Below, piece after piece: positions 1-41,760 of a stretch of DNA of 41,760 nt; within the stretch, counting starts at the first letter, position 1, and every line of letters begins with the position of its first letter. The notes beneath the pieces were generated by a model that saw nothing but the letters and a program-made list of their open reading frames with translations, searched no databases and had not been told where the DNA came from. Made by a program: the position numbers and the translations under genes. Source of the DNA: Basidiobolus meristosporus CBS 931.73 (lineage: Eukaryota > Fungi > Basidiobolomycota); assembly GCA_002104905.1 (NCBI GenBank), contig MCFE01000728.1:1-41760 (forward strand). Reading direction: 5' to 3'.

Positions 1-199
1 ATCCGGAGCTACATCTGTGCCCACCACCACTCTCGCCTCCGATGGCTCATCCTTGACAGTGCTGTTGGGCTATTTGTGGGTAGGCCCTCTTGTCTGGACC
101 ATACTGGCGCAGAGTTTTGAATAGGATAGAATAGAGAGACCCCTCCCTCGACCATGTCTCGTCGAGCTGGTATCCAAAATAAATCGCTGACTACCAAAT

Positions 200-1038
200 A
201 TGCCTCTACCAGATGGTCTTTTCATTAGGATCTGGCGAGATGATCCCAGGTGTAGGCAATAAGACAGTCAGGGGGAACTGCAGTGATACAGCTTCCCAGA
301 AATGTCTCCCCCCCCCTCGAAATCAACGAGATTCCATCTCTTGTTTCACCCACCACCCTCAATCCACCACAGTAAGGGGCAGTGTTGGAGGACAGTATAG
401 TAAGGAATACCTACACTCTTGGTCAATGTTGTGTTCACTAAGCAATCTGTCCGCTATATGCTGCTGGATGAAAATTGCTTGATATCTGGCATCTTTCCAC
501 CAGAAAAGCTGCCAAAAGCCGCAGTCCATTTCGCCGCTACACCTAAAGATCAACATTGATCTGTCAGTTTAGATCCCAGTCTATGAACTTGGTTGTTTCC
601 GGATTGAATCCTCTGCTGGGCCTTGCCACAAGCTCTATGAAAGATTTCAGGAATGGAACTCATCTGATAACCTGCCGGTATCCTACTGGTATTCTGATGG
701 TGTTTTGCAGGCATTCAACTGGTGTTTTTCCTTCATAGTTTTAGTTACAATATCTGAATGAAGTAGTATGTAGCTGATAACCAGATTTGGTACAGATCCT
801 AGTTGGCCTATTCCCCCTCCCAGAAAATATATCTACTTGTCTGCCAAACAGCTAATTCTTGAGATATTGCAAGCTCCAAGCTCAGAGTATACTTGGAATT
901 TGGCTGATATTAGGACAGTATTCTGCTGGCCTTTGCTTAATCTGTCTACTTGGAGAAAATTTACATTCATGCTTTGGGCCCTCCTAAGCATGTTCTGTAT
1001 CCTACTGGAGTACAGATAAATCTTTCACACCAACTTAT
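200..1038 (-). pseudogene. Highly degenerate, possibly LINE-like (APE endonuclease region) relic
   Basis: Manual minus-strand translation across stops and frameshifts gives MNVNFLQVDRL (cf. D..LQET), a GDFN-like stretch, QHCPLLWWI (cf. SDH.P) and KRWNL...WDHL. Weak and unverified. Confidence 0.3.
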
Positions 1039-1387
1039 TGTTGTAAAAATTTGGAATTCCACCTAAATATTCACCTAACTTAGTCTCTTAGATCATTACC
1101 CTCAAATCCTAGAGAATACTGACCAAATTCCTTGTTGGGATTTACTTAGAATACTTTCTCCAAAATACCAGGTACCCAGAACATGAAAATTCTCAAAGTT
1201 GTCCAAACAGCCCCAAACTTTGCACACATGTTCTTGGGACCTTCCTTAACCTATTCTACATGTTTGTAATGCCAAGACCATGTAAAAGTATAAATACTAC
1301 TTTTACATTCAATAAATCATTAAGTGAAAACCACATAATCTACTTGTTCTCCAAATCACTTCCAATATCTCCAAGACTCTTACAACA
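1039..1387 (+). repeat. LTR of Copia family E (349 bp)
   Basis: Termini TGTTGTAA...TTACAACA; contains TATAAA and AATAAA; homologous to 16524-16872 (reverse) and 21819-22165. Flanks CTTAT/GAATC do not match as a TSD. Confidence 0.8.
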
Positions 1388-1999
1388 GAATCACCCTTCT
1401 TTATTGGCTTACCCCCTACCACCTTGGGTATTCCACATATAGTTTGAATCAAACAAAATTATGGCCTCATGCTTACTAACCACTACATACACACATGTGT
1501 GCTGTATTTGACATACTTTTGTCACCTTAACTTTATGGCTTTTCAGTGTGATACTTGCAAAGCTGCCATATACCTTGTATTGCCAGTACCATATACAACT
1601 TGCAAACATATGCTTGGTTGCCATCACTTTTGCCATTAATACCCCCTGAGTATCTGCAAAGAACTTTTGGGTATCTAGCTAATATATTGCTTCTCCCTGC
1701 TGAATTCTAATCTCCCCTATAGGTGCACTCTGGCTCTTGTCTGAGTGAATTTCATATTGAATGGTGAGAAATTGGCTTGTGACCAAGAGAAACCCAGAAT
1801 ACTTTGGTAAAGATGTCCTAACTAAAATTAGTTGCTTGTTGTGTCCAACACAAAAGTTGATACCAATAAAAATAACTTGGCCCTGCAGGTGGATCTGATT
1901 CAGATTAGCTGTGAAGACCCTGCCATGAGTCTGTCATAATGCCAGCAGCTTGGAATTATTGACCCTCCATGTGATCTTATGAAAATATCAAGATAGCAT
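1388..1999. repeat. Unclassified repeat F (end of one unit joined to start of next)
   Basis: Aligns by eye with 11100-11556 and 16140-16204, then with 10665-10790 and 11995-12130. Confidence 0.7.
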
Positions 2000-3070
2000 T
2001 GTAATAGAGTCACTGCAACATCTACTGACAGATATTCCAATTCAAATATTTCTTACTTCCCTATTGCTCTACTGCCCATATTGTAGTTTTATCCCTTTTG
2101 TCATATCTGATCAGTATTCTCCCATAAGCCGGCTAACCATGATACTTGCTTATTTATAGCATAAGTTATCCCTCACTTTGTATAAGATTACTAGGTGTAA
2201 GTGCTTCTCTATTAGGAAAGTACCCCTGCCAGGACCTGTGACACCTGATAAAACCATGTCACCATCCCTACCATTCTCATTTCATTTATGGTATCCCTAT
2301 GTAATACATATTTCAGAGTATCAATCCCTGATTGGTTGGATGTGCTGAGTCTCTTAGAACCTCTTAGAACCTTTGAGCATTGACTTAGAGCATTCCTAGC
2401 TCTTTCTGATGTCATTGAGATTTCAATTGATCTCCAAAACCTTCTGGACCACCATAGTTAGTAATCATTTCCACAAAAGTATTCAAGGGAGGCAATCTCC
2501 CAACAATAAAATATCATCCCTTTTCTCAATATACCAACATGTTGATTAGTGTGATCACTGTTACCTGGTCCTACCTGAACTTCTAATCCCAGACCTTGGA
2601 CACTCCCAGGAAACCACACTGACAGCCAACTGACCTTGAAGGCACTACCTGTGAGGAATACCCAGATTAAGTATCTTTTACTATATTTGATTCTTTCCAA
2701 GTTTGTTCTTGTCCAGGCAGAGATACTTTTCTGTCTTTGTTACTATTGACCACAGCTGCTTTCTGATCAAGTCCCTACTGGTGGAGTTTTCAGCTATTGT
2801 GACTTTGAAAGCTTTAGTACATTGTCATCTCAAAGGATGCTGAACCCAGCATACACCTTTGTTAAGAGGCCAACTAAGTTGGAGATTGTAGATCAAATGC
2901 TTCCCCTTGACATGCTTGTGGCTTTATTCCCCTTCAGAATAGAGTAGAGACAAAACCCAAATATTCCTAGAAAGCTTTTGCCATAGGTGATTGAACCCAG
3001 TGTGCACCCCACACACAAAACACTTCAGAAGTGTTGGATGCATTTCTTCCTTGGACTTATATAAATATAA
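2000..3070 (+). repeat. Diverged 5' LTR of Gypsy family B (copy B0)
   Basis: Starts TGTAATAG; colinear with the reverse complement of 18944-20014 and 38626-39697; followed by a PBS-like sequence. Confidence 0.8.
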
Positions 3071-3071
3071 T

Positions 3072-3089
3072 TGGCACCCCACATAGGGG
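3072..3089 (+). promoter_or_regulatory. Probable tRNA-Lys-type primer binding site of element B0 (decayed)
   Basis: TGGCACCCCACATAGGGG directly after the LTR resembles the Lys(CUU)-type PBS TGGCGCCCAACGTGGGG; two of the differences are CpG>CpA. Confidence 0.5.
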
Positions 3090-3147
3090 GTTCATAGAAG
3101 CTCCCTAGGACCCAACAAGATTTAACAGAAGATTTAAGCCATTATCC

Positions 3148-3668
3148 TGTCATGATCACATGACAACCATGAACACCCATGCCAAGTTTCAGCTTCCTAG
3201 CTCAATTTCTAAGGAATTCCTTCTGGAACCTTCTACCACCTTCCAGAAAGTTCCTGACCATTCCAAACCATTGTTACACAATGGAACATTCCATGGAAGC
3301 TTTCCATTGTATTTTTCATAGTCCAGTACCATATATGGAAATACCAGGTCACATGACTTAGTCACATGATCAGGTGACCCAATCCATTTCCCCATCCTGT
3401 CTCAGTGCCGTGTCATCTATGTCATTATCCCCAGCACCATTGTTGTGCCTCACCCCACAACCCCATTAGTATTAGCTAATATCTCTTGGCATCAGTATAG
3501 CCAAAAAGTATATATAGTCCTATCCCCCCTTAAGTATTCCTCAGTCTGATAAACACAGGTCTTGAATAAACAGCCTTGCCTTGAATCCCGCCTTGCCTTG
3601 ATGGTCCACACCTAAGTCCTTTCCTGCTGTGCTTAGCTTTTCCTCCTGCCTTGTGTCTATTCATAACA
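3148..3668 (+). repeat. 5' LTR of element A (521 bp)
   Basis: About 11 substitutions plus 1 indel versus 8527-9046 (hand count, ~98% identity); TATATATA at 3509-3516. Confidence 0.97.
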
Positions 3669-3670
3669 GT

Positions 3671-3681
3671 TTTATCAGACT
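3671..3681 (+). promoter_or_regulatory. Self-priming (Tf1-type) primer binding site
   Basis: TTTATCAGACT is the exact reverse complement of AGTCTGATAAA at 3543-3553; there is no TGG-type tRNA PBS after the LTR. Confidence 0.8.
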
Positions 3682-4074
3682 CTCCTGACTTACCTGTGGA
3701 TCCCTGCCTTCTGCCCAACGTTTGAAGAAAACTTGTAAAAGGAATACTCACCGTAAATATCACCCATCATCTTTCCCTAGTCTTGTCCTATAAAGGCAAA
3801 GATACTTTATCTTTGTAAAGCTATTGGTCAAAGCTGCATTCACTTTATTACCCTGCTGGTGGAGCTTACAGTTGTTACAGTATTGGAAGCTTTAGTACAA
3901 TACTCTATCAAAGGACGTTGAAACCAGTACCTTCTGAAGTGACGCTAACTTATTTAAGTTGGGGATTGTGGCTCAATAGTTGTATTCTTGACATACTAGT
4001 GGCTTTACAAACCCACAACCTAGTTTAGTATATTCCAGTATTCCTTGCAAGTTCATCCGCCTTCCTCTGCTACC

Positions 4075-5007
4075 ATGTCCAACCTAGAGCTGAGCTTTGC
4101 CCAGCTCATGGCTGCCTTTACCCAACCGCAGCAAGACCATGCAGACCTCAGAAACACTCTTGCTCAGTTCCAAAACCAAAGTGTCCAGCAAACTAGCCAT
4201 GTCCCAGTCTACCAAGAACCCAAGTATACTCCTGCTACCAAGTTCAATGGTTCTCAGAATGAATTCCATGGCTTCATCAACATGGTGAAGAACAATCTTG
4301 CACTCCAGCCTAACCGGTACCCCACTGACCAGGCCAAAGTTGGTTTCATCTCCAACCTGCTTACTGGTACAGCTCTCAAGTGGTTCTCCCCACTAGTGGA
4401 GACCAACTCTCCCCTCCTCAGAGACTACCAAGCTTTTCTCACTGAAATGGAGCTAACATTTGGTAACCTTGACCAAGCCAGAACTGCTGCCAGCAAGATC
4501 AAGACCCTCAAGCAAAGGAACAAACCAGCATCAGTCTATGCCTCAGAATTCCGACAACTCTCCAGTGACCTCAGCTCCTGGGGTCAAGCAGCCTTGATTA
4601 ACCAATTCCAAGATGGCCTCAATGATGAAGTTTGTGATCTGCTACTCACACTCCCAGATCCAGATACATTGGTTGAGGCTATACACCAAGCAATCCAGTG
4701 TGATAACAGACTATTCCAGAAGAAGCAAAAGAACCGTCAAAGACACATTCCTGTTGCAGTCCCAGCCCCTCCTGCTCCCCAGGTCACTCCAGAAGATCCT
4801 ATGCAGATTGATAGTGCCAAATACAAGAAACTATCAAAGAGTGAAAAGTCCAGACATCAACAAGCCAACCTCTGTCTATACTGTGGCCAACCAGGTCACT
4901 TTGCAAAGTCCTGCCCCAACAAGAAGTCCAGCTTCAAGCTGATGCAGTCCTCCAGCAACCAACCTGATTCAGATCTGTTGGGAAACTCCAATGTCCAGTT
5001 GCACTGA
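4075..5007 (+). CDS. gag: Gag of element A (310 aa from the first ATG)
   Basis: Retrotransposon gag-like core (KFNGS...LLTGTALKWF; QRNKPASVYASEF) and CCHC knuckle CLYCGQPGHFAKSC. Confidence 0.93.
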   Translation: MSNLELSFAQLMAAFTQPQQDHADLRNTLAQFQNQSVQQTSHVPVYQEPKYTPATKFNGSQNEFHGFINMVKNNLALQPNRYPTDQAKVGFISNLLTGTALKWFSPLVETNSPLLRDYQAFLTEMELTFGNLDQARTAASKIKTLKQRNKPASVYASEFRQLSSDLSSWGQAALINQFQDGLNDEVCDLLLTLPDPDTLVEAIHQAIQCDNRLFQKKQKNRQRHIPVAVPAPPAPQVTPEDPMQIDSAKYKKLSKSEKSRHQQANLCLYCGQPGHFAKSCPNKKSSFKLMQSSSNQPDSDLLGNSNVQLH

Positions 5008-5024
5008 CAGGCTTGCAACTGGAC
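4980..5024 (+). promoter_or_regulatory. -1 programmed ribosomal frameshift signal
   Basis: G GGA AAC in the gag frame at 4980-4986; 6-nt spacer; perfect 11-bp stem 4993-5003/5014-5024; the -1 frame is open into pol. Confidence 0.88.
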
Positions 5025-8000
5025 CCACCCATGAAAATCCAGCATATCCAAGAATCTTCCTTTGCCACAAAATCTATCCAGTTCTTGAGAATGCCTGTCA
5101 AAATCCAGATCCCTGACTCCAGTCCTGTCCCAGTCCTAGCCTTGATTGATTCCGGTGCTTCATCCTGTTTCATTGACCAAGCCTTTGTCCAGAAGCACTC
5201 TATTCCTGTTACCTTGAAATCCTGTCCAGTCCAAGTAGAAGTTATTGATGGAAGATCACTCTCCTCTGGTGCCGTTACCCATGAAACATGCTTACTTCAG
5301 CTGTCCAGTACTGCTCACCAAGAAAGAATCGCCTTCAACATCATCAACTCACCACACTATCCTATTGTGCTTGGAAGCTCATGGCTGAGCTACCATAATC
5401 CAAGTATTGATTGGAAATCCAAGATCCTGTCATTCACCAGATCCCACCAAGTCAACTCCATGAAATCTCCAGACCCTGATAACCGTGAAAAGACTGTTGC
5501 CAACAGTTCAACAGCCCAAGATACCTTGCCAGCTGAAGGAGCCCCCTCAGCAAACATACCAGCCAAGTACCAAGAGTTTGCCCATGTCTTTGACAAGAAG
5601 AAAGCAGAACTCCTCCCTGACCATTGGCCTTGTGACTGCCCTATTGACCTTGAAAATGGAAAAGTCCCTCCATTTGGCCCAATATATAACCTCTCCCAGC
5701 TGGAGTTGAAAGAACTCCATGGTTATATTGAAGAAAACCTCCAGAAGGGTTTTATTCAGCACTCCAAATCACCTGCTGGAGCCCCAATCCTCTTTGTCAA
5801 GAAGAAGGATGGCACACTCGGAATGTGTGTGGACTACCGTGCTTTGAATAAGATCACAGTCAAGAACCGCTACCCCCTGCCCCTGATCAACACACTATTG
5901 GATCAGCTATCTGCTGCCCAAGTCTTCACCAAGATTGACTTGAGAGGAGCTTACAATCTTGTCAGAATCAAGCCCGGTGATGAATGGAAAGCTGCCTTTT
6001 GTACAAGATATGGTCACATTGAGTACAAAGTAATGCCATTTGGCCTCACCAATGCCCCTGCTGTGTTTCAACACCTCATGAATGACATATTCTGTGAATA
6101 CCTTGACCAGTCTGTGCTAATCTACCTTGATGATATTCTCATATACTCCAAGAGCCAAGATGAACATGATGAACATGTCAAGAAAGTATTGAGAAAACTA
6201 GACTCTGCTGGTCTCTATGCCAAGCTAGAGAAGTGCAAGTTTGACCAGAGAGAAGTGGAATTTCTTGGTTACCTCATCAGCCCTGAGGGAACAAGAATGG
6301 ACCCAAAGAAAGTTGACTCAGTCCAATCCTGGAAAACTCCAAGCTCAGTCAAGGAAGTACAATCCTTCCTGGGATTTGCCAACTTCTATCGCAGGTTCAT
6401 AGCCAACTACTCCAAGATAGTCACCCCTCTGACAAAGCTTACCCAGAAGAACACACCTTTTGCCTGGAATGAGGAGCAATCCAGCTCATTCAACCAACTC
6501 AAGAAATCTTTCCTGAAGGCCCCCCTGCTTGCCCACCCTGACCTTGAGAAGCAATTCATAGTGGAGACTGATGCTTCTGATTTTGCCCTTGGTGTCATAC
6601 TCTCCCAGTATGATGAGGACAATGTGTTGCACCCCATTGCATTCTACTCTTGCAAGTTTTCCCCTGCAGAGATCAACTATGATATCTATGATAAGGAGTT
6701 GCTTGCCATCATTGTAGCCTTTGAGCAATGGAGACACTACCTGGATGGTGCAAAACACAAAATCAAAGTCTTCTGTGACCATAAGAACCTTGAGTACTTT
6801 GCAACTTCTAAAGTACTAAACCGGAGACAAGCCAGATGGTCACTCTTCCTGTCCAGCTTTGACTTTACTATCACCTATAGACCTGGTGCAAAACAAGGAA
6901 AGCCTGATGCCCTGTCCAGAAAAAAGGAATATGCCCTGGAAGTGGGAGATGATGCCTGTTGGCAAATGGAACACCCATTGGTGAGCAAGAAACACTTTGA
7001 GATTCTTGCCACCCAGTCCTCAAGTCTTGTCATCCCTTCATTCCTAGTAAGGATATCAGAATCCCAAGCCTCTGATATGACTTCCAGCACCGTCAAGAAA
7101 TATCTGGAATCCCCAGTTGGGCCCCCTCCCAAGTTCCCAAACATCCAGAACCTGCATTTGGTAAACAACCTCATCTACCACAAGCAGCAGCTTTACGTCC
7201 CAGACCTTGCCACCCAGCTAGACATCATTAAGTCTTGGCATGATTCAATGGCTGCAGGCCACTTTGGTACTGCCAAAACCTTGAATGCTATCAAAAGAGA
7301 TTTCTGGTGGCCTAGAATGATAACTCTTATCAAAGAGTACATTCTGACTTGTGATATTTGCAACCATGCAAAACCAGCCAGACACCAGCCCTATGGACTT
7401 CTTCAACCCCTGCCTATCCCAGAACACCAATGGAGATCTATATCTATGAACTTCATTACTGACCTCCCTGAGTCATGTGGCTTCAATGCTATACTTGTAG
7501 TGGCTGACCGGCTGACCAAGATGGCTCACTTTATCCCTTGCTGTAAGAACACTGATGCAAAAGAAACTGCTGCTTTAGTCCTGAAGAATATTTTCCGCCT
7601 TCATGGTATCCCCAGTGATATTGTGTCAGATAGAGGCCCACAGTTTGTGTCCAAGTTTTGGAAACACTTCATGCAATACCTTGGTGTTCAAGTCAAGCTC
7701 TCTACTGCCTTCCATCCACAGTCTGATGGCCAGACTGAAAGAATCAACCAGATTCTAGAGCAATACCTCCAGTGCTATATCAATTACCAGCAAGAAAATT
7801 GGGTTGATCTACTCCCTGTTGCTGAGTTTGCCTACAACAACTCAAGCCATAGTGCAACCGGTTTTACACCATTCTATGCAAACTATGGATTCCACCCTCA
7901 GTTTGATATCCAGATTCCAACAAGCCCAATGAGCCCACATGCGGCTGAACATGCCCAAGCAATCCAGGACATCCAGAATACCCTCAAGGTAGAACTATCC

Positions 8001-8511
8001 TTAGCTCAGGAAAGCTACAAGAAATTTGCCAATCTAAAACAGCATCCCAGCCCTGATCTTAATGAAGGAGATTCTGTATGGCTGCTCAGAAGAATCATCA
8101 GCACCAACCGCCCTGTGACAAATTGGATTTCAAGAAGCTTGGTCCTTTCAAGATCAAGAAGAAGCTTAGCCCTATAGTATATCAGCTACAGCTACCAGCA
8201 AGTATGAAAATCCATGATACTTTCCATGTGTCCCTCCTGGAGCCGTATTGTAGGAACACCTTGCCAAACCGGCAAGAAGCAAAGCCCCAAGCTATCCAGG
8301 TTGACCAACATCAAGAATTTGAAGTTAAACAGATTCTAGACTCTAAGTATATCCGGTCAAAGCTGTACAACTTAGTAGACTGGATTGGTTATGGCCCAAG
8401 TGACCAAACATGGGAACCAGCTACCCATCTCACTAATTGTCAAGAACTAGTTATCCAGTTCCACCAACAATATCCTGCAAAACCTGCCCCCAAGGGAAAA
8501 GAGCTTTGCCT

Positions 8512-8523
8512 GGAAGAGGAGAA
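8512..8523 (+). promoter_or_regulatory. Polypurine tract of element A
   Basis: GGAAGAGGAGAA ends 3 nt before the 3' LTR. Confidence 0.8.
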
Positions 8524-8526
8524 TAG

Positions 8527-9046
8527 TGTCATGATCACATGACAACCATGAACACCCATGCCAAGTTTCAGCTTCCTAGCTCAATTTCTAAGGAATTCCT
8601 TCTGGAACCTTCTACCACCTTCCACAAAGTTCCTGACCATTCCAAACCATTGTTACACAATGGAACATTCCATGGAAGCTTTCCATTGTATTTTCATAGT
8701 CCAGTACCATAAATGGAAATACCAGGTCACATGACTTAGTCACATGATCAGGTGACCCAATCCATTTCCCCATCCTGTCTCAGTGCCGTGTCATCTATGT
8801 CATTATCCCCAGCACCATTGCTGTGCCTCACCCCACAACCCCATTAGTATTAACTAATATCTCTTGGCATCAGTATAGCCAAAAAGTATATATAGTCCTA
8901 TCCCCCCTTAAGTATTCCTCAGTCTGATAAACACAGGTCTTGAATAAATAGCCTTGCCTTGAATCCTGCCTTGCCTTGATGGTCCACATCTAAGTCCTTT
9001 CCTGCCATGCCTAGCTTTTCCTCCTGCCTTGTTTCTATTCATAACA
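8527..9046 (+). repeat. 3' LTR of element A (520 bp)
   Basis: Direct repeat of 3148-3668, followed by TSD TATCC. Confidence 0.97.
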
Positions 9047-9110
9047 TATCCATTATTGAAAAGAGACTACTAGTATTAGCAAGAATACAACACTAACCCA
9101 CCTATTCAAG

Positions 9111-9590
9111 ATGTATTCTATGCCACTAACACTATCACATGGAGCCCCTCAGTTTGATGGAAAAAATATGGAAAGCTTCATATTCAAGTGGGACATGTTC
9201 TGCAAGATGTGTAGCCTCTCTGAGCAATATATGACTGAAGACTTCCCCTACTACTGCACCAATGATATTACCAGCAAGCTTCTCAGACAAGGAGACTTTC
9301 CCACTGACTGGACATTGAGGAAGACCTACTTACAAACCAAGCATGGTAGACCCCATAAGTACTATAGAGTTGAAGACCTGAGACACTTTGGCAGGACTGG
9401 ACTTACCAAGTTACTGCTTGAAGAGCTCTTTCAGCTGTATAAATACATGGCCAAGCTGCTCCTAGAGTCCCATACTATGACTGAGTTTACCAAGACACTT
9501 TACCTTACTCATTTACTTTGCAAGGAATTGGCAAAGAAAGTTGACCTACATGCAGCCAGAACAGCAAGCCTGGCATTCCATGCTTTGTAG
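9111..9590 (+). pseudogene. Probable gag N-terminal fragment of element B0
   Basis: APQFDGKNMESFIFKW resembles the gag N-termini of fungal Gypsy elements; once element A is removed it lies ~130 bp downstream of the B0 LTR and PBS. Confidence 0.55.
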
Positions 9591-10664
9591 ATATCATTTG
9601 TATTCTCCTAGAGGCAAAACAGACTTTCACTGTTATGCAACTCTTGAGTTCCAATCTGCCAGTCCAGTAAGCAAGGAGCCAAGAAGTGCTGCTTCTGAGA
9701 AGCAAACCTACACTAATTGCCTTGTGATAGAGATATTAGATGAACATGAATGATGCAAACTCTGGATCTAGCCCACTCTAAGGTGTGGCCCATGAGAAAT
9801 AATGGTGATGATCCTGTTCAAGGGCTGTCACAAAGTTAGAGTTCCATGACAAAGAGGTATTTGTCCTGTCAGGACACCATGCAAAGGCTGTTGAAAAATA
9901 ATTGCACCCCACATTTTAAAAAAAAACTTGATCAAAAATGTTCATCACAACAATTTGCAAGTGGCTTTTGGTTGGCCATCTACCAATTCTTTCCTATTCT
10001 GATCCTAGACACTCAATTGCCTCCTGTGTTTGGGCACATTGATTTTGCATTGCCTCCTTTTCACTCTCCACAATTCCTGACTCAACCAGTTCTCTTACTT
10101 TTCATGCACACAGTTGATTTGTTTCCATTGAAACTTCAGTGGCACCTCAATTACTAATTATATTGACCTTTACAAGTCCCTATACCCAACACTAACATTG
10201 AGCCCAACCCCACACTCTACAAGTAACTTCATCAGAATCCACCATTGAATAGGTATTTATGCTGTAATGCACATTTTCACTAACTTTGGTGGAAAACCTG
10301 TGGCTTTATGCCACTGTTCATTTGCTGGTTCCCATGTTTCCTGATCTTCAGCTGGCACTGGAAGTTCTATCACCTCATCTGCCATTCTTTGCAATAAATC
10401 CTTGCAATAGTCAAGTGCATTTTCCTGGCATTGCACTTGAAGAAGTGCTGCTACCTCCTGGTGTGCTTATTAATGTTCCAAAGTTCCACTATAGGCATTG
10501 TGATAGTCTTTGATGTTGTTGACACTGCTGCTTTGACTGTCAGTGTGATCTCAACTCTGCCCACAATGGAGGACATGTAGGCAGTGGTATACAAATTGCT
10601 TTTCTCTGCAAACTCAACTCCCCCACTGGAGTGTAGCTCAGCTGGATGTACTCCCACCCTCTGA

Positions 10665-11556
10665 AAAATAACATGGTCCTGTGGGCTGATCCAAAATGGA
10701 TCAGCCATCAGGAGAAAGTAATAATACCAGCAGTTTGGAATTAATAACCCTCTACACAATTTTATGACAGGATTACAATAGCATCTGGCTAACTTTACCT
10801 CCAAATAAGGTTAGAATACAAAATGGTGTTTGGGTGGGGCTTTACCAAGCATTGCATGGCATTGGTGCAGTCTTAGTGTTCACTAAAATTATATGAGTGG
10901 ATCTAACCAGCCTGTATATCTAGTTGCCTTATATGGCAAAAACTTGACAGTGTTATCATGGCCTCATTGTAAGCCTCTGATGGCATTATCACAGCAGTAT
11001 GGCAGCATACAGCTAGTTCTGCATACTGCTACTGTACCAATTTACCAAATGGTATTTCCTTTTTCTACCTCACCATGAGCAATTCATAGATTACATTGTA
11101 GATTTACCCCTCTTCATCTGCTTACCCGCTTCCACCTTAGGTATTCCCCACATAGCTCAAATCAAACAAAATTATGGCCTCCTGCCTACTAACCTCTATA
11201 ACCGTGCACACCTGCCGCAATTGACATACTCCTATCACCTCAGCTTTACGGCTTTTCAGTGTGTTACTTGCAAAGTTGCCATATACCTTGTGCTGCTAGT
11301 AACATATACATCTTGCAAACATATGCTTAGTTGCTGCCACTTCTGCCATGAATACCTCTTGAATATCAGCAAAGAACCTTTTGGTATTTAGCCATTATAT
11401 TCCTTCTTCCTGCTGGATACTAGTCCCCCTTATAGGTGTGCTCTGGCTCTTGCTTGTGTGAATTCTTTGGCAAATGGAAGTAGAAATTGGCTTGTGACCA
11501 AAGGAAATCTGGCATACCTTGGTCAAGTTTTCCTAATAAATATTAGTTGCTTGTTA
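10665..11556. repeat. Unclassified repeat F, most complete unit (~0.9 kb)
   Basis: Colinear with 1388-1999 and with 11995-12243 + 15933-16204. Confidence 0.7.
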
Positions 11557-11994
11557 CTCAGTCCTTGAACTTGTATTGATGGATATACATATTAATGTTG
11601 ATTAGAGCCTTTGAGAATTACTTAGGGTAGCAGATACTCTGTAATATATTGCCAATTCTTTCAAGTTTCAATAGTATCTCAAAGCGCTTGTTTAGCGTGA
11701 AATGCCCCATGTAAAATGGTCATCAGTATAGGGATCTTGTTGAAAAGCGAATTATTGCTCCCAGTGGAAAGCTTTTGCTCAAACAGATATCCTCTATATT
11801 AAGTATTTCCAGTTTTCAATTAATTCCATATTCTGGCCAATGGCTTATAGCCTGCCAACTTGACTGCATTTGCATGCTTACTTCTGTATGTTCACTTTGC
11901 AGGAAGATGATATTCTTAGTGTTGGTATTTGGGTAATAATAATGTGTGTGAATTATGGAGTCAATCCCCTGGATCTCACACATTTGAGAGCATA

Positions 11995-12243
11995 ACCACA
12001 TGAAAAATAATTTGGTCCCATAAGTGGATCCAGTCCAGATCAGCCATCAGGATCCTGTTTAGAGACCATCATGATACCAGTAGCTTGGAATTAGTGACCC
12101 TCCTAGCAATCCTATGACAGGATCATGACGGTATTTTGCTAATTTTACATCCAAATAAAGGCATAAAACTTGACAATATTTTATTAGTGCTGTGACAATA
12201 TTTATATGGTATTGTTGAGGTCTTTTAGCACTCTATAGCTATT
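11995..12243. repeat. Repeat F unit interrupted by the DNA transposon (continues at 15933-16204)
   Basis: Joining the flanks (...ATAGCT-ATT-TTAAGTGGATC...) restores colinearity with 10850-10910. Confidence 0.7.
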
Positions 12244-12780
12244 AGACTTGTTCCGTTGGATAGTGCCATATAGTGCCCCCCTGTTTGAAGTGCCAGATCA
12301 ATCTGGCACTCTACGGCACTATCTGGCACTATAATTTCTACCATGATGCCAGTGGTATGATACAGTTACTGGTAATTTTACTCAATCTTATTTGTGTTTC
12401 TCAGAATAGTGCTTTCCTTGCTTCATTTACTCTTCATAATGCTCCAGACACATTTCTCTCAGTGGATGTCTTCTTGTATGAGCATACTGTGCATTAATAA
12501 GTATCTTAATTATTAGACTTGTTCTGTTGGATAGTGCCACATAGTGCCAGCCTGTTTATGGTGCCAGTTTGATCTGGCACTCTACGTCACTATCTGGCAC
12601 TATAATTTCTACCATGATGCCTGTGGTATGATACAGCTACTGGTAATTTTACTCAATCTTACTTATGTTGCTCAGAATAGTGCTTTCCTTGCTTTATTTA
12701 CTCTTCATAATGCTCCAGACACATTTCTCTCAGTGGATATCTTCTTGTATGAACATACTGTGCATTAATAAGTATCTTAA
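12240..12780. repeat. 271-bp tandem duplication of the transposon left end
   Basis: Units 12240-12509 and 12511-12780 differ at about 19 positions (~93% identity); each begins TATT-AGACTTGTTC. Confidence 0.92.
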
Positions 12781-13582
12781 CTATTTTACATATTCTGCTG
12801 TTTTCTCCTATATATGACTTTCCTCTGTATTTACCTGCCAATATGCTGAATCTCTTCAGATATCCAAATGTGTGCTCTACCCTTACTCTGAAATGATTAA
12901 ATATCTCATTGTAGAGCTTCTGCTTCCTGCTAAGTACACCATTGCTTGGCTTCCTATAAGCTGTAATACATCCTAATCTCTGACAATCCTCTCCTATGTA
13001 AGCTAAGTCTGCAATACATTTCTCCCCTCTACTGAATTCAGGATGATTCTCTACCCAGAGTGCTTTGTCATGCCTACTTCCAGCAAATGGCCCACTAAAC
13101 CAGATGATGTTACCCTCAATGTCAGACAGTGCTTGAAACTTCACACAGTGTGCCTTGTACTTGCCAGAATAAAAGTGTCTCTGCCCTCTAGAAGGTCTGT
13201 TAATCCTCACTGGGAAGGTATCCAAAATACTCCTGATATGGAACCTGTTGCTGAACACTCTGGGATATGGAAGTCTATTGGAGCTTCTGAACCTAGTATT
13301 CCAAGCTTGCTCTAAGTCATTCATACCCTCTGCAAGGTGGTTCTCCATTGCTGTCAGCTGGGAATGAAAGCTTCTAGGACTTTTGTTGCCATGGATGGTG
13401 GGATGAAACCTTGTAGGGCAATAGTTCTTGTAATAGAAGAGAAGCTTGACAAGGGATCTCCTTGAGAAGATTGGGGTTGATGGTCCACAGTACTTGGAAT
13501 AGATCTCCTCTAGTGTGTCAAAAGGAAATCCAGTGGTAGTGATGGGATTGATGAGAAAAGACCATTCAGATGAGTAAGTCAT
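12698..13582 (-). CDS. DDE transposase, DDE_Tnp_4 / Harbinger-IS5-like (294 aa from ATG)
   Basis: Motifs ILDTFPVRINRP, YSGKYKAH..KFQ...D..G.I, GSRHD, IADLAYIG, and YNE...RVRVEHTFGYLKRF; uninterrupted; lies inside the TIRs. Confidence 0.92.
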   Translation of the reverse strand: MTYSSEWSFLINPITTTGFPFDTLEEIYSKYCGPSTPIFSRRSLVKLLFYYKNYCPTRFHPTIHGNKSPRSFHSQLTAMENHLAEGMNDLEQAWNTRFRSSNRLPYPRVFSNRFHIRSILDTFPVRINRPSRGQRHFYSGKYKAHCVKFQALSDIEGNIIWFSGPFAGSRHDKALWVENHPEFSRGEKCIADLAYIGEDCQRLGCITAYRKPSNGVLSRKQKLYNEIFNHFRVRVEHTFGYLKRFSILAGKYRGKSYIGENSRICKIVKILINAQYVHTRRYPLREMCLEHYEE

Positions 13583-13941
13583 ATTAAAATTGGTGGATGA
13601 TTGTATAAAGGTGGTTTGAATCAATTTGGCGCAATCCGCCTTATTTATCTGATTTTTAATACATTATGGTTAAATCTCCATCAATTGCCACGTATCCCAT
13701 CATTATGTTGCAAAAATCATCCGCAAACAATGCCTTGATACTTTTATTGATGCTTTAATCTTAGGTCTATAATCAAATAGGAAATCTGCAATTGATGTGA
13801 TCTGATCCGTGTCAACACAATCCAAGATGCATCATGCATCATATATGGAGATTTCAACAATCACATTAGTTTTCATATATATTTCATATAAGACCAGGTT
13901 GATGTCAATATACTGCTGTATAAGTATCCAAATCCGTTGCT

Positions 13942-15189
13942 ATGGTCCCCATACCAAGCCTCAACTCATCTTTAGTACAACCCAGACAAAACCCATCCCC
14001 CAGCTCACAAGCGCAGTCCGGACCGGAAAAGTCAATGTCGGATCCGTTCAAATTCTTGCCAAATGATTTTAGTATGGCCCAAGTGTCTATGATGAGCCTT
14101 CATACAGATATTTGGGCACTACTGATTAGTCTAGCAGAACTAGATACCTCAGAGAGTCGACAAAGATGGAAGAATTTGAGTAGAAAGCTGTGGCATGAGT
14201 TCTACATCAAGATGCCAGCCAATGTATGTAAAAGGATATATAACAAGACAAGTATTGAAATCAAGAATGAGCTGAGAGTGAGGGGATTTGACAAAGAAGC
14301 TGCGCGGGAGCAATTTTGCGCGCAATTTGCACAGTACGGGCCGGACACGTCCGTTCGTGCCTCAACTTTGGGAACTAAAGAGATTTTGAATGAGTTTTTG
14401 CCTCAAATGACTAATGTACTACGTGATATATTAGTAGAGCTAGGTGGCTTCCAAGAGCAATATACACAGGACTCATCCAGGCAACAGGTCCAAAGTATCA
14501 GACAGAGGGTAAGTGAATACCTTGAGGAATCAGATGGTGAGCTTCAGGAGGAAAAATACAGACCGCGAGCAACATCATCCAGATCGCGCCAGCACGCCTT
14601 GCTGGATTCCCTACCATCTCTTGCAACCACAGCGCGCTGGCGCACGTCAGTCCAGAGCACGCCAACACCCTTTACCGGAACGCCCCTCCTTGAGTCAACA
14701 CGCGTTGGGTCAACGCGCGCGCTTCAGAGCAAAACTACAAGAACTCGCCAAACTGCTCATTTAGACACAAGTCCGTTGGAGCGGACCAAGTTGCGTCAAC
14801 TTGCAGCATCACATCAAACTCAGCCAAGGGCCATCTCAACGCGTCAAGGTGCGCCTGCGCGTGCCGTTTTGCCTGACCATCAGCTAGTTACTTCTGGTGA
14901 ACTGACTGATGATGACCAACATGAAGTGCCTCAACCACCGGAGCCCTTGGCAAGTAAAAGAAAGCGTCAGCGCGTGGCACTACAGGCCGGTTCTGTTGGT
15001 TCAGTTGGAGCAATTCAGCGCGGCCAAGCTGTAGCATCGCACTCATCAACTAGGAGGCAAAATACTGACTACAAATACACAAGTAGCCAAGATGATAGTC
15101 AGCCAGGAAGTAGTATAGGTGTGCAAAGTGAGTCACTACCAAATGCTTCAGTAGTAATCCCTGTGAGAAAAAAACCCAGGAGAAGATGA
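13942..15189 (+). CDS. Transposon accessory protein (415 aa); putative DNA-binding N-terminus and low-complexity S/T/R/Q-rich C-terminus
   Basis: Long uninterrupted ORF inside the TIRs, divergent from the transposase; IWALLISLAELDTSESRQRWKNLSRK resembles Myb/MADF helices; ends in the basic motif RKKPRRR (NLS-like). Confidence 0.75.
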   Translation: MVPIPSLNSSLVQPRQNPSPSSQAQSGPEKSMSDPFKFLPNDFSMAQVSMMSLHTDIWALLISLAELDTSESRQRWKNLSRKLWHEFYIKMPANVCKRIYNKTSIEIKNELRVRGFDKEAAREQFCAQFAQYGPDTSVRASTLGTKEILNEFLPQMTNVLRDILVELGGFQEQYTQDSSRQQVQSIRQRVSEYLEESDGELQEEKYRPRATSSRSRQHALLDSLPSLATTARWRTSVQSTPTPFTGTPLLESTRVGSTRALQSKTTRTRQTAHLDTSPLERTKLRQLAASHQTQPRAISTRQGAPARAVLPDHQLVTSGELTDDDQHEVPQPPEPLASKRKRQRVALQAGSVGSVGAIQRGQAVASHSSTRRQNTDYKYTSSQDDSQPGSSIGVQSESLPNASVVIPVRKKPRRR

Positions 15190-16204
15190 TGCAATTGCTT
15201 TGAATTGCTCACATTTGTAATGATCCCAACAACCCTTTTTTTTCGCAAACCAAATTGAGCCGTTGCAAATCAGTGATCATCAAATTTTTGATATAAGTAA
15301 TATCAAGGTCGTCTCACATTTGAGACAGAACCCCTATAAATAAACACCCTGCATATATATACGTCATCTGTAATACCAGTGCAGCTATTGGATCTGTTTT
15401 GCACCTACACGATTGCTTGCGTGCTGGCTATGACACCTTGTCCAATCACTAGGATCAGGGATTTACTTGCTCAATGAGCAAAATGGGATATTTGATGGCG
15501 AATCAGGTAGCTTTTTTAGTAGTCAATGAGCCAATTGGGGGCTGCCAGCTTCAGGATACTTTTGGACCAATTAACCACTGAGATACCGTCCAATTGGAGT
15601 GAGGGTAACCAAAATGGTAAGTATTAGTGTAGTTTATAGTGTGATACACATTTATTTCCATTTGCATTAAAGAAACATATCCAAATACCGGATTTTACCT
15701 GCCATAATAGCGGTATCCAATCGCGCACGTGATGCAAACATTACGAGTTGGCGCGATCATCCATTCCAACCTCATCGTGTCAGATTGTGCCATAGTGTGC
15801 AAGATTGTCCCGCATAGTGCAAAATCGTCCAGGATTGATCCTTCCTTCTGGTAGCTATAATATTGCGCCCAATCGTTCTTTACAACCACGGATTGCGCCG
15901 CACGCCCTGGCACGGTACAATGGAACAAGTCTATTTTAAGTGGATCCAGTTGGCCAGGACATCCAATTGCCTTATATGGCAAGAAACATGACAGTATTTT
16001 GACAGCCTCACAGCAAGACTCTGATGGCATTATATTGGCAGTATGACAGCCTACTACAGGTTCTGTATAATGCCGCTGTACCAATTTACCAAATGGTATT
16101 TTCTATTTCTACCTTCCCCTGTGCAATCATATATTCCACTGTAGAATCACCCCTCTTTATTTGCTTACCCACTACTACCTTGGGTATTCCACATATAGTT
16201 CAGA

Positions 16205-16523
16205 TCAAAAAAAACTATGACAGACATTATTTGCTGTTTTTGCTCTTGAGCATTGAATTAGCAATTTGTCTTTAACATTAAGGCAGATGCAGTTAAAGGC
16301 ACTTTGTTCTTTCTTCTGGTACTTTAAGGCTTCCTCTCCCATGTTTTTAGGAGGGCATTCTTCTCCCATGACAATATTCCAAGGGACTCTTTCTTGTAGC
16401 AGCATCTTCATCTTCACCTTCTACACTTGGTAGTTAGAGCCATCCAACTTTTCAGCAGAGGGGGAAATTCCAGTAATAGCAGTAGTAGACATTGCAGAGA
16501 GTGACAGCTTGGGGCTCATAACC
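16205..16523 (-). pseudogene. Copia family E 5' internal fragment: PBS plus gag N-terminus
   Basis: GGTTATGAGCCC (16523-16512) directly follows the LTR; translation KLDGSNYQV*KVKMKMLL...WNIVMGEE is a Copia gag signature. Confidence 0.82.
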
Positions 16524-16872
16524 TGTTGTAAGAGTCTTGGAGATATTGGAAGTGATTTGGAGGACAAGTAGATTATGTGGTTTTCACTTAATGATTTATT
16601 GAATGTAAAAGTAATATTTATACTTTTACCTGGTCTTGGCATTACAAACATGTAGAATAGGTTAAGGAAGGTCCCAAGAGCATGTGTGCAAAGTTTGGGG
16701 CTGTTTGGACAGCTTTGAGAATTTTCATGTTCTGGGTACCTGGTATTTTGGTGAAAGTATTCTAAGTAAATCCGGACAAGGAATTTGGTCAGTATTCTCT
16801 AGGATTTGAAGGTAATGATCTAAGTGACTAAGCTAGGTGAATATTTAGGTGGAAATATGAGTTCTTACAACA
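16524..16872 (-). repeat. 5' LTR of a Copia family E element
   Basis: Reverse copy of 1039-1387, followed (in its own sense) by PBS and gag; abuts the C2 integrase at GPFK. Confidence 0.87.
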
Positions 16873-19800
16873 CTTGAATGGTCCTGTCCATTGTGGCTCA
16901 AACTTCTTCCAAGTGATGTTTCTTAGCAATACAAAGTTCCCAACTGGTAATGCTTCTGGTGCTATAGTCTTATCAATTCTCTGCTTCATCTTTTCTGCAC
17001 TTTGAGATACTTTTGTCTGTGCCTCTTGATGTCTTTGTTGCAGTTGCTGGTGCCTACTTGGCTGACTGAGTTCATCATCTAAGGTGTCTGTAAGCTTTGG
17101 TTGTGTGAGATCTCCTGGAATCCTTGGTTCACATCCATACACTAAGTAAAATGGCAATTGCTGGGTGGTGTTGTGTACTCTGACTGTGCATGCAAAGAGT
17201 GCTTAGTCTATATCCTCATCCCATCTATTGACAACTACATTTGCATACTTGGTCAGCATTCTTCCAAAAAATACATTAAACTGTTCAATGACTCCATTAG
17301 TTCTAGGGTGATATGCCAAGGTTTTCAAGTGTCTGGTGTGCTGCATTTCCAGGCAAGCTTCCAATGTCTTGGTCATAAAGTTTGCACCTCTATTGGATAG
17401 AATCTCTACATGGCATCCAAACTTCATAAGGATCTCATGGTATATGAAACTTGAAATTTATTGTTCACTGGCTATAGGTACAGCTTTAGCCACTGGCCAT
17501 TTAGTGGCACGGTCAATAGCTACTAGGATCCAACAGTTGCATTTGCTGGTAGTTGGCAGTCTTCCAATAAAGTCAATTCCCCATCTTTCAAGTGGTCTTA
17601 CAGGCTCCAAGGGAAAGATCTCAGCAATTCTCTGTGGTTGGCCTTAGTTGATTTGGCAATTTGGGCATGTTTTCACTAGCTTCTCAATGTCTTGTTTCAT
17701 TCTGGGCCACCATGCTCTGGCTTTTGCAAGGCTATAGGTCCCTTCAATTCCAAGATGTCCATATCCATTGTGTAGCTTATGTATTAAATCCAGGCAAGAA
17801 GCATAAGGGCAATAGGCAATAGGGCTTCCATCAACAATTTGGTAGAGTGTTTCATCCAATACTACAAATTTGCTGGCTTCATCCTGGATTATCTTCTTGA
17901 TATCTTCATCCACCTCATTAGGAATGGCTTGGTCCTCCAAGTACTTTGGTAATAGGTTAGGCCAATTGGATTCATGCACCAACTTGAGTTGTGCAACTTG
18001 ATCTAATCTTGATAAGGCATCAGCAACCATATTGTTTTTTCTAGGGCAGTTGACCATCTCCAAGTCATATTGCTGAATGTATTCACTCTATCTTGTCATT
18101 CTTCTGGTGAGTACCTTCTGAGTAAATATATACTTGAGGGAGGCATGATCAGTCTTCACAGTGCATTTGACTCCTGCAATATAGCATCTCCATGTCTTCA
18201 AACAGTGTATTATAGCAAGCATCTCCTTCTCATGGACTGGATAGTTTTGTTCAGCTAAGTTCAGTTTCTTGGACTCAAAGACAACAGGGTAGTCCTTTCC
18301 CTTGTGTTCATGGCTCAACACTCCACCAATTGCATAATCTGAAGCATCTGTGCACAGAGTAAACTCTTTTCTGAAGTCAGGTATTCTTAAGCTTGGCAGC
18401 TTAGTAAGTTCATTCTTGAGCATCTGGAAGGCAGTCTCACAAGCTATGTCCCACTTGTAGGTATTGTCTTTCTTGAGGATATCAGTTAAAGGGGCTGCAA
18501 TACTTGCAAAAGACTTGACAAATCTCCAATAATAGCAAACCATTCTAAGGAACTATCTGAGCTCTGATATGTTATGGGGCTGCTTCAGATTCTTAATTAC
18601 TTTCACCTTTTTAGGGTCTGAGGTTACTCCTGTACTAGTCACTATGTGTCCCAGATATTCAATGTGTTCCTTGAAGAATTCACACTTGGGTAGCCTGCCA
18701 TAAAGCTTGCTCTCTCTTAGCTTTGGCAAGACCTTTTCAATGTGCACTGACATGTACTCATGCAATGCTCCTGAGTCAAATATGATCTTGGCCGGTACTC
18801 CATTGATTACTCCATTCAAGTATAATAGCTTTCCTGAGTTTGAGGTCATCTGGAATAGGTATTCTTCTATCATGTGGAAGGTGAGTTCTGAGTCTTCTTC
18901 AAGTTCATCCTCCATGTTACTATGTTCCATGGCCTGAATGCAGTGTGGTGGTGTATAGGTCCAAGGGAGAGATACATCCAACACTTCTCAAGTGTTTTGT
19001 GTGTGGGGTGTTCACTGGGTGCGATAACCTCTGGCAAAAGCTTGCTAGGAATACTTGGGTTCTGTCTCTAATCTAATGTGAAGGGGAATAAAGCCACAAG
19101 CTTGTCAAGGGAAAACTATTGAGCTACAATCCCCAACTTAGTTGGTGTCCTAACAAAAGTATGTGCTGGGTTCAGCATCCTTTAAGATGACAATGTACTA
19201 AAGCTTCCAAAGTCAAAACAACTGTAAACTCCACCAGCAGGGACTTGATAAGAATGCAGCTGTGGTCAATAGTTACAAAGACAGAAAAGTATCTTTGCCT
19301 GTACAAGAACAAACTTGGGAAAGAATCAAATATAATAAAAGATACCTACTCTGAGTATTCCTCACAAGTAGTGCCTCCAAGGTCAGTTGGCTGTCAGCGC
19401 GGTTTCCTGGGAGTGTCCTGTGGTCTGGGGTTGGAAGTTCAGGTAGCAGCAGGTAGCAGTGATCACACTAATCAACAAGTCGGTATATTGATAAAAGTGA
19501 TGATGATTTATTGTTGAGGGATAGCCTCCCTTATATACTTTTCTCACTGGCTAAGTGATTACTAATCATGGTGTTCCAGAAGGTTCCGGAGATCAATAGA
19601 AATCTTAGTGACATCAGAATGACCTAAGAATGTTCTAAGTAGGTGCCGGAAGGTTGTAAGAGGCACAGCACATCCAACCAATCAGGAATCAGTATTCTGA
19701 AACCTGTGTAACATGGGGATACCATATATGGTATGGAAATGGGAGGGATGGTGACATGGGCTGATCATGTGTCACGGGTACTGGCGCGGGTACTTGCCTA

Positions 19801-21264
19801 ATATAGAAGTACTTATAGCTAGTAATCTTACATAAAGTGAGGGGTAACTTATGCAATAAGGTAAGCAGGTGTGATAGTCAACCAGCTTATGGGATAGTAC
19901 TGATTGGGTAAGACAAATGGGATAAAACTAAAATAAGTGTAGTAGAGATATAGGGAAGTAGAAAATAAGGGAATGAGCACATCTGTCAGTGGGTGTCACT
20001 GTCACCCCACTACAACGGTTAAAGGTTCTTGATGGCTGGTGTCCATTTCTTCTCTGAGGGCAGTACTTTGCAATATGTCCTTGCTGGTGGCAATTGAAGC
20101 AAAGTCCTTTCTTCCTACATTCTTCTGAGGTAGGATTCTTCTGCATAGCCTCTATTTCCATTGGCACTGCTTCTGATTGTCTTTGTTCATAGTGATTGTA
20201 GCCTCTCTGATTAGTCATTGTGGGCTTCCCAACTCCAAACATAGCTGAGTCATAGTCAATGACAATCTTGATGGCTTCTTTAATAGTCTGGGGTCTTTAA
20301 TAATTCACTTCCTTACAAGTTCTTTTGTTCAACCCATCAATAAAGTATTCAACTTGATCCAGAAAGCCCATTCCTTCAATTGCCCAAGCAGACATCTATA
20401 TTCATAAATGTACTCTTGGACCATTCTTTTTGTCTGAGTGTCTTCAACTTTCTTCTTAGTATTTTCTGTTGGTGTGGGGGCTCAAAGGCATCCTGAATTT
20501 CCAACACAAACTCATCCCAGGTAGAGATTGTAGAGCATCCCATCATGGTGGCTGACCTGATCTTGTTGCGGTACTACTGCATAGCTGCATCTGCCAGGTA
20601 AGAGGCTGCATAATGTAACTTGCTTTCTGGAGTAATTCCTTTAGCCTTGTAAGCTTCTTCAATCTGGAAGAGCCAAGTTCCCAGGTTTTCATTGACTCTA
20701 CTATGGTACCGGTTGACCTTCACAATAAAGTTGCTCTTGACAGGGTTTTGCTGGCTTTGAGCCATGGTAGCCATTCCTTGTTGCTGCTGGGCCAGAATTT
20801 GTTGCATAGCATTCTTCCATTCTTGTTTTTCCGACATCTTGAGGGAGGCTTCTTCTTTCTTTAGGAGGGATGTCTCCGGTTATTGCTGCTACCAATGTTA
20901 AAAGTCTTGGTATAAGAATTGCAGAGGAATAGGGAGTTGAGCTAGTATTGTATTCACTAAAACTTGAACTGATCTTTATTAAGATTCCAGCAGCTCCTTA
21001 TATACATTTTGCCAGATCAATTGCTGACTAATTGTATTTCCTAATGTAGGCTGTGGCTGATGACTCATTTGATTGCATCATCATCACCCAATTGGATCCT
21101 ACCTAATATTTCTATTTCTGTCTGATAAGGATCTGCTGATTCCTTTGCTGACTAATGTTACTGATTTGATGGATAATACTGATATACTGATAACCTAAGC
21201 AAGCAACTAGTTGATTCAACTAAAAACTGATCTAACTTAAATATTCAAGCGGCAGATCATAACA
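16873..21264 (-). mobile_element. Decayed Gypsy family C element (C2): 5' LTR 20896-21264, PBS, gag, partial PR, RT end, RH, IN; 3' end missing
   Basis: LTR matches 31712-32078; PBS TGGTAGCAGC (20894-20885); CFNCHQQGHIAKYC knuckle; LCTDASDYAIG; CPNCQ; many stops; internal deletion joins PR to the end of RT; interrupted by solo LTR B1. Confidence 0.9.
18944..20014 (-). repeat. Solo LTR of Gypsy family B (B1, 1071 bp)
   Basis: TG...CA; near-identical to 38626-39697; flanks GCAG/ACGG; removing 4 bp restores the host frame (FNRIQAME). Confidence 0.92.
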
Positions 21265-21296
21265 AATAATTAGGTGGACTCCTAACTATTTTAAAA
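21265..21296 (-). repeat. Remnant of a family D LTR start, target of C2
   Basis: Reverse complement of the first ~32 bp of 33636-33984. Confidence 0.7.
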
Positions 21297-21818
21297 GGGT
21301 ATACAGGTAAATGTTTCATTTGGCAAAATTTGTGATCCATGAGCAAAAATTGGCCTAAAATTTATTAGCAGAATCAGCTGATATAGCTGTTTATCTCAAA
21401 AGTGTCATCATAGCAGAGCATGTTGTGATTCCACTCCATCTGAGGCATAGTATGGATGCAGATCTGGTGCTATACATTTGACAGTACTTGGGTGTACAGC
21501 ATAAGCCAGCAGATTGCCAAGATATTGGTCAAATTTAGCCAAACAGTAAAAAATGCATATCTTTTGGCTACTGAATTGAGAGTAAGACATACCAACTCTG
21601 CAAAACCAAAAAAAAAGCTGATGAAGTCCAGGAATGTGTTGCTTGAGAATAATTTAATATCTTCCCAAAAAGTGTCATCAGATGATGACAGAAATATGAT
21701 CTATAGTCCACCAATTGTCAAGATGTGATCAGAGCAAAATTATGTAAATTTCTGCACTCCACAGGACTTGACAACTATGGCTCAGCCTGAGGCATTACCC
21801 AAAACTATCACAGAAATG

Positions 21819-22165
21819 TGTTGTAAAAATTTGTATTTCCACCTAAATACTCACCCAACTTAGTCACTTGGATCATTACCTTTATATCATAGAGAATACT
21901 GACCAAATTCCTTGTTGGGATTTACTTAGAATATTTTCACCAAAATACCAGGAACCCAGTGCATGAAAATTCTCAAAGTTGTCCAAGCAGCCCCAAACTT
22001 TGCACACTTGTTCTTGGGACCTTTCTTAACCTATTCTATGTGCTTGTGATGCCAAGACCATGTCAAAGTAAATACTACTTTTACATTCAATATATTACTA
22101 AGTGAAAACCATATAATCTACTTGTTCTCCCAATTGCTTCCAATATCCCCAAGATTCTTACAACC
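21819..22165 (+). repeat. Solo LTR of Copia family E
   Basis: Homologous to 1039-1387; perfect 5-bp TSD AAATG (21814-21818, 22166-22170). Confidence 0.92.
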
Positions 22166-22249
22166 AAATGATCATTCTAGTATTACAAGCCAGGAAATTC
22201 AATTTGGCCAGTAATGACCCAAATCACAATATGCATGAGGGTACAAACT

Positions 22250-24740
22250 TGGCAAATGCCTATTTGGTACATGCTGTTAAGCACAAGACTGCTAAAAATG
22301 CTCAAAATAGCCCTTGACAAAGCTTTGGAGATCTGCACTGACTGAGGAGTATCAGGCCCTGATGGAAAGTCAATCATGAGACTAAGTCAAATTACCAATC
22401 AATCAAAAAACAGCTTGATGCACATGGGCCTCTAAAATAAAATATATGGCAATGGTACTGTTGAAGAATCCAATTCAAGACTTGTGTCCAAAAGATACTC
22501 TCAAACAAAATGACAGGACTATACAGAGACCATTGCATAGGCAGCCAAGTTTAATATCATCTGCCTAATACTGATTGTTGCTGCTAAATTTAAGTTAACT
22601 ATTCATTAAATGGATTTATATACTAATTACTGAGTTGAAATCTTGATGAGGACATATACCTGGACCAGCCTGATAGGTTTGTTGACTATTTAACTCCCAC
22701 TTGACCTGCAAGCATAAAACTTGATGCAATCTGAAACAATTACCAGGAGCCTGGAATTGCAAGAAAGATTCTCACTTGAAATGATTGAGTTTCCAAAAAA
22801 GAGCAGCTGACCATAGTATCAGTGGCAATTTAAGCAGTGTTAAGGATATAATCAGTGTATCCAGAAATAAACATGATAGCTCAGCTGTTGTGCATCCATA
22901 AAGAAACTCAGTATTGATACCTTTATAGAAGTAATACAATTGCTACACTAAGTATATAGTATACAAGTACTAAATGGAAAACTATGAATCAGCAGCTACC
23001 ACATTGGGGACAAACCTTAACTTGGTCAAAGCACAACCAAATCAAAAGAGCTTGGCACCATTTGAGAGCCCAGAAATCCTGTATTAATCTAAGGTTGGCA
23101 CTTCAATAATTATCATGCTTTAAGCACATCCTGATATTATCATATTCAGAGGGAGCTGTCAGCCACCTTAATCACAACTATGAATATGACCTTAATGCAG
23201 CAGTTAAGTAGATTCTTAGATACCTAAAGGAGCTGCTGATATCTATTTTGGATCAACCTATGAGCTTTCAGACAGGATCTTATAGGACACTCAGATGCTG
23301 ATTGGGGACAAAATACAGGATGCAGATGTACTACAACAGGATAAACCTTTCTTTACTGTGAAGGAGCTACTTCTTTCAACATGGCAACCAACCAGAGCAC
23401 TTTATATGAGTGTATGGCAGCCTGTGAAGCTACAAATAAAGCAATGTGAATAACAGAGCTCTCTCAGTGACTGGGGCTTATGTCAAAAACACCTGCTGCT
23501 TAATTTCAAAATAATACAAGATGTGAGAAATTGGGTAGAAATCCGACTTTTCATGCTAAAGATAATCACATAGATATCAGACATTGTGTTACACATGTAG
23601 CTACAGAGAATTGTTTAGTCCAATAAGTTTACCATGATATTGATGAAACAGTGTGGTGGTATATAGGTCCAAGGGAGAGATAAGTCCAACACTTCTCAAG
23701 TGTTTTGTGTGTGGGGTGCTCACTGGGTGCGGTAACCTCTGGCAAAAGCTTGCTAGGAATACTTGGGTTCTGTCTCTAATCTAATGTAAAGGGGAATAAA
23801 GCCACAAGCTTGTCAAGGGAAAACTATTGAGCTACAATCCCCAACTTAGTTGGTGTCTTAACAAAAGTATGTGCTGGGTTCAGCGTCCTTTGAGATGACA
23901 ATGTACTAAAGCTTCCAAAGTCAAAACAACTGTAAACTCCACCAGCAGGGACTTGATAAGAATGCAGCTGTGGTCAATAGTTACAAAGACAGAAAAGTAT
24001 CTTTGCCTGTACAAGAACAAACTTGGGAAAGAATCAAATATAATAAAAGATACCTACTCTGAGTATTCCTCACAAGTAGTGCCTCCAAGGTCAGTTGGCT
24101 GTCAGCGCGGTTTCCTGGGAGTGTCCTGTGGTCTGGGGTTGGAAGTTCAGGTAGCAGCAGGTAGCAGTGATCACACTAATCAACAAGTTGGTATATTGAT
24201 AAAAGGGATGATGATTTATAGTTGAGGGATAGCCTCCCTTGTGTACTTTTCTCACTGGCTAAGTGATCACTAATCATGGTGTTCCAGAAGGTTCTAAGAG
24301 ACACAGCACATCCAACCAATCAGGAATCAGTATTCTGAAACCTGTGTAACATAGGGATACCATATATTGTATGGAAATGATAAGGATGGTGACACGGGTT
24401 GATCATGTGTCACAGGTACTGGCATGGGTACTTGCCTAATAGAGAAGTACTTATAGCTAGTCATCTTACATAAAGTGGGGGGTAACTTATGCTATAAGGT
24501 AAGCAGGTGTGATAGTCAACCGGCTTATGGGATAGTACTGATTGGGTAAGACAAATGGGATAAAACTAAAATAAGTGTAGTAGAGATATAGGGAAGTAGA
24601 AAATAAGGGAATGAGCACATCTATCAGTGGGTGTCACAGTCATCCCACTACAATGGTTGCAGATATTTTTACCAAAACCATTTGCTACAGATAATTTGAA
24701 ATATCTCAGATCTTTATTGCATACTGACCAATTTCTTTGT
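22250..24740 (+). pseudogene. Decayed Copia RT/RNase H region, interrupted by solo LTR B2
   Basis: Remnants DIYLDQP, LKQLPGAWN, and C-terminal MVADIFTK directly after B2. Confidence 0.7.
23652..24652 (-). repeat. Solo LTR of Gypsy family B (B2, 1001 bp)
   Basis: TG...CA; lacks ~70 bp lying between two CC(A/G)GAAGGTT direct repeats; flanks ACAG/ATGG. Confidence 0.92.
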
Positions 24741-25249
24741 TGGGGTGTACCTGGAATATTTTAGTCAGCCTTGAAGTACCTTGAACATCAAGCTAGATAA
24801 GTTGCTAAAACAGCCCCAAACATCAGTAATGTATAAAGAAATAGCAATAATAATTGGACTGTTGTGTATTTATACAAAAGCTCAGTATTTCTTTCTTTCT
24901 TTAATCTATACCCCTAATATTATTTCACTATTCTCAAAATCAGAACAGCACTTTAACCAAACTGTGTGTACTTATGCCAAAATTATCAGAGGATGCTCCT
25001 TAATGTTGGGAAAATATCCTAAGATAGCACCACAGGTATATTACTCCTAGAACAGTAAAATGTAGAGCTTTGGTGGTAACTAACAACAATTTAACAATTG
25101 TAAATATTACATGTCAAGTCATTGATGTGTAAATACTTCTGAATCAAATGAGTCATCACAAGAGCCTGCATTTTGGAGTCTATCTAGTCAGCACACAATA
25201 TGGAGAGATCAGTTCAAGAAGTTGCTGCAGCTGCAATGAAGTTGATGCA

Positions 25250-28200
25250 GGCTTGAGTAACAACATTGCTGCGCAACTACCCAGTAAATTTTTAGTGGCT
25301 GAATTATACTAAATAGCTCATCAGCTGCTCCATGGAATTCCAATACCCTATAATGGTACCTTGTAGATATCTAAGAACCCACTTGATAGCTGTAATTTGA
25401 TCTGATCCATAATTCAACATGAATTGACCAAGCTTTCCCACAGCTATTGCAGTATCTGGACATGTAGATATCATCAAGAACATCAGGCTGCCAACCACTG
25501 ATTGATAGGGAAAGGCTTGGCCCATGTTTGCACAGATTGGACCCAAGTCTGGCTGGGCTTCACTCAATCTTAGGCTATTTTCCATGGGTGTTGCTACCGG
25601 TTTGCAATTTTTCATTTTGCAGCCCCTAAAATGTACCAGATGTGCATAGACTGATTCAGTGCAAGTTCCTGTGTAATTATTTTAAGTTTTTACATAATTC
25701 TAAGAAAATAGCTGAATTTTGCCAGATCTTTCTTTTCAAACTTGCCAAAGAGTTCTGATTTTGGGTGCTTAAGTGACTCCTGTTGACTTGTAGCTTATAT
25801 CAGGTCTTTCACATATAAAAAATGGATGGTTACACCCTTTTTGGGCTGTTTCACATAGCTACTGTGATCTGCAGTGCTACAAACAACCCAATCTCCAGTA
25901 GATATGTATAAATCTTGTTATACCATGCTCTAAGAGCCTGTTTCAGTACATGCAACAGTCTTTTGAGTCTGCACACATTATTGAGGCCTTTTGGGTCAGA
26001 AAAACAGTCTGGATGCTTTATATATATAGCTTCTTGCAGATCCCTATTGAAAGTGGCTGTTTTGATGTCCATTTTATACAAATCTACACAGTGTATAGCT
26101 GCCAGAGCTAGAATTATCCTAGTGGAGTTTAACATAGCTACCAGAACAAATGCTTCCTTAAGGTCTAGTCCATGGATCCAGGAATTGTTGAAATATTGGA
26201 CTATTTGGTATCATTCAGCAGCTAAAAATTTACTTAACAACTCTAGACTAGTCTTAGTCACTGTAGGACTCATTTACTGCCTTAACTTTGCCACTTTCTC
26301 CAGATATATGATCTTATGATTATTCCCTTATAATCAAGATCAAATTAGCATTATTACCAGACATTATGTACTAACCCTGAAACTGTTAGAATGCTCCTGA
26401 ATATTGAGAAACCCTCCCTACTTAGTGTTACAGCTGTATTACTGCTACAAGGTATAAATACTGAGCTTCTTTATGAATAAACAACAGTTCAACTATTATC
26501 ACTATTTCTTGAAAAGTTCCTTATATCCAAATCACTTCTTAAATTGCAACAGGAATAGCCTTTAGTCACCAATCTTACCATGTACCAATCCTTGGTACCA
26601 TTTGTGGCTATCTTAATCCTGTAGACCCATCTATATTCTCTATGCTTTCTCCCAGCTGCTAAATCTACTAGTTCCTGCATTTTGTTACTCCTTCTGCATG
26701 GCTAGTTGTCACAAAGCACCATCTAGACTTTGCATTGCCAGCTCCAGATTCTCAGGCTTGGCACTTAAGGCAAGATACCGTTATTCATGATCAATGGATA
26801 TCTGCCACCAGGATCCAGGAGTATTTCTTATTCTGGTTGATTTCCTAATAGGGATAATCTGCTCTGATCTGGAACTGGTAAAATTCTCTTCCAAATCTGG
26901 CTGAAGTAGGTATGCATCTTTTTGATTAGTTTTGATTGCATCATGAGGCAGCAGGCCAATGCTATTGGTGGCTGCTGAATCTAAACATCCCTGCTGTTGA
27001 TCAGGTTCTATATTTGGCCATCATACACTCTTTACCCTTTAGCTTCTTTACAGTTTCCAAGAAAGATCTCTTTTCTACTCTGTGATTCATACTCTGAGTG
27101 CTTTATGTCAGGAATGTGATAGAATACATCAGTGCCAGAGATCCTGAGATGCTGAAGGAGTGGTTTTTTGCCCATCTATACTTCAAAGGGTGTGCAATCA
27201 TATAATGTTGTTGTTGAGCATTGACTCTTGACGTATACCGCAGTAGCAAGAGATTCAGCCTAACACTTGTTGTCCGTTCCTTTATTGTATAGGAAAAATC
27301 TTCCCATCTCTACTATTGCTCCAGTTGCATATTTTAATACTCCATTTAGCTGTGGAATAATTACAACAGTGGTCTTTTGAAGTTTTCCTGTAATTGAGCA
27401 GTGTCTGGAAACTCATTAGATCAGTATTGCCCTCCATTGTCACTTCATAGTACCCTCAGTTTACACCAAGTTTGTGGTTCTGTTATTCTCTTGCAGTACT
27501 TGAGCATCTATAGGGCCTCATCCTTTGTCTTGAGGAAGTACTTTTATGTATATCTTGTCTTGTCATCAATGAATATCATGAAATATCTGTTAGCTCCATA
27601 GTAGAGTATTCTGATGAGCCCACATATGTCCAAGTGCACAATAGCCAGTATTTTAGTGGTATAAATGCGTCATGGGCTCCTCATATGTTTCTATGTACCT
27701 TACAGACACTTAATTTGATTGGAATTGAGTAATTTAGACCAGAGACAAGCTGGTATTTCACCAATTGGTTCATATTCTGTTCCTCAATGTGTCCTAGCCA
27801 CTTATGCCACATCTTGCTGCTTGTTTCATCAGCTTCAGCAATGATAAAATACACCATTACAATAATATAGCATTGTCACTTAGATATATTGTGATCTCTG
27901 ATTCCCAAAGCTAGATTTTGTTCTTTTTACTCAGTATTCAGCAGCTTAGCTTTGTAAGAGCAACTTTCTGTCCTTGAGTAGTAGCTTTACTGACTGAGAG
28001 TAGGCTCTTAGCTATTCCAGGCACAAAGAAGACATCAGTCAGTTTTGCTGCTGTTGCCTGGAGATATCACTCATATTTAGCTCAATATACCCACTGGCAG
28101 TAGCCTCCTATTCAGAGTTGTCTCCCAGGTAATCTTTTCTTGAGGGGAATAGTCCTTAAGTTGCGCATCCACTCCCTTATACCAAAAATATGTGGTGATA

Positions 28201-28440
28201 CTCCAGAGTCCTTATATCATGTATTACTTTGGCTACCAGTATTTCTGTACAGTTACAAATAACTGTTCATCAGTAGTTTTATAGTTTATCTGCTCTGGCC
28301 CCTGTTTTAGTATGCTTGTTTCTGCTTGCATTTACTTACCCAGTGTCCTGGCTTCTTATGGTAGTTACAGCAACCAGGTTTTCTTTAGTTTTGTTGCTTT
28401 CCCTTCTTTCCTGGATATCTTTCTGAGCTGATTAAAGCAT
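25250..28440 (-). pseudogene. Decayed Copia internal region (knuckle, IN, RT)
   Basis: IN remnant IVHLDICG...IFIDDKTR...SDNGG; RT remnants RLVTKGYS, MDIKTA, LKQALRAWY, CKPVATPM, YQSVVGSLMFL. Confidence 0.85.
26186..26551 (+). repeat. Solo LTR, family D' (366 bp), inserted in Copia RT
   Basis: TGTTG...CAACA; perfect TSD GGAAT (26181-26185, 26552-26556); TATAAA and AATAAA present. Confidence 0.92.
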
Positions 28441-28459
28441 TATCATGTGGCCAGGGCAA

Positions 28460-29916
28460 TGGATTACATCTAGGATGTACAACAGATAAGTTGAGACTTA
28501 GCACAAGGATTATAATGCTGGGTTTGGATACTTATAAAGTAGTATAATGGTATTGACCTTGTAGTATATGAGATATATATGAAAGCTGATGTGATTGTTG
28601 AATTTTCCATAAATTAGGCATATGACATCTTGGAATTGCATCTGCAAAGATTAGACCACATGATTTGCAGATCCCTGATTCTATAATATACAGGATCATT
28701 TTATTGAAGAATCCTTTACAGGTTGCTGTTAACAATTGATTTGTGCAATATTTTGAAGAAACAGATGGCAATTGATGGCAATTCAATCATATAGTATGGA
28801 GAAATAAATACATCAAGTCAATTGCGCTGAGCTTATTTAACTTACTCTGACAAAATCACTTGGCAACCTTGATATGACCTACTGATCTGAATGGTCATTC
28901 CTCATCAGTTCTGTCAATAGTACTGAATTTCCTTTTGGCACATCAGAGGAGATGTAAACCAAGTACTGTGGACCATCCACTACAAACAACTCAAGGAGAC
29001 TCCTTGTTAGGCTTCTCTGCTATTTGAAGAGTGATTTCCCTACAAGGTACCATCCTGCCATCTATGGCAACAGAAGTCCTAGTAGCTTTCATTCACAGCT
29101 GACAGCAATAGAGAGCCACCTTGCAGAGGGTATGGATGATTTAGAATAAGCTTGGAACACTAGGCCCAATATCTTCAGTAGACTTCTATTTTCCAGAGTG
29201 CTCAGTAGCAGGTCCTGTATCAGGAGTATTTTGTACACCTTCCCAGAGAGGGTTAACAGATATTCAGGAGGACAGAGATGGTTCTACTCAGGCAAATACA
29301 ATGCATGCTGAGTGAAGTTTTATGTACAGACTGAAATTAAAGGTAACATCATCTAGCCTAGTGGGCCATTCACTCAAAGCAGGCTCAACAAAGTGCTCTG
29401 TGTTGAAAATCATTCAGAATTTGTTAGAGTGGCAACAGGTAAAACAAGCTTTACTTGAAGAGGAGAGGATTGTCAGAGATCAGGATGTATTATAGCTTAT
29501 ATAAAGACAAGGAATGGTGTGCTTGGCGGGAAACAGAGGCTGTGCAATGATATACCAGAACATATCCAGTTGAAAGTAGAGCTTAGACTTGAATATATAA
29601 AGAAATTGAGGATATTAGTAGGTAGATGTAGAGGAAGGATATATATATCAGGAAATGGCAGAATGGGTAAAGTAATCACAATACCATTATAAGTGCAATA
29701 CGTCCATACAAGAAGACATCCACTGTGAAAATATGTTGGGAGTATTAAGAAGATTCAATATAGCAAGTAACTCATATTCTGCTTGATATAAGTATGTTGA
29801 GCAAAGTTATCAGTAACTGTACTCTACTGCAGGCATCATTGTAGACATATGAGTGCCAAATGGTGCCATAGAGTACAGAGTGATCAAGCACTCTAAGTAG
29901 GCTGACTCCATGTGGC
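28460..29916 (+). pseudogene. Decayed second copy of the PHIS transposon (opposite orientation); transposase pseudogene ~28874-29760
   Basis: Aligns by eye with the reverse complement of ~14000-12530, covering the ORF2 start, the intergenic region, the whole transposase and the subterminal region. Confidence 0.88.
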
Positions 29917-30230
29917 TGCTGAAATATTGGACTATTTAGTAATATTCAGCATTGAAATCTTACCAAACAATTCTAGACTAGTCTTAGTTGCCATAGGACT
30001 CATTTACTGGCGCAATTTAAGAAGTGTTGTGGATATATGGAACTTATCAAGATGTAACAAAAAAGTTGGATTGTTCTTTCACCATAAAGAAGCCCAGTGT
30101 TCATACCTTTGTAAAAGTAATACAATGGTAACATTAAGTGAGGAAAGCTTCTCAACACACAGGAGCATTCAGTAACAGTTTCAGGGTTGGCACATTATGT
30201 TTGGTAAAAGTGCTGATTTGATCTTGGCTG
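29917..30230. repeat. Family D' LTR pieces: forward 5' part (29917-~30048) then inverted middle/3' part (~30050-30230)
   Basis: Matches 26186-26317 forward and 26335-26505 in reverse. Confidence 0.75.
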
Positions 30231-30245
30231 CATATATGCCACAGT

Positions 30246-30909
30246 GTGCCAGAGAGGCCAAGTGAACCTATACTTGGCCACAGAGTGTGAAACATAGCTC
30301 TGCATCTTCATGCAAAGCAGCCCCTGTGATTTACATATGATGCAGGAGAAAATCTATTTTTTGACGTTTTTTTGTGGATCAAAGCTGTGCAGGATGTGTA
30401 AGAGCACAGAAGAACTGAAGACATGCATCAAGTACTGAATGCCCATGGCACTCTGAATCTAGCTACTGTAGCTTGTAACATGTCAGAAAAATACATGGCA
30501 CTATCATGGTCCACTGGTACTATCTTGCACTATAAGTTCTTTGTACAGATCTTACTTTAGGGCTAATAATCAAGTATAGTACCAGATTGTAACAGTGGAC
30601 CAAGATAGTACCATGTACTTTTCTGGCATGTCACAAGCCACAAGGCTAGATCCAGAGTGTTGTGGGTATTGAGTACCTGATGCATGTCTTCAGTTCTTCT
30701 GTGCTCTTATAACATTGACCCAAAAAAAAAGGTCAAAAAATGGAGTTTCTCCAATGCAATGGGTGAAACACAGGGATGGCTTTGCATGAAGACGCAGAGC
30801 TATGTTTCACACTCTGTGGCCAAGTTGAGCTTCACTTGGCCTTTCAGGCACGCTATAGCATCACTTGGCACTCCTGGCTCAATGTGGCACTATCCAATGG
30901 AACAAGTCT
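30246..30909. mobile_element. Foldback (long palindromic) non-autonomous element sharing the PHIS terminus
   Basis: Arms ~30246-30534 and ~30575-30851 are imperfect inverted repeats; right end GGCACTATCCAATGGAACAAGTCT matches the reverse complement of 12244-12267 at 23/24 positions; left terminus not found. Confidence 0.82.
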
Positions 30910-31270
30910 TATATGTTGTTTCATCTAAGTCAATAGCTAAGCCTTGGAATAATTTTGTAACCATATAATCTCCTGAGTGGCTTGACAAGCAGCCATAATC
31001 AGCTTCAGTGGCAGAGAGGGTCATAGTTGGTGGTTTCTTGCAATTCCAAGTAACCGCTGCATCAGCATAGAGAAGTTCATACCCAGCAGTAAGGCATCTG
31101 TCATTTAGATCCCTATTCCAATCTGAATCATTATAGTCATTAGATCTATACCCACTAGCTGCTCCAGGGCATTTAGGTACCATGTTCATGATAACTTGCA
31201 GATATCTAAGTGCTTGTTTAACTGCTGCAATTTGATTGAATCCATAATTCTGCTTGAATGGACTGACCAT
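30910..31270 (-). pseudogene. Copia RT/RNase H junction fragment
   Basis: DSDWNRDLNDRCLTAGY...AVTWNCKKPPTMTLSATEADY. Confidence 0.85.
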
Positions 31271-31279
31271 TCTAAGGAC

Positions 31280-31600
31280 ACTTTGTAAGTGCCAGACTTT
31301 TGAGAGACTTTGCTAACTTAGTGTTACAGTAGTATTCCCTCAGCAAAGGTGAGATACTGGGCTTTTTATCATTAAGGAACAGTACAACTATTATCAATTG
31401 CTCTTAATAAATTGCTTATATCTAGAATATATACTAGATTGCAGCATGTTATGAGCCCCATTTGCCTTCATCTATACTACAAGATGACCTCTACAAGCAA
31501 ACATAACAACATAAACATCCTACCTGTAAAGGAGACATTTGATGGGAGGACCTACAGACTATACTCACTGAAGTTTAGCTCAACTGGCTGCACTTCCAAC
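31280..31600 (+). mobile_element. Copia 5' fragment: 3' part of a D' LTR (ends 31446), PBS and gag start
   Basis: LTR end matches 26400-26551; TGTTATGAGCCC at 31447-31458; ETFDGRTY gag-like remnant. Confidence 0.75.
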
Positions 31601-31711
31601 TCTTGTGAAAAGAGCTACTTTCTTTCTGGTAATTCCTCCTGGTGATGATGGGATTCAGTTGGTTCCTGGCTTATGGTGATAATTGTCAAGAACTACAGCA
31701 TTTTTCTCATG

Positions 31712-34700
31712 TGTTATGATTTACCGCTTGAATGTTTAAATGAGATCAGTTTTTAGTCAAATCACTTGGTTATATGTTTAGCCTATCAGTATACCTGTCA
31801 TCTATCAAATCAGTGGCATCAGTAAGTAAAGGAATCAGCAGATCCTTATCAGACAGGAATGGATATATTAAGTAGGATCTTATTAGGTGAAGAGAAAGCA
31901 ACCAAATGAGTCATCAGCCACAATCTACATTGGGAAATACAATTAGTCAGCAATTGATCTGGCAAAGTGCATATCAGGAGCTGCTGGAACCTCAATAAAA
32001 TTCAGCTGAAGTTTTAGGGTATACAATGCTAGTTAAACTCCCTACTCCTCTACAACTCTAATACCAAGACTTGTAACATTAGTAGCAGCAATAACCAGAA
32101 ACCTCCCTCAAAATGTCCAAAAATCAAGAATTGAAGAGTGCTATGCAGCAAATCCTGGCCCAACCACTAGAGTTACTTCAGATCCTTAGCCAGCAGCAAC
32201 AAGAAATGACTTCCACAGCCCAAAGCCAGCAAAACCCGGTCAAGAGCAAGTTAGTGTGAAGGTCAACTGGTACCATGGTAGAGTTAATAAAAGCCTGGGA
32301 ACTGGGCTCTTCCAGATTGAAGAAGCTTTCAAGACTCAGGGAATTGCTCCAGAAAGCAAGTTACTTTACGCAGCCTCCTACCTGGTAGATGCAGCTTTAT
32401 AGTGGTACCATAACAAGATCAGGTCAGCCACCATGATGGGATGCTCAACAATCTCTACCTGGGATGAGTTTGTGTTGTAAATTCAGTATGCTTTTGAACC
32501 TCCACACCAGCAGACATTGCTAACAAGAAAGTTGAAGACACTCAGACAGAAAGGAATGGCTCAAGAGCACATCTATGAACATAGATGTCTGCTTGGACAA
32601 ATTGGAAGAATGGACCCCCGGGATCTAGTGGAATACTTGATTGTTGGGTTGAAAGAAAGAACTTGCAAGGAAGTGAATTCTTAAAGACCCCAGGCTATTG
32701 AAGAAGCCATCAAGATTGCCATTGACTATGAAGCAGCTATGCTTGGAGCTAGGAAGCCCACATTGACTAATCAAAGAGGCTACAATCATTATGAAAGAAG
32801 ACAATCAGAAGCAGTGCCAACAGAAATAGACCCTATGCAGCCTTCAACCATATGGAAGCCCTTGAGCATAGTAACATGGAGGATGAACTTGAGGAAGACT
32901 CAGAACTCAGCTTCCATAAGACAGAAGAATGCCTAACCCAGTTGACCTCAAACTCAGGGAAGCTATTATATATGAATGGAGTAATCAATGGAGTACCTGC
33001 CATGAGCATGATTGACTTGGGATCATTGCATGAGTACATGTCAGAGCAATTTGCTCTGAAAGCTGGAATCAACTCTAAACCCACCAAATAAACTTCAGTC
33101 TCAACAGCTGATGGGAACTCTCACATAATTAACCATATTACTCAGCAAGTCAGGATGAGGATCAATGACTATGAAGAAGACCTGCGGGCCTATAAATCTG
33201 GGAACTGAAAGTTTGACCCAGTACCTAGAAAATCCTGGCTATTGTGTTGTAATCCATTAATCAACTGGTGAACCTATGCTACTCAGATCCAGAAGGACAA
33301 CAAGTCCTATGAGCTATTACCTGCCAGACTGGATTTTGACTTGGTCAATTCCAGTGTGTGTGAAACAAGTGAACTTAGTAAGACATAGTTCTGTAGAGCA
33401 CTTAGAAATGGCACCCAGATGTACCTTATGGCAGTATTACTGGAGGATTCCTCTAGCCCAGTACCCCATAAGGTCCAGACTCTTTTGAAGAAATATTCAG
33501 ACATATTTCCAGATGAACTTGTAAGTCTACCACTAGTCAGAGATGTGGATTATGCCATTGACATAGGAGATAGCCCTCCAGTGTGTAAGATACCTTACAG
33601 AATGAGTCCATTGGGATTGGAAGAGATGAAGTGACTGCTGAAATAATTAGGAGTCCACCTAATTATTAATATATTATGAACTAGCACCTAGTGAAATGAT
33701 ATATTTGAGATTATCAACATGGAATTTAGTTTGTATGATATTCACTCATTATTAGGTATTAGAGAAGTACAGAATTTTAGGAAAATCTGAAACTTTTCCA
33801 AATGAGCTGAAACTTGGCACATGTACTCCTGAGACTCCCCTAATAATGACCAAATAGTCACATTTACGTAGTTCTGCAATAAGTATAAATGCTGTGTTGC
33901 AACTCAATAAAACATCATGTAAATATCATGTAAATCTTCTAATTCTCCAATTCACTCCCAATATATCTCTATAATATTTCAACAGAGACAAATAGATCAG
34001 TTATTGGAGCAAGGATATATCAGACCCAGCAAGTCAGCTTGGGGAGCACCAGTACTTTATGTGAAGAAGAAGGATGAAACACTTAGGATGTGCATTGATA
34101 ACAGAGCCCTCAACTCAGTTAATGTGAAGAATAAGTACCCCATACCTTGGACTGATGAGCTTTTGGACCAATCAATGGAGCCACTTTATTCAGCAAGATT
34201 GACCTCATGTCAGGAAACAACCAGACTAGGGTGAAGCCAGAAGACATCCCTAAGATAGCATTCAGGACTAAATATGGACATTACAAGTACTTAGTCATGA
34301 GTTTGGGCCTCACCAATGCTCCTGCAACATTCATGACCTTGATTCAGACTTTCTTCCAGGAGTACTTAGACAAGTGTGTGATAATCTACCTAGATGATAT
34401 ATTCATATACAGCAAGACAGAAGAGGATCACATGGTGCACATTGAAAAGATCTTGAAGAAGCTAACAGAGAACAAACTATATAGCAAGCTAGCCAAGTGT
34501 GAATTCTTCAAGGAACACATTGAATATCTAGGACACATAGTGACTAGCACAGGAGTAACCTTACACCCCTAGAAGGTTGAAGTTATCAAGAATCTGAAAC
34601 AGCTCCGCAGCATATTGAAACTCAGATCATTCCTTGGAATGGTTTCCTATTATTGGAGATTTGTCAAGTCCTTTACAAGTATTGCAGCCCCTTAACTGAT

Positions 34701-36759
34701 ATCCTCATGAAAGACAATTCCTACAAGCATTGCATGTGAGACTGTCTTTCAGATGCTCAAGAATGAACTTGCTAAGCTGCCAAGCTGAAGAATACCTAAC
34801 TTCAGAAAAGAGTTCACTCTGTGCTCAGATGCTTCAGATTATGCAATTGGTGGAGTGTTGAGCCAACAACGCATGGGAAAGAACTACCCAGTTTCCTTTG
34901 AACCTAAGAAATTGAACTCAGCAGAACAAAACTATCCAGTGCATGAGAAGGAGATGCTTGCTACAATACATTGCTTGAAGACATGGAGATGCTAAATTGA
35001 AGGAGTCAAATGCACCATGAAGACTGATCATGCCTCCCTCAAGTATATTTTCACTTAGAAGGCACTCTGTAGAAGAATGACAAGATGTAATGTATACATT
35101 TAGCAATTTGGTTTGGAGATTGTCTACTGCCCTGGGAAAAATAACACAGTTTTGGATGCCATATCATGATCAGAACAATTTGCACAACTCAACTTGGTGC
35201 ATGAATTGGATTGGCCTAGCCTATTACCAAAGTACTTGGAGGACCAAGCCATTCCTAAGGAGGTGGATGAAGTGATCAAGATGATAATCTGGGATGAAGC
35301 CCGCAAATTTGTGATACAGCTTGAAACACTCTACCAAATTGCTGATGGAAGCCCTATTGCCTATTGCCTCTATATTGCTTGCCTGGATTCAATACATAAG
35401 CTGCACAATCAATATGGACATTTTGGAATTGAAGGAACCTACAGCCTTGTGAAAACCTGAGCATGGTGGCCCAGAATGAAACAAGACATTGAGAAGCTAG
35501 TGAAAACATGCCCAAATTGCCAAATCAACCAAGGCCCACCACAGAGGATTGCTGAACTCTTTCCCATGGAGCCTGTAAGACCAGTTGAAAGATGGGGAAT
35601 TGACTTTATTGGAAGACTGCCAACTACAAGGAAATGCAACTGCTGGATCCCTATGAAGTTTGGATGCCCTGTACAGATTCTATCCAATAGAGGAGCCAAC
35701 TTTATAACAAAGACATTAGAAGCTTACCTGGAAATGCAGCACACCAGACACTTGAAAACCTTGGCATATCACCCTAGAGCTAATGGAGTTACTGAGCATT
35801 TAAATGGGCTATTTGCAAAAATGCTGACCAAGCATGCAAATGGAGCTGTCAATAGATGGGATGAGTATATAGACCAAGCTCTCTTTGCATGCAGAGTTAG
35901 AGTACACAACATCACCCAAAAATTGCCATTTTGCTTAGTGTATGGATGTGAACCAAGGATTCCAGGAGATCTCACACAACCAAAGCTTACAGACACCTTA
36001 GAAGATGAACTCAGTCAGACAAGTAGACACCAGCAGCTGGAACATATATTTCAAGAGGCTCAGACTAAAGTATCTCAGAGTGCAGAAAAGATGAAGCAGA
36101 GATTTGATAAGACTATATCACCACAAAGATTAACAGTTGGAAACTGTGTATTGCTGAGATACAATTCTTGGGAGAAGTTTGAACCACAATATATGGGACC
36201 TTTAAAAATCATCAGAGAATGTGCATTTGCAACTTACCAGCTAGTGGACAAACCAGGGAATATTTGGGAATACTCAGTTCATAGAGACAGACTCAAGATT
36301 GCAAGACTTGCCAACAATACTGAACCACTAAGATACTGGTATCACAAGAAAAGTGATTCAGGAGAACCCTTTCAACTTTAGTAGGGGAGAATTTTATGAT
36401 TTACCGCTTGAATGTTTAAATTAGATCAGTTTTTAGTCAAATCAATTAGTTTTATGTTTAGCCTATCAGTATACCAGTGTTATCTACCAAATCAGTATTA
36501 TTAGTCAGCAAATGAATCAGCAGATCCTTATCAGACAGGAATGGATATATTAAGTAGGATCTTATAAGGTGATGATGATGCAATCAAATGAGTCATCAGC
36601 CACAACCTACATTAGGAAATTAAATTAGTCAGCAATTGATCTGGAAAATATATGTTAGGAGCTGCGGGAACCTCAATAAAAATCAGTTCAAGTTTTGGTG
36701 AATACAATACTAGCTAAACTCCCTATTCCTCAACAACTCTTATATCAAGACTTGTAGCA
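31712..36759 (+). mobile_element. Two-LTR Gypsy family C element (C1), heavily mutated
   Basis: LTRs 31712-32078 and 36392-36759 (roughly 85-90% identical by eye); 4-bp TSD CATG (31708-31711, 36760-36763); PBS at 32080-32089; PPT AGTAGGGGAGAA; YLDD, SDASDYAIG, and IN remnants. Confidence 0.93.
33636..33984 (+). repeat. Solo LTR, family D (349 bp), nested in C1 pol
   Basis: TGCTGAAATA...TATTTCAACA; TSD GTGAC/GAGAC; removal restores [12 protein letters not shown]; 10-bp hairpin at 33642-33667. Confidence 0.9.
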
Positions 36760-38329
36760 CATGCTTCCCTGTCTCTGGCTTAGGTAGAATTTTTTCCCTT
36801 GGCCTTTTCCTTTCTCACTACAAGATCTTTCACTACTACTTTGTCTCAGTGCTTCTACTATTGAACAGCATTTTCTCCTTGATATATGCACTCTGATGTG
36901 TCTGTTTTGGCCTGGTTGTCCCTTGCTGTCACTCTGATGGCAGCCTGATGCTTCTTTCCCACTTGTTTCAGGCTTGCAGCCAAAGCTGAGATGGACCCCT
37001 GAGATAGCTGCTGTTTTATCACTGCCAGGTGCGTCACTGCTACTCTGACTGAGTGCTTCTTGAGTAAAAACTATGCTTTCTCCTTGATAAATGCTGCTGT
37101 GACGCATCTTTGTTTGCCTGCTTTTCCCTTATTGGCACTCTTTCAGCCATCTGATGTCTCTTTGACACTTGTTTGGAGCTTTTGGTCCTGCTTGTGATGG
37201 GCTCTTGGGGAAGCTGCTGGTTTTTAGCCATGGCACCCTTGTTCTACTGCCTTGGATAGTTTCTCCTATTTTTGAGATACTCTATAAGCATACCAATGCA
37301 GGTCCAAAATCTCTTTGCTTGTTTGAACCCATGTTTATGCACATGAAACAAGTCTAGCACTTTCTGCTTGGCCTTGAGGTCTCAATGGTGTCATGGTAGG
37401 CTGGCCTTAAGGTTTTAACATGCTAGACTTCTAAAAACCTCTTGAATATTTTCCACTCTTCATCATTGCAGTCAATGACTTCACAGATCTTCATTGTCAT
37501 TTGATTTTTAGGCTTTGGTATAAGCACTACATTTCCACCCTCCCATGCCATGATAGGTTTTTCTGTGGATTTTACCTTTGGGCACTGTCGCTGTGCTTCA
37601 AGGACTGTATGCGGCTCATTGGCTGTTTCATTAGGAAATGGCTTAATTTTTAGCTGTAACATTGAGCTACTTAAGTTCCTTCTTTGAAGCAACAATACAG
37701 CTTTCTTTACCTGGGATATTGATTGCTCTACACATATTATTCACTTATCCTGTTTCTGGACTATTTCCTGATCTCTCTTGGTCATTGCATCTATTCTATG
37801 AGCCACTGCACCTAGTTGCCACATTAATGCTTTAATATGAGCTGACAACCTGCTAACATGATTGGTGATGATGTTATGATGGTCACTTGCTGGCCTTCAA
37901 CTGAAGGTACTGCTTTTGCTATTTTCTCATCTGCTTAAGCATAATGATCAGCCTGTAATAGCAAAGAACCTAATTTCAGTGAGCAAAGCAGCAACTCAGG
38001 GACTGAAATTAATTTGAACTAAGTTCAACTGCTCAAATCTGAGTGAAAATGGACAGAAACTAGCCTTGGGAATCAATAATCTCAAAACATACAAGCTACA
38101 ATGCAAATTACTGTACCTGAGTATGTTAACATTGCTGAAACTGATAAAACTGGCTGAAAGACATGTCATAGGAGGCTAGGACACATTGGAGAGCAGCAAA
38201 GAGGCTAATTGATGAAAATTCAGCATGTTTTGGGCCTCAAATACCCAGTTCCAGTCAAATTGAGTACCTATGACAGATGCTCACATGGCCAATAAGCTAG
38301 GCAATGTCTTTAGAGCTCAGGAGGCATTT

Positions 38330-38625
38330 GTGCACTCAAAATACTGGCTATTGTGCACTCAGACATATGGGTGACCATGAGAATACTGTCATTGGTAGTT
38401 GAGAGACATTTTATGGCACTTATTGATGACAAGACAAGATATGCATTGGTGTACTTCCTAAAGACAAAGTATGAGGATTTAGAGATATTCAGGCACTTCA
38501 AGAACATAGTGGAAGCACCAACTGGGTGTATATCAAAGGTGTTACAAAGCTGCAATGGAGGATAATACTGCCCTTAGGAATTTCCAAATACTTTTCAACT
38601 AGTAATATGCTTCAGCGCACCACGA
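38330..38625 (+). pseudogene. Copia integrase core fragment
   Basis: VHSDIW...FMALIDDKTRYALVYFLKTK...KVLQSCNGG. Confidence 0.85.
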
Positions 38626-39697
38626 TGTGGTGGTGTATAAGTCCAAGGGAGAGATACGTCCAACACTTCTCAAGTGTTTTGTGTGTGGGGTGTTCACTGG
38701 GTGCAATAACCTCTGGCAAAAGCTTGCTAGGAATACTTGGGTTCTGTCTCTAATCTAATGTGAAGGGGAATAAAGCCACAAGCTTGTCAAGGGAAAACTA
38801 TTGAGCTACAATCCCCAACTTAGTTGGCGTCTTAACAAAAGTATGTGCTGGGTTCAGCGTCCTTTGAGATGACAATGTACTAAAGCTTCCAAAGTCAAAA
38901 CAACTGTAAACTCCACCAGCAGGGACTTGATAAGAATGCAGCTTTGGTCAATAGTTACAAAGACAGAAAAGTATCTTTGCCTGTACAAGAACAAACTTGG
39001 GAAAGAATCAAATATAATAAAAGATACCTACTCTGAGTATTCCTCACAAGTAGTGCCTCCAAGGTCAGTTGGCTGTCAGCGCGGTTTCCTGGGAGTGTCC
39101 TGTGGTCTAGGGTTGGAAGTTCAGGTAGCAGCAGGTAGCAGTGATCACACTAATCAACAAGTCGGTATATTGATAAAAGGGATGATGATTTATTGTTGAG
39201 GGATAGCCTCCCTTATATTCTTTTCTTCACTGGCTAAGTGATTACTAATCATGGTGTTCTAGAAGGTTCCGGAGTTCAATAGAAATCTTAATGACATCAG
39301 AATGACCTAAGAATGTTCTAAGTAGGTGCCGGAAGGTTCTAAGAGGCACAGCACATCCAACCAATCAGGAATCAGTATTCTGAAACCTGTGTAACATGGG
39401 GATACCATATATGGTATGGGAATGGTAGGGATGGTGTCACGGGTTGATCATGTGTCACGGGTACTGGCGCGGGTACTTGCATAATATAGAAGCACTTGTA
39501 ACTAGTAATCTTACATAAAGTGAGGGGTAACTTATGCAATAAGGTAAGCAGGTGTGATAGTCAACCGGCTTATGGGATAGTACTGATTGGGTAAGACAAA
39601 TGGGATAAAACTAAAATGAGTGTAGTAGGGATATAGGGAAGTAGAAAATAAGGGAATGAGCACATCTGTCAGTGGGTGTCACTGTCACCCCACTACA
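38626..39697 (-). repeat. 3' LTR of a Gypsy family B element (B3, 1072 bp)
   Basis: TG...CA; preceded in sense orientation by PPT GAGAGGGGGGTGGA (39711-39698) and by pol. Confidence 0.93.
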
Positions 39698-39736
39698 TCC
39701 ACCCCCCTCTCAGCTTTGAACTTGGGTCAAAGCAAA

Positions 39737-41760
39737 CTAATCTTGATGTGCGAAATTCCTATGCTTGAATAACTTAAGTCGATTTCCAGCAACTGGTGCT
39801 CTCAACTGGGTGTTGTCAAGCTCAGATATGTAATAACTTCCATTTCCAATCACTTTGGAAATGAGGTAGGGGCCAGTCCATTTGTTGTCAAACTTCCGAC
39901 TCCATTGCTTGTCCAAGGTAGAATCGTAGAGTAATACTGGGTCTCCTAGTGATAGTGGTTTAGGCCTTGTTGGGTGTGATTTGTCAAAGGGCACCTTGTT
40001 CTTTAGTCGTGTATCCTTAAGTTGTTCAGCAGCTCTGCTGATATTCAAGTCATGGTGATCAAGTTGCTGTATGCAAGTTGCAAGGAGGTCTTCAGTCTGC
40101 ATATTGGATCTCCAATTCAATGAGTTCCAAGTGACTGTGTTTAACTCAACCGGTAGTATGCAGTCATGTCCATAGAGTAGCTTGAATGGCGATAATCCAG
40201 TTGTCCTCTTAGTAGTAATTCTATCTGCCCACAGTGCAAGATGTAATTGCTGTGGCCACAGTGTTGTGTTATTCTCACAGGCCTTGACAAGAGAGTTCAC
40301 CAATGGTCCATGTCCTCTCTCTATCATTCCATTGGCTTGAGGGTGGTAAGCTGTTGTGAAAGCTATGTGTATCTTGTACTTTGAGCACAACTCCTGGATC
40401 ATTTGGGATGTCATCTCTCCTCTGTCAGCAACAAACTGTCGGATGCAGCCAAATCTGCAGATGATGTCTTCAAGTATAAATCTCCATATGGTATGGCTCT
40501 TGTTGTTGGGCAAGGCTCGAGCCTCTGCCCATCCACTAAGGTCATCTCTAGCAACAATCAGGTACTTTTTTGATCCAGCTGTTGGCATGTGGACAAGGTC
40601 AATACCAACCTTTTGCCATAGACAGATTGTGTAAGTAGGATGCAGTGGTTCTTCATAACGCTTGGAGGATCTCTTCTGGCAGGCTACACATGACTCAACA
40701 AAGTGCTGGACATCATAGTACATGTTTTCCCAGTAGTACCTCTGAGCTGTGGTATTGTATGTGGCTTCTCGTCCTCTATGTCCTCCTGGTTCTCCTTGGT
40801 GGATACTTGTCATGATGTTCAGTTGCTCTTGAGGGGTGGTGACTACTCTTCTTGGCATAAGTCCAGGCTTCACTCGCTTAAAGAGAAGATCATCTTTAAG
40901 ATAGTAGTGGTGTGCCTTCTTCCTGAGTTTTCTAAACTCCTGAATATCCATCCAACTAGGTTTCTTAAGTGTCCTTAGATATTCCTTGATCAGACTCCAG
41001 GTAGTTCTCTCTTGGTCTTTGATGGCAATCTGTCGGATCTCTGCATCAATAATATCGTCAAAGTGAGGGTCCAAGTCTTCAAATAATTGTGGTCCCTTCC
41101 TGGAGAGTGCATCAGCCACAACATTTGTCTTGCCAGGGATATGTTTGACCTCAAAGTCAAACATTTTCAGCCATGCCATCCATCGGTTTGTGGCATCATC
41201 AGGTAGGTCAGGCTTGTTGATCATTCCTATAAGTGGCTTGGCATCTGTCTCCAGGATAAAATGTGTCATGTAGAGTTGTGACTTCAGTTTCCTCAGCATC
41301 TTCACAACTCCTAGTAGTTCTCTCTTAATCTGTGAGTATCTTTGTTCTCTAGGAGAGAATAGGCAGCTCTCATATCTGCAGGCATAGCGGTTGCCATCTT
41401 CATCATCTTGTCCAAGTAGTGCTCCAGCTCCTATGGGGCTTGCATCCACTGTCAAAATAGGTGGGCATTCAGTGTTTTGATAGTCAAGAGGTCTTAGAAC
41501 TGGTGGAGATACTAAGGCCTCTTTCAGTAGTTGCATGGCTTCTTCTTGCTCTTCTCCCCAGATAAATGGGGTATTCTTTCTCTGTAGTCGGTAGATTGGT
41601 TCTGCTATCTCAGAAAATCTTGGGATCCAGATCCTAAAGAACCCACAAGCTGCCACAAAGCACGAGCTTGTGTTAGATTTGTGGGGGTAGGCCAGTTGCA
41701 TATCTTTTGTGTCTTGGAGTCTCCAGGTGAGCGACCAAAGGTGTGCATTTTGTCCAACAA
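39737..41760 (-). pseudogene. pol: Family B pol (RT end, RNase H, integrase), continuing beyond the window
   Basis: 654-aa open frame with TVDAS, ETDAK, H..GGH..CVAC, GIDL, ADRG, NGMIER, WTGPY; no chromodomain; apparent 1-nt frameshift near 41655 (LTQARA / FVAACG). Confidence 0.9.

Follow-up and report, generated by a model that had tools for sequence, protein, structure and literature searches.

Positions 12244-15932 of the Basidiobolus meristosporus contig analysed here (the window, a stretch of 41,760 bp) very probably represent a single two-gene, cut-and-paste DNA transposon copy belonging to the Pangu group (Harbinger2 in Repbase), within the PHIS (PIF/Harbinger-ISL2EU-Spy) superfamily. 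The element measures 3689 bp, or 3418 bp if counted from an inner left end, and carries a minus-strand transposase gene and a plus-strand partner ORF lying head to head between terminal inverted repeats (TIRs) and an ATT target-site duplication (TSD). Assignment to Pangu was made by published traits (TSD, TIRs, length and ORFs). The copy is structurally autonomous, and it constitutes a new family or copy within the described Pangu group, not a new type of element. An earlier note on this DNA had proposed an uncharacterised family; this stands insofar as the family or copy is new, but the kind itself has already been published, as follows from the trait-by-trait fit to the Pangu description (ANT duplication, AG-starting TIRs, ~3.5 kb and two ORFs). 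The link between ANT duplications and Pangu, which the note had suggested, agrees with the survey of Han et al. (2015; PMC4482050).

Termini and target site

The two copies of the TSD (ATT at 12241-12243 and at 15933-15935) are the only 3-bp direct repeat with which the inverted ends come out symmetric. The flanks (...GCTATT and ATTTTAAG...) share this repeat, and the junctions read GCTATT|AGACTTG...CAAGTCT|ATTTTA. The left end (12244-12258, AGACTTGTTCCGTTG) and the right end (15918-15932, reverse complement AGACTTGTTCCATTG) match at 14 of 15 positions, and extension of the TIRs to 26 nt gives an 85% match. The outer left TIR (12244-12269, plus strand) begins AGACTTGTTCCGTTGG... and is followed by (A)TAGTGCC subterminal motifs, with GTGCC present three times forward and three times in reverse within the first 100 bp of the element, while the right TIR (15907-15932, plus strand) closes the non-coding tail. 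Both repeats start with AG (AGACTTGTTCC...), as had been claimed, and the 24-nt end occurs three times in the window compared with no occurrence in 100 shuffles.

No TTA or TAA direct repeat was found in a symmetric position at the junctions of 12244-15932 and, with ATT on both sides, the proposal of a non-canonical (non-TWA) TSD holds. The further assertion that ATT was confirmed by continuity of the host repeat does not. The sole paralogue of this repeat that spans the junction (10721-11083, 71% identical) gives reconstructions with ATT, with TA or with no duplication that all score 35, and equal scores from a paralogue of this divergence place the insertion within a few bp, not to the base. 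The TSD reading rests on one full insertion (n = 1), and the one other family terminus in the window has a TAT flank, which fits neither an ATT nor a TA model. In the TA model the true ends would lie one base inward, with a 2-bp duplication (TA|GACTTG...CAAGTC|TA), and the ANT definition of Pangu would then no longer apply. Such ends are likewise symmetric at the junctions and fare as well as ATT at the paralogous site; however, the full ATT/ATT repeat would then need three further coincidences (about 0.03), while an A-N-T duplication by itself makes the inverted repeat one base longer, as observed. Moreover, the terminal A is kept at all four termini in the window, against ends starting at G, and Han et al. 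(2015; PMC4482050) describe a TA duplication for none of the PHIS groups. We regard TA ends as highly improbable and prefer ATT on grounds of symmetry and probability (about 30:1 on the coincidence argument).

At the transposase-side end, a 271-bp segment is duplicated in tandem, a feature absent from the earlier note. Unit 1 (12244-12514, plus strand) and unit 2 (12515-12785, plus strand) are 93% identical, with 20 differences (7.4%), nine of which are clustered at unit positions 35-57. Unit 2 carries a second, inner left repeat (AGACTTGTTCTGTTGG), and also includes the 3' end of the transposase gene (28 codons plus the stop codon); as a result of the duplication the copy has two possible left ends. 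Had the divergence between the units arisen in place and neutrally (3.7% neutral change per site), the probability of neither ORF being closed would be about 0.035, which suggests that the duplication predates this insertion or that its history is more complex. A nested insertion into an older copy was considered as the source of the duplicated end and was rejected, since the host paralogue runs without interruption across all of 12244-15932, and no remnant of an older element lies beyond 15935.

The transposase and its partner

The transposase gene (12698-13582 including the stop codon; ORF 12701-13582, minus strand) is open from its ATG and encodes the short, 294-aa DDE protein that had been read from the sequence. 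The product matches the Pfam family DDE_Tnp_4 from position 1 to 153 of the 158-position profile with 83.3 bits (cut-off 24.8), and its E value of 1.8e-23 over the alignable catalytic region lies far below the 1e-4 by which Han et al. recognise PHIS transposases. The catalytic triad is intact (D121 in LDTFP, D192 in ADLAY and E236 in RVEH) and is conserved in alignments with five close and 18 wider relatives; among the latter no variation occurs at D121 or D192, and at least 90% keep E236. The domain match and the conserved D-D-E residues together uphold the PHIS assignment made in the earlier note. The 19 relatives found are all metagenome or Logan proteins, the best of which (P0001) is 62% identical and is likewise 294 aa long, showing that the short gene model is conserved. 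A search for a solved structure of the transposase returned none. A first metagenome scan for related loci gave no match, and a second gave eight short contigs (1.2-2.6 kb) whose transposases are split by introns; both ends are present on none of them, so the TSD cannot be read from these loci. In three distant metagenomic relatives an ORF of low-complexity, basic/acidic composition is found upstream on the opposite strand.

An AT-rich spacer of 359 bp (13583-13941, 33% GC), presumed to be a bidirectional promoter region, separates the transposase gene from the divergent ORF2 (13942-15189 including the stop codon; ORF 13942-15186, plus strand). The 415-aa head-to-head partner and its distance from the transposase were thus correctly given in the earlier note. 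The N-terminal half of ORF2 is helical, and the C-terminal half is basic and rich in S, T, R and Q, with the clusters KRKRQR and RKKPRRR. ORF2 has no match in Pfam (E up to 1) or NCBIfam, none among 1.84 billion representative proteins searched with HMMER, and none in a word search or in the ESM Atlas. AlphaFold, run on the single sequence of residues 1-200, gave an all-helical, low-confidence model (pLDDT 61); from this model Foldseek retrieved nothing at an E value of 0.001 or better, and VIA-align returned generic helical bundles with a best Z of 7.9. Comparison by BLASTP with the partner-like ORF of one relative (L005) gave an E value of 5.8. ORF2 may be an accessory protein, a role proposed purely by analogy with Harbinger elements and their Myb-like partner.

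In the likely transposition reaction, the transposase would recognise the AGACTTGTTCC... ends and excise the element, which would re-insert via a staggered 3-bp cut at A-N-T sites. On the same analogy, the basic, NLS-like tail of ORF2 could bring the transposase into the nucleus, and the repeated (A)TAGTGCC / ATTG(T/C)NCC motifs, located immediately internal to the ends, might be binding sites for ORF2. A nearby foldback sequence (see below) would be a non-autonomous rider on the same ends. Pangu/Harbinger2 has been described solely from sequence surveys, and our literature search found no assay of partner function or of transposition for this group. With its open genes, intact triad, defined ends and adjacent hairpin derivative, the copy offers a usable start for a two-component assay, which would be the first for an ANT-targeting eukaryotic transposon and would also probe the role of the motif-less partner.

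Comparison with Pangu and other groups

Pangu is defined by the composition of its duplication, 5'-ANT-3' (ANT/AWT/ATT). Its members have TIRs of 11-40 bp that usually start with AG or GG, a mean length of about 3487 bp and two ORFs, one for a DDE-only transposase of 216-537 aa and the other a motif-less ORF2 of 170-592 aa; fungal members have already been reported in both ascomycetes and basidiomycetes (Han et al., 2015, Mob DNA 6:12; PMC4482050). The present element agrees with this description in its ATT duplication, as in Pangu_ADig and Pangu-1_MMar, in its AG-starting repeat of about 15-26 bp, in its length of 3.4-3.7 kb, and in its two ORFs, a DDE-only DDE_Tnp_4 transposase and a motif-less partner. 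It departs from the description in the duplicated 271-bp end and CpG-free transposase gene of this copy, and in the combination of 294- and 415-aa ORFs, which fits none of the 34 tabulated families in size or sequence. The closest protein found, P0001, is 62% identical. Both ORFs were intact in only two of the 34 families of Han et al. (PMC4482050).

Canonical PIF/Harbinger elements (such as Harbinger3_DR, PIF and Pong) share with this element the DDE_Tnp_4 core, a TSD of 3 bp, and a pair of genes of which one encodes an accessory protein (a putative one here); in both, the repeats are short and accompanied by repeated subterminal motifs. They differ in that their duplication is TWA (TTA/TAA) rather than ATT, most of their transposases are longer, and the partner here has no Myb/SANT/MADF-like domain detectable by Pfam. 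Pangu shares its ANT target with the bacterial IS5 family and adjoins it in the tree of Han et al. (PMC4482050). The similarity of our transposase to IS5 in the catalytic region is weak but real (NCBIfam transpos_IS5_4, E 1.7e-13), but the score of 50.6 bits is far under the family cut-off of 140 bits, and the element is eukaryotic, with two genes and the partner in an ORF of its own.

ISL2EU, Spy and Nuwa belong to the same superfamily and have related DDE cores. ISL2EU elements make a 2-bp AT duplication and encode a THAP/HTH transposase and a YqaJ exonuclease partner (PMC4482050), whereas at the present junctions an AT reading is asymmetric and Pfam searches found neither THAP nor YqaJ. Spy inserts between AAA and TTT without duplicating its target (PMC4482050), unlike the 3-bp repeat at the flanks here. 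The duplications of NuwaI (CWG) and NuwaII (C|TNA|G, as Han et al. write it) differ from the ATT/ATT flanks, and both groups have Myb/SANT partners (PMC4482050), while no Myb domain was found here by Pfam.

Related copies, CpG contrast and mobility

A diverged, dead relative lies at 28446-29916 (minus strand) and matches element positions 293-1766 with 73% nucleotide identity. Its transposase frame has seven stops and a D121 to Y change with no indels, ORF2 is lacking, and the last 22 bp are missing. The earlier note had called this a decayed copy; it is indeed broken, but its identity falls short of the 80% nucleotide threshold for a family (Han et al., 2015; PMC4482050). RIP-like directional mutation was rejected for this sequence, as its substitution spectrum is symmetric. 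The predicted foldback derivative was also located, at 30236-30909, as a non-autonomous hairpin (pairs I1-I3) with arms that are 82-89% complementary. On the right it ends in the minus-strand family terminus AGACTTGTTCCATTGGATAGTGCC; the left terminus is missing.

The transposase gene contains no CpG in its 885 bp, and all 27 of its arginine codons are AGA or AGG. Just past the transposase start codon the sequence switches from CpG-poor to CpG-rich, and observed/expected CpG is about 0.6-0.8 over the right 2.3 kb, with 0.71 for ORF2 and 0.80 for the 743-bp non-coding tail that ends in the right TIR (15190-15932, plus strand). The flanks and the window as a whole have values of 0.12-0.13, and the enrichment stops exactly at the right end of the element. 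Because the right 2.3 kb is still CpG-rich right up to this terminus, the copy is probably young. It is reasonable to regard it as potentially active, judging by two open ORFs, an intact triad and the CpG-rich right half, although the terminal mismatches and the diverged terminal duplication weaken the case.

The same classification could apply to an immobile relic with ORFs open by chance, one no longer able to transpose because of its mismatched ends and duplicated left terminus. Mismatches between the ends fall at position 12 and at three of the four bases from 16 to 19, the position-12 difference is of the CpG-decay type (CG at the outer left end, TG at the inner left and CA at the right), and the terminal units differ at 20 of 271 bp. 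Against this, the triad is intact and neither ORF is interrupted, and two open ORFs would survive 3.7% neutral change per site only about 3.5% of the time; a CpG-rich right half in a genome with an observed/expected CpG of 0.13 points to recent arrival; and the asymmetry of left and right ends may be the norm for the family, as the foldback carries a left-type end. Loss of mobility is accordingly a possible reading, though one we find somewhat doubtful, and we continue to favour a potentially active copy.

The sharp CpG contrast raises two further readings. In one, the element would be a chimera of an old, CpG-purged transposase module and a recently gained, CpG-rich ORF2 and tail, ORF2 having been captured or having arisen de novo rather than having evolved together with the transposase. 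Consistent with this, ORF2 is without relatives in the representative protein set, and the diverged copy at 28446-29916 shares the transposase and spacer and has no detectable ORF2. However, the similarity of that copy ends 68 bp into ORF2, and it may simply be truncated, while Pangu partners are generally motif-less and vary widely in length (170-592 aa), making an orphan partner the rule for the group (PMC4482050); we judge a chimeric origin distinctly unlikely. In the other, which we consider unlikely, the orphan, motif-less ORF2 would represent a new class of accessory protein that replaces the Myb-like partner, and the CpG-free transposase gene would be an evolved escape from the CpG-directed mutation or methylation of the genome, with the ORF2 half remaining CpG-rich and unmethylated. 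If true, this would be a two-regime transposon, capable of persisting and remaining active in a genome where other repeats are destroyed. The preferred reading remains a two-gene Pangu copy.

The earlier statement that every other element in the region is damaged proved too strong. A Ty3/gypsy element at 4045-8542 is nearly intact: its gag ORF encodes 320 aa and its pol ORF, with all pol domains present, 1054 aa, and its sole visible break is a frame change ahead of the SH3/chromodomain tail.

Boundaries and target site of the element

The two-gene DNA transposon spans 12244-15932 (3689 bp) with inverted termini on both sides: the left end, AGACTTGTTCCGTTG..., matches the reverse complement of the right end, AGACTTGTTCCATTG..., at 14 of 15 positions, and at 85% over 26 nt when extended. 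Allowing up to three mismatches, the window contains three copies of the 24-nt left end, whereas 100 shuffles contain none. ATT directly adjoins each terminus (12241-12243 and 15933-15935), and the interior carries a minus-strand transposase ORF (12701-13582; 294 aa from ATG; Pfam DDE_Tnp_4) and, head to head with it at a distance of 359 bp, a plus-strand ORF of 415 aa (ORF2; 13942-15186). On re-examination, this anatomy and its coordinates were found to be entirely as described in the earlier note.

The junctions can be read symmetrically in two ways, as ATT|AGACTTG...CAAGTCT|ATT or as TA|GACTTG...CAAGTC|TA. The sole host-repeat paralogue across the site (10721-11083; 71% identity) shows that the whole 12244-15932 interval is an insertion, but the earlier claim that this continuity confirms an ATT duplication was too strong, because the paralogue scores identically under the ATT and TA models. 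An ATT duplication, read from this single insertion, is preferred, since an A-N-T duplication would by itself lengthen the inverted repeat by one base, as seen here, and since a terminal A is present at 4/4 termini in the window. If the true duplication were instead TA, a reading equally compatible with the junctions and the paralogue, the A common to all four termini would count against it and the full ATT/ATT repeat would take three extra coincidences (~0.03); we therefore prefer it less. The only other terminus belongs to a foldback (30909) and is bordered by TAT, which fits neither model and is uninformative.

Base composition also bears on the right boundary. CpG observed/expected is 0.13 for the whole window, and reaches 0.71 in ORF2, 0.62 in the spacer and 0.80 in the tail of the element. 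The CpG-rich stretch breaks off precisely at the right terminus (15932) and the flanks do not exceed 0.12, a contrast that supports this boundary and also suggests that the copy arrived recently. The split within the element is sharp: the 885-bp transposase gene (from 12698) lacks CpG altogether, and each of its 27 arginines is encoded by AGA or AGG.

At the transposase side, the first 271 bp (12244-12514) are tandemly duplicated at 12515-12785 with 20 differences, a feature unmentioned in the earlier note. The element thus has two directly oriented left ends, and counted from the inner one it would measure 3418 bp. TATT precedes unit 1, recurs where the units meet and follows unit 2, as expected of a microhomology-mediated duplication. 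Nine of the 20 differences cluster within 23 bp (unit positions 35-57), suggesting patch conversion rather than independent point changes. The units are 7.4% diverged, and had this divergence accumulated in place and neutrally, both ORFs would have stayed open in only ~3.5% of simulations; it is more probable that the donor copy already carried the duplication, or that conversion patched it.

The transposase and its putative partner

The transposase matches Pfam DDE_Tnp_4 (E 1.8e-23), far over the curated cut-off. Its sole NCBIfam match, to the IS5 family (E 1.7e-13), falls below threshold, and no solved structure related by sequence was found. The closest protein found is P0001, likewise 294 aa long, which comes from a Logan assembly and shows 62% identity across 98% of the query; the next relative is 37% identical, and a profile search added 17 further relatives from metagenomes and Logan. 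The presumed catalytic residues, D121 (LDTFP), D192 (ADLAY) and E236 (RVEH), are invariant across the close relative set, and in an 18-sequence set neither aspartate varies and conservation of the glutamate is 90% or higher. The alignment proposed earlier as a check on these residues is thus in their favour, and because P0001 has the same length and the catalytic residues are conserved, the short 294-aa transposase is a conserved, complete gene model.

ORF2 has no domain in Pfam or NCBIfam, no match in a word search and no useful neighbour in the ESM Atlas, and a full HMMER search against 1.84 billion representatives gave no hit at E ≤ 0.001. Residues 1-200, modelled with AlphaFold from the single sequence, are all-helical at low confidence (pLDDT 61; helices at 45-66, 70-88, 93-113, 119-132, 145-168 and 177-199); Foldseek gave no match at E ≤ 0.001, and the model resembles only generic helical bundles (best, VIA, Z 7.9). 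The C-terminal half of ORF2 is basic, rich in S/T/R/Q and includes the stretches KRKRQR and RKKPRRR. By analogy with Harbinger, ORF2 may serve as a partner for DNA binding and nuclear import.

Three distant metagenomic transposase relatives likewise have an upstream, opposite-strand, low-complexity ORF, without sequence similarity to ORF2. On the JGI metagenome contigs L003, L004 and L005, the matching proteins (P0005, P0011 and P0012) are 32-35% identical to the window transposase by BLASTP, and their coding sequence is split across several frames, which suggests introns. Their surroundings are GC-rich and contain repeats of short motifs, among them TAGCGATAA and ATCGATGTAT, that resemble subterminal binding-site arrays.

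Comparison with Pangu and other PHIS groups

Within the PHIS superfamily, the Pangu group is defined by a 5'-ANT-3' duplication (Han et al., 2015; PMC4482050), which bears out the link made in the earlier note. Its repeats are 11-40 bp and usually start with AG or GG, its autonomous elements average ~3487 bp, and its two ORFs are a DDE-only transposase and a second ORF without known motif; Table S3 of the same paper contains 34 families, several from ascomycete and basidiomycete fungi, with ANT, AWT or ATT duplications, transposases of 216-537 aa and partners of 170-592 aa. Repbase Harbinger2 corresponds to Pangu (Kojima, 2025; PMC12730594), and huge PIF-Harbinger expansions are described in Basidiobolus genomes (Muszewska et al., 2017; PMC5751038).

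Compared by described features, the element agrees with Pangu in every defining feature tested. It differs from canonical Harbinger (TWA duplication), from ISL2EU (AT duplication, THAP and YqaJ domains), from Spy (no duplication) and from Nuwa (CWG or, in the notation of Han et al., C|TNA|G); the Myb-type partner of Harbinger and Nuwa has no Pfam counterpart in ORF2, whose model is of low confidence. By these features the element is a real, complete-looking Pangu/Harbinger2-type transposon. These features being those published for Pangu (Han et al., 2015; PMC4482050), the 'uncharacterised family' of the earlier note becomes a new member of an already described kind; activity is plausible.

Dead relative, foldback and surrounding repeats

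The 'decayed copy' of the earlier note corresponds to 28446-29916, which is 73% identical in nucleotides to element positions 293-1766. Its transposase frame is colinear and free of indels but contains seven stops and a D121-to-Y change. Compared with the intact copy, dN/dS is 0.61 and the substitution spectrum is symmetric; no ORF2 is detectable. It is an old, dead relative whose identity falls below the 80% family threshold of Han et al. (PMC4482050). Over 852 bp (28874-29725), 23% of sites differ from the intact transposase, with zero indels, 124 transitions, 75 transversions and a symmetric spectrum; decay here is almost purely by substitution.

The foldback derivative noted earlier is indeed present at 30236-30909, with arms 82-89% complementary; its right end bears the family terminus AGACTTGTTCC and its left terminus is missing. 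Between the dead copy and the foldback lies a separate repeat family (29917-30226, and again at 26186-26555; direct and inverted matches, 77-89%), which seems to have taken the place of the dead copy's last 22 bp and of the foldback's left terminus.

The window is a nest of repeats, including RT/RNase H/integrase fragments. A nearly intact Ty3/gypsy chromovirus (4045-8542) encodes a 320-aa gag (Retrotrans_gag, zf-CCHC) and a 1054-aa pol (protease, RT, RNase H, integrase), followed by a 154-aa SH3/chromodomain tail in another frame than pol, apparently through a single frameshift near 8078-8177. Minus-strand retrotransposon pol fragments comprise a 654-aa RNase H and integrase ORF (39737-41701) and a 151-aa RNase H ORF (18088-18543).
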